A DNA stretch of 64,000 bases. It comes from an uncultured virus (IMG/VR IMGVR_UViG_3300010002_000006). Lineage: Duplodnaviria; Heunggongvirae; Uroviricota; Caudoviricetes. The notes beneath the pieces are model-generated. The model ran no database searches. It worked only from the letters and a program-made list of their open reading frames with translations, and was not told the origin of the DNA. The stretch covers positions 124,001-188,000 of IMG/VR virus record IMGVR_UViG_3300010002_000006, one strand, 5' to 3'. This document shows, one piece after another, positions 1-64,000 of the stretch. The position numbers and the translations under genes are program-made. Each line of letters starts with the position of its first letter. Position 1 is the first letter of the stretch.

Positions 1-1102
1 TATCGAAGTAGTAGGTCTTGAACGCCTCAGCAAGCATGAGGTAATATTGTTCAAAGACATACTTGTTCTTCATAATCGCCTGCTCAAACTTCACATGCGA
101 ATATCCACCAAACCCTTTGGTGTTGATACGGTACTTCATGACGTCCATACGGTGAGTATACGCAATCACGTGGATGTACTTGGTGTACTCCGGTGGTCGC
201 AGATAACAACGTGCAGGGAAGATCTGACTGTAGATCCCGTTGATAAAGTCATCGTCACCCTGAAGGGTTGCTGACAACGCCGCGGTCTTGGCATGGTTAC
301 CAAACATCAGTGACATATAAACCGAGTAGATCGATTCATGTGCTTCATCAATGATGCGATAGCCACAGGCTAAGTCCCGATAGACCTCGTCCATGCACGG
401 CAAACTGGGATCTTCTTTGACGCGTTTTAAGTACACGTCAATTTTAGTTAATGGCAAGATAATGAAGGTCGGATTGATCAGGCCCTCTTTCATTGCCCGA
501 TGTACATCCTCAACCGAATACTTGTCAACTACCAAGATGTCAGTTGGGTGAACATCCAGAAACTCACCAATGGTTTTAATCCAGATGTCGACATAACGGG
601 GAAGCACGGTAATCAACGTACGTTTACCTAACAGGTATGCCGTATAGATTGCCATAAAGCTTTTACCAAACCCGGTGGTTGCGTTGTTCACCACCACTGG
701 ACTCGGGCCCGTCATAAACTCCACGTAATCTTCCTGCAGTTCGTTACGGGGTTTGATGTCTGGATTCCGCAATTTGATCTTTGCGGTGGCTCCCTGGATT
801 ACCGCTTCGTCCTGAATCAGAATACGGTTTTCGGCATAGCCATTGTCTTTCATTAGCTGAATCAGTTCAGGCAGTTTCTCTACGTTGAACCTTAGCTCGG
901 TTTTATCAGCGTTGAACCGAGCGAATACATGACTGACTTCCCACTTGAAGGCGTTGGGTCCACCTCCAGGGACGGGAGTTTTCTGAATTCGATAAAAGTG
1001 TTTCTTACAAAAAGGAATGAGCACTTGTTTAACGAGTTCAGGTTTAAAGTCAGTCAAACGAACATAGTTGTTCGCTTTGTGCACCACTAACGTTCTGCGC
1101 AT
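1..1102 (-). CDS. SF2 (DExH-box) helicase, phiKZ gp75-like; runs off the window edge
   Basis: Not in the ORF track. Read manually from ATG at 1102 (MRRTLVVHKANN...). Walker A NATTGFGKS, motif II IIDEAH, motif III LSAT. Follows the nvRNAP beta' gene as in phiKZ-like phages. Confidence 0.85.
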   Translation of the reverse strand, partial: MRRTLVVHKANNYVRLTDFKPELVKQVLIPFCKKHFYRIQKTPVPGGGPNAFKWEVSHVFARFNADKTELRFNVEKLPELIQLMKDNGYAENRILIQDEAVIQGATAKIKLRNPDIKPRNELQEDYVEFMTGPSPVVVNNATTGFGKSFMAIYTAYLLGKRTLITVLPRYVDIWIKTIGEFLDVHPTDILVVDKYSVEDVHRAMKEGLINPTFIILPLTKIDVYLKRVKEDPSLPCMDEVYRDLACGYRIIDEAHESIYSVYMSLMFGNHAKTAALSATLQGDDDFINGIYSQIFPARCYLRPPEYTKYIHVIAYTHRMDVMKYRINTKGFGGYSHVKFEQAIMKNKYVFEQYYLMLAEAFKTYYFD

Positions 1103-1234
1103 CTGACAAACCTCTTTACTGAAAAACCCTATATAATAGGGGGCGTCCAAAAGATACTTAGCTACCTGATTTGGACTCCAGTACTTTTAAATGCTAATTC
1201 CTTTTTGCGGGAAATCCATTTCCCCTACAGATAC

Positions 1235-1792
1235 TTACGTCTCTATAGATAGTGTCCCAGTAATCCATCCCCAACCTTTGATCGTCAGTTCCCGTGTTTT
1301 GAGATCTAACGTAAGGTCAATCAGAATAGGAACGTTGGTTAATGCCAGGCCGTTAAACTGACCGGTCAAGATACCCGGTTGTTTCTCAGCCAACTCAACG
1401 CGCCATCCCCAATCCAACAACCCTTCAGATAACCTGCCTTCTGCTTCGCAAATATAGTAGCGGTAAGGTTTTTCAGGTGTACCGATCTGTTCTTCAGTAA
1501 GGGTGAGTTTGCTGAGGCCGTGTTCGCCGCATTGTAAATAGACGTAATCGATGATTTCACCGGGTTCGTCTACTTTCTTTAAGTCTAACTTATTGACATC
1601 GATGTTGGGACCGTCGTACCAATATGCTGCCGTATACGCTTCGACAAACCGTGCTTTGGTGTATTCACGGTCTTCGGGTTTGATACGGGACTCAAAGTTC
1701 TTCCACTCTTCCTGAAGGGATTTGTCCAATTGAGATTCGACAAGTTTAAACCGCCGTTCTACTTCTTCGGGAAGAGTAGCGGTTACTTTCCC
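1235..1792 (-). CDS. Paralogue-array member 4; probably the -1 frameshift extension of 1783..2211
   Basis: Frame is open from 1798 to 1235 with no ATG/GTG near its 5' end (the track uses TTG 1729). It is entered exactly by a -1 slip at GGGAAAG (1786..1792). C-terminal LDLKTRELTIKGWGW matches the neighbours. Confidence 0.65.
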   Translation of the reverse strand, partial: GKVTATLPEEVERRFKLVESQLDKSLQEEWKNFESRIKPEDREYTKARFVEAYTAAYWYDGPNIDVNKLDLKKVDEPGEIIDYVYLQCGEHGLSKLTLTEEQIGTPEKPYRYYICEAEGRLSEGLLDWGWRVELAEKQPGILTGQFNGLALTNVPILIDLTLDLKTRELTIKGWGWITGTLSIET

Positions 1793-2211
1793 AGATCTTC
1801 ACCGTCGCCCAGTTTGTCTTCGGCCAGGTTCTGATCGTGTTCTGCGATGGTTGGCAGCGATTCGATTTCCACGTTGATCAGGGCAGAGGTCCAGCCATAA
1901 CCGGCGGCGCGAGTTTGACCTTCAGCGACGTCCACTTCCAGGATCATGGACAGGGTCGCAGGAATGTCTTTCTCTGCGTCAGAATACTGCAGGATGAAAC
2001 AGGCGTCCTGTTTGGTTTTATCAAATGACGGCACCATCTTTCTTGGTGTTTCAAATTCCACCATCACGTCGTCACCGTTTTTGATTTCGACCAGGAAGAA
2101 ACTGAGTGCACCAACTGCAACGCCTGCTGGCAGTGCAGTTAATGGCGCAACGGTTTTCTCTGGCAGGGTTGAGTCCAGGGTAATTTCAAAGCCTTCAACT
2201 TGTGTGTTCAT
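1783..2211 (-). CDS. Hypothetical protein, paralogue-array member 3
   Basis: 142 aa; motif FETPRKMVPSFD; ends CTG GGA AAG TAA. Confidence 0.8.
   Translation of the reverse strand: MNTQVEGFEITLDSTLPEKTVAPLTALPAGVAVGALSFFLVEIKNGDDVMVEFETPRKMVPSFDKTKQDACFILQYSDAEKDIPATLSMILEVDVAEGQTRAAGYGWTSALINVEIESLPTIAEHDQNLAEDKLGDGEDLGK
1786..1792 (-). promoter_or_regulatory. Programmed -1 ribosomal frameshift heptamer G GGA AAG
   Basis: In-phase X XXY YYZ heptamer immediately before the stop codon. Hairpin CTACTCTT-CCCG-AAGA(A)GTAG starts 6 nt downstream. The -1 frame continues for 183 codons. Confidence 0.7.
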
Positions 2212-2220
2212 ACTAAGTCC

Positions 2221-2592
2221 TTACGGTTTATATACGTGGATGTTGACATAATGGAAACCACTGCCTTTGATCTTAATCTGACGCTTGGTCAAATCGATCT
2301 CACCAGTGACTTTAACACGGGCATCTTCGGCCGGTGACCGACTTGCCCATTGGATAATCAGGGTATCTTTCTTCTTCTCTTCGTCGAACGTTACCACAAA
2401 GGCTTTCTTGGGTACCACAGCGAAATAGAAGTTATCTTCGTTTTGAGGGACTAATGATGCACCCACCAAAATAAAGAGATGCTCACAGCTCAGCTCATCG
2501 CCGTCTGGAATAGAGAAAGTCTCACCACGGTTCACTGAATAGACAAACAGGGGAGGGGCTTCTTCCATGATCTTTTCTAAGTTTACTTTCAT
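2221..2592 (-). CDS. Hypothetical protein, paralogue-array member 2
   Basis: 123 aa; VVPKKAFVVTFD and IDLTKRQIKIKGSGF motifs shared with neighbours. Confidence 0.8.
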   Translation of the reverse strand: MKVNLEKIMEEAPPLFVYSVNRGETFSIPDGDELSCEHLFILVGASLVPQNEDNFYFAVVPKKAFVVTFDEEKKKDTLIIQWASRSPAEDARVKVTGEIDLTKRQIKIKGSGFHYVNIHVYKP

Positions 2593-2598
2593 ACGCGG

Positions 2599-2961
2599 TT
2601 ACTCAGGTTTAACAGCGTCTTGCTCATGCAGGTGTAGGACAATAAAGTCGAACCCATCACCTTCGATGGTGATCATTCCTTCTTTCAGCAGCGCTTTACC
2701 GCGAACCGAAACCGAGTCATGACCTTCAATGCGTTCGTCAATATTGGCATAGGCAAAGATCTGTTCGTTATCTACTTTGGACAGATCAAAACTTGGAACA
2801 AACTTACGTGGGGTAGTAAAGAAAATTCCTTCACCTTCCGCCACGTGGACTTCTGCAATTTCCAGCTTGATATTTTTACACAGCTCGCGACCCATTTCAT
2901 GGGTGTTGCCGTTTTTAATGGTGATGGTATTGGCTGGGAAATTAACAGTGTTTTCGTTCAT
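2599..2961 (-). CDS. Hypothetical protein, paralogue-array member 1
   Basis: 120 aa; FTTPRKFVPSFD and ITIEGDGF motifs; RBS AGGA; early-type promoter motif upstream. Confidence 0.8.
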   Translation of the reverse strand: MNENTVNFPANTITIKNGNTHEMGRELCKNIKLEIAEVHVAEGEGIFFTTPRKFVPSFDLSKVDNEQIFAYANIDERIEGHDSVSVRGKALLKEGMITIEGDGFDFIVLHLHEQDAVKPE

Positions 2962-2983
2962 TTAAATTTTCCTGTATGGTATT

Positions 2984-3010
2984 TACAAAAGGATAATATC
3001 GATCTAGTTT
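2984..3010 (-). promoter_or_regulatory. Putative phage early promoter
   Basis: One of 9 copies of (G/T)ATAT(T/C)AT-N4-5-GT upstream of minus-strand genes (core 2993..3000). Confidence 0.55.
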
Positions 3011-3074
3011 TTGTTGGCTCAAATAAAATAAAATACCCACCTCTCCTAAAACAGGAAAGGTAGGTTAAAAGGCG

Positions 3075-3389
3075 TCAATCGTCGTTCTGTTCGGAGCTTG
3101 GGAACATCGGTGAGAGCTTGTCCAATTTAGCACTGAGTTTAGGATCTGCTTTGGCCACACTGACGTCGTGTTGGTTTTGCAGGTTTAGCCAGAACTGAGG
3201 TGTCGTTCCCAGAACTTTGCCCAGGCGCAATGCCAGATTTGCAGTAACTGCACTTTTGCCGTTGATCACCCGACTCACTACACCTTTATCCACATCCAGC
3301 GCTTCGGCCAGTTTACCGGCGGTAAGACCGGTGGGATCCAGGTATTCGTATTTCAGGATATCTCCGGGGGTCGATGCTTCACGCAACAT
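3075..3389 (-). CDS. higA: HigA-family antitoxin / XRE HTH protein (no toxin partner)
   Basis: Typical HigA pattern PGDILKYEYL...LAEALDV...INGKSAVTANLALRLGKVLGTTPQFWLNLQ. Confidence 0.8.
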   Translation of the reverse strand: MLREASTPGDILKYEYLDPTGLTAGKLAEALDVDKGVVSRVINGKSAVTANLALRLGKVLGTTPQFWLNLQNQHDVSVAKADPKLSAKLDKLSPMFPSSEQNDD

Positions 3390-3409
3390 ACGAACTCCTG
3401 ATAAGTTAA

Positions 3410-3607
3410 CTATTGATTGCCGGGCCAGGTAAAGGCATCTGCCTTACCGGTAACAACCGCCCATGCCCCTGTTACACGTTGTTTAACACCGGCCCATCCT
3501 TGCATACCTTTGGGGCGGGCTGGTTCCCACTTACCATTGATATTGACGCAGGTGCCGGATTTGCTTTTATCCAACGCTTTCAGTAAATCATCGTACTTGT
3601 AAGTCAT
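3410..3607 (-). CDS. Small hypothetical protein
   Basis: 65 aa ORF with RBS GAGGT; INGKWEPARP motif. Confidence 0.65.
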   Translation of the reverse strand: MTYKYDDLLKALDKSKSGTCVNINGKWEPARPKGMQGWAGVKQRVTGAWAVVTGKADAFTWPGNQ

Positions 3608-3642
3608 GACGAACCTCGATTACGGACATCCTTGTCCTGAAA

Positions 3643-5664
3643 TTAATCGCGGGCGATCGGATGCATAAACGCTTCCAATGCACCGCCTTGGCGGTTTTTG
3701 ATCAGCATGTTGTTTGGATGTCCAAACAGTGACGTTCCCTGCCACCCATACTGGAGACTGTTTCCCAGACCTCGGCTTAACACCATCTCATGAAGGCCCA
3801 CAAAATTACGTGGTTCTTCACCCACCGGTAAACCATAATCGAGATTCTCCGGATCACGTGCCATACAAGACCACAGGAAGATGGAGTGCATGATGCTGTT
3901 GGCATCCTTGTACTTTTCATCTACCACTTTCCAGAAGGCAATCATGGTCTCGCCATGCAGCTCTGGAGTGATCTTCATGTCCCAACGTCGCGTGACGTTC
4001 TGGAACTTTAAGAAGTTCTCTACACGTTTACGGTATGCATCCAGATCTTCGTTGACCTGTGGTAATTCAAACGCCGGCTCTTTAAAGCTGTAGTCCTTCA
4101 AGGAGATCTTGAAGTTACGGCCTTCCTCTTCCATGGGGCGAGACAGCAGATACTCAATGAACGTTTTGGTCATGCGTGCATCACGCGAGGCAATCGTGGT
4201 AGTCAGTACCGGGAAGTAAGTCGCCTTACGGTCATCAAACATCGGGTTAACGATACTGACCTTGAGCTTGATACTTTCATAGGTTCTGAATCGGGTCGCA
4301 TCAAGATCATCCAAACTGTCCATGAACTGGAAGTCAGAGAAGTCCTGCTGCGTTTCTTTATCCAGGATGATATACGGATCGGATTCCCCGTTCAGGATAT
4401 CTTTGTGGAAATAGATAAAGTCCCCGGTCTCATCGGTTGTAATGTACGGGAGATCCGCACGTTCAACTTTAAAGCCCACCGAGGTTGCCGAACCAATACG
4501 GTGTTTGGTTTTCAAGATCGACTGACCAATAGGCTCAGCAAAGGTTGACCCGTAGAAGAGACCCGGTACAGCGCCCTTCTTGGTATACGGGTTATAGGGG
4601 AGTGCCGACTCCATCTTGCCAAAGCAGACTGAACAGGGTTTCCCACCTTTACTGTTGTGACACCAGGCAATATCACGAATACGAATCGTGTCCCCGGTTT
4701 CCAGCTTCTTGATCTCGTCACCAGTTAACAGGGTATTGGTACCATCTTCATTGATCGTCCAACGCCCAACCAGTGCTTTCTTAAACTCCGTACTGATGAT
4801 CTTTAACACCGGACCGGTTCGCGATCCACAGTCGGTTTGATACTGCACCGCCTGCACGACCTGTGCCAGGTTGTGAACCTTTTTATGGAACCACTCGGAG
4901 TCCTGCAACGCCGAGCCGTTACTGATCAGGGAGAAGCCCGCACCTTTGGAGTCACCGAGTGAATCCGCCAGGTTGGTAATCCCGTCTGCGTAACTGGTCA
5001 TGATGGTGTTTGGTAAGATCACGTTGTTCAAGTCGAAGACGTCACCACGTGCCACGATCAACTGGAACGACTGCGTGGAGTTCACCGAACGAGTACGATA
5101 GAGTAAGGTAAAGACATAGGGGTTCATGTCCTGCTCACTCATCATGATCTCATCGAACTCCTTGTGTGCATCCGCCATATTGGTTTTACGGCTGTGTACA
5201 CGTTCACGCAGGTCTTTGATTTTGGGATGGCGATAGATATGCACGATATCCACCGCACGGGCTGAAACCACTCCCTCTTCACCTTTGATCGCCAGATAGT
5301 TATGACACTGGTTATGCCAGGTAAAACTCAACTGCTTAATGAAATCGTAAAACACCGGGTCATTGTACTTCGGCATTAAACGACCCAAGAAGTTGTCGAT
5401 GGGTTTCTTTAACGTGTCGTCATCCACAAATGCTTGACGACCGTTTTTACTTTTCAGTAACGCCAGCTCATCAATGTAGTAGGGCTCGTCATTATAATGA
5501 CGGTGAACAACCAGACCAAACCAGCTTATTGCCAACATCCATGTGTCGGTGATTTGCGCTTCACCTTGATCATCAATGACATTGATCTTTACGCGACGCT
5601 CAGTGAACTGCAACATGCTGAGGCACGACAGATTTGCAAACTCACGTAGTTTTATCGTCTTCAC
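3643..5664 (-). CDS. Non-virion RNA polymerase beta' C-terminal subunit (phiKZ gp74-like)
   Basis: TDCGS, zinc site CHNSKGGKPCSVCFG, trigger-loop-like FAEPIGQSILKTKH; gene order. Confidence 0.85.
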   Translation of the reverse strand: MKTIKLREFANLSCLSMLQFTERRVKINVIDDQGEAQITDTWMLAISWFGLVVHRHYNDEPYYIDELALLKSKNGRQAFVDDDTLKKPIDNFLGRLMPKYNDPVFYDFIKQLSFTWHNQCHNYLAIKGEEGVVSARAVDIVHIYRHPKIKDLRERVHSRKTNMADAHKEFDEIMMSEQDMNPYVFTLLYRTRSVNSTQSFQLIVARGDVFDLNNVILPNTIMTSYADGITNLADSLGDSKGAGFSLISNGSALQDSEWFHKKVHNLAQVVQAVQYQTDCGSRTGPVLKIISTEFKKALVGRWTINEDGTNTLLTGDEIKKLETGDTIRIRDIAWCHNSKGGKPCSVCFGKMESALPYNPYTKKGAVPGLFYGSTFAEPIGQSILKTKHRIGSATSVGFKVERADLPYITTDETGDFIYFHKDILNGESDPYIILDKETQQDFSDFQFMDSLDDLDATRFRTYESIKLKVSIVNPMFDDRKATYFPVLTTTIASRDARMTKTFIEYLLSRPMEEEGRNFKISLKDYSFKEPAFELPQVNEDLDAYRKRVENFLKFQNVTRRWDMKITPELHGETMIAFWKVVDEKYKDANSIMHSIFLWSCMARDPENLDYGLPVGEEPRNFVGLHEMVLSRGLGNSLQYGWQGTSLFGHPNNMLIKNRQGGALEAFMHPIARD

Positions 5665-7738
5665 GTTCTTTCCTTAATGATAATCCAAAATCAGAGAGCA
5701 TACTGTCGATGACCTGAAGAGAGTGGTTCTGACGCTCTTCACCGGGCTTGATCAATTCAGAAATCAAGAACGGGTTAGGGGCACGGATCAGTCGTTTCAC
5801 TGAGATGTCTAATAGTTCAGCCGAGTTCGCCCAGGCCAGCATGCGCGTTGCGGCCGCACCACCTTTCTGGTTCACAAACAAGCGACCTTCGGTTTCACCC
5901 ACGTTACGGTTCAGTGTCGCACGATAGAAATCCCGCGCACGTTCATGTTTCGAGAGTGAGGTTGGCAGACCAAAGATGTTGAGCTTTGGCGTCGACTGAC
6001 ACGAGATGTCATCACCGAACTTATCCAGCATGATGTAGTAGACACTACTGATCACAATGGGCTGACGAGAACGTTTCTTCTCACCGAACTCATTGACCCA
6101 ACTTACCGGGGTCGGTTGGATTTCTGGATAGCGATCCACGAATCGTTCCATGATTCGCACACCCTGGAGATCATTGGTGTTGTTACCCAATGCCGAGAAC
6201 TCATTCTCATCCTTGGCAATCCAGTGCAGGTGATTAAGACGCATCTCCTCGGTAAAGGTATCCATAATTGCGGCATGTTCAGGTGACGCAGTTTCATAGA
6301 AACGATAAGCGATGTCCCAGGCAGTCTGGTAATCTTTATTGTTATACGCTTCCATGATTTTAGGATAGAGGTGGATGTTCACGAAGTTAATGTCAAGTTC
6401 CATAAACGAGTTATAGATCTGACGACGGTAACCCGGTGTGTTCCCCACTAACATATCCGCTACGTTGCCGTGGTCATCAACCGGTGCCATATGACTTGGC
6501 AATACCTTCATGATGATGGATTTGTTTCCGTCCATACCGGTGTTCTTAAAGCGGGTCTTACCTTCCACATCTTCACGCAGGTGAATCTGCACACGCCAGT
6601 CTTTCAACTGAATGTTGCTCATCTTACGTTTGATCTTGGTATAGCGACCATTACTGTTGTGTGTACTGAAGTCACGGGTAATGTTCGCCTGACCCTGGAA
6701 ACAGATGAAGTTCCACAGCGCATGGGTGATCGGTACCTTTTTGTCTTTGTATTCGCGTTGCTTCTCTTTGAACCAGCGAACAATCTCATTCGCAAATTCA
6801 TTTTGACGCTCTTCGATTTTCTCAAACATCAAGGTGTGTGGATGACTGCGCTTTTCGGCTCGCTTGTTGTTCGACACATTCTTATACCGCTCGGTCATGA
6901 CTTCAATATCCATGACCACACAGTTTGCACTGGAGTGGAAGAGTATGTCATAGGTAGAATCCGGAATCATCAGCGCCTCTTTAGTGAGACCTGACATCGC
7001 GGTTTCCACCGTCTTACGACGAAAGCCCATAACGATACCGTCGGCACGAACCCGTTCACCGGCCAGCGGTGTAGGTTGAGGATTGTCGATGGTTCCGTAC
7101 AAGTTCAACGGAATGTATTCATCTTCGTTCCACTGGAAGTCGTGACTGCGCTTAAACGTCACACCGATCTTCTTGGCGTAGTGTTCAAAGATCACCACGG
7201 CATCCTCTTCGGTGTAGACATGCGACATGGCTGCCACTTTGGTTTCCACACCCGGAACCCATTCATTACTTTCCGTGATACGAGCTGAGGTAGCAAACAC
7301 AGCACCCTTTTTAAAGGTCTTGCCTTTCTCAACCCGACGCAGCATATCTTTGTCGTATTTGTACTCGAAGCCAAGCTCCATATTTTGGGTGTTGAACTTC
7401 GGCATTTCAATGAGGTCGTAATAACCGGTGTCCAGGTTTTTCACGATAACGTAATGAGAGCCCCACGGCATCGGTTCACGATCATTGAGAATGTTCTTGA
7501 CGAACAAGATCTTCTCAACTTCAACCTCTGATTGGGTTTCAACAATGCGGGCACCTTTGGCATATTCCTGCTCATCACCTGAGGAGTATTTGCGATTGGT
7601 GGTTCCGTGAATAACAGCCGCCTTGCCTTGGTTCTTACCCAGCATGTACAAACGAGAAGGTGAGTTAGTTGCGCGGTTGGTGTTCATCCCAATCGCAACG
7701 CCCGCCGTATTCGGTCTAATTTGATTTGATTTATCCAT
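5642..7738 (-). CDS. Non-virion RNA polymerase beta C-terminal subunit (phiKZ gp71-73-like), uninterrupted
   Basis: EEDAVVI, GMDGNKSII (cf. GRHGNKGV), RNVGETEGR (cf. RFGEME); start set at ATG 7738 after GAGGTG. Confidence 0.85.
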   Translation of the reverse strand: MDKSNQIRPNTAGVAIGMNTNRATNSPSRLYMLGKNQGKAAVIHGTTNRKYSSGDEQEYAKGARIVETQSEVEVEKILFVKNILNDREPMPWGSHYVIVKNLDTGYYDLIEMPKFNTQNMELGFEYKYDKDMLRRVEKGKTFKKGAVFATSARITESNEWVPGVETKVAAMSHVYTEEDAVVIFEHYAKKIGVTFKRSHDFQWNEDEYIPLNLYGTIDNPQPTPLAGERVRADGIVMGFRRKTVETAMSGLTKEALMIPDSTYDILFHSSANCVVMDIEVMTERYKNVSNNKRAEKRSHPHTLMFEKIEERQNEFANEIVRWFKEKQREYKDKKVPITHALWNFICFQGQANITRDFSTHNSNGRYTKIKRKMSNIQLKDWRVQIHLREDVEGKTRFKNTGMDGNKSIIMKVLPSHMAPVDDHGNVADMLVGNTPGYRRQIYNSFMELDINFVNIHLYPKIMEAYNNKDYQTAWDIAYRFYETASPEHAAIMDTFTEEMRLNHLHWIAKDENEFSALGNNTNDLQGVRIMERFVDRYPEIQPTPVSWVNEFGEKKRSRQPIVISSVYYIMLDKFGDDISCQSTPKLNIFGLPTSLSKHERARDFYRATLNRNVGETEGRLFVNQKGGAAATRMLAWANSAELLDISVKRLIRAPNPFLISELIKPGEERQNHSLQVIDSMLSDFGLSLRKEREDDKTT

Positions 7739-7762
7739 GTTACATGACACCTCTTTTCATTA

Positions 7763-7790
7763 TACATAAAGATAATATCTGCTTCATTAT
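7763..7790 (-). promoter_or_regulatory. Putative phage early promoter
   Basis: GCAGATATTATCTTTATGTA on the minus strand (core 7772..7779). Confidence 0.55.
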
Positions 7791-7821
7791 CTTTGGCATG
7801 ACTTTTTCTTGGAGACGCGCA

Positions 7822-8166
7822 ATGCCCCTTCCTTATACTGGCGGTGATGAACTTTATTACACCGACGAATACAAAGTGATTATCCGTTCCTGTAAAGAGG
7901 TGTTACTCGCACAAGCCTCAAAGACTCAACTGTTGGATCCGGGAATCCGCTACGCCTACCGTTACAACTTTCACAAATTCTTGCGGCAGCTTAGAAACGC
8001 CAATGAGGGTGCGTTTGTTATCCCGGAAGAGTTAATCTGGACGATCGCCTTTATTAATGGCATCGAAGATCCTGCGGACGATTTCAGTCATTTTACTGAG
8101 TTACGTATCGTGACCATGGAGCAAGTGGATGCTCTTATTCAGAGTACCCGTACCGTGAGACAATAA
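7822..8166 (+). CDS. Small protein, possibly LysM-like baseplate component
   Basis: GGAG RBS before ATG 7822; WTIAFINGIEDP resembles the T4 gp53/LysM-type W-x-I-x-x-x-N-x-I-x-D-P motif (weak). Confidence 0.4.
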   Translation: MPLPYTGGDELYYTDEYKVIIRSCKEVLLAQASKTQLLDPGIRYAYRYNFHKFLRQLRNANEGAFVIPEELIWTIAFINGIEDPADDFSHFTELRIVTMEQVDALIQSTRTVRQ

Positions 8167-8181
8167 AAAATAAAGAAGAAT

Positions 8182-8211
8182 ACTACTCCCTACGATGACG
8201 TAGGGAGTAGT
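8182..8211. terminator. Terminator hairpin between convergent genes
   Basis: 13-bp perfect stem ACTACTCCCTACG/CGTAGGGAGTAGT. Confidence 0.75.
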
Positions 8212-8232
8212 TATTTACTTTTCAGTTAGTGC

Positions 8233-9735
8233 TTAGTAACCGTTGTTCACGCCACCCATAATCAGTCCATTGTTATTGTTATCCGGGAACCCCATGTTCC
8301 CCAGGGCGGTACCCATATTGTTGTTACTCATGCCATTGTTGTTATTGTTTCCCGCCGGCACGAAGTTACCAGTATAAGGGTCACGTACCATGTTACCGTT
8401 ACCGTTCATGCCCACCAACGGCATCATGTTACCCATGCCGTTCATCATGCCGTTCATCATCATCCCCATCATGGCCGGGTTCATCATGCCATTGGGCATC
8501 ATGCCGTTCTGCTGACCGTTCTGTGGATATTGGAAATCTTCAGAGATGAAGCGACCATCTTCGGCCAGACGTTTCACACGAATCATTCCAGTTTGTTGCT
8601 GGAACTTATATTCGTAGATACCGTTGTGCGGAGAGTACTCCGACCCGATGTAGGTTTCGCCCGGTAAGGCATCCGGCACTTTTGGTGCGTTGCCGGTGTG
8701 TGGCGCCACATTGTGCTGAACCTGATGCTGGTTGTTGTTCTGATTGGTATCATTAAACATACCGTGCAACGGGTTGTAGCTGGAGATACGGTTGTTCACT
8801 GCTGTTTCTGGTACCGCAGTCAGATTATAGTTGTTATAATCCAGCGCCGGAATCAGGCCTTTGATTTCACCAATCTCATCGAGATCAGAGATCCAGTCCA
8901 GATCAATACCGTAAACGCCGATGGAATCGAACTCTTTACGGAACTTACCGATCAGACCATTCAGATCGCTGGCTACCAGACCGTAGGAATGCAGGTAGGC
9001 AACCAGACGCGCTGCATCAGAAGACGTCGCAGAATACTTCTTACGGCTTGGGTCCACACACGCCGGCAGTGCCAGTTCAAACAACGCAATCACTGTGTTC
9101 AGTGCCTGCATGGTAACACTTTTGTTGTTGAATGTTACACGGTCGCTGGGCTTCAGGTGTTCGTTCTGACTGACCACGCGATAGAGCTCAGTATAGAACG
9201 GGAAGCTTGGGGTCGCGGTGTAGTACGCCGTTTCGTCGTTGTCGGTTTTGCCGCCTTTGATCAGAGAGAAGTTAATCAGACGGGTATCGAAGCCCGATTG
9301 ATCATCCACCACAATCGAGATGGCTTTAATGATGTCGATGACTTCAAGCTTGACATCTTTCGACAGGTTCTTAAACGGCTCCAGCGATTCCAGCATTTTG
9401 CCTGACAGTGTTTTGCCGCTTTTCTTACCGGCAACCGCACACAGCACTTCGAATACAGACTGGAAGGTGGTGTGCAGTTTGGCGGTGGTGAGTTTGCGGA
9501 TAACCTTGAACATCTCTGTCTCTTTAGACATGATGGATTCACAGGCCGGGTGGAAGAACACTTTGCCGATGGTGACGCCGTTCAGGTTGTCAGAGGTTGG
9601 CAGATAGGTTTGTTTACCATCCACTTTTACCGGCACAGACAGGCCATTGGTGTTCAGCGTGATTGCGTAGTCATCAGTAAACGTACAACCCCACGATTCT
9701 AACATGGCGGCATACAGTTTGTTTAATTTGTTCAT
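8233..9735 (-). CDS. Conserved core protein (phiKZ gp70 position) with M/N/G-rich low-complexity C-terminus
   Basis: 500 aa; lies between PicA-like and nvRNAP beta genes. Confidence 0.6.
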   Translation of the reverse strand: MNKLNKLYAAMLESWGCTFTDDYAITLNTNGLSVPVKVDGKQTYLPTSDNLNGVTIGKVFFHPACESIMSKETEMFKVIRKLTTAKLHTTFQSVFEVLCAVAGKKSGKTLSGKMLESLEPFKNLSKDVKLEVIDIIKAISIVVDDQSGFDTRLINFSLIKGGKTDNDETAYYTATPSFPFYTELYRVVSQNEHLKPSDRVTFNNKSVTMQALNTVIALFELALPACVDPSRKKYSATSSDAARLVAYLHSYGLVASDLNGLIGKFRKEFDSIGVYGIDLDWISDLDEIGEIKGLIPALDYNNYNLTAVPETAVNNRISSYNPLHGMFNDTNQNNNQHQVQHNVAPHTGNAPKVPDALPGETYIGSEYSPHNGIYEYKFQQQTGMIRVKRLAEDGRFISEDFQYPQNGQQNGMMPNGMMNPAMMGMMMNGMMNGMGNMMPLVGMNGNGNMVRDPYTGNFVPAGNNNNNGMSNNNMGTALGNMGFPDNNNNGLIMGGVNNGY

Positions 9736-9761
9736 AAAGAAATCTCAATGTTGGAATTCGA

Positions 9762-11309
9762 TTAAAGGGAGAAGTACTGCTGCACGTTAGAGAAGAAGTT
9801 CGACCCTGCTACACGTGCGTCTTCGCTGTGACCCAGAATCGGGCTGGTTGCATTGATTGCGAACGTCGGGAACATGTGGACTTTACCGACACGCTGTCCT
9901 GCTTCTTCGGTTGAGAACCCGTTACCAATGTTGGTGTCATCAACCTGTGCAATATCAATGCACGTGGTACCAAACAGTTCCGCATCGACCTGGAATCGAA
10001 TAGGGGTCAGACCGTTGATGTTCAGACCGTTTAACTTGGTAAAGATCTGTGACCGGAGATCTTCAACAAACGCTTCGGTTTTCTGATACAGTCGAACGTC
10101 ATCGTCTTCCAGGGAAGCTGGGTTGTAGGGGAAGATAACGATGTTGTCTAAACCACCGTCGCCGAAGTTATCACAGTTAGATCCGCGGAAGCTGATCATA
10201 TTCAATCCGTGCTTCAGTAAAAGATCAAGGATGTTTACCTCGATCTCGGTCGCCACAACTTCAACCAGACTTGAGGTACCGAAGCTTTCGGTGTCCTGCG
10301 TGTAGTCCGTTGAGGTGAATTGCTCACTGGTCAGGATAGTCAAATCCAACACATCGTTGAAATTGTCAAACACCATTGCCAGGTCGCCGATGCGATAACC
10401 GGTAAAGCCTTTGAGGTTGCCTGCATAACCCAGGTTTTCCATCATCTCGGCAAAGAACGGATCACGCAGCATCTGCGGTTCATGACGCTGAGCCTGATAA
10501 CTGAGGTTACCCAGTTCACCAAACAAACCATCCCAGTTACCCATGTTAACCCCAACGTCCATGCTGTTGCTGGAGATCATGGTGTTACGCTGCAGATTGG
10601 TCCCGGCTTTCAGGATGTCTGTGGCGTAGCTTGACGGGTTGGTGTTGTTACGACGTGAAGCAATTACGCCTGCACGATCAATCGAAGACCCTGCCGGTTG
10701 TACCTGAGGTTGAATACCCGATAAACCTTCTTCGTCCATGCGGGTCTGCAGATCCTGCTCAGTGGCTTTCTCCAGGCCGTAGTCGATAACATCAGAAGGA
10801 CGCAGAGTGACCAGGTCATTACCCGCAGCACCGTCGTTGAACATGTAGTCAGTACGACCACCGATCTTGCGCTGGATAGAGGTAGGATCCAGACCCATGC
10901 CCGGTATGTTGGTGGTAACCGTTTCCTGTGACCGCCAGCTCATAACCGGGTGGAACTCTGCATCGCGGGTCAAGCCTGCAGTCGATGCGTTGTTGGTGAT
11001 ATAGCCCAACACGTGCATGTACTCGACCATGACCGGACTGTCCTGCGTGACCATATCCAGCTTCAGCAAGCCTTTGGTTTCGTTCCAACCTTCTTTGATG
11101 TTGGCAAAGCTCGATGCCTGAATGTTCAGACCGCCTGACATCACTGCGGTGTGCAGCAAGCTTGCCGGGTTGATCCCGCCATTGTGGTTCTGCATGGTGA
11201 GCTCGTCGATGAGCTGAGTGTGAATGTTCATGGCCGGGTTACGAATAACCTGTGGGTTATAGTAGTTGGTCAAGCCCGCCATTGCACTTACTAATGTTAC
11301 ATTACTCAT
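9762..11309 (-). CDS. picA: Phage-nucleus protein importer PicA/Imp1-like (phiKZ gp69 position)
   Basis: 515 aa, directly downstream of the gp68-like gene; assigned by synteny and size only. Confidence 0.55.
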   Translation of the reverse strand: MSNVTLVSAMAGLTNYYNPQVIRNPAMNIHTQLIDELTMQNHNGGINPASLLHTAVMSGGLNIQASSFANIKEGWNETKGLLKLDMVTQDSPVMVEYMHVLGYITNNASTAGLTRDAEFHPVMSWRSQETVTTNIPGMGLDPTSIQRKIGGRTDYMFNDGAAGNDLVTLRPSDVIDYGLEKATEQDLQTRMDEEGLSGIQPQVQPAGSSIDRAGVIASRRNNTNPSSYATDILKAGTNLQRNTMISSNSMDVGVNMGNWDGLFGELGNLSYQAQRHEPQMLRDPFFAEMMENLGYAGNLKGFTGYRIGDLAMVFDNFNDVLDLTILTSEQFTSTDYTQDTESFGTSSLVEVVATEIEVNILDLLLKHGLNMISFRGSNCDNFGDGGLDNIVIFPYNPASLEDDDVRLYQKTEAFVEDLRSQIFTKLNGLNINGLTPIRFQVDAELFGTTCIDIAQVDDTNIGNGFSTEEAGQRVGKVHMFPTFAINATSPILGHSEDARVAGSNFFSNVQQYFSL

Positions 11310-12954
11310 TTGGTTCTGCCCCTAAGTCAAATTGGTTAGTTTCTTTAATCAGTCGGATAAGTTCGTGCTTGATCGCAGGTAACATGTCAACCTGATACAA
11401 TTGTCCAGATGCCATGACTGCAACGAAGTCTTTGTTACCCAACAATCCCGGTTCGATATTGGAATCCCAACCGGTGGTACTCAGTTCATCCAGGAAGTCG
11501 GTGACCGATTTCACTAAAATGTTTTCAGTACTGGAGATCGACTGACCCACATACACATCACACAGTTCAACCAGTTGATCACGGTCTTTGGTGGAGAGTT
11601 TGAAGTCGTCGTCAAGATACATGGGTGAATAGGTGGGATTACGCACAATCGCACACAGCTGTGCTAAATGTTCATAGCCCGATTCAAAGAGCTTGACCTG
11701 TGCCAAACAGATGGCCGCCATGAGCTGGTCATAGTTCAACGCTGGATACAGATTAAAGCTGACGTGTCCGCGGAATGTCAGCGACAGTAACTTTAAATGC
11801 ACCAGGGTCAAGCGGAAGTTCCATACCCGTGGTAAGGTATTAAACAGCCTTTCTGCCAGTTCCTGATTTTCAATACCAAGACCCAGACACTGATAGCTAA
11901 AGAAGTCTTTGGTCTTCTTGACATACTCCGTGGTGGCGTTGCCGTATTTGTCTTTGCCCGGTACCTCATTATAGAGGTCAAAAGTAAAGTACTCAGCCTG
12001 TGCCGCTTCATCAGTACCGTTAACCACCTGAGTGATACGGTAGCTTTCAGGAATCGACTGGTCATCCGAACCTGGTTTGGGGTCACCGTACGTTTTGAAC
12101 TTCACGTCAGTGGCGCCGCGGATATCACCTTCAACCAGGGAGTTCAACTCTTTGGATAAGTTCTTGCCATTGATCTTACTGGGCAGGAAGGTTAAACAGA
12201 GTTTGTTGAACAGACCTTTATACACGATGTAATCGATGTACTTGGTTTCAGAGACGACCGCAATAGAGTTACGTCGTGCTTCCTGACGCAGACACGATGC
12301 TCTTACATAAACATCCAGAATGGTCCAGCCACTCATTTCGGTCAGCGGGTGAATATGGGAGATCAGGTTCTCACCCACAATCGCATCTTTGTAATCTTTA
12401 CCGGTGGTTGGCGTAACGTGTTCCAACAGCTGGTTAATAATCGGGAACGAGAGCTGGGTAGCAAAAGCAAGTTTCACCAGTTCACCGTACTTGCGATTAT
12501 CAATGGTGGTCTCCTCAGGGTAATCCCCTAATTGCGACATTGCCATGAGATCTTTGGGTGCTTCAGTACGTCCTGAAACTACCGCGCCGTACACAATGTC
12601 CTGCGGTGGGAACAGGCGATAGATTTCGTTGATTACCTTTTCCAGTTTACCGGTGACGAATTTGTAATCCTGATTGAACCGACGCAGTTCTAAAATCTCA
12701 GGCGTTTCAGGGTCATTGAAGTGACCAGGTGAGAGAATGCGTTTACCTTGACAGAGCAAGGTCCAGAGCTGGGCACGTTGGTGATCGTGACAGCTGCGCA
12801 GAAACTCATTGATGTATTCAAAGAGTTCTTGGTTAGCATCACCCCCGTTGACCTTTTGAGCACCGGTAAAGATCAAGGAATCCTCACCGTACTTAACGAC
12901 AATTGCGTCAATGTTCTTTTTCCCGGTCATCCGGGTTTCATAACGCATTTCCAT
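11302..12954 (-). CDS. nvRNAP sigma-like specificity subunit (phiKZ gp68-like)
   Basis: 550 aa helical protein; synteny ChmC - gp68 - PicA - gp70 - beta - beta'. Confidence 0.55.
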   Translation of the reverse strand: MEMRYETRMTGKKNIDAIVVKYGEDSLIFTGAQKVNGGDANQELFEYINEFLRSCHDHQRAQLWTLLCQGKRILSPGHFNDPETPEILELRRFNQDYKFVTGKLEKVINEIYRLFPPQDIVYGAVVSGRTEAPKDLMAMSQLGDYPEETTIDNRKYGELVKLAFATQLSFPIINQLLEHVTPTTGKDYKDAIVGENLISHIHPLTEMSGWTILDVYVRASCLRQEARRNSIAVVSETKYIDYIVYKGLFNKLCLTFLPSKINGKNLSKELNSLVEGDIRGATDVKFKTYGDPKPGSDDQSIPESYRITQVVNGTDEAAQAEYFTFDLYNEVPGKDKYGNATTEYVKKTKDFFSYQCLGLGIENQELAERLFNTLPRVWNFRLTLVHLKLLSLTFRGHVSFNLYPALNYDQLMAAICLAQVKLFESGYEHLAQLCAIVRNPTYSPMYLDDDFKLSTKDRDQLVELCDVYVGQSISSTENILVKSVTDFLDELSTTGWDSNIEPGLLGNKDFVAVMASGQLYQVDMLPAIKHELIRLIKETNQFDLGAEPNE

Positions 12955-12982
12955 AGTTCATCTCCAATAACTATTTATGTTA

Positions 12983-13010
12983 TACACCCTGATAATATCT
13001 GGTTAAAAAT
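12983..13010 (-). promoter_or_regulatory. Putative phage early promoter
   Basis: TTTAACCAGATATTATCAGGGTGTA on the minus strand (core 12992..12999). Confidence 0.6.
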
Positions 13011-13092
13011 ATATAGGGTATATAAAAGAAGCAGGTGGGTTACTATAGATTGGGGATGCGGTATTTATCTAAAGACAGCATAAAAGTTAAGA

Positions 13093-13122
13093 GAACTCCT
13101 AGCCCGTGAAGGCTAGGAGTTC
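13093..13122 (-). terminator. Terminator hairpin
   Basis: GAACTCCTAGCC/GGCTAGGAGTTC 12-bp stem after the chmC-like stop. Confidence 0.7.
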
Positions 13123-13139
13123 AAGATAGTGGTTACTGC

Positions 13140-13901
13140 TTAGAAGTCAATATCGGTATCGAAGTCAGGCATTGGGGCTTGACGAGTCTGTTGACCACCG
13201 CCATTACCGCCGTTGCTATTTCCGCCACCATTACTGTTACCACCGCCGTTCCAACCGCCACCGCCGTTGCCACCGCGGTTGCCGCCATTACCGCCGCCGC
13301 CATTATCTTTCTTCTCACGCGGTTTGAAGTTATCCCACTCGTACTGATCCAGGAACTTCTTGGAGAAGTCGATAAACGCTTTGCAGTAGACACGTGACAT
13401 CAGACCACGATCTTCACGCGGCTCGCCACCTTCAGAGGCAACCAGGATTACCGAGTCGTATGGTGAGGTGAACGGGAACATCACTTTGTAGGTGCCCTTG
13501 GTGTAACCCACCAGGATACGGCCTTCGCTGTCACGCATAACAGTAAAGGTCGCCAGCACAGACGGATGTTCGTTCATGCGGCCGTTGGCGCCGAATACTG
13601 TTTTCTTCACCACGTACTGAGACTTGGTAAAGTTAGGATTGTTGATCGCCTCTTCCATCAGGTTAAAGAGCGCGCCACGATCCAGCACGGACATTTCTAC
13701 TTCTTTGCTTTTGGCGTTCTTATCGTCACGACCCCAGATACCGTCGTTGATTTTGAAGTAGATTGAGCCATTTAAGCCGCAGTCCCAGATCCAACGAGCC
13801 GGGTGCTTTGCGCCTTCAACCGGTTTGTCAGATTTCGGCATTGGGTAGCGGAAATCGTTCAGCATGGTCTGCGGGCGGCGTTGTACGTTTTGGTTATCCA
13901 T
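13140..13901 (-). CDS. chmC: ChmC-like nucleic-acid-binding protein (phiKZ gp67 position)
   Basis: About 250 aa with a Gly/Asn-rich disordered tail, immediately upstream of the gp68-like gene, matching the described ChmC architecture; acidic end DFDTDIDF. Confidence 0.6.
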   Translation of the reverse strand: MDNQNVQRRPQTMLNDFRYPMPKSDKPVEGAKHPARWIWDCGLNGSIYFKINDGIWGRDDKNAKSKEVEMSVLDRGALFNLMEEAINNPNFTKSQYVVKKTVFGANGRMNEHPSVLATFTVMRDSEGRILVGYTKGTYKVMFPFTSPYDSVILVASEGGEPREDRGLMSRVYCKAFIDFSKKFLDQYEWDNFKPREKKDNGGGGNGGNRGGNGGGGWNGGGNSNGGGNSNGGNGGGQQTRQAPMPDFDTDIDF

Positions 13902-13916
13902 TTGAGATCTCTCTTT

Positions 13917-14714
13917 TTAAATCATTTTCAGTAGAATGTCTTTCTCTGGGCTGGGCGCCAGAGACCGGATAGAACGGGCAACCATGCCAGGCGTCGATGC
14001 TGTGCTCCAATGGGCGGCGTCGGCCAGTTGCTTTAATTCGTTCTTTACACCAATAGGCTGCGAATAGAAGTTAATGGAGTTGTCTCCAAAGATCTGAATC
14101 GTTAATTTGCTCATCGGTATGTTAGTGAGTTTGTCTGACCCTGTGAGCTTAGTATAGAACAGCGTGTAATTCTTTATTGTGCCGGTATGCGACTCCAGCA
14201 AGTTGAGCCTGGCGTACGAGTCCGTGGTGACCAGGTCAACCGGGTGGCTCGTCAGGATCAATGCTTGTCCTGCAAATTGCGGGACAACGCTGTCAACAGA
14301 ATTAATGTGTTTACCAAACTCACTTAGCAATTTATCAATCACCCCTTGATCTAACTGGGCAATGCTTTTTTGTTTGTCAGTTCCGTCCTTTGCTACGTTT
14401 TTGAGCTTAGCCAGTGGAAACAACCGGGGCAGACCTCTGTACGAGGGATAGTAAAGCTTGATGTCCAGATCGTTCTTGAGCTTCATATCCGCAATAAATT
14501 CCAGCAGACCCACAATGTCCTCTTTACACGCCTGAAATAACTCCGCATGTTTGGGAACATATTGGTCATACGCTTGCCGGGCATTACGCACAATGGTCCG
14601 TAGGTTGATCAGAAAAGAGTGGTATTTGTACATCGCAGTTTTAGGCAGCGCTTCAAGAGCCAGCGCTGTTCCTACACTCACGGGGACCGTACCACGGGTC
14701 CTTTCAATCGCCAT
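13917..14714 (-). CDS. Conserved core protein, possibly 5'-nuclease-fold (phiKZ gp66 position)
   Basis: 265 aa; LINLRT, ILTSHPVDL and QIFGD motifs; overlaps the SbcD-like gene. Confidence 0.45.
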   Translation of the reverse strand: MAIERTRGTVPVSVGTALALEALPKTAMYKYHSFLINLRTIVRNARQAYDQYVPKHAELFQACKEDIVGLLEFIADMKLKNDLDIKLYYPSYRGLPRLFPLAKLKNVAKDGTDKQKSIAQLDQGVIDKLLSEFGKHINSVDSVVPQFAGQALILTSHPVDLVTTDSYARLNLLESHTGTIKNYTLFYTKLTGSDKLTNIPMSKLTIQIFGDNSINFYSQPIGVKNELKQLADAAHWSTASTPGMVARSIRSLAPSPEKDILLKMI

Positions 14715-15846
14715 TCATGACCTCATCGAGTAAGTCACTGAGCAGTTGCCGATCAATCTCTTCGTTCTGCAGCAGTGTGGGTTCCATAAAGTTAAACAAA
14801 CTATCCTTCAGGTTCCCCTTATTAAGATGACGCCCTTTATACATCTCAGGGATATACAAGGTATCATCAATCTCAATACTGTCCTCTTTAGCGTTCTCCA
14901 GATCGAATACGTACTGCGGGTATTGATCTTTGTAATCGTTAATCAACGGGGAGGTCACAGATGACAATCCACCCACTAACCGAATATGGGTGTTCTTTGG
15001 TGGCACTTTAGCCAGGTAGTTGTTGAGCTCTTTGGCAACCTGTCGGGTATTCATCTCACGGTTAATCAAGATCTTATCAAAGATCAACGCGTTTTTGTTT
15101 TCCCAGAACTCCGCATGAAAACTCTCTTCATTAAAACGGAATCGGTACGCCCCTTTCGGGTGCATCTCGCCAAAGGCTGTGCGATCAAACGACCCACCAC
15201 CAATGATCTTTCCTTTATTCGCCGGTTTATGGATATGACCACTAAAGATAACTTTCTTGGCCAGAGCTTGCCATTTCACCGAATCATACAACGTCCCCTT
15301 TTTATTGGCGATTGGGGGAAGTTGGAAATCAAACCCACCGTGTAGAACAATTATGTCTACCTGGGTAATGTTGTTTTCTGCCAGTAACTGCAGCGCTTGT
15401 TCATAAATCAATTCAGTTGGTGTGTGACCAAAGTTATCTGGCACATACATCAACCAAAGTTTAAGTTCTTCGATATACTCAACACTCAGGGAGTTGACGT
15501 ATTTAATATACGGGCTGTCCTTGGGTTTCAAGATATCAAAGATTTCAGGTTGTGCCCAATCGTGAGACGATGTCCCCTCGATAATACGCACGTGCACCTT
15601 TTTCTCATGACACAGATAGAGGTGCTTTTTGATCCAGCGCTGACACAACATGTAATTGACATCGTTAGCTGGCGCTAGATCATGAAAGAAGTCCCCGCCC
15701 CATAAGCTCAAGTCAATCTTGGAGAGATCGTTGTCCCGGTAATAAAAGTTATCCAGGTTACTCAAGATGTGACGGGTGGGTGTGTGCGGGTGAAGGTTGT
15801 GGTGATCCGTTGAAAACAGACCGTGAAACATGTTCTTTTTAAGCAT
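14704..15846 (-). CDS. SbcD/Mre11-like metallophosphoesterase nuclease
   Basis: Motifs STDHH, GGDFFH, GTSSHD, VLHG, SGHIH. Confidence 0.85.
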   Translation of the reverse strand: MLKKNMFHGLFSTDHHNLHPHTPTRHILSNLDNFYYRDNDLSKIDLSLWGGDFFHDLAPANDVNYMLCQRWIKKHLYLCHEKKVHVRIIEGTSSHDWAQPEIFDILKPKDSPYIKYVNSLSVEYIEELKLWLMYVPDNFGHTPTELIYEQALQLLAENNITQVDIIVLHGGFDFQLPPIANKKGTLYDSVKWQALAKKVIFSGHIHKPANKGKIIGGGSFDRTAFGEMHPKGAYRFRFNEESFHAEFWENKNALIFDKILINREMNTRQVAKELNNYLAKVPPKNTHIRLVGGLSSVTSPLINDYKDQYPQYVFDLENAKEDSIEIDDTLYIPEMYKGRHLNKGNLKDSLFNFMEPTLLQNEEIDRQLLSDLLDEVMNGD

Positions 15847-15873
15847 TACAAATCCTTGACACCCGCATGGTTA

Positions 15874-16665
15874 TTAATCGCTAAGCAGATCAAATGGGCG
15901 ATCGGTAGAGGAAGATTGGTCTTCTACTTTATTGGACTCGCCGTTGAAAATAAATGTGCCCTGAGTGATCTCATTCACCACGGCGCGCTCGGCTGCGTTG
16001 ATCTTTTCTGACCGGCTATTACGCAGCAGAATATCAGTGACCTGATCCAGGAGATCGCCGTTCGAGGGGTGATTCATCTTCACACCTTTATAGGAGAAAG
16101 TGTCACGGATGTAGACCACCTGTTTGGAGACATACGGGTTAATACCGTGTGACAGGTAATACTCCCACGGGATCATCATGGTCAGGGTGTCGTACTCTTC
16201 ATTCTGCGAGGTCACCTTTTCAATGATAGACGCCACATTGTTGACAATGCTGTCCACATCCGCTTTATCCGGAATGTTGGCCGCATGAGCTGCCTGACGG
16301 GTGACCTGATCCAGGTAGTTCTTGTGGTTGATCCCAAGGTCCATGTCAATGAACTTACGAATCACCAGCACTGGCTCTTTCTCTTTATTGAGCACGATCA
16401 CGCCTTTGGTGTAACCGTCGGTCAGGACGTTCCAGCTATCCTGATTAAAGTAGTTCTTACCGGCTACGTTACCAATGGCAAACAGCGGCAACCAGTTGGC
16501 AACAAAATACTCTTCATCCATCAGGACGTGTTCCACAAACTCCCCATCAGGCAGCTGCATCACTTTGTGACCACCCACATCCAGGGAGCGGATATCACGT
16601 AACATGTCTAACAGTTCGCCGTGTTTCTGTGAATCAATGCCCGCAAAGGCGTTATTATTTTCCAT
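15874..16665 (-). CDS. Hypothetical core protein
   Basis: 263 aa ORF in the core block. Confidence 0.7.
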   Translation of the reverse strand: MENNNAFAGIDSQKHGELLDMLRDIRSLDVGGHKVMQLPDGEFVEHVLMDEEYFVANWLPLFAIGNVAGKNYFNQDSWNVLTDGYTKGVIVLNKEKEPVLVIRKFIDMDLGINHKNYLDQVTRQAAHAANIPDKADVDSIVNNVASIIEKVTSQNEEYDTLTMMIPWEYYLSHGINPYVSKQVVYIRDTFSYKGVKMNHPSNGDLLDQVTDILLRNSRSEKINAAERAVVNEITQGTFIFNGESNKVEDQSSSTDRPFDLLSD

Positions 16666-17074
16666 TGTTCAATGCTCTCATCTGATCGATAATTTTAAAG
16701 GAAGACCCTTCGAGTGCCACCGCATGGGCGACATCGTAAATTTTGCCATCTTGACCCACTTCGCCACTCAGCGCCAGGGTAAACATTTTGTCACCCGGTT
16801 GTTTGCGAATGGCGATTGCACCGACGCTAACCGTGTCAAAGATCTGCAACAGATATTCGGTGAAGTTTCTTTTAATGTCCTCTAAGAATGCTTCTTCACT
16901 GTCTTTATCATCCTGATGTTTGGCCACGATATATTGGTACGAATGAATATCGCGTAGAATGATTGACTGATCAACACGGTTGGCGAAATAGTACTTCACT
17001 GCCCGATCGATCTTTAATGTGGGCTCTTCAATGAACCCCACGGTATCCATGGTTCCTACAACGCCCTTTGGCAT
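16655..17074 (-). CDS. Hypothetical core protein
   Basis: Start reassigned to MPKGVVG (GGAGAGAG RBS). Confidence 0.7.
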   Translation of the reverse strand: MPKGVVGTMDTVGFIEEPTLKIDRAVKYYFANRVDQSIILRDIHSYQYIVAKHQDDKDSEEAFLEDIKRNFTEYLLQIFDTVSVGAIAIRKQPGDKMFTLALSGEVGQDGKIYDVAHAVALEGSSFKIIDQMRALNNGK

Positions 17075-17134
17075 AATCTCTCTCCAGTTATATTCGTAAT
17101 CAAAATATAAACAAAAAAAAAATAACACAGTATG

Positions 17135-17162
17135 CAGGATCTCCCAATGACGGGAGATCCTG
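17135..17162 (-). terminator. Terminator hairpin
   Basis: CAGGATCTCCC/GGGAGATCCTG stem; T-tract about 10 nt downstream on the minus strand. Confidence 0.7.
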
Positions 17163-17171
17163 TTAGTAAAG

Positions 17172-17345
17172 TTATTTGTTGCGTCTGGCCATTGTTGGTG
17201 CTGGGGTGATCAGAACCTTTACCGCGCCCACAATTGCACGCAGGGCAGCATAACCAAAAACCATAACCGCAGTCCCAGAAAGGAATGCGCCGACCATAGC
17301 AACGCCATCAGGAGTGTCTGAGCTAAGAGTAATTAATTCTAACAT
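17172..17345 (-). CDS. 57-aa predicted membrane peptide
   Basis: Below the track cutoff: MLELITLSSDTPDGVAMVGAFLSGTAVMVFGYAALRAIVGAVKVLITPAPTMARRNK; GAGG RBS; own promoter motif and terminator. Confidence 0.65.
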   Translation of the reverse strand: MLELITLSSDTPDGVAMVGAFLSGTAVMVFGYAALRAIVGAVKVLITPAPTMARRNK

Positions 17346-17389
17346 ATTCGCCTCACTATATAAGTTAAGTGTTTAAACTGTTTAGGTTT

Positions 17390-17416
17390 ATTACTTAAAT
17401 GATATAGGTCTGAAAC
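17390..17416 (-). promoter_or_regulatory. Putative phage early promoter
   Basis: TTTCAGACCTATATCATTTAAGTA; near-identical copies at about 50330 and 56150. Confidence 0.65.
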
Positions 17417-17434
17417 TCTATGCACCTGAAACCG

Positions 17435-18163
17435 TCAGTCTTTTATACTGTCCCAGGTTTCGGCACACAAAGTAATTGACTCTGGTAATTTCTTTTCAGC
17501 GAGGAGCTTTTCAATGACCGGAAAAGCAATCTCCGCCTCAGTACCGTATACCAGGGAAACGTGGAGCAAGAGATCATCGTAGGAGTGTTCAAACCCCTCT
17601 TTGACCAACTGTTTGTGTCGCTCAAGCACACCTTCGGACTCTAAGATCAGCGCACACGCGCGCCACTTGGACCCGACTTTTCCCATCATTCTCACTTCCT
17701 TGATCTGCGCTTTAAACGCCTGATTAGAATAAGAGGGAATGATATTAGGATTGCGTTTGTCATACATGATGGTAGCGTGAAGGGTATTGATTGGAATCAG
17801 ATCCTTTACCTCTTCCCCTACTGCCGGCACAATGACGTTATACAATTTTGTTGCGCTGTTAAGATCAACATGTAACTCGGCATAGCCGTGATTAGCCATA
17901 AATTTGGGAACCTTTGTAATTTTGCCTGCACTGACTGCAAGTAACGCGGAGTCGATACAATCCTTGACAAATGTGTTTTCCTTTCCTTCTTTATTCTTAA
18001 AGCGATCGCTAAGAATAATGAGCAAATGCTCCTCAGTCAAACCATTGGTTGAGAATTCTAACCGGGCTACGCGGTCATCGTTTTTGTCATACACTTTGTA
18101 TTGGTCAGTTTCCCCATATACCGTGCGAATACGGCTGGACTCACCTCGATAGATTGTTCCCAC
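17435..18163 (-). CDS. acb1: Acb1-like (T4 57B-type) 2H phosphoesterase with N-terminal Tad1-like domain
   Basis: 2H motifs LHATIMY and LHVSLVY plus LES..L..RH...G..H.YDD as in Acb1. N-terminal NGLTEEHLLIILSDRFK...KEN...IDSALL resembles the Tad1 helical hairpin. GTG start at 18163 after AAAGGA. Confidence 0.75.
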   Translation of the reverse strand: MGTIYRGESSRIRTVYGETDQYKVYDKNDDRVARLEFSTNGLTEEHLLIILSDRFKNKEGKENTFVKDCIDSALLAVSAGKITKVPKFMANHGYAELHVDLNSATKLYNVIVPAVGEEVKDLIPINTLHATIMYDKRNPNIIPSYSNQAFKAQIKEVRMMGKVGSKWRACALILESEGVLERHKQLVKEGFEHSYDDLLLHVSLVYGTEAEIAFPVIEKLLAEKKLPESITLCAETWDSIKD

Positions 18164-18207
18164 GACATTTCCTTTAACGAGACAAAAAAAAAATAAGTAC
18201 AATAAAG

Positions 18208-18233
18208 GTAACCAGGGAATGACCCCTGGTTAC
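18208..18233 (-). terminator. Terminator hairpin
   Basis: GTAACCAGGG/CCCTGGTTAC stem; displaced T-tract. Confidence 0.7.
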
Positions 18234-18240
18234 ACTTTGC

Positions 18241-18918
18241 TTATTGTTCGTCGGTTGGATTATCGCGTTCGGCTTGTGCCGCTCGGCGTTCTTCGACTTG
18301 TTCCACCGACAGGATTTCTCCGTTGGTGACCGAGGTCGGGTCAAACAAGTTTGCCAGCAGATGCAGGTTCGTTGCTTGCCACGTTCGATGGATATCTGCC
18401 CGCTCTTTAAAACTCAGTTGGGTGAGAGAATCACGCGAACTGGAGTAATTAGTACGAGTCAGTGTTTCCGCTTCTTTGTCAAAGACGACTTTGCCATCCA
18501 TAGCACGGTTATAGAAATAGTTCTCTCGTCCAATACCGGTGCAGGCATCAGAGAAATCTCCATCATAACCCGAGATACGCTCTTCCAGATAGAGTCCCAT
18601 GGCCATCGGGTTTGCCATAATGTAATCCCGCATAAAGCCCGTGGCTTGCTGCTGGTATTTCACTTCTGACAGATAGCCGAGTTCAAAACGACCAACATAG
18701 GTTCCATCTTTACCGTTGAGGCGATTACTGAATTCCCACATACGACTGTTCATGAAGTTAGTGTGGGCTTCTTTTACCGAATCCAGCGCGCCTCCAAGCC
18801 AGCCGCCTAATCCCTCATACTTCTGATAAAGTCCGGCCATGTGTTGATCAAACACAGCAGCACTTCGTTCAGTCAGGGAGCCACTGGCGCCTCGCATAAA
18901 AGCAGCAGTTACGTTCAA
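18241..18918 (-). CDS. Hypothetical core protein following nvRNAP beta' N-terminal gene
   Basis: 225 aa ORF abutting 18921..20513. Confidence 0.7.
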   Translation of the reverse strand: MNVTAAFMRGASGSLTERSAAVFDQHMAGLYQKYEGLGGWLGGALDSVKEAHTNFMNSRMWEFSNRLNGKDGTYVGRFELGYLSEVKYQQQATGFMRDYIMANPMAMGLYLEERISGYDGDFSDACTGIGRENYFYNRAMDGKVVFDKEAETLTRTNYSSSRDSLTQLSFKERADIHRTWQATNLHLLANLFDPTSVTNGEILSVEQVEERRAAQAERDNPTDEQ

Positions 18919-18920
18919 GG

Positions 18921-20513
18921 TTATTCCTCTGCGATGGGTTCACTTAAGAGCAACGAGTTGATGTTCAACAGGTTAGTCTTGGTATGGGTCGCAAAACGAC
19001 TCAGTTTAAACGGACGGTTTGGATCCAACATCTGATGGTGACCCCAGCTACTATATGCTTCTACCTTGGACATCATATCCGGCAGGAAAATCACATACAT
19101 GGCATCGCCATCAAAGTCCGCGCCATATTCCTTAACCGTGGTAATCGGAATACGAATGGATTTATCATCAAGGTCACGAGAGAACTTGACAAAGAACGCA
19201 CGAGCAGACAGGTATTGAATCGAGGGGTTACGACCCGCTGTTGCCATAGCAAAGCGATTGTCTTCGACCCAGGTAATAAACTCCTCCACCAGAGGATGAC
19301 GATAGTTGTTTGCCGTACGAATGATTTCCTTCACTCGCATTGGGGTGTAGCCTCGGCGGTACAACCAGTTGGTGAGGTGTTTATCTAAACAGGTTAATGC
19401 ATAGAGCCAGGGTAATACAATTGTATCACTACGACAAACCCCTGACTCACCGGTGATGATAGAACGACCTGTTAAGGGCAATTTGCCCGCACCGGCATGA
19501 TAACGAATCATACCTTTCTTACCGAACAGAATATTTTTCTGTACGTTCATCAGTGCTTCAACGAGGCCTTTGGTGTTCTTACCCATGAGGTCTTCGTTGT
19601 CGGTCGCGCGGATATCATCAATGGGATACGTATCGGCGAGTGTAAAGTAAATCTTATCTAAGTCAGCTTGTTCTTTGTTGACATAACGGTCACGTTGGTC
19701 AGACTCCACAACCGTTGTGATTTTGTTGGGCAGCGGCAGGTATTTGAATACCGCCTTTTTACTGTACCGACGCCAGAAGGTAGCAAAGTCGCTACGGTCT
19801 TTTTCGGTGAGGTCCAGCACTTTACTGACATCCTGCTCGATTGCTGACATCACAATCAGGTTCATGTTGTCGATAAAACTGTTGTAACCAAACTCGATGT
19901 TTAACGTCGACCGGAAGCTTTCGATCTTCGCGGCAATTTTAAACGCGTTGTTGTTCGGGTCGGTGAAACGTTTGTCTTCCCGTACCGAAGGATCAATCCA
20001 ATACTCGACTAAGTTAACTTTGGGTGACTTGGTGTTGAGCTTACTAAAGAAGATGGCCCACATCGCGGGATTAATGAAGCCAGATACATAAGGCGGGGTT
20101 CGCAGCCACACCTTGGTCTCGATGCGTTGGGTTAAAGGTTTGATCACCTCATGCCCACACTCATCACATGTGATCTTCATGTCTTCATAAATGTTACTAC
20201 GAAACTTCTTACATTGACACGAGGCCACGGTATCGAAGCTGTTTCCTTCATACTCAGTGCGCAGCAATTCCACAATCGCTTCACGATGCTCTTCGATGTT
20301 GAAGTCGAAGTCGTTGAGATAGATCGGGGAAGTCACTGATAAATCGTGCTTGAGATCAAAGTCCTCGAAGTCAGGATACAGCGCTTTATAGAAGGAAGGG
20401 TCATCATTACGAGGTGTAATCCCCGCAACACTTATAATGCCATCAAACAACTTACTCGGAATCATGTTGTTATCCGCGTAGTTGCTGAGAATGTCCGCCA
20501 CCGTTGTTGACAT
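18921..20513 (-). CDS. Non-virion RNA polymerase beta' N-terminal/catalytic subunit (phiKZ gp55-56.1-like), uninterrupted
   Basis: Catalytic YGADFDGD, RNPSI, zinc finger CQC...CDECG. Confidence 0.9.
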   Translation of the reverse strand: MSTTVADILSNYADNNMIPSKLFDGIISVAGITPRNDDPSFYKALYPDFEDFDLKHDLSVTSPIYLNDFDFNIEEHREAIVELLRTEYEGNSFDTVASCQCKKFRSNIYEDMKITCDECGHEVIKPLTQRIETKVWLRTPPYVSGFINPAMWAIFFSKLNTKSPKVNLVEYWIDPSVREDKRFTDPNNNAFKIAAKIESFRSTLNIEFGYNSFIDNMNLIVMSAIEQDVSKVLDLTEKDRSDFATFWRRYSKKAVFKYLPLPNKITTVVESDQRDRYVNKEQADLDKIYFTLADTYPIDDIRATDNEDLMGKNTKGLVEALMNVQKNILFGKKGMIRYHAGAGKLPLTGRSIITGESGVCRSDTIVLPWLYALTCLDKHLTNWLYRRGYTPMRVKEIIRTANNYRHPLVEEFITWVEDNRFAMATAGRNPSIQYLSARAFFVKFSRDLDDKSIRIPITTVKEYGADFDGDAMYVIFLPDMMSKVEAYSSWGHHQMLDPNRPFKLSRFATHTKTNLLNINSLLLSEPIAEE

Positions 20514-20608
20514 AAAAAATAAACCCTATGTAAAAACAAGGATAGCAGGAATTAACCCGCTATCCTTGTGATTGTTACTTAGCTAAATATCTGTACCACT
20601 GCTACGAA

Positions 20609-22528
20609 TTAGTAGCCGGAGAACGCGCCATTGAAGCCCAGGCCAGCAGTCTGAACAGACTGAGACAGCTGAGTGGTGATGGCATGGTTCAGATATTCGT
20701 TACCGGTGTTCATGTTCCACATGGACGCCAGGTTAGAACCAGACAGAGACAGCGTACCAGAACGCGCCATCGCACGAGCGAAGGTTGCGAAGAAGCTGTT
20801 TTTCCAGATGAAGCGACGGTTCCAACCGTTCAGGATGACGTTTGCACCAAACAGCTGGTTCAGACGGTTGTAGATGTTGTACTGACGGATGCGAATGTTG
20901 TCGCCGCCCAGGGTGCCATTGATCAGCGCCTGGTATTCAGAGATCATCGCTTCGTTCTGGCCGTAGTACGTATCCTGACGCAGGAACATGCCATCGACTT
21001 CAGCCAGGTCGAACCACTTACCGTCTTTACCTTGGGCAATACCGTTAGGCAGAACGATGTTGGTCGCTTCCAGGATGTTGTCGGTTGGGATCCAATCGGT
21101 CATCAGTGAACGCGCCTGACCCATTTCGACGTTCTTCTTAACTTCTTTAGAGAACTCGCCGTTGGACAGAGTGTCCAGCAGTTTGATCAGCGTGCGGTGG
21201 TAAGTTGAACCAGCCGGTTTGCTGATGAGGTTCCACCAGAAGTCAGTGTTCGCCACGTCCTGAGTGAACGTTGCCAGATCCAGAACGTACACAGCGTGTG
21301 GTGCTACATACGTACCCAGCCACTGGTTCATCACCTGAGCATTGTTCAGGTTCTTATCAGTGATGTACTGCGCAGTACCGTAGTTCTGCTGACCCAGTAC
21401 CTGAGACAGGTAGTAGTTGAAGTTACCCACATTACCACGATGACCGACTTCTTTGCCGCGGAACGCTTCAGAGAAGTAGCTGATGTTGTTCGCACCGATA
21501 GATGCATACAGACCCAGCAGGGCAGTCAGCAGTGAGCTGTTGTTGTTCAGGGTTTCGCCAGGGATGGTGATACCGGTAGAGATCACAGGAACCAGTGGTC
21601 CGATAACGCGGCCTGGGTTACGAGCACGTTCCTGCTGGAACTGCTGGCCAGACATCGCTTCCAGTGACACGGTCATGTGCGCAGTAGCAACTGAACGGCT
21701 CTGAGAGCTGTTAGCGTTCTGCGTGTTGTTTTTGTTGGTGGTAGAGATTTTCGCTGCCAGGTTGTATGGCGTTGGAACACCGTCGATAACCAGTTTGTTA
21801 ACCGGCTCGATACGACCAACCGCAGAATCATCTTTACCGAACAGTTTACCGTCTTTGAACGGGTTAGGCAGCGGCAGATCCGCAACAGTCGCTTCCAGAG
21901 TCGCGATGTTCAGCAGTGAAGTTGACCACTCTTTCAGAATGGTGTTCGCCACTTGCTGGATCATGTCTTCGCCAACAACTTGGTTTTTGATGTACGGTTC
22001 CAGGTCACGGACGATTGGAGACAGCAGGATGACTTTGGCCATCTGCACGCCATCGACGTAAGCGTACTGTGCTTTCACACGTTCCATCAGCTGCGCGTCC
22101 ATGAAGTTCGCAGCAGGTTTCGCGATTGCACGCGGCGCAGGTTCGTTAGCCAGCATGATGGTGTCAGTGACTTCGGTGATACCGACTTTGTAGAACAGCA
22201 CAGGCTGAACGTACGCGGCGTTACCGATAACAGTTGACAGCGCGATGCCCGGCAGGTTCGGAGAGATGTCCGCAGTGATGTTCTGAACTTTCTTCGGCAG
22301 CGCCATTTTCTGCGCTTCGCTGGCGGTGTTTTCGTTCAGCTGTTTGATGATTTCCAGCACGCGCTTCATCACTTCGGTGACTTCAGTGATGTTGTGGGTT
22401 GAAGAGATCAGGTTCTGTTGGCCCAGCAGCGCCAGCAGCGGATTGTTAGAATTGCTCATATTGTTATTGTTACCGTTGTTGCTGTTAGAAGAAGAGTTGT
22501 TGTTGCTGTTGCGATCGTCGAGCGCCAT
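20609..22528 (-). CDS. chmA: Chimallin, phage nuclear shell protein (ChmA/PhuN, phiKZ gp54-like)
   Basis: 639 aa, immediately upstream of beta' N; disordered N/S-rich N-terminus; strongly biased high-expression codon use; early promoter motif upstream. Confidence 0.75.
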   Translation of the reverse strand: MALDDRNSNNNSSSNSNNGNNNNMSNSNNPLLALLGQQNLISSTHNITEVTEVMKRVLEIIKQLNENTASEAQKMALPKKVQNITADISPNLPGIALSTVIGNAAYVQPVLFYKVGITEVTDTIMLANEPAPRAIAKPAANFMDAQLMERVKAQYAYVDGVQMAKVILLSPIVRDLEPYIKNQVVGEDMIQQVANTILKEWSTSLLNIATLEATVADLPLPNPFKDGKLFGKDDSAVGRIEPVNKLVIDGVPTPYNLAAKISTTNKNNTQNANSSQSRSVATAHMTVSLEAMSGQQFQQERARNPGRVIGPLVPVISTGITIPGETLNNNSSLLTALLGLYASIGANNISYFSEAFRGKEVGHRGNVGNFNYYLSQVLGQQNYGTAQYITDKNLNNAQVMNQWLGTYVAPHAVYVLDLATFTQDVANTDFWWNLISKPAGSTYHRTLIKLLDTLSNGEFSKEVKKNVEMGQARSLMTDWIPTDNILEATNIVLPNGIAQGKDGKWFDLAEVDGMFLRQDTYYGQNEAMISEYQALINGTLGGDNIRIRQYNIYNRLNQLFGANVILNGWNRRFIWKNSFFATFARAMARSGTLSLSGSNLASMWNMNTGNEYLNHAITTQLSQSVQTAGLGFNGAFSGY

Positions 22529-22625
22529 AATGCGAATTCCTTAATAAAAGTGTGAACTGTTCAGTGATATAGATTAACGTTAATATACATGGTGGAGACA
22601 AAATGAAATGACATCTTATCTATTA

Positions 22626-22655
22626 TGCACTATAATAATATAGACTTAAGAAATT
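22626..22655 (-). promoter_or_regulatory. Putative phage early promoter of chimallin
   Basis: TTAAGTCTATATTATTATAGTGCA (core 22635..22642). Confidence 0.55.
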
Positions 22656-22811
22656 ATAGAGCAATGTTTTTTCGCACAGTAAATCGTATGTATACTGAAA
22701 AATAAACGTACGACTCCCGTGTATTCTTAAGGACATGCCTTAAGAATTAGTTTACATAATATAGAGATGTCCATTAATTAAATACTGACACATTAATTGA
22801 GGTTTCATTAC

Positions 22812-23909
22812 ATGTCCTATTTCAAGCTTCAACCTAATGGGTTGAACTACGGTAAACGAGAATATCCCGGACTGGGTAATCTCGAACGTATCCTGTCAAG
22901 AAATGAAGACCGCTTTTTCAGCTACCTGAATCAAGGCAACCGTACCCTCCCGAATCAGAACCCGTTGGTTCAATTTCTTCAGTCGCTGTCAGTGAACGTA
23001 GAATGGGAACGTGATTACTTAATTAATCAGATTCATACTCGCGCCAAATCTATCGCGAGCTTGGTGGACATCACCTCCCTCTATAATAAAGGAAAGAACC
23101 ACCTTACCTCACTGTATCCTGAAAGCAATCACCACACATTGCTGGTGCTGCCTTTTGGGGACGCGAGTCCTGCACAAATAAATGTATACTTTAGTAAGAA
23201 TTTAGACGAGCTGGTTCCGCTCTATCCGATCTATACGACCGATACCCTGCAACGCTGGGATATCATGGATCTGCTGGACACTCGTCAGCTGACGGCACCG
23301 CGTCCTATCTTCACCATTATTAACATCGATGTCTATGCCTTGGTCATAGGGTATTGGCGTTGGTTAAAAGAGGGACCGGATTGGGGTAAGTCACCGCACG
23401 GGTATCTGGCGAACTTTCCGCTGGCGAATTGTTATCTGTACCACAACGAGCTGGTTAACTTTAACTATCTCAATGGACAGGGTGAGTCGATCGACATCTC
23501 CAAAGGTAACTGGAACCTTGAGAACTATTACACTCAGCTTACCGAATACACGGATCACAAGAACCGGGTAATGTTGGGTGAACCCATGAAAAGCTTTATG
23601 GAGTTCTTCCAGATTAACTGTCGAGCGAACCCCAATGTGGATGTGGCAAAGATGGTGTTTCCTCAGGCCTATAAAAGTCTGTACTTTGTTCAAATGAACT
23701 GGGTGTGGTCTATGGCGTCACTGGGGATGGTCAGTAAGTACCTTCGTTACATGGACATCCTGGGCAGTGTAGATGGTCAGATTAAAGCTCAGCTAGGAAT
23801 GTACTTTACCAAGGTACAATTACAAACTCAGATGAATCAGATTCAGGATTCGGTCTGGAAGCACCACTTCAGCGAACTGTGGAATAGCGTTAACGACATC
23901 AGACCATAA
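22812..23909 (+). CDS. Conserved hypothetical, probably virion protein (phiKZ gp52 position)
   Basis: 365 aa, opposite strand between DNA polymerase and chimallin; GAGG RBS before ATG 22812. Confidence 0.55.
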   Translation: MSYFKLQPNGLNYGKREYPGLGNLERILSRNEDRFFSYLNQGNRTLPNQNPLVQFLQSLSVNVEWERDYLINQIHTRAKSIASLVDITSLYNKGKNHLTSLYPESNHHTLLVLPFGDASPAQINVYFSKNLDELVPLYPIYTTDTLQRWDIMDLLDTRQLTAPRPIFTIINIDVYALVIGYWRWLKEGPDWGKSPHGYLANFPLANCYLYHNELVNFNYLNGQGESIDISKGNWNLENYYTQLTEYTDHKNRVMLGEPMKSFMEFFQINCRANPNVDVAKMVFPQAYKSLYFVQMNWVWSMASLGMVSKYLRYMDILGSVDGQIKAQLGMYFTKVQLQTQMNQIQDSVWKHHFSELWNSVNDIRP

Positions 23910-23913
23910 AGGT

Positions 23914-23942
23914 GAACTCTACCCCTGTGCGGGGTAGAGTTC
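23914..23942. terminator. Terminator hairpin between convergent genes
   Basis: GAACTCTACCCC/GGGGTAGAGTTC. Confidence 0.75.
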
Positions 23943-23968
23943 GTCATGTAATAGTTTACATAAAATTG

Positions 23969-26047
23969 TTAGTGTTCATCACTGACCAGACGGGTAATCG
24001 AGTCATTCATGAAGTACAACCCTGTTGAGTTCAACACCTCATAAACACACTTCAGGTTCTGCTTGATTACGGTGCGGTAATCTACAGCCGTCTTGATCTC
24101 ATCTGGAATCCCCTGCAGATATTGCAGACGTTCCATTGGGACCACGATACCGTTTAAATCAGTACGACCGGTTTCTTCAAAGAACGCTGTTAACCGTTCT
24201 CTTACATCGGCATCTGGAATACTTTCGATCCAGGCTTTCAGTTTAGACTTAGACCCTAAGTCAACCGACATCTTCACACCCACATACGGCAGCTCCGGCG
24301 CCGAACCGTATTTACTGGCAAATACATTCTCCCACATTTCATGGTAGAAGTAGACAGAGCCGTTGGGATTAGAATACGACGCCTTACCTTTCACACCTTG
24401 GCGGGATAACCATTTCCAGTCACCGTTGTTGGTGTCATCCACGATCATACGTTCCAGGTCACCAATCCCTTTTAAGATCTCTGGTGCGTCCAGCTTCTTC
24501 TTGTGCTCAATCGCTTCCAGGGTATCTTTCATCAACTGCTGAGCAAAGTTCTTGATACTCTTGGCAATCTTCGACGATTTCAAGTGAACCCCTTTGATCT
24601 CCATTTCAGGGTGTTCGTTCATTACCCCCTCCACCATCTGCTGGCTAGCATAATAGTGTTTGGACATCTGGGTGGTCACGTAGGCACCGAAGTAATACTC
24701 GTTCTTCATCCCCAGCATGCGCAGGTTGCGTTTACTGACGTTGAGGTTAGCCGAGAGCTGCTGATGTTGATCGACCGAGATCATGCGAATGAAGTAGGTT
24801 AATACCGCATTCAACTTGATACCTTTCTCACGGTCACTGGTGTAAGCCTCAATCATCTCATCCACGGTGTAGATCGAGGAGTCGGTATCTGAGGTTAATA
24901 CACAGTCACGGATCGACGAGGTCACATCAAACAGACCTGACGGTGGGATCGGTGATCGGAAGAAGATATTCATCAAGTCACTGTACTGTGTTTCCACAGC
25001 GTCGTGATGATGGTTCAGTGCAACCACATCCAAATGCGAGGCGTTACGAGGAAGCTTCGATACCGCCAAAACATATTTATCGTCGTTGTCGGGACTGACG
25101 TAATCTTCAACGGTCTTACCCGGCTCCGGTGGATTAGAAGCCGCAAAGGCGTCAAAGAAGGCCGAGATGGTTTCTTTGTTGTGGTTAAACAACGAGACCA
25201 AGTCCAGAGTATAGAGAATAGACGCGAGCTGTAGACTTGAGACCTTTTTAAGGAAGTCCTCAATGATCGCCATGTACTTCGCTGAATCCCAATACCGGCT
25301 AGAGCAATAGCGCACGCGCACCATGACTTCTTCAACGGTTGGATAATGAAGCTTGTACTTCTCCATAACGTCTTGCAGCTTCTTGAGGTCGGTGACCTGC
25401 ATTCGAGCTAGCAGCGACTGTAACGTGTTCTCCGGGGTGTTGTAGAAACGGTTGCCGGCAATGAACTGTTCGTTAATTAAGTTCGCTGTGGACGTCAGAC
25501 AACGGCAGGTGGAGGTCAATGACGTATGACCGGTCTTGTTGTTGATTGGCGTACCTTCAGATGACATCGCACCGGATTGGGCGTTGTTGAAGATCTTAAA
25601 GGCGTTCTGCAGTTCATCGTACTTGCTGTAGAGATCATCGTCGCCGGCTTTGTGCGCTTTCTTACGCAGACCTTTATAGAAGGAGCGGTTGTCGATAAAC
25701 AGACGCGTACCAATGGAGTTCACACACTCCTCTTCTTCTGAGTTGGTATACGCAACCATAGAGGGAGAGAAATGGTAGTTATTCTTTTCAACGTGTTTCA
25801 GGACACCAGAGAAAGGCACCTTGTGTTGCTCACGGTCACCCTGTTTGTTTTTAATCAGGATGGTGGCCATGCGAGACTTGAATTCTTCTTTGTGCTCTTT
25901 GAAGTATTTGACCAGGTTACGACGAATCTTGTCTTCGTCTTCGTTGCGTGTTTTGCTCAGAAAGGTGGCATATTGGGTAATCGCGTGTTTTAAGATATTG
26001 CGATCACTCTGATACTCTTCTGAGAGAAATGGACCTACACTCGACAT
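23969..26047 (-). CDS. Family-B DNA polymerase, catalytic part (phiKZ gp50-like)
   Basis: KIFNNAQSG (motif B-like), SDTDS (motif C), KHYYA, IKGVHLKSS. Confidence 0.85.
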   Translation of the reverse strand: MSSVGPFLSEEYQSDRNILKHAITQYATFLSKTRNEDEDKIRRNLVKYFKEHKEEFKSRMATILIKNKQGDREQHKVPFSGVLKHVEKNNYHFSPSMVAYTNSEEEECVNSIGTRLFIDNRSFYKGLRKKAHKAGDDDLYSKYDELQNAFKIFNNAQSGAMSSEGTPINNKTGHTSLTSTCRCLTSTANLINEQFIAGNRFYNTPENTLQSLLARMQVTDLKKLQDVMEKYKLHYPTVEEVMVRVRYCSSRYWDSAKYMAIIEDFLKKVSSLQLASILYTLDLVSLFNHNKETISAFFDAFAASNPPEPGKTVEDYVSPDNDDKYVLAVSKLPRNASHLDVVALNHHHDAVETQYSDLMNIFFRSPIPPSGLFDVTSSIRDCVLTSDTDSSIYTVDEMIEAYTSDREKGIKLNAVLTYFIRMISVDQHQQLSANLNVSKRNLRMLGMKNEYYFGAYVTTQMSKHYYASQQMVEGVMNEHPEMEIKGVHLKSSKIAKSIKNFAQQLMKDTLEAIEHKKKLDAPEILKGIGDLERMIVDDTNNGDWKWLSRQGVKGKASYSNPNGSVYFYHEMWENVFASKYGSAPELPYVGVKMSVDLGSKSKLKAWIESIPDADVRERLTAFFEETGRTDLNGIVVPMERLQYLQGIPDEIKTAVDYRTVIKQNLKCVYEVLNSTGLYFMNDSITRLVSDEH

Positions 26048-26134
26048 CGCGATTCCCTCATGACGAGAAAAAAAAAATAATTGTGGTAACTATTACCAGA
26101 CCTACTTTATAGTAGGTCCAGTAATAGGATAATG

Positions 26135-26557
26135 TTACTTGTCGTCAATCTTTATTGTGTACTGTACGTTCAAGCTGTTCAGGAAGTCGATCAGCGGTGC
26201 GCGGTGATACTCAACAAAGCCTTGAATGATGATCTGTGCTTCACGGGTAGTAATGGTAGTCAGGGAATCCTTGTTGATCCAGGGAATCCCGAAAACCAGT
26301 AACTCGCTCTGCGTCGCATCGAGCTGTACCGTGAGATACTTATACACATTGGGATCATTAACATTATCCACGCTGTCTTTAAAGAACGGATAAAAGTTAG
26401 CGTGTCGACCATCAATACTGGGATCCAGTCTTTTTGCCACAGCATAACTAACAATGCCGTTGACAATCACACCTTTATATTGATCCCCATAGATGCCGGG
26501 CGTGATCATATCAAAGTTGATGATATCATCCGCTGCGATGGTGTTAAAGTCGGTCAT
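26135..26557 (-). CDS. Hypothetical protein
   Basis: 140 aa ORF, overlaps upstream gene. Confidence 0.7.
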   Translation of the reverse strand: MTDFNTIAADDIINFDMITPGIYGDQYKGVIVNGIVSYAVAKRLDPSIDGRHANFYPFFKDSVDNVNDPNVYKYLTVQLDATQSELLVFGIPWINKDSLTTITTREAQIIIQGFVEYHRAPLIDFLNSLNVQYTIKIDDK

Positions 26558-27216
26558 AAATTGTGAACCTCAAGTAAAATAGAGGGGAAGGTTATCACAG
26601 AATCCCCGTACTTCACTTTAGGTCCAGGAAGATCCAACACGGTCATACTTTTCAAATATTCCGTATATCCGATGTTGTTGTTGATGTGGTGCAACAGGAA
26701 CTTATCCAACTCACTAATTTCAGCGGTGAGGTAGCGTTCAGTCCAATCCCGCAGGAAGTTGGCGAACTGATCCGATTTCAGGGTCGCGCCGTTGGCCAGA
26801 ACATAATCACCCTCATTATCCAGGGTAACACCTTCAACGTGACCGTTGCCGATCCAGTCCAGGAAGTGTTCCAGGTATCCGACTAACAAGTCATCATTGG
26901 TACCCGTCAGACAATCTCCCAGGGTATTCAGGATCTTACCCATCAGGATATAGAAGTCATCGGCAGTGGGATCCGAATTTTCTTCTGCATCAACATAGTT
27001 CTGCGTATGCTGAACCGAGTTAAGCAAGGAAAGCACAATCGTTTCTTGCCACGGCTCTAACTGATTGGCAGCGGTACGGACTTTATGACGTGCTTGAAAA
27101 TCAATGAAGACTTTCTTAATGGTCTCATCGTCAAGGGGATTGTCCTGAAGATCGAGACGGTCCACGATACCTGTCAATAGCGCGTCGTAGTCGAAATGGT
27201 TGGCTTTGATGTACAT
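26554..27216 (-). CDS. Hypothetical protein
   Basis: 220 aa ORF in operon. Confidence 0.7.
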   Translation of the reverse strand: MYIKANHFDYDALLTGIVDRLDLQDNPLDDETIKKVFIDFQARHKVRTAANQLEPWQETIVLSLLNSVQHTQNYVDAEENSDPTADDFYILMGKILNTLGDCLTGTNDDLLVGYLEHFLDWIGNGHVEGVTLDNEGDYVLANGATLKSDQFANFLRDWTERYLTAEISELDKFLLHHINNNIGYTEYLKSMTVLDLPGPKVKYGDSVITFPSILLEVHNL

Positions 27217-27222
27217 GCTGCA

Positions 27223-27567
27223 TTACCTGCAACTAAACGTCATGTAGACGTGAACGGTGGATCCCTGGAGCTCGCACTCTATCGTGTTGTACTCACGACT
27301 AAGGTTATCCAAGAAGGTTTTAAAGTTGAGGTATTCAACCATGAACGCCTCATCTTGCTTTGCGTCACCGGTTTGTACTGACCCGATGTGTCCAGGGTCA
27401 CGGGCCAGTGAATGTTTGACGCCATAACTATCTAGCAATAAGATAATCGACGCCAGTAAACTTTCAAATGGAATACCGGGGTTGTGCAGGGAGTGACTGA
27501 ACTTCGCGAGAATGGGATCACTCTCTCCCAGAATATTATTCACAATGTCATTCAGGCTCATGGTCAT
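27223..27567 (-). CDS. Hypothetical protein
   Basis: 114 aa ORF in operon. Confidence 0.65.
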   Translation of the reverse strand: MTMSLNDIVNNILGESDPILAKFSHSLHNPGIPFESLLASIILLLDSYGVKHSLARDPGHIGSVQTGDAKQDEAFMVEYLNFKTFLDNLSREYNTIECELQGSTVHVYMTFSCR

Positions 27568-27850
27568 CGGGATAATCCTTGATATAAAGTTGGTTGTTCT
27601 GGATGAAAAAGCCTTGTACGTTATCCGTATGGTCTACTGCACTTACCAGCTCATATATAATAGGTCGGAGTTCTGATTTAATATTGGCTGCGTCAAATGG
27701 ATTAAACCATCTGGACAACTGAGCATTGAGAATTTCCCCTCGACGATGCGAGAGGAAATCCAGAATGATATTAAATAACTTCTCAGAATCCAGCTGATAG
27801 CGCTTACTGATACGGACCAACGGGTACAAGTTGCAAGAGTGCAACTTCAC
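27548..27850 (-). CDS. Hypothetical protein
   Basis: 100 aa; GTG start after GAGGAG. Confidence 0.65.
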   Translation of the reverse strand: MKLHSCNLYPLVRISKRYQLDSEKLFNIILDFLSHRRGEILNAQLSRWFNPFDAANIKSELRPIIYELVSAVDHTDNVQGFFIQNNQLYIKDYPDDHEPE

Positions 27851-27856
27851 GTTAGT

Positions 27857-28486
27857 TTACTCCTCAGGATAAGCGTGTTTACTTGCTTCCCACAACAGGG
27901 CATTATCGTCCCACAGATGTTGTTTGAAAAGCGCGTTGATGTCAATGCGATGCCCATACTTGGTATCTAGCAGGACTTGAAACTGTACAAATTCTTTTTG
28001 CAACTCTGGCCAGAGTTCACTGCTGAACTTCATGTAGCCGCCATACCCGGTTGCAGTGAGGTGCTCGGGATCACAGGCGGATTCCGGTACCAGGATAAAG
28101 TTAAGACTATCTTGGTAACGAATTAAACGATACTGCTCATCTAAAGAGATTCCTTTTTGCAACCCCAGGTAATCCCGGAACAACAACAGCAGATCGTCGA
28201 ACTCCTCAACGATCGCATCGTGTTCATACCAGTAACTGATATCGGGATGGCGAACATACCCCACGATATCAAAACAACCGGCATGACGAATCAACCATTC
28301 CCGCAATGCCCAAATCAGGGTAGGGTGGTCAGAGAGATTAATCAGCCGGTGAGAGAGATGTTGCTTAAGTTCAAGCTGCTCTTCGATAATCCCATCAAAA
28401 GAAGTAAACTCGACCCTATTGCACGTTCTGGTCGAAGTATCGTTCAAGGTCTTCGACACTTGGGTAGTCGATGACGTCTGCGTCAT
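27857..28486 (-). CDS. Hypothetical protein
   Basis: Start reassigned to MTQTSS after AAGGAG. Confidence 0.65.
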   Translation of the reverse strand: MTQTSSTTQVSKTLNDTSTRTCNRVEFTSFDGIIEEQLELKQHLSHRLINLSDHPTLIWALREWLIRHAGCFDIVGYVRHPDISYWYEHDAIVEEFDDLLLLFRDYLGLQKGISLDEQYRLIRYQDSLNFILVPESACDPEHLTATGYGGYMKFSSELWPELQKEFVQFQVLLDTKYGHRIDINALFKQHLWDDNALLWEASKHAYPEE

Positions 28487-28889
28487 TACTGTCTCCTTCG
28501 GATTCGGTTTGGAAACTAGCAAACGTCAGATCCAAGTCCATGCCGATGCCGTAATACGTAATAGTGGAACGCGGAAGTGTGCGCTTCATAAGTCTGAACT
28601 TAAGACGGCGATCAAAACCAGCCGTAATGAATTGCTTTTTGATTTCCCGCACTTCATTATGAATGATTTCACCGAAGAATTGCAGATCAACATCCTGACG
28701 GTATTTTATCAGTTCTTCGTTGATTGCGTCTTCCGTATGACGCGTCTCACTGTTCATGATGTCAACAATGATGTCCAACACAATCGGAAAGTAGTAAGCA
28801 ATCCGTTCTTCGAGTTCGCCCTTTTCAGTCCTTGGAAGAAGTAACATTCCAATATTGGATTTCAATCCTCGACTGTCGATGTTGTACAT
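28416..28889 (-). CDS. Hypothetical protein
   Basis: Start reassigned to MYNIDSRG. Confidence 0.65.
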   Translation of the reverse strand: MYNIDSRGLKSNIGMLLLPRTEKGELEERIAYYFPIVLDIIVDIMNSETRHTEDAINEELIKYRQDVDLQFFGEIIHNEVREIKKQFITAGFDRRLKFRLMKRTLPRSTITYYGIGMDLDLTFASFQTESEGDSNDADVIDYPSVEDLERYFDQNVQ

Positions 28890-28896
28890 GTGCTCT

Positions 28897-29175
28897 CTAA
28901 TGTGTAGTAAGTTGGAATTGAAGATTACCCAACGAAGCAAGGTTAGCCGCATCGGTAACGTGTACGCCAAGCAAACAGCTCTCAGCATAATCTTTGACAC
29001 TCTCATACACAAACCCATGGGTAAGAGAAGCGTCAGGGTAATAGTTGGGTTGCTCTACCGGAAAGCCATTGTCATGACAAATCTGGGCCAGCATTGCATG
29101 CGCTAACCCAATGTCATTTTCAGACACAACAGCCAGGGAGTTACGCAAAGATGAGAGGTTAAACAAAATTTTCAT
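28897..29175 (-). CDS. Hypothetical protein
   Basis: 92 aa ORF downstream of PhuZ. Confidence 0.6.
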   Translation of the reverse strand: MKILFNLSSLRNSLAVVSENDIGLAHAMLAQICHDNGFPVEQPNYYPDASLTHGFVYESVKDYAESCLLGVHVTDAANLASLGNLQFQLTTH

Positions 29176-29215
29176 GGGGGCTAAAGCCCTGGGATTCCCA
29201 GGGCCTCCTTTTCAA

Positions 29216-30166
29216 TTACATCATGCCATCATCAGAGTTGGCGTCGCCGAACGGGTTTGCTGCTTTGTTAGAGAAACGGCCAGAGAGTTCATCGCTCTTG
29301 ACTTGTTTCTCATTAACCAGCTCTTTCAAACTCTCCAGGGTATCGCCATGATCCAGCACCGCATGCATGCCAGTTTGGATACCGTGGAACGACTGACCAA
29401 AGACGCCAGACTTACGGTACAACATGTTCGGGAACGGCACTTTGACTTCATCTGCGTCAGAGAACAAACTGATCGCAGCAACCGGCTTCGATTTGTAGCT
29501 CGCCAGATTATCCTGATGCAGGAATGAAACCTGCGACATGATTGGATCGGCTTGCACGATGTCGGTATAGTAGAAGAAGTTTTTGATGTCCTGTTCGTCG
29601 ATGCTGTCGTTTTCCAGGTTGAACATCATGATGGCGTTGTCGATACGCGCACAAGCCACGGCATTGTTTTCACCGTGCGTGGTTTCTTCGGTATTCTCGA
29701 TATAGGAGAACAGCACCGGATGACCGAGCTTGGTCTGGTTGTACAGCGAGCCCAGGGTTTCCACGGTGTTGGATTGTTCATTGAACGTTGAGGTATCGCC
29801 AATCACAATCGCCAGCACCGGGATCTTGCGCTCCAGCATACGACGCACTAACCACGGACCCAGTGACGCACCGGTACCACCGCCGGTTGAGAAGATCACG
29901 ATGTTCATTTTGTTAGGTGCGTATTTCGCCAGCATCGATTTGGAGAAGTCACCCCATTTCTCTCTGTGCGTATGACGACTGCCACCTGAACCTTTCGCGC
30001 CTTCCAGACGCTCCAGCGGATACGCGCCATCGGTGACGGCATCAGCATCAGAACTGTCGAAGCCTACCAGGGTACCCACAAACTTTCCGTTCTTCCCTTC
30101 GCGCAGATAACGGTTCAGGATTTTGATTGCGGTACCGCCAGCTGCATAAATGTTAAAGTCTTTCAT
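29216..30166 (-). CDS. phuZ: Phage tubulin PhuZ
   Basis: AGGTA, GAKGSGG, tubulin signature STGGGTGAS, T7-like SIDEQD, acidic C-tail. Confidence 0.92.
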   Translation of the reverse strand: MKDFNIYAAGGTAIKILNRYLREGKNGKFVGTLVGFDSSDADAVTDGAYPLERLEGAKGSGGSRHTHREKWGDFSKSMLAKYAPNKMNIVIFSTGGGTGASLGPWLVRRMLERKIPVLAIVIGDTSTFNEQSNTVETLGSLYNQTKLGHPVLFSYIENTEETTHGENNAVACARIDNAIMMFNLENDSIDEQDIKNFFYYTDIVQADPIMSQVSFLHQDNLASYKSKPVAAISLFSDADEVKVPFPNMLYRKSGVFGQSFHGIQTGMHAVLDHGDTLESLKELVNEKQVKSDELSGRFSNKAANPFGDANSDDGMM

Positions 30167-30302
30167 CTTTTATCCTTTCAAGGCTAAGTTACTTTCAGAG
30201 GTTAGCATAAAGCTCCAAATTCCATCTTTATGCGATTTAATCGTCTAAATAATAGTACGATCAGTATTAGTTAACTAAAGGGCTTAGAATCGCTTACAGA
30301 GA

Positions 30303-30698
30303 TTATTCCAACATTTGACCCAGGATGTTTTCTGCTTCATCCGAGATCCAAACGAGAATACCGTCCATGAGCTCTTCTTCAGTTTCTGCGTACAGCGCGT
30401 AATCGAGCTGAACACCCACACCGAGTGGGGAAGGCATGAACTCATACCCCTGGCGTTTTACCGGTGAGTTGGTAAAGGTGGCCTGCAGTTTCACCAGGAA
30501 GTTACCGGGGCCGGCTTCATCCACGGGATAGACCACAATGCTAAAGGTCAGGTTAAGATCCGCTTCGGTGATGCGAAAGTTAAAACCCTGCATATCTTCG
30601 ATGTTAAACCAGTTAGGGATCGGCTTGTCCAACTGCTCTTGACAGATCAGTTTGACTTTATCCACGGCATAACGGTTCACGGCATCAGTGCTGCTCAT
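30303..30698 (-). CDS. Hypothetical protein
   Basis: Start MSSTDAVN after GAGGA. Confidence 0.65.
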   Translation of the reverse strand: MSSTDAVNRYAVDKVKLICQEQLDKPIPNWFNIEDMQGFNFRITEADLNLTFSIVVYPVDEAGPGNFLVKLQATFTNSPVKRQGYEFMPSPLGVGVQLDYALYAETEEELMDGILVWISDEAENILGQMLE

Positions 30699-31059
30699 AC
30701 ATGTCCTCGACTTTCTGGAGTTTCTCGACAAAGGTCGGGATCACTCGTTGTTTTAAGATTTCAGCAATGTCTTTGTACACCACCAAATCGTGTTTACGAA
30801 AGAACGTAATTGACTCGCGCTCTTTGGGCTTCAAGAAACTGATACCAAAAGAGACGTTGCGTTCTGACTGGGTTAAGTCAATCTCGACAAAGCAGATAAA
30901 CACTTCTTTCTTCGATGACTTCCAGCGAAAACTCACAAAGAGGCTTTTACGGTCTCCGGGATTGAGCACCTTGATAAAGTACACATTCCGATACGGTTTG
31001 GGAGTATGACGAAAGGCAGCATCCATTAAGATTTCAGCGACCAGATCTTTGAGATTCAT
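30685..31059 (-). CDS. Hypothetical protein
   Basis: Start MNLKDL after GGAGGG. Confidence 0.65.
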   Translation of the reverse strand: MNLKDLVAEILMDAAFRHTPKPYRNVYFIKVLNPGDRKSLFVSFRWKSSKKEVFICFVEIDLTQSERNVSFGISFLKPKERESITFFRKHDLVVYKDIAEILKQRVIPTFVEKLQKVEDMYEQH

Positions 31060-31594
31060 TTTTCCCTCCCGCGTCACGGACAGCTGACTTAATTGTGCTC
31101 ATGATATCGGGCTGTGACTTTAACCACATATCAATAAGGTTTACTATGGTGCTGCCTTCCATGGGAAGATACGCGGCACTCGGATACGCCATGGGAAATT
31201 CCATCTCCCCGAGCCGAATATAGATCCCCGCTAATCGTGTCTCTGATCGGTTACGATAGATGAGATCCAGGATATCAACAGGATACCCAGTTCGTGAGCA
31301 CAGCAATGAGATCGTGTAATACTTTCTGATCGTGGAGTGAACATCGGCATCCAAACCTTTTAGCTTGGTAACAATGTAATATGCATTATAGCCAGGAACT
31401 TGAAATGATTCAGGCAATTGATTTAAAAACTGAATATTCAACATCGCTGACAGGGCATTACCAAGCGTATAATTTAGCCCATGTTGGAAGAAATTAAATC
31501 GCTCTTTCTCGAACATGTCCTCATTCATAATGTCAAAGCCTATATCTGCGTTATGTACACAATGATAATATTTGTTTGAAATTATTTTAACCAA
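31034..31594 (-). CDS. Hypothetical protein
   Basis: Up to 186 aa; true start may be internal (MNEDMF). Confidence 0.6.
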   Translation of the reverse strand: MVKIISNKYYHCVHNADIGFDIMNEDMFEKERFNFFQHGLNYTLGNALSAMLNIQFLNQLPESFQVPGYNAYYIVTKLKGLDADVHSTIRKYYTISLLCSRTGYPVDILDLIYRNRSETRLAGIYIRLGEMEFPMAYPSAAYLPMEGSTIVNLIDMWLKSQPDIMSTIKSAVRDAGGKNESQRSGR

Positions 31595-31636
31595 GCATAA
31601 TTGAGAGCAGGGTTTCCCCCGCTCTCAATGGTTGGC

Positions 31637-33394
31637 TTATTTAGCTTCAGTTTTCAATTGCAGGTAACGGGTAACAACACGTGCGTTGTTTTCGGTTCCC
31701 TCGTTGATCTGAACCTGGAGGTGACCGTTAACCAGTTTACCTTTCAGAATCAGATCACCCTCATTGGTTACGCCAATACCGGCAGCACGACCAATAGACC
31801 ACTGCTCCTTGATGTCTGCAAACTTCTCTAATGCCGCCAGTTCCTTATCATCAGTGATACGGGACATAACAGCTTCAAAGTAGTAAGAGACACCGGCTTC
31901 AGCGCGGCTCTTAGACGTTGCGGTGATCATCGGGATCACATTACGTGTGTATGGCTTAAGTTGCACATAGACCGTAATTTTACCGCCTGCGGTTTTGTTG
32001 ATCTTGGCTGCTAACAGTGGGCTCGAACCTACCGGCATTAAAGTACCGTTGATTCCACCACCATTGTGAACCTGAACACGAAGCAGGGTATTACCGCCAC
32101 CCTGACGTACGCCATCGACATCATCTAAACGGGCACTTTTCGACAAGTAGTTGCCGGTACCGATCATGTTGATATCAAGGCTGTCACCTTCCTCTGGCAG
32201 GAAGAAATTGCCGACACAGAACCAAGCAGGTTTATCGCTTGAGTTACTGATCTTGTTACGTGAACCCAGAGTACCCGGTTCCAGCACACCATCAACAAAG
32301 ATGCCGTGAGGTTGGATATCCACACGACCACGTTCCCACTCGCTCAACCAACGTTCGTCAGGAGCAGGAGTATAGTCGATGCCAGAAGTGGCACCGTGCA
32401 GATTACGGCCAATTTCAGTAAGACGGCAGTTCGCAGCACGAAGTTTCTTGGCACAATCTTCCATGTTGAAGTTCTGCATGACCCAACCACCACCAGAGAT
32501 ATCACCTGGATCGTCACAGTGCTCAATCCAACCGTTGCGCAGCAATGCCTGCGTACAACGTTGCATATCAAACACTTTACCGCCACGCACATTCTGGATG
32601 TTGAAGTTAGTTAACTCCACAGCGGTGGTATGGTTCCAGCCGCCGGCGTCACGATTAGACCAACGGTTAACCAGCACGTCACCGGTACATTGTGACACAT
32701 ACCACTGATCCAGTTTGGTATCCAGCGTATCAATAAGGCTAAGACACGTGCCACCAATTTTGGAGAAGCGCAGTGACTTACCATTAAAGAACTGACCACC
32801 AATAATGGTGTTGTTCAGGATACCTTTCTTGTTAGGTTTATCAACAGTGCTTACACCACGGAACTCAATGTTGTTAAGCTCTACCCAACGGTGATTCAGG
32901 TTTAACAGGAACTCTTCTTTGTCGTCAGTCACAATAACGGTACTGGCGAAATAGCCGAACTCAGCTGGCGCACCTGACATGCGGAAGTAATCGGACTCTC
33001 TTGCTGTCTCAAACTTAGAGACATAGAACTGGCCCGGTGGGAACTGAATACCCAGACCGCGATAGTTCTTCATTGTCCAATCATGCATTTTGTTCATGGC
33101 GACAATAGCATCGACCTTACCGCCAGGAACGGCACCAAACTCCAGTACAGTGACTTTTCCTGGGTTGGCAACTTCACGCTCCCAGAAATAATCCTTACCT
33201 GCAGCGACCATACCACCGTCGCTCCATTTCTGGATCACATTACGATTGACCAGATGGCCAATGAAATAGCCACCCCCAACGCGAGTGCCTGCATTCCACG
33301 CTTCCAGAAGAACACGTTGTCCTTCGGCAGTTGGTTTTAAGGCGCACAAATCAGAATACGACGCAACCGTATCTACTGTTACACTGGTGACCAT
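31637..33394 (-). CDS. AmsF/WceF-like tailspike-fold (beta-helix) exopolysaccharide-active protein
   Basis: N-terminal L..LKP...GQRV.L..W..G...GGG.F motif, EFGAVPGG, IQFPPGQFYV pectate-lyase-3-like start and beta-helix periodicity; recalled similarity to Erwinia AmsF. Confidence 0.65.
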   Translation of the reverse strand: MVTSVTVDTVASYSDLCALKPTAEGQRVLLEAWNAGTRVGGGYFIGHLVNRNVIQKWSDGGMVAAGKDYFWEREVANPGKVTVLEFGAVPGGKVDAIVAMNKMHDWTMKNYRGLGIQFPPGQFYVSKFETARESDYFRMSGAPAEFGYFASTVIVTDDKEEFLLNLNHRWVELNNIEFRGVSTVDKPNKKGILNNTIIGGQFFNGKSLRFSKIGGTCLSLIDTLDTKLDQWYVSQCTGDVLVNRWSNRDAGGWNHTTAVELTNFNIQNVRGGKVFDMQRCTQALLRNGWIEHCDDPGDISGGGWVMQNFNMEDCAKKLRAANCRLTEIGRNLHGATSGIDYTPAPDERWLSEWERGRVDIQPHGIFVDGVLEPGTLGSRNKISNSSDKPAWFCVGNFFLPEEGDSLDINMIGTGNYLSKSARLDDVDGVRQGGGNTLLRVQVHNGGGINGTLMPVGSSPLLAAKINKTAGGKITVYVQLKPYTRNVIPMITATSKSRAEAGVSYYFEAVMSRITDDKELAALEKFADIKEQWSIGRAAGIGVTNEGDLILKGKLVNGHLQVQINEGTENNARVVTRYLQLKTEAK

Positions 33395-33503
33395 TTTTTA
33401 CCTCTTCTAATTACACACTAAACAGAATCTAAATACACTCTAATTACATTTATACAAACGTCTGTACAAAGTATCATATTAGAAAAAATTAAAAGAGATA
33501 ATA

Positions 33504-33533
33504 AACCTCTACTCCCGTAAAGGAGTAGAGGTT
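33504..33533 (-). terminator. Terminator hairpin (CTCTACTC family)
   Basis: AACCTCTACTCC/GGAGTAGAGGTT. Confidence 0.75.
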
Positions 33534-33542
33534 AAGGAACGA

Positions 33543-34985
33543 TTATTGAGAGTAATGACTTCTCATCATTTTGAACATTTCGATCGCAGTCCGATGGGTT
33601 GTCTGGATAGGATCCATGACCTGAACAAACCGCTGCTCTTGACCTGGGGTCGGATGAGCAACTTCAAACACGGCATTATTTTCACGGTAGCTCATCCGGT
33701 AGACAGTATCACCCATATAGGTGTTACCGCTTGGAACTTTGAACGTATAGACAACACTGTGTTCAATTTCGCTGGCTTGCTGTTGCGGTGGGGTAGGAAT
33801 TTCAAACCGACGGATGTTAACATACGCCTGCTGGCTGTCAGAACGACGCAGAGGGTAACTGACTGCCTGTGGTCCTCCATCCTTGAACTCGGGGATGCTT
33901 TTCATGAGTTCACTTAAACTGGCGTCTACTTGTTGCAGGGTTGTGAACATCATATCGATGTCGTTGTTGGGACGACTATCAGGATGCTGTTGCTCTTTAT
34001 CAGTCTCACATTGACCGCAAATACAAACACGGCCAGAGAGGACATCCTGAAGGAATTGCTGACGAATTGCTTCACGACGTTCCAATTCTGAATCAGGAAG
34101 AGCGAATTCTTCTTGCAGACCCTGGAGTGAATTGCCGCACCTTGCAGTCCTCATGAGTTTAATAAGGTGAGCAAAGCGGCCAGCGCTTGTGATTCCTTCT
34201 GAAGAAGCCGGTTCCTTCAGTTCTTCTGTTTCATCAGTTTTGGGTAACGGTTCTTCTGTGCCCGAGGCTTGTCCCATCTCCAGTACTTCAGGAGAATCTG
34301 CCTGCGGAATAGCTGGAGCCGTCTTTTTATCAAACCCTTCATTGAGATAGCGGATAAACTTCTCGCCGCGCTCAACAGGAGTATCCGACAGATTCATGCC
34401 CATCTGCTGACCCATATCGAAATTGTCTTCGATGAATGGGCGCTGGAGATACGGGTATGACGTCAACAGTTCCAGGATTTTATCCAGGTGATGAGCAAAT
34501 GTCATTTTATCTTCCGCTTTTGTCATCTGCTCGAAATTGATCTGCAGCACAGAAGCGATGTTATCCACCGAAGTGTATCCAGTATACCGTTCTGCAATAC
34601 CTGGGAAAACCAGATACTGCGTATCGATATTAGGTTTGCCCGTTACCACAAACTTACCCTGTCCTGTCAACCCACGTTTGATTTTCATCGCAAACGACAT
34701 GCGCATCTTTTCATTTTTAGTGTGACAGATCTCTTTCCAAAGATCGATCAAATCCCCACCTTTATTCGTGCTGATCATCTCGGAGATTTTTCTCTCAATG
34801 GTCGCGGCACTGTTGATCGGGTCCTGGGTGTGGGCCGTTTCGATCTGGGTGAATGTGTTCATGATACGATCGACCATCTTGTCATTGAGACCCCCGTGTT
34901 CTTTGAACGAATTGGCGAAGCTTGGAACAGCGGCGATCAGGGTAACAACATAACGGTGCAGTAAATTGATATGTTTAGAAGGCAT
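33543..34985 (-). CDS. Hypothetical protein
   Basis: 480 aa; CICGQC cluster; acidic linker. Confidence 0.75.
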   Translation of the reverse strand: MPSKHINLLHRYVVTLIAAVPSFANSFKEHGGLNDKMVDRIMNTFTQIETAHTQDPINSAATIERKISEMISTNKGGDLIDLWKEICHTKNEKMRMSFAMKIKRGLTGQGKFVVTGKPNIDTQYLVFPGIAERYTGYTSVDNIASVLQINFEQMTKAEDKMTFAHHLDKILELLTSYPYLQRPFIEDNFDMGQQMGMNLSDTPVERGEKFIRYLNEGFDKKTAPAIPQADSPEVLEMGQASGTEEPLPKTDETEELKEPASSEGITSAGRFAHLIKLMRTARCGNSLQGLQEEFALPDSELERREAIRQQFLQDVLSGRVCICGQCETDKEQQHPDSRPNNDIDMMFTTLQQVDASLSELMKSIPEFKDGGPQAVSYPLRRSDSQQAYVNIRRFEIPTPPQQQASEIEHSVVYTFKVPSGNTYMGDTVYRMSYRENNAVFEVAHPTPGQEQRFVQVMDPIQTTHRTAIEMFKMMRSHYSQ

Positions 34986-35010
34986 GATATTTTCTCGCTA
35001 AGTAAATAAG

Positions 35011-35038
35011 GTAACTCTCGGAATGACCCGAGAGTTAC
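35011..35038 (-). terminator. Terminator hairpin
   Basis: GTAACTCTCGG/CCGAGAGTTAC. Confidence 0.7.
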
Positions 35039-35053
35039 ACAGAGGTGTGTGGG

Positions 35054-35509
35054 TTAGGCGTTAGCCATCAGGTTTGCTGCAATCTGAGGAAGTTCACTCA
35101 GCAGACGTTGTACGCGTTTAAAGAGGCGTTTCTCTTCGACTGATTCGACCGTTAAATCAACAACGTGATGTTCAACGATGAACGTGTCTTTGCGTTCAGT
35201 TAACCACAGGCTGACTTTCAGACTGTAGTACCCTGTTGGAGTTGGAGTCATAGTGAGCCGAATAGTGATCGGCTTATTGATCTGCAACAAGTCCACAGTC
35301 TGACTGATACCGAGCTCTTTATGAAGGGAACTGAGTTTCAGGTTTTCCTCTTCCAGACTTTCGATACCCAATGCCGAGCTTTCGCTAATGCTGAGCTTTA
35401 ATACAGCGCTCATGGCATTACGGATAGTGTACCAGCTTTGGTTAACCAGATCGGTTTGATCCTGTTCGCTCTCGAACAGAATGTTGATGCGTTGCTGCAA
35501 GCTAAGCAT
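35054..35509 (-). CDS. Hypothetical protein
   Basis: 151 aa; GAGG RBS. Confidence 0.7.
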   Translation of the reverse strand: MLSLQQRINILFESEQDQTDLVNQSWYTIRNAMSAVLKLSISESSALGIESLEEENLKLSSLHKELGISQTVDLLQINKPITIRLTMTPTPTGYYSLKVSLWLTERKDTFIVEHHVVDLTVESVEEKRLFKRVQRLLSELPQIAANLMANA

Positions 35510-35517
35510 TATGACCT

Positions 35518-35964
35518 CTATACGGGTTGATTACGGTAGTACGATAAATGAATAGGTGAAGCTTGTTTTGGTAAAGCCTCGAAGTTGCAATCAATAAATG
35601 AAGCGTTACCAAATTGATTTAGCCCAATAAAGGACAGGGTGGAATTTTGAATATGACACCGTGGTTTAATAACCAGTAGATGTAGTTTTCCATTTTCGAT
35701 CTTGGGATCATAGAGATGTGCTGAACTTAATTCAACCTTTCCCTTTAAAGAGAATCCTTTCCGCTCGGTAATGGTATTGTACCCAAACAGGCGGAGATCT
35801 AACTCACCATTATTAATGGCGGTTTCCAAATCGTTCCAAGCTTCATAAGCCGGGGAGATTTCACACTTCCCCACAGGCTTAAAGAAAACATGCAGAGACC
35901 CGCCGTTCTGTGGGTCATCTACTACCAGATTACCTTTCTCAACAGCAAATTGCAGTCTCTGCAT
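35518..35964 (-). CDS. Hypothetical protein
   Basis: 148 aa; GAGGT RBS. Confidence 0.7.
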   Translation of the reverse strand: MQRLQFAVEKGNLVVDDPQNGGSLHVFFKPVGKCEISPAYEAWNDLETAINNGELDLRLFGYNTITERKGFSLKGKVELSSAHLYDPKIENGKLHLLVIKPRCHIQNSTLSFIGLNQFGNASFIDCNFEALPKQASPIHLSYYRNQPV

Positions 35965-35975
35965 AACTACCTCAC

Positions 35976-36215
35976 TTACTCATAATGAGCAACACGTTGT
36001 TTATTACGGATATCCGAAAAGAGTTCGCCATGATTCTTGCGAGGCTTGTTACAGCACCACCCATCACACGATTTAGGGGCAGCAGCAACACGTCCAACAA
36101 TCTTCTTGTCTGTTTGTGGTCCCACATGATTCCCACTGCTGGACACATGATATCGGGCACAGTTCTTTTTCTTCACAACCAATTTATAACGACGGTAAGC
36201 ACGAGTACGAGTCAT
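35976..36215 (-). CDS. Small basic Cys-rich protein
   Basis: 79 aa; RTRAYRR N-terminus, PKSCDGWCCNKPRK; AGGAG RBS. Confidence 0.7.
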   Translation of the reverse strand: MTRTRAYRRYKLVVKKKNCARYHVSSSGNHVGPQTDKKIVGRVAAAPKSCDGWCCNKPRKNHGELFSDIRNKQRVAHYE

Positions 36216-36302
36216 AAGGGTATCTCCTGATCCACGGGAATAGCAATGGCGCTATTCCCTACATGGGGATCTCAGAGTGGCGAATTGATCGCAGGGTTTT
36301 GA

Positions 36303-37034
36303 TCACATTTCCACCAGTGGCCAGGTAAACCCTTCTTCAGCTAACCCCAGGGTTATCAGGGTGATCGCATATAAATGAACGATGCGCAGACAACGGTCTT
36401 TGTGAGACTGGCCTTCAGACTGCCCTTGGTTCAACGCATTGTAATGCGTTTCCTGTTTGGCAATCTGAAGTTCTTCGCTGTCAGACGCGGGCAGTCGCAG
36501 ACTGACGTTGAAACCCAGGTCATCCCAACTGGCATCGATCATACCGTTGAACTGTTTGGTGATCGCTTCAAAGTCCTGTGCTTCTACGTAGGTTCCAATG
36601 CGATCAGACAGACCGTAACGATACCACTCACGCGCCATCGCAGCAACGATGTGTTCCAGTAAGCTGTTACTGACTTGGATCATCGTGTTGCTGGCCAGGG
36701 TTTTCTCCAGACCCAGATCGATGTCTTCACGGGTCAAGCTAATGCCCCACGGTGTACCATGGATAAAGATCGCCATGGTCACTTCTTTCAGCTGCGGATT
36801 AGGATCATCTTCAGGATCGAGACCCAACGGACGCAATGGATTACCGCTGAAGATAATGGTGATGTCTTCTACACGGCCTTCGGTAGTGCGGAGTTGATAG
36901 GTTTTCGTCGGCCGATCTTTAAGCGCCTTGGCTTCGTGTAACGCAAATCCATCGGTCACGATCTGTCTCACTAACTGACGCAGATCGTCATGCAGACCCA
37001 TCACAGTCTGAATGTCGTAATAGTTCTTGGTCAT
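36303..37034 (-). CDS. Hypothetical protein
   Basis: 243 aa ORF. Confidence 0.7.
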   Translation of the reverse strand: MTKNYYDIQTVMGLHDDLRQLVRQIVTDGFALHEAKALKDRPTKTYQLRTTEGRVEDITIIFSGNPLRPLGLDPEDDPNPQLKEVTMAIFIHGTPWGISLTREDIDLGLEKTLASNTMIQVSNSLLEHIVAAMAREWYRYGLSDRIGTYVEAQDFEAITKQFNGMIDASWDDLGFNVSLRLPASDSEELQIAKQETHYNALNQGQSEGQSHKDRCLRIVHLYAITLITLGLAEEGFTWPLVEM

Positions 37035-37351
37035 TTGATTTCCTTGATACGTAGACCCATAAAGGCATCGGTAAGTTCTTTTACCAGCGCCGGATCTAAT
37101 CGTTGTTGTGAAAGGGAGTCACACGAGAGTATGGAATAAGGAATCTTCTTTCCATTGACATCTCCGATAACCTCAATGCGACTGTCATTGTACAATGGGA
37201 GAAGAGCCGTGGCATACAGGGCAATTTTGTAATTGGGGTCAAGCGCGCCTCGATTGTAGAAGTCACGCTCAACTTTACCTGTTACAACTTGCTCTAACAC
37301 GATCTGAATAAACTTCTCCACTCTGGGCCGCAGCTTTTTAGGTATGGCCAT
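37031..37351 (-). CDS. Hypothetical protein
   Basis: 106 aa, coupled overlaps at both ends. Confidence 0.7.
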   Translation of the reverse strand: MAIPKKLRPRVEKFIQIVLEQVVTGKVERDFYNRGALDPNYKIALYATALLPLYNDSRIEVIGDVNGKKIPYSILSCDSLSQQRLDPALVKELTDAFMGLRIKEIK

Positions 37352-38286
37352 TAAAACCCTTGGTTGCCGCCATAAGGATTGAAGTTGGAGTTGCGCAGTC
37401 CGCTCTCAGACATGGGTGCGGTCAGATGCGGATCCAACGTGTTGATCATCATGACTGATTTGTCATAAAGATGCTGAGGAAGTTCGACACCTGTACCACG
37501 CTCATCAGAGAAATAAGGCTCAATAACAAGCGGGTCAGTTTTCAGATCCTGATACAATACGCCTTGAACCATATACGTATTGATATCCAGATCAACTTCA
37601 CGTGCTGGTCGAATATACTGACCGCACGTCAACGAGACGATATCGGCAATGACGCTCAAGATAGACGAGTGAGTACTCATCGACTCCAGGATACACTCAA
37701 ACCGACTAACTTCCATTTCGCCTTGGCTAACCACAATACCACGTGGTGAGATCTTAACTTGCAGGTTATTAGGGAAACTAATAAATGCCGCACCTGTTTC
37801 ATCCGTTATTGGAGACGGCATCGTGTTACCCATTATTGCCGAGATTAATGTGCCGTGGCGAACTGAGTGAGCGTGAATCCCGTTCTTAAGTTGCAACAGC
37901 GCCTGACTGTTAGAGAGATAGTTAGCCTTCTCGCCCAGTGAGTTCAACAGTGATTCAATAAACATTTTGGTCGTACAGATAGCCGTCATGGAACGAAGAC
38001 CCGGCGACCAGGTATCAATACGACGGCCCAGTGTCATGTTCCCGATCATGTACGTTTCGGTACGTGAAGGATTTTGAGAACCTCTGGCGGCACGCATAAA
38101 TGGATGAACTTCGCTACCGTCGCTATACTGAGTAGACCCACGGACATCCAGTTTGATGGTGCACGGAATGTATTCAACGTCAAAATTGATAACTTGCGAT
38201 TTCTCGGCAGGGTTGTTTAACTTACTGTGGACGTCAAAAGCCAATGCCAGTTTGCCGATCAGTTCTTTGGTGAAAGTAACTTTCAT
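37351..38286 (-). CDS. Hypothetical protein
   Basis: 311 aa ORF. Confidence 0.7.
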   Translation of the reverse strand: MKVTFTKELIGKLALAFDVHSKLNNPAEKSQVINFDVEYIPCTIKLDVRGSTQYSDGSEVHPFMRAARGSQNPSRTETYMIGNMTLGRRIDTWSPGLRSMTAICTTKMFIESLLNSLGEKANYLSNSQALLQLKNGIHAHSVRHGTLISAIMGNTMPSPITDETGAAFISFPNNLQVKISPRGIVVSQGEMEVSRFECILESMSTHSSILSVIADIVSLTCGQYIRPAREVDLDINTYMVQGVLYQDLKTDPLVIEPYFSDERGTGVELPQHLYDKSVMMINTLDPHLTAPMSESGLRNSNFNPYGGNQGF

Positions 38287-38341
38287 AATAATTCTCGCTA
38301 AATTAAATGGGGGTTTGGGGGTGACTAGCTGTTTCGATAAC

Positions 38342-38896
38342 TTAGATATTGAACGGTAACCAGTGGCCAGTGATCATGTAAGTCACAATGGACTTTGGAA
38401 TACACAGAGCAGGAGAAAGTTTAAAGCCATTGACTTCAAATTCCAGCGATTCCACTGGCTCGCCTTTAGGACCAGCAATCTGAATCGTTTCACCAATCGT
38501 TACCGTGAACCCGCCTGGCAGTTCCAGAACTTCGGTTTTCATTTGACGATTGCTGACGGCGCTGACAATCTTCATCAACAGTGAATGGTTGATCAGCACA
38601 TTGTCGTACAACGCTTCAGCGACACGGAAAGTCAGGATATCACCCAGTTCCTGGACTTTACCACTGATCTGCTCAATGGTGTCACGGGTGGCTTTATCAC
38701 GATAGACTACACAATTCGCGACTTTACCGGTAATGCAGAGCTTTCCTTCTCGTCCTGGTTTTACTTCAACAACAACTTCGGCACTGCCGATAAGAAGCAG
38801 AGGGTGTGTACCAACTTTGAGGTTGGCAGGTGATGACAGAAACTGCGCGATCACAGTTGAAGCAGCGGTAACGGTATTCTTGTTGATAACGGCCAT
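38342..38896 (-). CDS. Hypothetical protein
   Basis: Start reassigned to MAVINK after TTAACTTAGAGGA. Confidence 0.7.
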   Translation of the reverse strand: MAVINKNTVTAASTVIAQFLSSPANLKVGTHPLLLIGSAEVVVEVKPGREGKLCITGKVANCVVYRDKATRDTIEQISGKVQELGDILTFRVAEALYDNVLINHSLLMKIVSAVSNRQMKTEVLELPGGFTVTIGETIQIAGPKGEPVESLEFEVNGFKLSPALCIPKSIVTYMITGHWLPFNI

Positions 38897-39000
38897 GGGG
38901 GATAATTCCTCTAAGTTAAAATTAAAATGTGTGAGTTTAGACACATTAATAATGTCAGGCTATAAAGATTTGTAAATGAAAATGAAAAAGAGATAACAAA

Positions 39001-39028
39001 CCTCTACTATCGGTTACGGTAGTAGAGG
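39001..39028 (-). terminator. Terminator hairpin (CTCTACT family)
   Basis: CCTCTACTATCG/CGGTAGTAGAGG. Confidence 0.7.
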
Positions 39029-39038
39029 AATAAGTTAT

Positions 39039-39707
39039 TTACTTACTGAAAGAATCCTGAAGAAGATTATAACATCTGCGAGTAATGCCTTCCACTACGT
39101 ACGATTCAGGTTTGAACCACTTCTGAACTTGTTCTTCCGTGATCTCAGATATCTTGATTTGTGGCGCAACAGCGATACTCCACCTGGTCCCAAGATAATC
39201 GAAATGGGCAATTATGGCCTGCTCACCTTCTTCAATGTTAATGATCATTTTCGGACCATCACGAAAACGCAGTTCGGTATGGAAATTTTCAGGATCCCGA
39301 ATCTTATTCAGATTCCTTACGAGAGAGGTCACATACCCACGCAGGTTGTCCTTGGAAATAATTTCTGGCCAGGTGGCATTTTCAAATTGAGGATAATATT
39401 CATCCACCAATCTTTCAATAAGAAAGTTCACACCCGGTGTCAGTTGATGTTTCCGAACATCCTCTTTAGTGATATTCTCTCGCGGATATCCGTCAAACCT
39501 GAAAGGAATCACCGCTGTCTTATCACCAATGGTCAAATGAACATCTTGGGTTCGTGTTTCAGGATTCTGAATAACCCGATACTCACTTGGTGCGCCAACA
39601 TGTCGGAACTTCAAATGTTCCAGGAAATACTTGGGTGCATGGATATTGATGATGTTACTAACCACATTCATTATACAATGTTCAAACTCTTTCTTAGAAA
39701 TAGACAT
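39039..39707 (-). CDS. Hypothetical protein
   Basis: Start MSISKK. Confidence 0.7.
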   Translation of the reverse strand: MSISKKEFEHCIMNVVSNIINIHAPKYFLEHLKFRHVGAPSEYRVIQNPETRTQDVHLTIGDKTAVIPFRFDGYPRENITKEDVRKHQLTPGVNFLIERLVDEYYPQFENATWPEIISKDNLRGYVTSLVRNLNKIRDPENFHTELRFRDGPKMIINIEEGEQAIIAHFDYLGTRWSIAVAPQIKISEITEEQVQKWFKPESYVVEGITRRCYNLLQDSFSK

Positions 39708-39715
39708 AGTGACCC

Positions 39716-40153
39716 TTATAAGGCGGAACGGAAAGGAACACCCCAAGTTGGGATACGTTGAAGACCTAGCTTTTTATACTGAATCGCTATGCACTCAATT
39801 TCTCTGAACTTCATGGGGCCTTTTGGTTTACCAACAACAAGAGGAGTGCCACCGGGATACTGACTGATGTAACAACACCCATCTATCCATTTGACTTTGA
39901 ACATTGCGCTACGTAATAACCCATCAGACCCCATATAACGAAGCCGCGTGAATTTAATATTCCAATAACGAAGTTCCTGGATATCACTTAAAAGAAAGTT
40001 TCTCTTTAAGCTCTTCATTTTCTTTTCGCTACGATTACGCCATGCAATCTTTACATTCCACCACTTTTTACGGAACCAGTTTGGTTTGATATATTTGTTT
40101 CCACCAACTTCATAGAGAAACTCGCTGATGTTACTGCTGTTGATCTCTCTCAT
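39716..40153 (-). CDS. Hypothetical basic protein
   Basis: 145 aa ORF in operon. Confidence 0.6.
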   Translation of the reverse strand: MREINSSNISEFLYEVGGNKYIKPNWFRKKWWNVKIAWRNRSEKKMKSLKRNFLLSDIQELRYWNIKFTRLRYMGSDGLLRSAMFKVKWIDGCCYISQYPGGTPLVVGKPKGPMKFREIECIAIQYKKLGLQRIPTWGVPFRSAL

Positions 40154-40158
40154 GAATA

Positions 40159-41055
40159 CTAATCACTTGCCAGAGAGTTTAACTCAGTCAACATCCAGTC
40201 GTACCAGTTAACACCATCAGTACGATCGACGGAGAAGAAGAAATGAACCATCCCAACTTTGATCCGAACATATTTACCTGACTTCACTTGCATCATGGTA
40301 ACTTCCGCACTAGGGAACCATGGATAGGTCACAATAATACCGGGTCCGAAATTACCATTAGCGTATCGGTCGCGAATATCATTAATGACCTGATGCATTT
40401 CAACTTGGTGATCCTGGACATATGCCAACACATTTGCTGCCATCAATTTCTTATCGGCAACGTGTTCAGGAAAATCAATCCACCAATCACCCAGTAAACG
40501 TTTAGCGATACTGTCACGAGAGAACAACATATCAACAGGTTCATCCGAAACAGTGGTAGAATCAACCTGGGACAGAACAGTTTTCATTTTGTTAGCGAAA
40601 ACTACTTTATCACCTGTTGTTTCAGGTTCAACCACTTTAACGGAATCACCACCGAAATCACGGTTATCAGAAATAGAGACACGATAAGCGCCACTACCCG
40701 CTTCTTCTACTTGGAAGAAGATGTCGTGATGGACACTGTTGAGAGAACCCAGGTCGTCCCAGTACAGAGCGATGTAAACACGGTTATAACGAATGCCGTC
40801 TAAACGATCACGCTGTACTCGACCACCGATTGCTTTGACATCTTTGTCAACACCGGAGGCAAAGACAGTGGTCAGTGGAGGCGGAATGATAACAACCTGA
40901 ATATCACTGTTATAGAACAGCTCATTAACCACAACGTTAATGATGTCAGTGGAAACCATCCCCGGTAACTGAATACCGATGATACCCTGCTGAAGCGGAT
41001 TCGATTCCAGTTTGTGCTGGATCATCTTAACAAAGTTTACGCCGGTGATATTCAT
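40159..41055 (-). CDS. Hypothetical protein
   Basis: 298 aa; GAGGA RBS. Confidence 0.7.
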   Translation of the reverse strand: MNITGVNFVKMIQHKLESNPLQQGIIGIQLPGMVSTDIINVVVNELFYNSDIQVVIIPPPLTTVFASGVDKDVKAIGGRVQRDRLDGIRYNRVYIALYWDDLGSLNSVHHDIFFQVEEAGSGAYRVSISDNRDFGGDSVKVVEPETTGDKVVFANKMKTVLSQVDSTTVSDEPVDMLFSRDSIAKRLLGDWWIDFPEHVADKKLMAANVLAYVQDHQVEMHQVINDIRDRYANGNFGPGIIVTYPWFPSAEVTMMQVKSGKYVRIKVGMVHFFFSVDRTDGVNWYDWMLTELNSLASD

Positions 41056-41231
41056 TAGTACGTCCTCAAGCCAGAAAGGGGGTCGATGATAATAACCGTT
41101 GGAGCTTCACGAGTTACCAGTTTAGTTGAAGAAGTTGTCCTTACCTGACAAGGAGTGATAACTTTGATATCTTTGTCTTTGACCAATTCCTTGGTGCGGG
41201 AGAATAGATCGTTCATTTGTTCTTGAGACAT
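41055..41231 (-). CDS. 58-aa hypothetical protein
   Basis: Below the track cutoff (MSQEQMNDLFSRTKELV...); TAATG overlap with the next gene. Confidence 0.55.
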   Translation of the reverse strand: MSQEQMNDLFSRTKELVKDKDIKVITPCQVRTTSSTKLVTREAPTVIIIDPLSGLRTY

Positions 41232-41243
41232 TCTTCAATATCC

Positions 41244-41576
41244 TCAGTGAACCGCATTAACAGATTTAAAAATCCGATTAATCAACAGCGTGTTGATCTG
41301 AACAAACCGCTCCACAATCCAGCTTTCATCATGGAGTTTGATATCAGCAAAATTCTGAGGTGAAATTCTAAAGGCAACGATCTCACCGTACCAGCCGTTG
41401 ATGTAGACAACCAGGTCGTCCATTTCCAGGATAAAGCGAACTTCCACTTCCTCATCCCGATGTTGGAACCGAAATGTTTCAGGTGCCGTCTTGATATCAG
41501 GCAGTACCATGAGATGTTGGATCACCGGGGTGATGAGTTCTTTTAACTCTGCACGAAGTTTCTTACGCGTTAGCAT
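41244..41576 (-). CDS. Hypothetical protein
   Basis: 110 aa; GGAG RBS. Confidence 0.7.
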   Translation of the reverse strand: MLTRKKLRAELKELITPVIQHLMVLPDIKTAPETFRFQHRDEEVEVRFILEMDDLVVYINGWYGEIVAFRISPQNFADIKLHDESWIVERFVQINTLLINRIFKSVNAVH

Positions 41577-41818
41577 GGATGTTTCTCCAAAACGTTTTGA
41601 TAAACCTGCTCCATGTGACCCGGTGTGGTTTGAAGTACCCGATCCAATTCACGGAAGGTGGTGAATCCCATCCAGGGATGTTGGCCGTAATAGAGTTTAC
41701 GGGCGACATCCAGAGGTTGATCAATCCTGTCAGTGAACTGAGAGGCAGAGATATTTTTACGGTGGCAAATGGCGCGAACGATTTCGGCAAAGGCTGCATT
41801 GAGTTTTTGAGCTTTCAT
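41570..41818 (-). CDS. Small XRE/HigA-like HTH protein (divergent)
   Basis: NISASQFTDRID...RELDRVLQTTPGHM parallels HigA LRLGKVLGTTPQFW. Confidence 0.45.
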   Translation of the reverse strand: MKAQKLNAAFAEIVRAICHRKNISASQFTDRIDQPLDVARKLYYGQHPWMGFTTFRELDRVLQTTPGHMEQVYQNVLEKHPC

Positions 41819-41905
41819 GATTTCTCTCTAAGTTAAACATAGGTGATCAAAGATGACCCAGCCGGAGCTAGATCATCTTGACTGTAGTTTGATAATATTC
41901 TACTG

Positions 41906-42427
41906 CTAGCCGGGTAAGGAAGACCGGGTATTCAACTTCACGATAAAATTACCCAGTATACTCATGACAACCTCATCATGGATGAACTCATCTTCCAGGT
42001 GATAGTCATATTCACGTACGCTGGTCATTACTGCAATGTGGTTAGGATAAATATTAATACGACCCAGTGGGGTTTTGCTGCCTTCCTTTTCAACCGTGAT
42101 CGACAAAGGGGTTTGATCAAAAGGTGTGAAGACATACTCGTTCACTGAGAAGGGGGTGAAATCGGTGAGTGTTCGACTTTTAAGCGAGTTGATCATCTCG
42201 GAGAACTGCACAACAAATTTCATCAACGCCTGGGTATCGTACTGATCAAGTTCAGCACTGAGTTTATTCACCAAGCCTTCTAACAATTTTTTCTGTAACA
42301 CTTCTTTGTTATCGTCGAATCGACCATCTAACTTCTCTGACGCTTTGGCGATATCGAGCTCCAGCTGCTTTTGAAGGGATACGGCGTAACGATCAACTAT
42401 TTTGGTTAATTCTTCTTTGTATTCCAT
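41906..42427 (-). CDS. Hypothetical protein
   Basis: 173 aa; coiled-coil N-half. Confidence 0.7.
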   Translation of the reverse strand: MEYKEELTKIVDRYAVSLQKQLELDIAKASEKLDGRFDDNKEVLQKKLLEGLVNKLSAELDQYDTQALMKFVVQFSEMINSLKSRTLTDFTPFSVNEYVFTPFDQTPLSITVEKEGSKTPLGRINIYPNHIAVMTSVREYDYHLEDEFIHDEVVMSILGNFIVKLNTRSSLPG

Positions 42428-42459
42428 TTACAACGTTCCCAATTGAAAAAGCGGATTTT

Positions 42460-42488
42460 CTCTAGTTACCCTTTTGAGGTAACTAGAG
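42460..42488 (-). terminator. Hairpin, probable terminator
   Basis: CTCTAGTTACC/GGTAACTAGAG. Confidence 0.6.
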
Positions 42489-42778
42489 TCTTGATCTTTC
42501 TCTTTTCTCTTAAGGAGGTTTCTTTCCTCTCTTCTCCTTTCTTCTCTCTTATAGTTACTCTATATATATTAACTATATAATAAATATAATTACCTTAAAA
42601 GGTAAGAGAAGAATCAAGAATAGAAATTGCCCCTATTATCCCCTTTAAAGATAAGAAAAAGAAGAGAAAATCTTATAAACCACATTACCATAAAAGGGGG
42701 AAACCAGTAAGGTGATCGATAAGACTACATACAATAGAAAACGCGTAAAAGAAAACCCCGATATTAATAGGGAAACAT

Positions 42779-43159
42779 TCACGCTCTGTGGGGAAGGTGA
42801 TAGTCAATGATCGCATTCATAAACGTCAGCTTGGAGACAACATCTCCAGCTTCGATCACGATGTGGTGACGTCCTTTGTCAATGTCACGATCGAGTCGAA
42901 TTTCTACGTTCGGTACCAAATCCCCAACCCGATTGATAATCGTAATCAGATCTGAGATGTGCAGTGCCGGTGCGTTTAAAAGACGTTTATTGATTTCAAT
43001 TTCAATGTTGCCATAAGCGCACTTTACATCCTTCACAGCCTGTTGAATCTTTTCTGATTCGTTAAGCAAGACGCAGACGAGCCAAATCGCTCCCACTGCC
43101 AACAAGATCAACGCTATCAAAATAATGATTCCCAACAACCCATAATTGGTTATGCCCAT
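42779..43159 (-). CDS. Predicted membrane-anchored protein
   Basis: N-terminal hydrophobic run YGLLGIIILIALILLAVGAIWLVCVLL. Confidence 0.7.
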   Translation of the reverse strand: MGITNYGLLGIIILIALILLAVGAIWLVCVLLNESEKIQQAVKDVKCAYGNIEIEINKRLLNAPALHISDLITIINRVGDLVPNVEIRLDRDIDKGRHHIVIEAGDVVSKLTFMNAIIDYHLPHRA

Positions 43160-43223
43160 GTTATTATTCTCAAAAGACAACAAAAAAATATAGACAGGGA
43201 GTTTCCTCCCCATCTACGTACGG

Positions 43224-43898
43224 TTACTTCAAGTGACGCTCAACATGTTCCAGCAATACCTCACGGACCCAACGGTTCAGTGACACATCGGCCACGTTCG
43301 CGTGATAGGTTCGCATGATCCCGGCATGAACCGGCACCAGTTTCGTGAAGAGACCTGAGACGTCGCCCGTGTAAGTCTCAATAAACACCTGAAGGCGATT
43401 AAAGAGACCACGCTGGATCACAACTCGGGTTTTCATCAGAGAACTGATGTTGCTGTCGCCGTAATGGATTTCCTGGACGTTCTGACCAAAGATCAGACGT
43501 TTGAACCAGCCAATCGCATTAACAAACGGTTTGATATTGACCAGGTTAACACTTTGCGTAATGATATCAATGGCTTCATTATACGTGCTGCGGTGTTCCC
43601 GGTGAAACCAGACTTCAAGTTGGTTCAATACCGATTTACTGATATGAGGGTTTTTACCTAACTTAATGAACCGTTCAGTCCGTCCTGTGGTCAGGTGTAG
43701 ACTGTAGACCCCACCTTCCAGTACCAACGTGACTCGCAACGCGCCTGCACTGAACAGAACACATTGGGTATAGGAACCAGTTGCCATTGGTAACATCACG
43801 GCATTGGTGAGTTCTTTATTTACCCTGGCGATGTTCTCAGCTAACAGAGACAGGAACATACGCAGGTAAATAACAGTCATGCTGTTATAGTCAAACAT
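43224..43898 (-). CDS. Hypothetical protein
   Basis: Start MFDYNS after GAGGA. Confidence 0.7.
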   Translation of the reverse strand: MFDYNSMTVIYLRMFLSLLAENIARVNKELTNAVMLPMATGSYTQCVLFSAGALRVTLVLEGGVYSLHLTTGRTERFIKLGKNPHISKSVLNQLEVWFHREHRSTYNEAIDIITQSVNLVNIKPFVNAIGWFKRLIFGQNVQEIHYGDSNISSLMKTRVVIQRGLFNRLQVFIETYTGDVSGLFTKLVPVHAGIMRTYHANVADVSLNRWVREVLLEHVERHLK

Positions 43899-43995
43899 TA
43901 ACCATATCCTCAGAGAGTTTTTGAGTGTGTGTAATATCCTTATACGTAAGTGACGACTAACTGCAAAAACAGTCAGGATCACAATATAGTAATGG

Positions 43996-44433
43996 TTAGC
44001 CCAAACTTACCTGAACTGGATCTGAAGTAACCTTAACTGCCCAGGTTCCCTTGATATCGTAAATGCGTTCAGCTGACCAGAATTTAACGGTGTAAGATTC
44101 CGTGTTTCCTTCCCAGTCTACTGTCACCTCAGTATAGCTCTGGGTTTTGGCATAGTTTCTGAGCCAGACCACAAAGTCCTGTAACTGGTGTGTGCTGATA
44201 CTGTTGGATTTAAGATAGAGACTATTGAGTCGTTCTTCGACCACCATGATAAACCGGGATTCCAAAGAACCCGTAATCCAGACCTGGTTCTTTTGTTTGT
44301 ACTGCTTTTGTTTCTCAACCCAGTTGTCATGATAACGCTGCAGCGCAGGCAGGATGTAACGTCCCAGAACAAACCCTAACAAAAAGGTCAACGTTCCAAT
44401 AATTAACAGGTTGGTTATTTCTACAGTGATCAT
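43996..44433 (-). CDS. Predicted membrane-anchored protein
   Basis: N-terminal TM LLIIGTLTFLLGFVLG. Confidence 0.7.
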   Translation of the reverse strand: MITVEITNLLIIGTLTFLLGFVLGRYILPALQRYHDNWVEKQKQYKQKNQVWITGSLESRFIMVVEERLNSLYLKSNSISTHQLQDFVVWLRNYAKTQSYTEVTVDWEGNTESYTVKFWSAERIYDIKGTWAVKVTSDPVQVSLG

Positions 44434-44563
44434 AATAGCCTCTAAGTAAAAGACACTAACGAATAAGGATACTCACTTCGTTCGTTAATATATTAGTAAT
44501 TTCCTTTCGGAAGGTAGACCGGATCAGACCCCTACCCCTAACAGATAGGAGTAGGAGTAAGAA

Positions 44564-44890
44564 TTAATTTGAAAGCTGCTTTAAGATATCTTCAACAATC
44601 TCATCGGTGATGATAGGGTTGTCGTAAGAATAGATAATCTTCTTTTTGAGGGGATGAGAAACATATACTGTCAACTCACAGCGACCCATCTCCAATACCG
44701 TCCGATCCCCACCGTTGATCTTCGCCATCATAAAACCGGCACCGGTGGTGATGTTGAAAGTAATGCCTTTGACCGTGAGATCAAATTTGCTGCGCATCAC
44801 CTTCATCGCCAGGATATCGTTCAGCATGATCCGAAACGCAATCGCCTGTTTGGACCAGTGGCTGAGCTGTTCTTCACGAAGACGTGTCAT
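44564..44890 (-). CDS. Hypothetical protein
   Basis: 108 aa; AGGAG RBS, ATGA overlap. Confidence 0.7.
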   Translation of the reverse strand: MTRLREEQLSHWSKQAIAFRIMLNDILAMKVMRSKFDLTVKGITFNITTGAGFMMAKINGGDRTVLEMGRCELTVYVSHPLKKKIIYSYDNPIITDEIVEDILKQLSN

Positions 44891-45264
44891 TTGGTCTCCT
44901 TGGCATGCCCCACCAGTTTGTCCATGACTTCTTTGATCATGATCTCCAGATCAACGGGATCAGGCACTTCGCAGAGTTTGACCCCTTTGTTGATTTTGCG
45001 CAGCAGGTTACAGTTCACCGCGTCAAAGATCTCATCGAGCTCAATGTCGAGAACCTCTTCGTACTTCAGGATCTCATGGTAGATCCTAAAATAGTCCAGG
45101 TGGATAACTTCTTTGGTTCGGGATTTTGCACCCGTGAATCTTGGTTTACGAGACATGTGTCTCTCCTTGTCGGTATTGTTGGAGCGAGTCCAAGAGTAAT
45201 AAGCCAGGCAGGCAGTAATCCCACCCAGCACAAAGAGTGCAAGTATGCAGAGAACGATTTTCAT
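44887..45264 (-). CDS. Predicted membrane-anchored protein
   Basis: N-terminal hydrophobic helix; possible internal start MSRKP after AAGGAGAG. Confidence 0.65.
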   Translation of the reverse strand: MKIVLCILALFVLGGITACLAYYSWTRSNNTDKERHMSRKPRFTGAKSRTKEVIHLDYFRIYHEILKYEEVLDIELDEIFDAVNCNLLRKINKGVKLCEVPDPVDLEIMIKEVMDKLVGHAKETK

Positions 45265-45878
45265 TAGATCTCGAAAATGTCGGAGAGCTTAACCGGACCG
45301 TTATCCCCGTGAATGGAAACGATCTGACCGTTCTTAATGACGCCATCATATTGTACAAAGCGACCGTTTTTCTCGACGGTGACTTCGAACAAGGCATCAT
45401 AAGTTTGAGTGTGGCGATGCGTGAAGGTCACTTTGTAACCATCACTGTATTGCAAATCATTGCCACTTTGCTCACATGCACGCTGCAATCTTCTCTTGAT
45501 ATCCTTCGCTGCCATCAAACCAACCACACTGTCCACAATGCGGCCAAGTAAGTTAAAACGCTCATTCATACTTTCAGTAATATAAAAATAGAAATCGTAT
45601 GATTTGAGCTCGCACAACAGGAATCGCAAAATCCCCTCTTTAGGACGGGTGTAAGCGATACGTCCTTTACTTTCAATCGCAAACGTGTACATTCTGATGT
45701 CACGGTTGACAATGAATTCGATGCACGCGACTTCGATGCCGTTCATGCTCATGTCTCGCAACGAACCAGGGTTGGCACGGGTTACGCGAACTGAGTTAAT
45801 GGTCAGGTACTCGCCGAGTTTGGTAGCGAACTCTGCACGAATCGCGTCTAAGTTCAGTGGTGTGGTTTCTAAGTTCAT
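45264..45878 (-). CDS. Hypothetical early protein
   Basis: 204 aa; first gene after promoter motif at 45924..45931. Confidence 0.7.
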   Translation of the reverse strand: MNLETTPLNLDAIRAEFATKLGEYLTINSVRVTRANPGSLRDMSMNGIEVACIEFIVNRDIRMYTFAIESKGRIAYTRPKEGILRFLLCELKSYDFYFYITESMNERFNLLGRIVDSVVGLMAAKDIKRRLQRACEQSGNDLQYSDGYKVTFTHRHTQTYDALFEVTVEKNGRFVQYDGVIKNGQIVSIHGDNGPVKLSDIFEI

Positions 45879-45913
45879 GGTGGATCCTCTAAATTAAAAT
45901 AACTGCGTTAAGT

Positions 45914-45942
45914 ATACACTGTGATAATATCGGCTTAATTAA
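45914..45942 (-). promoter_or_regulatory. Putative phage early promoter
   Basis: TTAAGCCGATATTATCACAGTGTA. Confidence 0.6.
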
Positions 45943-46643
45943 TTATAAGCTCTTTTATTTTATGTAATAAAACGCTTACTTATTTTCATCTCTGATGAGA
46001 TAAGAGACACTTGCTGTGGTGTCTCTGCTTTTTTATAAGCATTCTTACGAGTGTTTATAAAGAAGTATGTTCGCAACGTGCTTCTTGTGCCTTGGGCATG
46101 TAGTAGGGTTTTCATCATCGCTAACAAAGTGGAAGGGGTCCGCCAATCTCTTCCGCTTTCTTTAAAGGTATTCTTGCGAGTGTCTTTAAAGAAAGCATGG
46201 GGGCGTGCTTTCAATTCTGGCTAGCTGTTCTGTTGTACTAACTAAAAGGGAGTGAGTTGGTCTTACTTTTCCTCCACTCACTCGCCTTTTTATTTCTCTA
46301 TGTCTATTCCCTGAGTAGCTATAAAGAAATAACATTGCGCTCAATGCTGTTTCTGGATTTGTTATCATACTTGTATGGATTTGCCTTCTATTAGGCAGGG
46401 GTTCAACGACCCCTTCTTTCAATGCATATTAACCAATGTATATTGCAAGAATTTTCCTGTTGTAACTAGTAGGCTTTACCTGTTCCGAATCCATTCGGGG
46501 CGGCTAAAACTATTATGCTGTTTGTCGTAAAAGATTATTCAGATATTTATAGTCTGAGCAAAGTAGTCGCCTGCGGTAATTTCCCTCTCTTGTCCTTCGT
46601 GGAGGAAGAGCGAGATCCAGGAGGGAAAGCAACAAAGTTTTAT

Positions 46644-47192
46644 TCTCCCATAGTTCAGTTGGTAGAACGAGGTAAAGATCATGGCAATGAGGGATTTAAA
46701 GATCCTTTTCGATAGCATAGTCTCTGATCCTTCTTCGGGCTGCTGGAACTGGACTAAGAGTACTCGTGAAGGATATGGTCAAATCAAAGTTGGCGATATC
46801 CACTGGACGACACACCGTTATGCTGCAACAGCTATTTATGGTGAGATTCCGAAAGGGATGGTCGTTAGACATTCCTGTAATAACCGACGGTGCTGTAATC
46901 CTAATCACTTAAGCATCGGCAGTCACCAGGATAATTGGGAAGACTCTGAAGTAGTTCACAGAGAGAACACCGATAAGATGAGAAAGATGAGAGGTTGGAA
47001 CATAGACGGTGTCTGTTATCCATCTTCTCGAATCGCTCATCAGAAAACTGGCATTTCGATGGCGAGCTTAGTCAAGTATACTCAATCTGGTATATTCGAT
47101 ATAGAAACGTATCGGAAGAATTGCGAACGCCAGGGTAAAGTTCCCAAAGTCTGATCCGTATGTCGCAAGTTCGAGCCTTGCCGGGAGAGCCA
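46644..47192 (+). pseudogene. tRNA-Asn-derived gene split by an HNH endonuclease ORF (5' half 46644..46669, 3' half 47155..47192)
   Basis: TCTCCCA TA GTTC AGTTGGTA GAAC G ... TCCGT ATGTC GCAAG TTCGAGC CTTGC CGGGAGA GCCA. Closely parallels enterobacterial tRNA-Asn; anticodon loop and 5' anticodon strand are missing. Confidence 0.8.
46681..47154 (+). mobile_element. HNH homing endonuclease
   Basis: CWNW...GYG...THR...VRHSCNNRRCCNPNHL..GSHQDN (HNH_3/His-Cys type). Confidence 0.9.
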
Positions 47193-47194
47193 AA

Positions 47195-47295
47195 TTACAT
47201 TCACACGCAGTTGGGGTACAATAGACCAGGGGCGCTTTTGCGACCATACCTGGGATCCACTTCCCACCTACCAGCATAAGGACGTGTGGATGTAA
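47195..47295 (+). ncRNA. Structured ncRNA candidate
   Basis: 13-bp closing stem TTACATTCACACG/CGTGTGGATGTAA with nested CCAGG/CCTGG and CGC-TTTT-GCG; fills the gap between two tRNA genes. Confidence 0.55.
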
Positions 47296-47301
47296 CCTTT
47301 T

Positions 47302-47391
47302 AGAGAGTTGGATGAGCGGTTTAAGTCACCTCCCTGCTAAGGAGGCGTATCAGTAATGGTACCGAGGGTTCGAATCCCTCACTCTCTGCCA
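47302..47391 (+). tRNA. tRNA-Ser(GCT)
   Basis: AGAGAGT/ACTCTCT acceptor, CCTCC-CTGCTAA-GGAGG anticodon arm, long variable arm, GAGGG-TTCGAAT-CCCTC, encoded GCCA. Confidence 0.95.
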
Positions 47392-47394
47392 AAT

Positions 47395-47481
47395 ATCGGG
47401 ATAGTCTATTTAAACTTAGTGTCGGAATTCGACGGCGGATACGTCCGTAAGGCTATGTAGGTTCGAATCCTACTCCTGATA
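47395..47481 (+). ncRNA. tRNA-like RNA (acceptor + T arm, non-canonical core)
   Basis: ATCGGGA/TCCTGAT acceptor, GTAGG-TTCGAAT-CCTAC; internal hairpins GTCG/CGAC and GCGGA-TACG-TCCGT. Confidence 0.65.
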
Positions 47482-47489
47482 ATAAATAT

Positions 47490-47593
47490 GCGGTTATGTC
47501 TTTAGGGGCATCGTAAAGGTACGAAAGTGGATGATTAGTTTCTACCACTGGATAACTTTACAGTAGTCAGGTTAAATCCCTGTGGCCGCGCCA
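47490..47593 (+). ncRNA. tRNA-like RNA ending in CCA
   Basis: GCGGTTA/TGGCCGC-GCCA acceptor; variant T arm CAGG-TTAAATC-CCTG; three internal hairpins. Confidence 0.55.
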
Positions 47594-47602
47594 AATTTTT
47601 AT

Positions 47603-47740
47603 GGGGGTCGTGTCGTGGGACACAAGTTCGGTTATGCTCTAGCGATCGAAGATCGTGAACCCATTAGCGGTGAAGATAGACAACTCTACTTTAACTGTAC
47701 TGAACGATAAGCCGAGTTCGACTCTCGGGACTGTCTACTC
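47603..47740 (+). ncRNA. tRNA-like RNA candidate
   Basis: Perfect T arm CCGAG-TTCGACT-CTCGG; weak acceptor GGGGGTC/GACTGTC; hairpins GTGTC/GACAC and CGATC-GAA-GATCG. Confidence 0.4.
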
Positions 47741-47759
47741 ATTTCATAAGGAATAGGTT

Positions 47760-47897
47760 ATGGATTTTGATTTAGATGATTTAGAGATCACCGGTCTCGA
47801 TGAAGCTGAAGCGCGTAATACCGAGCGTCTGAACGAAGCGGATGCAGCTGCTGCGGCAATTGGCGATGAAGCCGACTGCGAAGGTTGTAAGATCTAA
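47760..47897 (+). CDS. 45-aa acidic peptide ending in a CxxC motif resembling the NrdA C-terminal tail
   Basis: MDFDLDDLEITGLDEAEARNTERLNEADAAAAAIGDEADCEGCKI; TAAGGA RBS; below the track cutoff. Confidence 0.75.
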   Translation: MDFDLDDLEITGLDEAEARNTERLNEADAAAAAIGDEADCEGCKI

Positions 47898-48003
47898 TTT
47901 TTACCTGTCAGTATGTTTTAAGATGGACCTGTTTTAGCAACACAAAAATAATGCATTGGCTGCCAGTTGGATAACCAGCGGTAGATCAAGGCAACACCCT
48001 CTT

Positions 48004-48081
48004 AGGCGGGTAGCTCAGTCTGGTAGAGCGCCGTGGGGTACACTCCCACACCTGTCCGTGGTTCGAATCCACGCTCGCCTA
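48004..48081 (+). tRNA. tRNA-like gene with aberrant anticodon arm (undetermined/pseudo-tRNA)
   Basis: Canonical acceptor AGGCGGG/CTCGCCT, D arm GCTC-AGTCTGGTA-GAGC and T arm CGTGG-TTCGAAT-CCACG; loop GTACACT lacks purine-37; no CCA. Confidence 0.65.
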
Positions 48082-48346
48082 AACTTTTTAATTCGTTAGC
48101 GGAGATTCCAAATGAGTATGGCTTACCCTTCAGAGTTTAAACACGCGCACTCCCAGCCTTGTATGGTCGTTGAAGTTCTCGTTCAACCTTCAACCATCTG
48201 CCAGGCATCTGTTTGTGATCAAGAGTCCAAAGCGGCTCCGTCATTAAACATTATGGGTAGTAGCATCGTGCCGTCGCAGTCTTGTAGCGACAGACTCAGA
48301 AGTTTTGGTATTTGATTGACACGGCTCTACTGTTTAGGAAACATGC

Positions 48347-48622
48347 ATGAAAATCGTTATTTACGGTCGACCTGGTTGCCCGTACTGCGTTAAAGCTCAC
48401 GATCTCTGCCAGGCCAAAGCCCTGGACTTCGAATACATCGATTATAAAGATGTAGGTCTAGAGAAAGCAGATCTGGAAAAGATCGTTGGCAAGCTGATCA
48501 CCACTGTTCCCCAGATTCTGGTTGACGGTGTTCCGATCGGCGGTTTCACCGAATTACAGCAATACCTTCTGGACCTACAAAGCGAAGATCCTCTGGATAC
48601 GGACGATCTCGGCGGCATTTAA
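48347..48622 (+). CDS. grxA: Glutaredoxin (Grx1-like)
   Basis: YGRPGCPYC, TVPQI, IGGFTEL. Confidence 0.93.
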   Translation: MKIVIYGRPGCPYCVKAHDLCQAKALDFEYIDYKDVGLEKADLEKIVGKLITTVPQILVDGVPIGGFTELQQYLLDLQSEDPLDTDDLGGI

Positions 48623-48642
48623 CTGACAACGGCGGTGAACCC

Positions 48643-48786
48643 ATGAAAATCAAGAAGAAAAGTATCTCTCTGAAAGAAAAGATTCGCCGCCTTAATCAGA
48701 ATGCAGAAAAACCGCTGTACCTGGATGGGGATGGTGATACTTTCACTATGACCAAAACCAAAGATGGGTACCGGCTAAACCAGTAG
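48643..48786 (+). CDS. 47-aa basic hypothetical protein
   Basis: MKIKKKSISLKEKIRRLNQ...; follows grx; below the track cutoff. Confidence 0.5.
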   Translation: MKIKKKSISLKEKIRRLNQNAEKPLYLDGDGDTFTMTKTKDGYRLNQ

Positions 48787-48843
48787 GGTCTCTGACCCTA
48801 TTGTATTTTTTTGTCTTCAACTACCGTATATTATGTAATTCAA

Positions 48844-49473
48844 TCGAATGTAGCTGTTTGCAGCCCTGAGGGGCGGCTTGGTTATGTTACCTCGTTATAT
48901 TCGACTGTAAGACCCTTGTTATCCAGGTGTGGGAATATAACAAGGGCAATACCCGGTAACTTGCAGTGCCGGGTTAAATCCAAGTAAGACCGGCGACCGT
49001 TATCTCGCTATCCGTTGAGCTTGGTGGGCAATGCAGTGAGCTGACCTCAGCTGCGTCATAGCAACGCGACTAAAGAGAAGTCCCCCTATCGTCTAAGCTT
49101 AAGACACCTCGACTTAATTGTTGGGGGAAATCTGAGATGAACCCGAAACACTCAATTGGGGGCAAATATAAAATATCTTTAGTAGTGGGAAAGTTGTGCC
49201 CTTTCCTGACAATAGTATGAAAATATTATTGTCAACCTCTTTGTACCGGTGGCTGATATCCAAGTAGAGCTTTAATTATACCTGACGGCATAGCGCTCAA
49301 AGTGAACAACCATTGGTACATCCTCTTGAGGGTCTTGAACGAGAACCGTAGACAGATCCACCGAGCGCAACTACGTCGCATATAAAGGTGGAATTAGCAG
49401 GGGACTAGCGAGTCATCCTGGGTGATATCAAGATCCTCAACCTTATCTACTCTCCGTGATATGGAGTGGATAC
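48844..49473 (+). ncRNA. Array of structured RNA modules, including a degenerate tRNA-like element at about 49080..49165
   Basis: No credible ORF; back-to-back 10-13 bp closing stems with G-U pairs (48844..48904, 48913..48946, 49207..49234, 49242..49320, 49326..49440). Confidence 0.5.
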
Positions 49474-49488
49474 TCTCCTGGTGGAGAA

Positions 49489-49585
49489 CGTCGTACCATC
49501 TGATGAGTCCTGCGACGGTAAAAAATAATGGGGACGAAACGGGTTCTGCAGAAGGGGTCTCCAAACTCTGAGCAGATCCGTCATG
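49489..49585 (+). ncRNA. Hammerhead ribozyme (type I topology, pseudoknotted)
   Basis: CTGATGA (49500..49506), stem II GTCC/GGAC, GAAAC, stem III ACGGG(T)TCTGC/GCAGATCCGT, GTC cleavage triplet (after C49582), stem I CAT/ATG, loop II TGCGACG pairing with 5' CGTCGTA. Confidence 0.8.
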
Positions 49586-49842
49586 AATCGCTCCGCCCTA
49601 ACTGTGAGGAGCAGCCTCAGTCTACGATTCTAGAGGAACAACAGCGTCGCCTGCAGGGGACCATTGGCAAATGGGATCTTAAGGTTGGCAAACAGTCCGC
49701 TCCTTTTGCCAGAGGAGAAGTTGTCAAAACCAAGAGGTGTAGACAGCCTTTAGACCACTGTAATGATGAATCGGGGTTGCTCCCGTAGTAACCACCACCA
49801 GTGATCTTTAGGGTGTTTACAAAAATAATAAATAGATAGAGA

Positions 49843-49872
49843 CCCTCTACTCTCCGTTAGGAGAGTAGAGGG
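49843..49872. terminator. Terminator hairpin (CTCTACTC family) closing the RNA island
   Basis: CCCTCTACTCTCC/GGAGAGTAGAGGG; T-rich runs on both strands. Confidence 0.8.
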
Positions 49873-49883
49873 AATCTTTTTTA

Positions 49884-50282
49884 TTAGTTTTCTAAAGTCA
49901 GTTCATGCCAGACTTTATACAGACGATCCATGTCATTATACAGTTTACCTAATGCTACTGTATTTTTCAGATTACCTGCGTAACACCAGAGTTCGCATTT
50001 AGGCTCGCCCTTCAGTATAATGTCGTTGAAATACATCACGACGGATTTAGCTGAGGTTGCAATCAAATCTTTGCGGTTAACCGCAAAAGGAAACTCGTTA
50101 GAATCATCGATCACGTTGCAGCAGTAAATAAATAATGCTGCATCGAAGTCGTTAATATCGAACCCATGTTCTTCGATCAAGCCGAACCGACGGGTTTCAA
50201 TTGCGGAGCTAACCACATCTAACTTAACCAGAGATCCATCAGCAGTGATCATTGACAGGTTACGTTTGAAAATATTTTCCAT
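49884..50282 (-). CDS. Hypothetical early protein
   Basis: Start MENIFK after GGAG; promoter motif at 50329..50336. Confidence 0.7.
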   Translation of the reverse strand: MENIFKRNLSMITADGSLVKLDVVSSAIETRRFGLIEEHGFDINDFDAALFIYCCNVIDDSNEFPFAVNRKDLIATSAKSVVMYFNDIILKGEPKCELWCYAGNLKNTVALGKLYNDMDRLYKVWHELTLEN

Positions 50283-50319
50283 GTTATTCTCCAATAGATT
50301 AAGAACATTATTGTTCATA

Positions 50320-50346
50320 TATACTTAAATGATATCGGTCTGAAAT
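50320..50346 (-). promoter_or_regulatory. Putative phage early promoter
   Basis: TTTCAGACCGATATCATTTAAGTA. Confidence 0.65.
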
Positions 50347-50472
50347 GGAATGTGACTAAACCATACTCTATTTGATCATATGAGCTCGTTTCATTCACAG
50401 CCAGGACGGTTGTTAATGAGACTCCTTTGCGGTCATTGTGACTCAGAGGCTATTTCGAAATAGAGGTAACAT

Positions 50473-51330
50473 ATGAGTTTAAGTTCACCCGTTGATTTTG
50501 CGATCAACTACGTCATTAACGGTCCCACTGATATCAGCGAGTATTTGCTGAAGCTTGCCTTTACGCCCATTAACAATGGCTATGGCGGACCCTGGGGATC
50601 GATCAACACCGAGTTCTCTATTGAACAAGGCCTGCGTGATAAAGTCATCAACAAAATGGTGGCTCCCCTGTTACAGGTGGCAGGTGGTCAAACAGAAACC
50701 ATCGATCTTAGTGGTGCACATATTGAGAACCTGGCAGGCGGTATGATCTGGGTAAACGTACCCGATTTTCTGACCGGCGGTCGTCGCATTCTGGAAGTGG
50801 TGGAAGTCTATCCGGGGAATATGACTCAGAACATCGTGGGCGGTCAACTCTCTGGCGGTGGTGGTATTGGTTGCAGTCCTGGCGCCATTGCCGGCGGTTT
50901 AAGTCGTTTGCTGAATAACCTGGATGATTCACAGGTTACCCGAAGCTTCACAAGCTTTACCCCGGTAGGTCCAAACTCCTTTATTATCCGTGATGCCAGT
51001 TCAGTAATGTTCAACATGGTGGCCAAGGTGATCTTGTCATATGACGAGAATTTCTCTGGGGTTCCCCTGAAGATGTTTGACAAGTTCGCAGAACTGGTTG
51101 AGTTGGGAACCAAAGCCTACATCTATAAGACCTGTCGCCGTGGCATGCAAGAAGCCGTCTCTCGTTTTGGCGTTACCGTTGACGATGTGCAAGATGACAT
51201 CCAGGGGTACTCAGATGCTGCGCAGCAGTTCAGAGAGTTCTACAACGAGAAGATGAAGAAGTATATGGCGTATGCTGATGCCAAAGGCAAAACCGACTCC
51301 ATTAAAATGATGGTACCAAGGAAGCGATAA
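50473..51330 (+). CDS. Conserved hypothetical, probably virion/late protein
   Basis: 285 aa; GAGGT RBS; plus-strand operon. Confidence 0.6.
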   Translation: MSLSSPVDFAINYVINGPTDISEYLLKLAFTPINNGYGGPWGSINTEFSIEQGLRDKVINKMVAPLLQVAGGQTETIDLSGAHIENLAGGMIWVNVPDFLTGGRRILEVVEVYPGNMTQNIVGGQLSGGGGIGCSPGAIAGGLSRLLNNLDDSQVTRSFTSFTPVGPNSFIIRDASSVMFNMVAKVILSYDENFSGVPLKMFDKFAELVELGTKAYIYKTCRRGMQEAVSRFGVTVDDVQDDIQGYSDAAQQFREFYNEKMKKYMAYADAKGKTDSIKMMVPRKR

Positions 51331-52802
51331 TGTCTGCATTCCCCAAAGACCCTAACACACTGATAGGGAACATCTATACTCCTGCGCTGTTGATTGATCA
51401 GGAGGAACACCGCCTCTCTGATAGTGAGCTGCGTGAAATGATCGCGGGATTTGAAACCCGTGATGCACCCTATACCCTGTTTGGTCCTGAGATCAAATTC
51501 AATGCTTACGGCGGCATGGAGTCGTTTCAGGATAACCTGGAATACATTGCCGGTCTGGAAGCGTTAGCCCCGAACTTTGAATATGATCGCGACAATGCGG
51601 TTAAAGATGTATTCGACGGTTTGGTGGATGACCTGATTATCAATGCCCGCTGGGTTTCGACCCTGCGTCGATTTGTGTACGGCTTTGCCACCAAAGACAA
51701 TGACCACACTGAGTTCTTTGGTTCCCCGTATCTTGGTACTCATCGTGTCCTGTTTAAAACCAGTGACCGTGTGACCTTCTTTCGGGATATCATTGATGTG
51801 GATGAAGTGCGTCTGCGTGATGAACTGATCAAAACTAAGTGGATCAACAAAGACTTCAAAGTCTCGTCTGAAGCCTTTAACTTGTCGATCATTTATCTGA
51901 TGCACCGTGTTCATATCTCTGATCTGCCTGCGCACATGAAAAACGATGCGCTGGTGAACCTGGTGATGTTGTTCCACTACCGCATCATGACCTCAATCAT
52001 GAACCACTACTTTGGTTACCTGGTAAAACCCAGTGTCGCTATTACGGCCTATAACAAGCTCTCCTTGAAGTTCGACATCAAGAAGTACGGTTCATGGACC
52101 GACTTGTTTAAAGCCCGTGGTGAGTTTATCATCGACCCTCGTACCGGTATTCACTACGATGCCTTTAGTAAGATGGACAATGATAAGAAAATTGTCTATA
52201 TGGTCAATGACATGGAGTCCCGTTTAAAAGGCGTGGTCAACGATTACACCAAAGTGCTGTATGAGATCAAAGACTCAGCTGCCTTGGTGGAAACCGATTC
52301 CGGTCTGGCGATCATGGAAGGTGAGCTGAACATCAAAGACGTGCAGAAGCGGGAGACCATGTATAAAGGGTATATCGCTAACGTACTCTCTGCAACCAAC
52401 AGTTTTTATAAACAGGAGTTGGTAAGTTATGCGGCCAAGGCAATTCCGCGTACTGATGAAGATAAACTGGAAACCATTATTCGTGATTTCCCTCTTCAGT
52501 ACTCGCATGCCAAAGGCGATAAATACCGTGAGTTTGTGGATGATTGTACAACTCACCTGTTTGAATATCTCTCGAGTAACTCCATTCGACACCAGGACCT
52601 CAAGAACGTATTCTTTAAACTGCGGGGCGCGTACACGTCAAACAAATCGTCAAACTCCCTGCTTCTTAAATTGCGTACCAACGGCGACGAGTTAGTGAAG
52701 TCCATGACCGGGATTAAAACAGAGATTAAGATTACCTCTCTGCGAACCAGTCTGATGCTCTATATCGTGTTGCGTACCCTTGTGATGGATTCAATGACAT
52801 GA
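51330..52802 (+). CDS. Conserved hypothetical, possibly head-associated protein
   Basis: 490 aa; N-terminal G-x-E motifs (GFE, GME, GLE). Confidence 0.55.
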   Translation: MSAFPKDPNTLIGNIYTPALLIDQEEHRLSDSELREMIAGFETRDAPYTLFGPEIKFNAYGGMESFQDNLEYIAGLEALAPNFEYDRDNAVKDVFDGLVDDLIINARWVSTLRRFVYGFATKDNDHTEFFGSPYLGTHRVLFKTSDRVTFFRDIIDVDEVRLRDELIKTKWINKDFKVSSEAFNLSIIYLMHRVHISDLPAHMKNDALVNLVMLFHYRIMTSIMNHYFGYLVKPSVAITAYNKLSLKFDIKKYGSWTDLFKARGEFIIDPRTGIHYDAFSKMDNDKKIVYMVNDMESRLKGVVNDYTKVLYEIKDSAALVETDSGLAIMEGELNIKDVQKRETMYKGYIANVLSATNSFYKQELVSYAAKAIPRTDEDKLETIIRDFPLQYSHAKGDKYREFVDDCTTHLFEYLSSNSIRHQDLKNVFFKLRGAYTSNKSSNSLLLKLRTNGDELVKSMTGIKTEIKITSLRTSLMLYIVLRTLVMDSMT

Positions 52803-53455
52803 TCGACAAGAAGTCTTATGATGTTTTTGAGGGACCTGACTTTGCGGGCAAGTCCACCTTAACCAAATTGGTGGCTGAGCGTCTGGGTTACCGTTTAGTG
52901 GCCGAGCCGTTTACAGAATCGGAAAACGCCAAGCGCATTAAACAGGCACTGATCACCAACACCTTTAACAAAGAGACCGAAATCTATTTGTTATTGGCAA
53001 ACCGCCTGGAAGCGTTCCGGGAAGTGATCTCACCGATGCGTCACAGCACCGGGGTCATCGGTGATCGCTCTGTGGTCAGCACCATGGTGTACCAGTCTGA
53101 GAAAGAAGGTTGGTATCGTCAGTTACCTATTCTGGACATGATGACCAAAGCACTGGAAGATCAGTGTCACGACATCTTCCCAGATAACCTTTTCTTCCTG
53201 GACATTGATCACGATACTTATCTTGATCGTCTGGCTAAATCTGAGCGTCAAGCAGATGCTAAAGAACTGGCGTTGATGAAGCCTGAAAACTGGATGCGTC
53301 TCAAGGAAGATTACTACAGTGCACTTGACTGGGTGAGCTTCCGTAACAACAAGGTGAAGATTCATTTCATCACCCCAGACACTACGGTGGATGAGATCGT
53401 TGCGATCATCAAGCCTGAGCTGATTCCAACTTCGGTTCTGACTTCTATTAAGTAA
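52799..53455 (+). CDS. tmk: Thymidylate kinase
   Basis: FEGPDFAGKST P-loop, AEP, DRS..S..VYQ. Confidence 0.9.
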   Translation: MIDKKSYDVFEGPDFAGKSTLTKLVAERLGYRLVAEPFTESENAKRIKQALITNTFNKETEIYLLLANRLEAFREVISPMRHSTGVIGDRSVVSTMVYQSEKEGWYRQLPILDMMTKALEDQCHDIFPDNLFFLDIDHDTYLDRLAKSERQADAKELALMKPENWMRLKEDYYSALDWVSFRNNKVKIHFITPDTTVDEIVAIIKPELIPTSVLTSIK

Positions 53456-53477
53456 AAAAAAAATAAGCGATGATAAT

Positions 53478-53505
53478 CCTCTACTCTCCAGAAGGAGAGT
53501 AGAGG
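53478..53505. terminator. Terminator hairpin (CTCTACTC family)
   Basis: CCTCTACTCTCC/GGAGAGTAGAGG between convergent genes. Confidence 0.8.
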
Positions 53506-53512
53506 GTGTCAT

Positions 53513-53923
53513 TTAGTTTGGCAGTTCAGCGATGCGCTCGAACATGTATTTGGTTTCTTCACGAGCGACCAATGCCGTTGCGAAATCCAGATCAGTCAAT
53601 TCAACTTCAATGTAACCTTCCAGCGTATCTTTGAAGAACCACTCGAAGTCATCCGCTGGTACACCTTCAAGGTGATGGTTGTACAACTGAACCATGGCTT
53701 TGCAGACTACTGGCAAATCAGAGGCACGGTTGTTACGCTCCACGATCAAGTTAGACTTGTCGAACATCATCATGGTTACTGCATAGACAGCGCCTTCCAT
53801 GGTGTCTGATTTGAATCCGTCGTTCTGGATAAAGGTATCCAGGGTGGCAAAGTCTTCGTCAGTTAATACAATCCCAGTGCGACCAGTTACAGTTTGGATG
53901 TTTGATGCAAGAATATCTTTCAT
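53513..53923 (-). CDS. Hypothetical protein
   Basis: 136 aa ORF. Confidence 0.7.
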   Translation of the reverse strand: MKDILASNIQTVTGRTGIVLTDEDFATLDTFIQNDGFKSDTMEGAVYAVTMMMFDKSNLIVERNNRASDLPVVCKAMVQLYNHHLEGVPADDFEWFFKDTLEGYIEVELTDLDFATALVAREETKYMFERIAELPN

Positions 53924-53995
53924 GAGTCTCTTCCTAAGTTAAGAACGCTACCACCTAACAACGTGATAGCGTATGATGATAAAAGGGTTATTTGG

Positions 53996-54802
53996 TTAGT
54001 CGGTGATAACGTGATTTAACAGTGCATTGACATCGGTACCGTAGAAGGCACAGCTTCCCACCGGCGTGTTTGGATAATACTGAAGTTCGGCAACAAAACC
54101 ATGAGCTTTGATTTCATTGATCGATTCTTCGATGGTGGTGCGCTCTGGAACAAAGTCGTCGGTTGTCAGTTCAAAGCTGAGTTCGCAGTCAGGATCAAAA
54201 TCTGGTTTCACTGGACGGTATTCCAGATAGGTCCCTGCAACGGCATTGTTAGCGAGGAAATTAAACTTCTCGATATTGAAGGTCGGAATCAGATCATAAG
54301 CTTCATGATCATTTTCTTTGACCCAATTCAGTAACGATACGGCATCGTAAGAGATGATGTGGATATGGCAGGTCTCCTCTCCCTTCTCATACTCCATAGA
54401 AAGTTCCACAGCGAAATCTTTTTCAATGATCTCTTTTGCCGAGACAATCAACTTTGCGCTGCATTCAGCTAAATGCGATGCAACGGAATCGTACACAGTA
54501 GCATTAGCTTTGGCCGTGAGTTCAAAGCAAACCAACTTCAGACCGGTCGTTGAATCCATGGCATTGATTGAAGCAAGGTCGGCAGCCCAGCGCTCATAAA
54601 ACTCATCAGTGAACGTATTGATCTGTTCATACTTCATTGCCAGGAAAAGGCCCATACCTGGCACTTCACTGTGGGTCTTGGTTAAGGTATCAAGCTCAGC
54701 CAGGCGTTCCTGTCGGGTATGACCTTCAGGTAAACGCGTTTCAGTTAATTTACCCAGATCGATAAAAGCCTGAGAGTGGATAAGATGACGTGGAATGGTC
54801 AT
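53996..54802 (-). CDS. Hypothetical protein
   Basis: 268 aa; C-terminal LQYYPNTPVG motif. Confidence 0.7.
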   Translation of the reverse strand: MTIPRHLIHSQAFIDLGKLTETRLPEGHTRQERLAELDTLTKTHSEVPGMGLFLAMKYEQINTFTDEFYERWAADLASINAMDSTTGLKLVCFELTAKANATVYDSVASHLAECSAKLIVSAKEIIEKDFAVELSMEYEKGEETCHIHIISYDAVSLLNWVKENDHEAYDLIPTFNIEKFNFLANNAVAGTYLEYRPVKPDFDPDCELSFELTTDDFVPERTTIEESINEIKAHGFVAELQYYPNTPVGSCAFYGTDVNALLNHVITD

Positions 54803-54848
54803 GGTTATTCTCGCTAAGTTATAAGTTGACAGTTATTTGTTTTTGGCG

Positions 54849-55886
54849 TTACAAAGCCGAAAGCCATTTGCTGGTTCTTTCTTCGCTGCGCTTTAAATCC
54901 AAGAGAAAGAATTCATGCTCAATCTGACACGCTTCTTTTTTCTGCTCATCGGTGAACACATAGCCTTTCTTGCTTTTCTCTTCAAGTTCCCAGGCCCGCA
55001 TCTTGAGCTGCTCCATTGCCTCTGACTCGTCATCGGTATGCAGCAAGTCAGTCAATAGTGAGGCTAAACGTTTCCAGTCCATGTCACGATATGGACGCGG
55101 GCCATTAACCAGCTTGTGGTTATCGGGATTATACGGCGGGAGATCAATCTCACCGATACCCAGGAAGCGTTCCAGCACTTCACGCCCCACTACTTTGTCC
55201 AACACCACGCCATCTACTGCAATCTTGAAGCCCATGCTGTGTTCAAAGTAGTTGAACCACACCTTCACCAGCTTGTCGTGAGCAATGCCCCAGAGATAGG
55301 CAGCGCCGTTACAGTAGTGAACAGTCAGTCCCAGTGCATCGGTATTGATCGTGCGCTTGACGATGTACTTGTCAGTGTCATGACGGGATTCAGGATCCAT
55401 CACCAGATCCAGGAACTGAGACAGTTCTGCCGGGACATTCCAGGACTCGCGGACTTCAGCACTCACTGGTGCCGCGCCAGGAGTTCTTCCCATCTGTTTA
55501 CGCAGATCGATGATCTTCCGCTCAATAAGTGGGGTGTCCTTGTCATTCAACAACTCACGTTTGAAATCAATGCTGATGAAATGATCTTGAAATGCTTCAG
55601 TCATCAACAGCAGGGTTGATTTGTTAATGGCAGGGTTGTTATAGAAGTGAATAAAGATACGAACCAGGGTGCGCAGATCTTCTTCACGATTCCGTCCATT
55701 ACCTAACCACTTCCGATGGTAATAGATACCAGTGACGATAAAAGCAATCGCAGCTTCATTGATATCTTCGCCCAGCGTCACACCTTTCATGAGTTCCTGA
55801 AAAACATCAAAGTCCTGATCCGTAATGGCGAATTCAGGATGAGGGATGATTGCGTTTACTTTTGCTTCTAATGCTGCTTTGTTCAT
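54849..55886 (-). CDS. Hypothetical protein
   Basis: 345 aa; GAGGAG RBS. Confidence 0.7.
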   Translation of the reverse strand: MNKAALEAKVNAIIPHPEFAITDQDFDVFQELMKGVTLGEDINEAAIAFIVTGIYYHRKWLGNGRNREEDLRTLVRIFIHFYNNPAINKSTLLLMTEAFQDHFISIDFKRELLNDKDTPLIERKIIDLRKQMGRTPGAAPVSAEVRESWNVPAELSQFLDLVMDPESRHDTDKYIVKRTINTDALGLTVHYCNGAAYLWGIAHDKLVKVWFNYFEHSMGFKIAVDGVVLDKVVGREVLERFLGIGEIDLPPYNPDNHKLVNGPRPYRDMDWKRLASLLTDLLHTDDESEAMEQLKMRAWELEEKSKKGYVFTDEQKKEACQIEHEFFLLDLKRSEERTSKWLSAL

Positions 55887-55903
55887 GGTAGCTCCTCGCT
55901 AAA

Positions 55904-56110
55904 TTAAAAGGTTGTTCCGAAAGACTCGACATTAGGAATGTTCTTCTGAAAGTCCATACCTGATTTAAACGCTCGACATTCTTTATCGGAATAATGATAG
56001 ATCTCGTTCAATTTAAGTTTCAGGTTAGCTTCTAAATAACTATTGCCTGAATCAACCGCCGATTGAATACGAGATTGAAGCAGTGATACAAGTTCAGTTT
56101 TGTTGTCCAT
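55904..56110 (-). CDS. Small hypothetical early protein
   Basis: 68 aa; first gene after promoter motif. Confidence 0.65.
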   Translation of the reverse strand: MDNKTELVSLLQSRIQSAVDSGNSYLEANLKLKLNEIYHYSDKECRAFKSGMDFQKNIPNVESFGTTF

Positions 56111-56140
56111 ACATGTTCCTGAATTAAATTAGTTAAGTTT

Positions 56141-56167
56141 ATTACTTTAATGATATAGGTCTGTTTC
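56141..56167 (-). promoter_or_regulatory. Putative phage early promoter
   Basis: ACAGACCTATATCATTAAAGTA (core 56150..56157). Confidence 0.65.
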
Positions 56168-56247
56168 TGAATGCAAGTGAACTATACTTTGTAACGCGCT
56201 GTACAGCGCTCTAAGCTTATGTATGAATAGATGAAGGTAATCGCCTT

Positions 56248-58572
56248 ATGAGTCCAGCAGAAAGAGCCAAGCAGGTTCTGGAGCATCTTGGGTTGAAACA
56301 CTCAAACCTCCCAGAATACTTGATGGACGACAAAAACAAACGAACCCCCTTGCACGACGAAGAGCACCGCCTGCTTGCTCACTGGGAAGAAGATACCCTG
56401 TGGACATTAAAGACCTGTCGCTTCCTCAAAGACTTTCAGCGCTACGATGCAGGTATTCATTTCAATACCTCAAACAAATCGTTTAAACGTACGGCTGAAC
56501 TCTTTCGTTCCATGGGTGTCAAGAACTATTACTTCATGTTGCAGCTTAATAACCCAATGCTGCAAGATGTCGATCCCTGGGATCCCACCCTGGATGACGT
56601 GACCAAAGCCATGATCCACGCCGAATGTAACGAGAACATCTGGTACATCATTCGTGAAGTTGTGGTGATCGGTGGCCGGCGCTTTAAAGGTAACCGCGCA
56701 GTGCTCTCCTTTATCTGGGCGTGTCTGTGTCATATCCCAACTACTATTCTGATGCCACGTCAGTCAGGCAAGACCGTAGGGATGCAGGTACTGGCCTTTG
56801 TAATGCAGTACTTTATCGGAAGGGGATACCGAACCGGGTTAATAACTCTTGCGGCCTCGAACCGTATGCAGTTCGTGGAAGCGATTAAAAAGATCCGTGC
56901 AGGCTTGCCAGACTACCTCATCAATATCACCTATAAAGATAAAGATGCGGGTAACATTCTCTCCTATGAAGCATTCGGGGAGAAGTTTAAAAATACTTTT
57001 GAAGTTCGTGTTCCATCAGGCGGTCGCGATGGTGCTGAGAACGTCAGTCGTGGTGCAACTCTTGAAGCGCTGTTGTATGACGAACCGGCCTGGACCAAGT
57101 TTATTGAGGAGATCATCAACGGCTCGGGTCCTGCGACCCTGACTGCCCAACGTGAAGCGCGTGAGAAAGGGGTTCCTTACTTTACTGCGAAAGCTACCAC
57201 ACCGAACTCGATCTTAAAAGAAGAAGGTCGGTATATGCACCAGGACTTCATGGATTCCACTGAGTGGCGGGAAACTTTCTTTGACAGCTTCTCGGAATCG
57301 CACCTGGTTCAGCGTTTAATTCGTGCGTCGCCCATCACAACCACCTCGCCTAAACTGGGAATGATGTTTACTCACCTGCAGTTGGGCTTTGGTCACATGT
57401 GGGTCAAAGAGACCATGGATAAACTGGGCTTGTCCTGGTCCAAGGCCAAGATCGACTTGTTGATGATGTGGACTGAAGAGGGGATGAACAAACTCTTTGA
57501 TGACTACGTCCGTGAACGGTTAGCCGAGTGCAAAGAAGAACCGGTTTGGAATGAAGAGATTAATGACACAGGGTTGTTTATTGATTGGTTTATGAACAAG
57601 GAGAGTTTACACAGTTTGGCCGAAGACGAGGATGAGTTTATCCTCTTTGGAATGGATACGTCAGATGCGAACAACCGCGATGCCATGACGTTGGTAGCGA
57701 GGAGAATGAAGTCAGGTGAGAACATTGGGGTGGGACGGTATCCGTTGGCGTTTGCCGACGATGTTACTGAAATTCTAAAAGAACTTCTGATTCGTATTCC
57801 CCGCAGCCTGCTGATTATTGAGCGTAACCGCGCAGCGCACATGATCGAGCGTCTATTGCTGACTCTTCCGGCTTACAACATTGACCCGTTCCGTCGGATC
57901 TTCAATGACATTATTCAGGATCCGATTAAATACAAGAACGAGTTCCGTGATCTCTCAGAGGTACATTTCAAACACCGCAGTAAAGAGTTCTACTTGCGGT
58001 TCAAACGTTTCTTTGGTTTCTATACCGGTCCTGAAACGCGTCGCCAGATGTATGGCTTTATTCATGAGGCGGTGTCATTAACTGGCTCAGGGATTCGCTA
58101 TAAGTTGTTGGTCGATGAACTGATCGGGCTTGAGGTGAACAAGGATGGGCGTATTGACCACGGCAACAAAACCCACGATGACTTGGTGGTGGCCTGGTTA
58201 CTGACCTACTGGTTCATTAAGCTTGGGTACAACAAAAGCTATTATGGGATTCCGCAAGGCATGACCATGACGCAAGTCACCTCGCTGAAAGACAACAGTG
58301 AAGGACCCAAGTATACCCGCAACCAGTTGGAGTTCTTCTTAAAGGCCAAGACCCGTATTAACGACTTGACCAAAGAGTTGATGCAGTGTACCAACAACCT
58401 GATTGCCGAACGTATCGAACAGGAAATTCGCAAGCTCTCTGAAATCATCCCTAAAGAGCTCAAGAAGACCATCACGATCGATACCATTATTGAGGAAGCC
58501 AAAGCAGAACGCACCAAACGTGCGGTTGCCAAACGTTCTCGATTTGGTAATGTCAGTGTACGTCGTTATTGA
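56248..58572 (+). CDS. terL: Terminase large subunit
   Basis: Walker A MPRQSGKT, Walker B LLYDE, RNase H-like GMDTS, IIERN, HDDLVVA. Confidence 0.92.
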   Translation: MSPAERAKQVLEHLGLKHSNLPEYLMDDKNKRTPLHDEEHRLLAHWEEDTLWTLKTCRFLKDFQRYDAGIHFNTSNKSFKRTAELFRSMGVKNYYFMLQLNNPMLQDVDPWDPTLDDVTKAMIHAECNENIWYIIREVVVIGGRRFKGNRAVLSFIWACLCHIPTTILMPRQSGKTVGMQVLAFVMQYFIGRGYRTGLITLAASNRMQFVEAIKKIRAGLPDYLINITYKDKDAGNILSYEAFGEKFKNTFEVRVPSGGRDGAENVSRGATLEALLYDEPAWTKFIEEIINGSGPATLTAQREAREKGVPYFTAKATTPNSILKEEGRYMHQDFMDSTEWRETFFDSFSESHLVQRLIRASPITTTSPKLGMMFTHLQLGFGHMWVKETMDKLGLSWSKAKIDLLMMWTEEGMNKLFDDYVRERLAECKEEPVWNEEINDTGLFIDWFMNKESLHSLAEDEDEFILFGMDTSDANNRDAMTLVARRMKSGENIGVGRYPLAFADDVTEILKELLIRIPRSLLIIERNRAAHMIERLLLTLPAYNIDPFRRIFNDIIQDPIKYKNEFRDLSEVHFKHRSKEFYLRFKRFFGFYTGPETRRQMYGFIHEAVSLTGSGIRYKLLVDELIGLEVNKDGRIDHGNKTHDDLVVAWLLTYWFIKLGYNKSYYGIPQGMTMTQVTSLKDNSEGPKYTRNQLEFFLKAKTRINDLTKELMQCTNNLIAERIEQEIRKLSEIIPKELKKTITIDTIIEEAKAERTKRAVAKRSRFGNVSVRRY

Positions 58573-58593
58573 CAAAAAAAAAACAAGTGATAA

Positions 58594-58623
58594 AGAACTC
58601 CTACCCGGTTGGGTAGGAGTTCT
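58594..58623. terminator. Terminator hairpin
   Basis: AGAACTCCTACCC/GGGTAGGAGTTCT between convergent genes. Confidence 0.8.
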
Positions 58624-58628
58624 GTTTG

Positions 58629-59192
58629 TTATGGGATGTTAACTGTCAGACCTTTATCCAGCGGATTGGTACTGAGATAGTGCGCCAGTGTTGAGAACAG
58701 GTCACTGTGATTCTCGCTGCGATGCGGAGCAGAGTAGATTAACCTTGTGCCCACATTAGCCAGAACATCAATAAACTGAATTTTTCCTGTTGGTACCGCA
58801 TCACAGTAAATTTGAGCTGCTAATCCAAAGCCCAACGCCACACCTTCAAATTCGGGACCTTGGATAACATCCATCATTCGACCTACTGCCGCGTGAATCG
58901 CGTTCTGCACAAACGGATAGCAACCTTTAGAGAATTCTTCTTTAACAGTATGTACTCCCATTGCCCGCTCGGCACATCCCCGTAGCTTAGCGATATCAAT
59001 GGTACAGATTTGTTCGCCTTCTACTTCGATGTTATAAAAGGTGTTGTTACCATGAATGGTTCGAATCGCGGTGACTTTATGTCCTTCATTCACAATGATG
59101 ATGCGCGGATAGTCGCCTTTGGTAACAGCCTCTTCCAGCTGGTTAACAAAACTAAGTGCAACAAGGTTAATGTTTTCTTGAGTTAATAACAT
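58629..59192 (-). CDS. Hypothetical early protein
   Basis: 187 aa; own promoter motif at 59261..59268. Confidence 0.7.
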   Translation of the reverse strand: MLLTQENINLVALSFVNQLEEAVTKGDYPRIIIVNEGHKVTAIRTIHGNNTFYNIEVEGEQICTIDIAKLRGCAERAMGVHTVKEEFSKGCYPFVQNAIHAAVGRMMDVIQGPEFEGVALGFGLAAQIYCDAVPTGKIQFIDVLANVGTRLIYSAPHRSENHSDLFSTLAHYLSTNPLDKGLTVNIP

Positions 59193-59250
59193 AACGGATC
59201 TCTCTAAGTTAAGGAGTGGGGTTTAGTCCCGATTAAAAATGTGTTGATTT

Positions 59251-59280
59251 ATACACAATAATAATATCCGTTTGAAAATA
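59251..59280 (-). promoter_or_regulatory. Putative phage early promoter
   Basis: TTTCAAACGGATATTATTATTGTGTA. Confidence 0.6.
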
Positions 59281-59290
59281 TATAGAAGAA

Positions 59291-59318
59291 GCTACTCTAC
59301 CCAACCGGGTAGAGTAGC
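59291..59318 (-). terminator. Terminator hairpin
   Basis: GCTACTCTACCC/GGGTAGAGTAGC. Confidence 0.75.
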
Positions 59319-59326
59319 CTAATCAA

Positions 59327-61084
59327 TTAGATCTTCACTTCTTCACACACGGCAGCAGATACACCCAACTGCAGTTCGTTGCCAGAATCATCCCGACGGG
59401 TCCAGCGAATAAAGACACCTTCGCCTGTGGTCAGTGACATGTCACTGATCGGTAACTGGTTAAACGCCGCAATTGGAATCGCTGTGCGAGCGGTACCGTC
59501 AATGCGCACTAAATCAAAGTGCGTAGGTTCCGGTGCCTTGACTTCTTGACGCGGATCAAAGATCGGCTCAAATTGCCAGTACGCTTTTTGCAGGAAGTCC
59601 GCCAGATCGGTTGCCGTGAAACTTGCCAGCAGTCCCTGACCTATGTCGTTGCGGAATGCAAGCTTGAGGCTTGAGAACGCAGGGCGACTGTAGGAGTGAC
59701 GCACGTCCCATTTACGACCCGGTGATGTTGCTGGGTTATAAAGGGTGATCGTGGTATGCTGGGTAAATGTCCACGGTTCATAGATCGCCGAGACATCACG
59801 CAAGTTCAGGTTAAAGATCAGCGGTTGTTCCTGACCGTAGAGCTGACCGTTGAATACCGGTGATGCCTCGTTCAAGGTTTCCTTGCCCGTGATATCACGA
59901 CAGTACTTACGATCCAGATCCGTCAGGAAGTGCTTGAGACGCCAACCCACTGCTGGATCCCAGTACGGGTAGCTGTAGATACGCGGACTGTACGCACCTT
60001 CGGCTGGTGTGGCCACAATCTCATAGACTTCAGACATGTGACGCGGTGCACCAGCTTGAACAATCGACGCTTGCTCACTTTCACTGAAGAAGTAGGACAA
60101 TACCAAATCTTCAGAGATCTGACCCGGTGTCGTGGGTTTGTACTGCGACACACCGTCCAAGCGGAAACCGTTGTCCCCGTTATAGGAGTTCACCGGATGT
60201 TCTTCCACATCGCCATTACTGTAGCGTACCAGGGCCCGGAATTCCACTGAGGTCAGCGGCAGGTTGATTGGTACGAACATGGTATTAGGTTTAGTGGAGT
60301 TAGTGAACCACGGCGCCACCAGTTCAATCCCGGTCACGTACCGTTTGTCCAACTGATGATCACGCATGTAACCACAGTTCTGAACCACTACCGGATAGGT
60401 CGGTGGAATCGGACGTCCTGCCTGATCATAATAGACCAGCGTACAGCGTGTGCCGTTGGGGAGCTCTGCTTCGTTCTTGGTGACACTGAAGCGATTGCAT
60501 CCCATGATCGTGATGTTCTCCAGGTTATCAAACACAATCGGCGCAACCGTGATCTGGTTGTTGATAATGTCTTGACCGGCGTAACTGGCCGAGATCACTT
60601 CCGGGGTATTCGCATCCCCTGTGACATTCCCGATCAGTGAACCTTTATACAGAAGCGCATACGCGGCATTCGGTGCTGTGGCATTGGCATCAACGGCAGC
60701 AACCGACGGACGAGAGGTAAAGTCAATTGTTAATGCCAGTTCGCCTGAGAGGAATCCGTACTCATGCTGCGGGAACAGCGTATAGTCCGAGGTCTCTTTT
60801 TCCGGCAACAGGAAGAAGTTAACAAAGGTTGACTTCCAGGTGTTGAACTTATCCACATGGGAGACTTTCAGTAAACGCTGCGCTGCAACGTCCACGACAA
60901 TCTCACCTTCCAGCGGCACGACGTAACGTGCCATATCTTTTATCGGGTGAACATCCGGATCAAAGCACTGATCCAGATAGAGTACCCGTTTTAAATCCCC
61001 TTCGTTACGCACCCCAACGTCGTTACCGGGAGCAACCCCGGACGTATCGCCAGGTGACTTGGGGAGACCATCAAACATTCCCAT
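59327..61084 (-). CDS. Virion structural protein (phiKZ gp26-like position)
   Basis: 585 aa, beta-rich; next to terminase; synteny only. Confidence 0.5.
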   Translation of the reverse strand: MGMFDGLPKSPGDTSGVAPGNDVGVRNEGDLKRVLYLDQCFDPDVHPIKDMARYVVPLEGEIVVDVAAQRLLKVSHVDKFNTWKSTFVNFFLLPEKETSDYTLFPQHEYGFLSGELALTIDFTSRPSVAAVDANATAPNAAYALLYKGSLIGNVTGDANTPEVISASYAGQDIINNQITVAPIVFDNLENITIMGCNRFSVTKNEAELPNGTRCTLVYYDQAGRPIPPTYPVVVQNCGYMRDHQLDKRYVTGIELVAPWFTNSTKPNTMFVPINLPLTSVEFRALVRYSNGDVEEHPVNSYNGDNGFRLDGVSQYKPTTPGQISEDLVLSYFFSESEQASIVQAGAPRHMSEVYEIVATPAEGAYSPRIYSYPYWDPAVGWRLKHFLTDLDRKYCRDITGKETLNEASPVFNGQLYGQEQPLIFNLNLRDVSAIYEPWTFTQHTTITLYNPATSPGRKWDVRHSYSRPAFSSLKLAFRNDIGQGLLASFTATDLADFLQKAYWQFEPIFDPRQEVKAPEPTHFDLVRIDGTARTAIPIAAFNQLPISDMSLTTGEGVFIRWTRRDDSGNELQLGVSAAVCEEVKI

Positions 61085-63893
61085 TTTTCACCTCAAAGTG
61101 TCCCTCAATTGCCACCTTGCCTTGCAAGTAGAGTTCGTTCACCATTTTGATAAAGGTCAACTGATCCGGTGTGACAACAGGACGGGTATAGTTGCTGTAT
61201 GGATGAACGGTGAAGTACTGCCAATCAAACCCAATGATCACGGGATCGTATTTCAACAACCACTCGTAATCCTTGATGAGCTCTTCCACCGTCTGCGGCG
61301 GATAGGGTACGGTTTTACCCGACGGGGTCGGTGCAGTCATAAAGCCCAGCACTAACTCGTTCACTACCATACTCAAGAACGGACTGAACAAAGTATATTT
61401 GTCCTCAGCCAGGTAGATCGTGTTCTTGGGTTGCTTGGGTTTGTAGTCCACATATTCCGTGAGATACTTGCTGACCGTTTCATCCAAATCACGGGCAGCT
61501 TGGTAGCCCCAATACGCATCGTACTTATCCACATACTTGTTGGCTAAATAGATGTGCTTGACTTCATAGGGACGACCGTTGAGTGCTTTGAGATTCTCAC
61601 CGTGGTGAATGTCTTCTGCCCAATCCACCGTTGAGGTCAGGAACAGACGCCCGTTCAGAATCGTTTTGGTAGGACGATCGATACGCAGGTTGTAACGCCC
61701 GTTGTACCCAATGACGCCGTCAGCCACAATCCCCAGTTCACTGGTGCGCACCAACCCGTTACGAGACAGACCTGTACCACGATACTGAATGAACTGCGGA
61801 CCGTCTACTAACCACATCTTGTTAATGAGATAGACATTCGGGAAGTCCAGAATGTAATCCACATTCTCAATCAACGGATGACGGTTTAACCAGATGTCGA
61901 TCTGACCCGGTTGCAACGGCAGTTGAATCCCGCCCACTTTCCACTTATGCGTAATCCCAAAGCTCAGGGAGTTATCAATGTGAGACAGTGAGAACTCGTT
62001 ATAGAGGTGTGCGGAATCAAACACCACCATACCGACCCAGTTTACGGTATCAAACTTCCAGACCACATAACCGTCAACAATCTCATACTGCGTTTTGTCA
62101 TCGGTGATATCAATCCAGTCACCGTATGGGCGTCCACCCGGTGGTAAGTCGTTTGCACCCTCATCGGTGTTCTCGGTGTCCTTGTAGATCTTGAGTTCCC
62201 GGCCTTTCTCTCCGTAAGGATTAGTGCCGTCGGTGGAAACCATGATCTCATTGGGAAGGTCATCGGGATTGTAGTCAGGGTCAATTGCCCACTGCGCTTT
62301 GTACAGACGGAACCCGAATCCTTCTTTGAGCTTGACATCCTTTTTGCTGATAATGTAATCCAGCCAGGTTGTTGCTCGTCCCAATGCCCATTCAACGTAG
62401 AACGCATCCACACCCGGTGAATACCACTGTCGACCCGTGACCCTTACTTTGCGAATCAGCAACCCTTCTTTATTATACTCGTAGGCGGTTGAGCTCTCAC
62501 GGAATGAATGAGGAATCTCATAGCCCAATCCCGAGGTAAAGGGGGCAGTAGGGTAGAAGTCATCGAAGCCCACATCTTCCGGCGTGACATACGGCATATA
62601 CAGAGGTGTGTTGGACATCGCCATGCTGCAGCCGTGATAACCCAGCGCATTACGTACCGCTTCAGTACGCAAAGATTGTACCACTGAACTTAAGATCTGG
62701 TTCACCGGCGCATTCTCAAGCGTTGCCGCTTGCCACTCTTTGACGTTGGAATTGGACCCGGTCATTGCTCCCACAATCAGGCTGGGATCTTCCAGCAGAT
62801 AGAGATCATTAAGACGACTGGAGGTAGGACCCAGTTTTGTCTGCCAACGGGTTTTGTGATATGCCACCTGAATCTGAATATCCGCCATCTTGGATTTCTG
62901 ACTCGGGTCTTCACTGATCAGTCGATTACCCAGATACTCTACGTAGTCTGCGGCCATGCCGTAGTCCTGATGAGTTAACTGGCGAACCGCGTCAATAGAG
63001 TTACGGTTGAAGTAATAACCTTCTTGCGTGCGTTTATTGAAGATATAAAAATGGCAATCAGCAAAGTAACGATAGAAATGTGGGCGATCCATAAACGCAG
63101 GAAACAAGATTACCTTGCGTTTGCTGTCAAGCGTAGACAGGTAGTCTGGCATGGTGCGATAGTCATAGGAGAGAATCATCTCAATCGACGGATCGTAACA
63201 CACTTCCACCAAATCCCCGGCACGCACATTTGCAGTATCAATGGACTTGATCTTGCCGTTGTGGAAGAAGGTGACCATGCCCATATTAAACGCTTTCCAC
63301 GCATCGTAATTGGTACGCAGTCTTACCATGTCGTCACTGCGACGATAGAGGCCACCCACGTAACCGTAGGTCTGCTTCAGGCGGTTAGCTTCACTCACAG
63401 TACGAACATTGATGTCAGAACTGTAACAGTGAAGGTAGAGATTTTTATCCAGCGGCAGCGGGAAGTTTTTGTTAACAGGAATTGCCACCAACGTCGGCCC
63501 GTTAAAGCACGGCATGATCAACGCCGCTTCACGCGGGAACATTGAGCCGTCTCCTTTATAGATGTCGATGGCGACACCCCGGTTACGCGCATAGTCAGCA
63601 GCTGTGACCCAGGTATCAACAGGATACCAGCCTTTGCCTCGGTTTCCGAAATTCCAGAAGCCGGTGTCTAATCCACCCAACGTAAAGATGTGGTAGAAGG
63701 TATAAGTAGTTGGCAAATAACGCCGTTTACCCATGTAGACAAAATCATTAACAAAGCCTTGGACTGTAGAGACACGCGCCAGTTTGATCTGGTATTGTTG
63801 GGGAAGTTCAGGGTTCCCCCACATATTGTGAACACTATAGTCTACAAGTGGGTTATCTTCCTGGGTGTAGTTTTTCTCATAAGCAGTTGACAT
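61071..63893 (-). CDS. Large virion structural protein (phiKZ gp27-like position)
   Basis: 940 aa; coupled to 59327..61084; synteny and size only. Confidence 0.5.
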   Translation of the reverse strand: MSTAYEKNYTQEDNPLVDYSVHNMWGNPELPQQYQIKLARVSTVQGFVNDFVYMGKRRYLPTTYTFYHIFTLGGLDTGFWNFGNRGKGWYPVDTWVTAADYARNRGVAIDIYKGDGSMFPREAALIMPCFNGPTLVAIPVNKNFPLPLDKNLYLHCYSSDINVRTVSEANRLKQTYGYVGGLYRRSDDMVRLRTNYDAWKAFNMGMVTFFHNGKIKSIDTANVRAGDLVEVCYDPSIEMILSYDYRTMPDYLSTLDSKRKVILFPAFMDRPHFYRYFADCHFYIFNKRTQEGYYFNRNSIDAVRQLTHQDYGMAADYVEYLGNRLISEDPSQKSKMADIQIQVAYHKTRWQTKLGPTSSRLNDLYLLEDPSLIVGAMTGSNSNVKEWQAATLENAPVNQILSSVVQSLRTEAVRNALGYHGCSMAMSNTPLYMPYVTPEDVGFDDFYPTAPFTSGLGYEIPHSFRESSTAYEYNKEGLLIRKVRVTGRQWYSPGVDAFYVEWALGRATTWLDYIISKKDVKLKEGFGFRLYKAQWAIDPDYNPDDLPNEIMVSTDGTNPYGEKGRELKIYKDTENTDEGANDLPPGGRPYGDWIDITDDKTQYEIVDGYVVWKFDTVNWVGMVVFDSAHLYNEFSLSHIDNSLSFGITHKWKVGGIQLPLQPGQIDIWLNRHPLIENVDYILDFPNVYLINKMWLVDGPQFIQYRGTGLSRNGLVRTSELGIVADGVIGYNGRYNLRIDRPTKTILNGRLFLTSTVDWAEDIHHGENLKALNGRPYEVKHIYLANKYVDKYDAYWGYQAARDLDETVSKYLTEYVDYKPKQPKNTIYLAEDKYTLFSPFLSMVVNELVLGFMTAPTPSGKTVPYPPQTVEELIKDYEWLLKYDPVIIGFDWQYFTVHPYSNYTRPVVTPDQLTFIKMVNELYLQGKVAIEGHFEVKNGNV

Positions 63894-63918
63894 TGAGTTA
63901 CCCCAAGATAAAAAACAA

Positions 63919-64000
63919 TCAACGACCGGCCAGATAGAAGGAAACGGTTTGAATAAAGTTCGTTACCGAACTGTCGTTCTTGACGTTTAATTCCTGACCC
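63919..64000 (-). CDS. 3' end of an upstream gene (partial)
   Basis: Open frame ...GQELNVKNDSSVTNFIQTVSFYLAGR-stop. Confidence 0.45.
   Translation of the reverse strand, partial: GQELNVKNDSSVTNFIQTVSFYLAGR

Follow-up and report, generated by a model that had tools for sequence, protein, structure and literature searches.

The locus considered here lies in a source record of 260,738 bp that carries direct terminal repeats, and whose closest named relative is Erwinia phage AH04. The window, by which we mean the whole 64,000-nucleotide stretch of DNA that was analysed, corresponds to bases 124001-188000 of this record. Within it, a non-coding RNA unit begins after a terminator-like hairpin, passes through a first structured RNA (module A), a hammerhead-like element and a second structured RNA (module B), and ends at another terminator-like hairpin. 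The features of the unit, together with a neighbouring virion-protein gene, are the following.

48781-48813, plus strand: terminator-like hairpin (stem 48781-48803) and T-run (tail TATTTTTTTG) closing the upstream unit
48834-49473, plus strand: module A, a structured non-coding RNA of about 650 nt (nhmmer, RNAalifold)
49480-49486, plus strand: GGUGGAG, the 3' side of a predicted long-range helix whose 5' side lies at about 48890-48898
49489-49585, plus strand: hammerhead-like element
49583-49842, plus strand: module B, a structured RNA of about 260 nt (nhmmer, RNAalifold)
49590-49612, plus strand: first hairpin of module B, with GCUCC at 49590-49594, loop GCCCUAACUGUGA, and GGAGC at 49608-49612
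49843-49882, plus strand: intrinsic-terminator-like hairpin (13 bp) and T-run ending the RNA unit
50473-51330: gene for a 285-aa virion protein

The neighbouring virion protein is 63-78% identical in AH04, SXP01, Yubaba, N1M2, Kc263, OBP, pEt-SU and Survivor, 58-63% identical in Aeromonas jumbo phages, and near 40% identical in EL-like phages. No sigma-70 promoter-like site was found at the start of the RNA unit. Since phiKZ relatives rely on polymerases of their own, the absence of such a site is uninformative.

The hammerhead-like element is made up of the parts listed below, in conventional hammerhead numbering; counts out of 13 refer to the homologues described further on.

49489-49495, plus strand: 5' flank CGUCGUA, the 5' strand of the pseudoknot (conserved hexamer at 49489-49494)
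49497-49499 with 49583-49585, plus strand: stem I, CAU with AUG (from the sequence reading and the homologue alignment)
49500-49506, plus strand: core C3 U4 G5 A6 U7 G8 A9, invariant in 13/13 except at N7
49507-49510 with 49532-49535, plus strand: stem II, GUCC with GGAC, enclosing a 21-nt loop II
49511-49517, plus strand: UGCGACG, the 3' strand of the pseudoknot in loop II, complementary to the 5' flank
49518-49531, plus strand: A-rich remainder of loop II, 3' of the pseudoknot strand
49536-49539, plus strand: G12 A13 A14 and A15.1 (GAAA), 13/13
49539-49549 with 49572-49581, plus strand: stem III, an extended hairpin of 10 pairs with U49545 bulged
49539-49581, plus strand: whole span of the stem III hairpin, carrying an inner hairpin and the conserved apical loop UCUCCAAA
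49580-49582, plus strand: cleavage triplet G49580 U49581 C49582, GUC in 13/13
49582/49583, plus strand: predicted cleavage site between C17 (49582) and A1.1 (49583), placed by hammerhead numbering

The original prediction for this stretch was a pseudoknotted hammerhead, and the window sequence agrees with it in detail. The core, G12AAA and the GUC triplet all lie at the coordinates it named, stem II (GUCC/GGAC) and the 3-bp stem I (CAU/AUG) are base for base as claimed, and stem III does have 10 bp and one bulge, at U49545. The proposed 7-bp pairing between loop II (49511-49517) and the 5' flank (49489-49495) is present as well, with one U-G among its pairs, and it covaries in homologues. Stem I is open and carries the 5' and 3' ends, while stems II and III are capped by loops, which is the topology of a type I hammerhead. 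Judged by these features, the element is a member of the hammerhead class as that class is defined, and it stands outside the Rfam families as modelled.

Two other ways of folding the region were considered and rejected. A longer stem I, in which the minimum-free-energy structure pairs GGUGGAG (49480-49486) with CUCCGCC (49591-49597), is at odds with comparative folding, which pairs both strands elsewhere: 49590-49594 pair with 49608-49612 (a stem of five pairs, three with changes in both strands), and GGUGG finds its partner at the 5' end of module A. A type III permutation, cleaving after the GUC at 49490-49492, would have four non-standard pairs in its stem III in the window; moreover, AH04 and most relatives read CAUCGU, with an A at position 16.2, so that the 15.2-16.2 pair is lost in them.

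The likelihood of finding such an element by chance depended strongly on how much of it was specified. The bare pattern CTGATGA-N(10-40)-CGAAA is common, with one match in the window against 0.35 expected and at least one match in 30 of 100 shuffles. The full descriptor asked for the core together with a stem II of 4 bp that includes G10.1-C11.1, a 3-bp stem I, an H17 other than G, and a stem III of at least 5 bp closing on A15.1-U16.1. It matched the window once, at the plus-strand element at 49489-49585, and matched none of 300 dinucleotide-preserving shuffles of the window searched on both strands. A chance origin of the full motif is excluded. The stability of the single sequence was unexceptional (minimum free energy z = -1.23; 19 of 200 shuffles were as stable). 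With a site that matches the descriptor and an unremarkable single fold, the case rests on comparison with relatives.

Searches with Rfam models, which had been proposed as a check on the original prediction, stayed below the cut-offs for a hammerhead. The model RF00163 (Hammerhead_1) found the right place, with a match at 49497-49548, but scored 11.7 bits (E 2.5) against a cut-off of 34; RF00008 (Hammerhead_3) scored 18.4 bits against a cut-off of 48.5, and did so in the wrong, type III, register. At the gathering threshold, the whole window returned two tRNA matches and no hammerhead. E-value searches of 49300-49800 and 47000-50500 returned only the weak match in the type III register, and no hammerhead was found at E <= 1 in seven homologous loci. 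We attribute the low Rfam scores to a loop II that is long, a stem III of 40 nt and a stem I of only 3 bp.

Homologues were collected by several routes. A BLAST search with the non-coding kilobase aligned AH04 over 91% of the length and Kc263 over the ribozyme core only, and an exact-pattern scan of IMG/VR added four further records. A covariance model of the nested helices of the hammerhead, built on seven sequences, was then run over 20 sources, 12 of which had a match: the seven seeds and five full-length non-seed members. The non-seed scores were 88.7 bits for Survivor, 76.6 for N1M2, 76.1 for Yubaba, 56.6 for SXP01 and 55.1 for OBP (E 2.9e-11). A metagenome pattern scan returned 15 loci and added one new member (L055, 79.2 bits by the same model) and a duplicate of L009. 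Unrelated hammerheads recovered with looser patterns scored 21.6-31.1 bits by this model, compared with 55-110 bits for the family. At E <= 10 the model had no match in six Aeromonas phage loci, EL or RisingSun, and no ribozyme family was found in the six Aeromonas loci at E <= 0.5.

The resulting set comprised 13 distinct homologues, from AH04, Kc263, N1M2, Yubaba, SXP01, OBP, Survivor, a record of pEt-SU length and uncultured contigs. These 13 sequences form one phage clade, so counts of alignment cells partly repeat inherited changes. Hosts of the hammerhead-bearing phages include Pseudomonas, Shewanella, Erwinia, Klebsiella, Serratia, Kosakonia, Pantoea and Edwardsiella; OBP grows on Pseudomonas fluorescens and AH04 on Erwinia billingiae, both harmless bacteria. 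One of the phages, OBP, appears in a passage of PMC10299810 that lists chimallin-encoding, nucleus-forming phages. The hammerhead is single-copy in the source phage, with no second copy found in its 260,738-bp genome, and it is without annotation in all eight GenBank phage genomes examined.

The positions that define a hammerhead were conserved among the homologues. The core CUGANGA was present in all 13 sequences, with N7 being U in five, C in seven and A in one. GAAA was likewise invariant, as were U16.1-C17, the G-U-C triplet (H17 is thus never G), the A15.1-U16.1 pair (alignment columns 58-107, A-U throughout) and the G10.1-C11.1 pair that closes stem II (G-C throughout). Position 7 is the one dispensable position of the hammerhead core. 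Variation confined to N7, as seen in these sequences, is the classical signature of the hammerhead class.

The stems varied around this fixed core. The stem I pair adjoining the core was U-A in 10 homologues, C-G in two and G-C in one; the second pair was A-U in 11 and C-G in two; and the third was C-G in nine, U-A in two, A-U in one and broken (A.A) in one. Stem I is 3 bp long, with 4 bp possible in Survivor. The fourth pair of stem II was C-G in six and U-A in four, and was broken in the remaining three (AH04, L009 and L012), leaving these with a 3-bp stem II. Stem III was an extended hairpin in every homologue, but its distal part differed by lineage (CUGC/GCAG, CUGU/ACAG, UCACU/AGUGA, CUUCAC/GUGAAG and others). 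Changes on both sides were found in all three stem I pairs, in the fourth stem II pair and in distal stem III. The apical loop of stem III, YCUCCAR, had no positionally consistent partner in 12 sequences. Stems as short as these (3-bp stem I in the family and 3-bp stem II in three of 13) could mean that cleavage is slow or conditional.

In an alignment of the nested helices, which was fitted to the structure of the model and whose shuffle control ignores relatedness, 93.5% of 245 cells were paired, compared with 78.9% in shuffles. Ten of its 19 pairs were changed on both sides, and its covariation score was reached by none of 500 shuffles. When partners were slid by 1-3 columns, pairing in this alignment dropped to 29-42%. 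Together, core conservation and helix covariation in the 13 homologues support the reading as a pseudoknotted type I hammerhead.

The pseudoknot varied in sequence, and its pairing was retained almost throughout. With the register of the hexamers set by an invariant CG, the flank and loop II paired in 12, 13, 13, 13, 13 and 12 of the 13 sequences at successive positions (76 of 78 cells). The sequences of the two strands, flank before loop II, were as follows.

Window: CGUCGU / GCGACG
Most relatives: CAUCGU / GCGAUG
N1M2 and Yubaba: UGUCGU / GCGACA (N1M2) or ACGACA (Yubaba)
SXP01: GUUCGU / GCGAAC
Kc263: CGUCGA / UCGACG
Record of pEt-SU length: CAUCGC / GCGAUG
OBP: four G-C pairs (CCCG / CGGG)

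Among the pair types seen at variable positions were C-G, U-A and G-C; A-U, G-C, U-A and C-G; U-A and C-G; and U-G, U-A, C-G and A-U. OBP kept only four of the six pairs. A separate MAFFT alignment of the pseudoknot segment alone (11 distinct rows) was 96.9% paired, compared with 79.7% when shuffled; four of its six pairs were changed on both sides, and none of 500 shuffles reached its score. A control on helix length had little power, since 6% of loop shuffles reach 6 bp, and the argument for the pseudoknot therefore rests on positional covariation.

The geometry around the pseudoknot was regular. Between stem II and the pseudoknot strand there were 0-1 nt, and the linker to stem I was 2-3 nt, with the 3-nt linker found in exactly the three sequences in which the fourth pair of stem II is broken. 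The longer linker and the shortened stem II probably reflect one event, as the carriers are closely related. Over the 13 sequences, A makes up 85 of the 141 nt in the rest of loop II, and such A-richness would fit a strand crossing the pseudoknot helix. We infer that the 6-7-bp pseudoknot acts as a tertiary clamp that holds stems I and II parallel.

The RNAs on either side of the ribozyme were themselves conserved and highly structured. An nhmmer profile of module A matched only loci that bear the hammerhead, and RNAalifold on 10 sequences gave 85 pairs, 51 with compensatory change. The long-range helix that closes module A, an RNAalifold prediction, joins columns 62-68 of the alignment to columns 758-764, and the window's version of it is GU-rich. 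For module B, RNAalifold on eight sequences gave 51 pairs, 22 with compensatory change. Neither module matched any Rfam family in the window or in seven homologous loci, whether at gathering thresholds or at E <= 1-5.

The association of the ribozyme with the two modules was unequal. Across the 13 homologues the motif is conserved, its helices covary, and its position behind module A is constant; the two occur together in 13 of 13 sequences. Downstream, the predicted cut and the last nucleotide of the terminator tail were 275-362 nt apart in the nine sequences with module B. In Survivor, the record of pEt-SU length and SXP01, they were 51-54 nt apart, with the terminator alone following the ribozyme. 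The L055 contig stops after the first hairpin of module B. Module B was also present in Aeromonas phage PS1 (E 8e-5) with the same hairpin loop; no hammerhead core was found upstream of it there, and in PS1 and its relatives it sits behind tRNA genes. From the constant company of module A and the presence of module B without a hammerhead in PS1, it appears that the ribozyme travels with module A.

Taken with its surroundings, the element is likely to be a self-cleaving type I hammerhead that acts as a protein-independent maker of the 3' end of module A and that also frees module B. Its position inside a conserved non-coding unit with two terminator-like hairpins makes protein-independent processing of the non-coding RNA, as originally proposed, the natural reading. 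Catalysis, the chemistry of the ends and the biological purpose are all predicted. One transcript would run from module A, with the ribozyme as its last element, on to the terminator at 49843-49882. During transcription the flank and loop II may pair first; stem II would then form inside the loop to give an H-type pseudoknot, whose helix could stack on stem II and be crossed by the A-rich remainder of loop II. Stem III would fold next, and the emerging AUG (49583-49585) would pair with CAU (49497-49499) to form the 3-bp stem I and place C17 in the active site.

At the transesterification step, C49582 would acquire a 2',3'-cyclic phosphate and A49583 would be left with a 5'-OH; the reaction and its end groups are established hammerhead chemistry. 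The 5' product would be module A with the ribozyme still attached, about 750 nt long and ending in the cyclic phosphate, and the 3' product would be module B with the terminator, about 300 nt long and starting with the 5'-OH. A stem I of only 3 bp would let the 3' product go, which would make the cut in effect irreversible and religation unlikely. The selected job, on this account, would be to give module A an exact 3' end without terminator or trailing RNA, and the liberation of module B would be a by-product where module B exists. This role as a 3'-end maker seems to be the most economical one, as suggested by co-occurrence.

The hammerhead could also be active but kept by selection for its 3' product, either to release module B with a 5'-OH end or to uncouple the downstream RNA from module A. 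The first hairpin of module B begins no more than 7 nt after the cut in 10 of 13 sequences, and module B is conserved, structured as described above, and extends past the hammerhead clade into Aeromonas phages, all of which would suit such a role. We nevertheless regard it as rather unlikely. A perfect hammerhead is followed by only a 51-54-nt terminator in three of the 13 sequences, module B in PS1 lies behind tRNA genes with no upstream hammerhead core, and the constant partner of the ribozyme is module A. A further possibility is a catalytically silent pseudoknot with the shape of a hammerhead, perhaps derived from a ribozyme and serving as a structural or protein-binding part. The 3-bp stem I, the stem II reduced to 3 bp in three of 13, Rfam scores far under threshold, and a partnerless conserved apical loop (YCUCCAR) that could be a putative binding site are what this would lead one to expect. 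However, the catalytic nucleotides are invariant across phages of Pseudomonas, Shewanella and Enterobacterales hosts, with H17 and A15.1-U16.1 kept in all 13, and only the dispensable N7 varies (U, C or A). Fixed catalytic positions with a free N7 are the pattern expected of an active hammerhead rather than of a mere scaffold, and we consider a silent element very unlikely.

That the locus holds no ribozyme at all, being a chance match, a coding region or a type III permutation, is extremely improbable. The bare core pattern is not rare, an ORF of 86 aa (49528-49788) overlaps the element, Kc263 carries a hypothetical CDS over the homologous spot, and RF00008 gives its weak type III alignment. 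Against this, none of the 300 shuffles yielded the full motif, and the type III stem III is mispaired in the window, with the A at 16.2 in most relatives unable to pair with C15.2. No ORF in the unit was conserved by place, strand or length among the 13 sequences, which suggests that the CDSs annotated over the RNA in Kc263 and N1M2 are probably spurious. The covariation, shuffle and ORF results already contradict this explanation. The reading as a self-cleaving 3'-end maker for module A is the one we carry forward.

Pseudoknots of this general kind are known from natural hammerheads. Text passages of Perreault et al. 2011 (PMC3088659) report pseudoknots linking stems I and II in about 40% of representative hammerheads, with examples in types I, II and III, and describe them as required for rapid cleavage, with a 20- to more than 100-fold drop in rate when one such pseudoknot was disrupted. 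The element described here shares with those hammerheads the core, the three-helix junction, the occurrence in phage or prophage DNA, and a Watson-Crick pseudoknot of at least 4 bp in place of a loop-loop contact (PMC3088659, text passages). It differs from them, in a comparison by text passages, in that loop II, at 0-1 nt from stem II, pairs with the 5' tail that extends past a stem I of 3 bp, and in its 10-14-nt A-rich loop II tail and its 40-nt extended stem III with a conserved apical loop. The core motifs of RF00163 and RF00008 align with the element, but the scores are far under gathering.

Phages and prophages also have hammerheads that flank genes or transcripts, and in the passages of PMC3088659 on the halovirus HF2, the 5' end of a transcript maps at the ribozyme. 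These resemble the present element as phage-encoded ribozymes that define an RNA end, but, according to the same passages, they sit between protein genes, whereas the present one forms the 3'-terminal part of a large non-coding RNA and would stay on it once the cut is made.

Module A invites comparison with the large 'ornate' RNAs associated with phages, such as GOLLD and ROOL. The likeness is one of general features only: like them, module A spans several hundred nt, is rich in base pairs, is phage-encoded and lies beside tRNA genes. No Rfam match of module A to GOLLD, ROOL, RNase P or group I-II introns was found at E <= 1-5, and we know of no report of a built-in hammerhead in GOLLD or ROOL. 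A literature search, which did not reach into subscription journals, found nothing relevant on hammerheads in jumbo phages or phiKZ and no description of the present element in papers on Chimalliviridae, OBP or pEt-SU, and the word 'ribozyme' is absent from the text of a 2026 review of jumbo-phage biology. On sequence grounds, then, the element is a real, conserved and previously unannotated hammerhead, with a pseudoknot design that is itself already known.

Hammerheads are common in phage DNA, and a ribozyme alone would be unsurprising. The present subfamily escapes the Rfam models, and it provides a clean case from nature in which a pseudoknot between the 5' tail and loop II clamps a minimal, 3-bp stem I, with a clamp geometry that itself covaries: a 3-bp stem II goes with a linker of 3 nt instead of 2. 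The main interest lies in the ribozyme as a marker of the 3' boundary of a large, uncatalogued and strongly structured phage RNA. It is possible, although we put this forward only tentatively, that the hammerhead serves as a built-in device for RNA maturation, part of a system of two RNA modules in OBP-like jumbo phages that has not been described before. If so, module A would be a new 'ornate' RNA (a scaffold, decoy or catalyst) that needs an exact 3' end, and module B would be a separable RNA of about 260 nt that is expressed behind tRNAs in other relatives. The RNA would then mature without host RNases, which are possibly shut out of the phage nucleus, and the cyclic-phosphate and 5'-OH ends might shield the products or tag them for ligation. 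Several members of the family are cultured phages whose hosts are harmless, and the biology of module A is directly testable in them.

Hammerhead ribozymes with the same design as the one in the window also occur in unrelated sequence. Two short metagenome contigs each carry one, at L051:698-786 on the minus strand and L044:95-183 on the plus strand, and these score 30–31 bits with R1, our covariance model of the window's hammerhead family. Their architecture matches that of the window element: stem I has 3 bp (GGA/UCC), the linker has 3 nt, and the 5' flank pairs with loop II in a 6-bp pseudoknot (UACCGG/CCGGUA). The remainder of loop II is A-rich and the cleavage triplet is GUA. Since these elements share the architecture despite being unrelated, the design extends beyond the window's phage clade.

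Among the homologues of the window's ribozyme, the apex of stem III (49555–49570) keeps the motif YCUCCAR in 12 out of 13 sequences, SXP01 being the exception, and the stem below has been rewritten despite conservation of the loop. A search for a complementary partner of this motif in the flanking modules A and B found none that was consistent. These modules and the reading frame downstream are as follows.

48834–49473: module A, a strongly structured non-coding RNA of ~650 nt, from comparative fold prediction
49583–49842: module B, a structured RNA of ~260 nt that starts with a hairpin
49884–50318, minus strand: ORF of 144 aa, with the RNA unit on one side and the virion-protein gene on the other

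Of the 85 pairs predicted in module A, 51 are compensatory. Its conservation is restricted to OBP/AH04/N1M2/pEt-SU-like phages, it has no match in Rfam, and its invariant blocks include GUAAGACC, UAAAUCC, CUGGUGGG, GAACCCGAA, GAACGA and GAUAUC. The initial hairpin of module B has a conserved 13-nt loop, GCCYUAACNGUGA. This hairpin, together with a weak match to the module B profile, is also present in Aeromonas phage PS1 (L022:2630-2930), immediately upstream of the homologous virion gene and behind tRNA genes, without a hammerhead.

Two GenBank CDSs overlie the RNA unit: a hypothetical protein spanning the ribozyme in Kc263 (L008:1490-1681) and N1M2_252, on the opposite strand, spanning module A (L018:1871-2383). 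Both are probably mis-calls; the remaining 12 sequences hold no conserved equivalent of either.

The region upstream contains further tRNA-related candidates.

47395–47481: tRNA directly after tRNA-Ser (Rfam, 31.5 bits, barely above cut-off)
47489–47742: stretch without genes, flanked by the tRNAs and a small ORF
48003–48082: tRNA-Cys of 80 nt, anticodon ACA (ARAGORN)

The first holds a 22-nt insertion in its D region and is not called by ARAGORN. The tRNA-Cys has an unusually positioned anticodon, falls below the cut-off of the Rfam tRNA model, is overlapped only by a weak YrlA-like match (20.8 bits, 47953–48064) and is preceded by a stable hairpin (fold z −2.2, 47950–48085). The gene-free stretch finishes with sequences resembling a T arm, acceptor strand and CCA (…GGUUAAAUCCCUGUGGCCGCGCCA; …CCGAGUUCGACUCUCGG…). 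Because single-sequence folds there were not significant (z −0.4 and −1.0), we regard tRNA-like RNAs in this stretch as only possible.

At the other end of the unit, the terminator-like hairpin (49843–49882) is near-fixed in relatives as CCCCUAC…GUAGGGG followed by UUUAUG (homologous sites compared in L001, L008, L011 and L016–L020). Copies also occur elsewhere in the phage's own genome, and the hairpin may be a phage-specific terminator/promoter cassette. Sequence flanking the 144-aa ORF is common to the relatives L010 and L012 and missing in AH04, Kc263, OBP and others, so the ORF region looks like a lineage-specific insertion.
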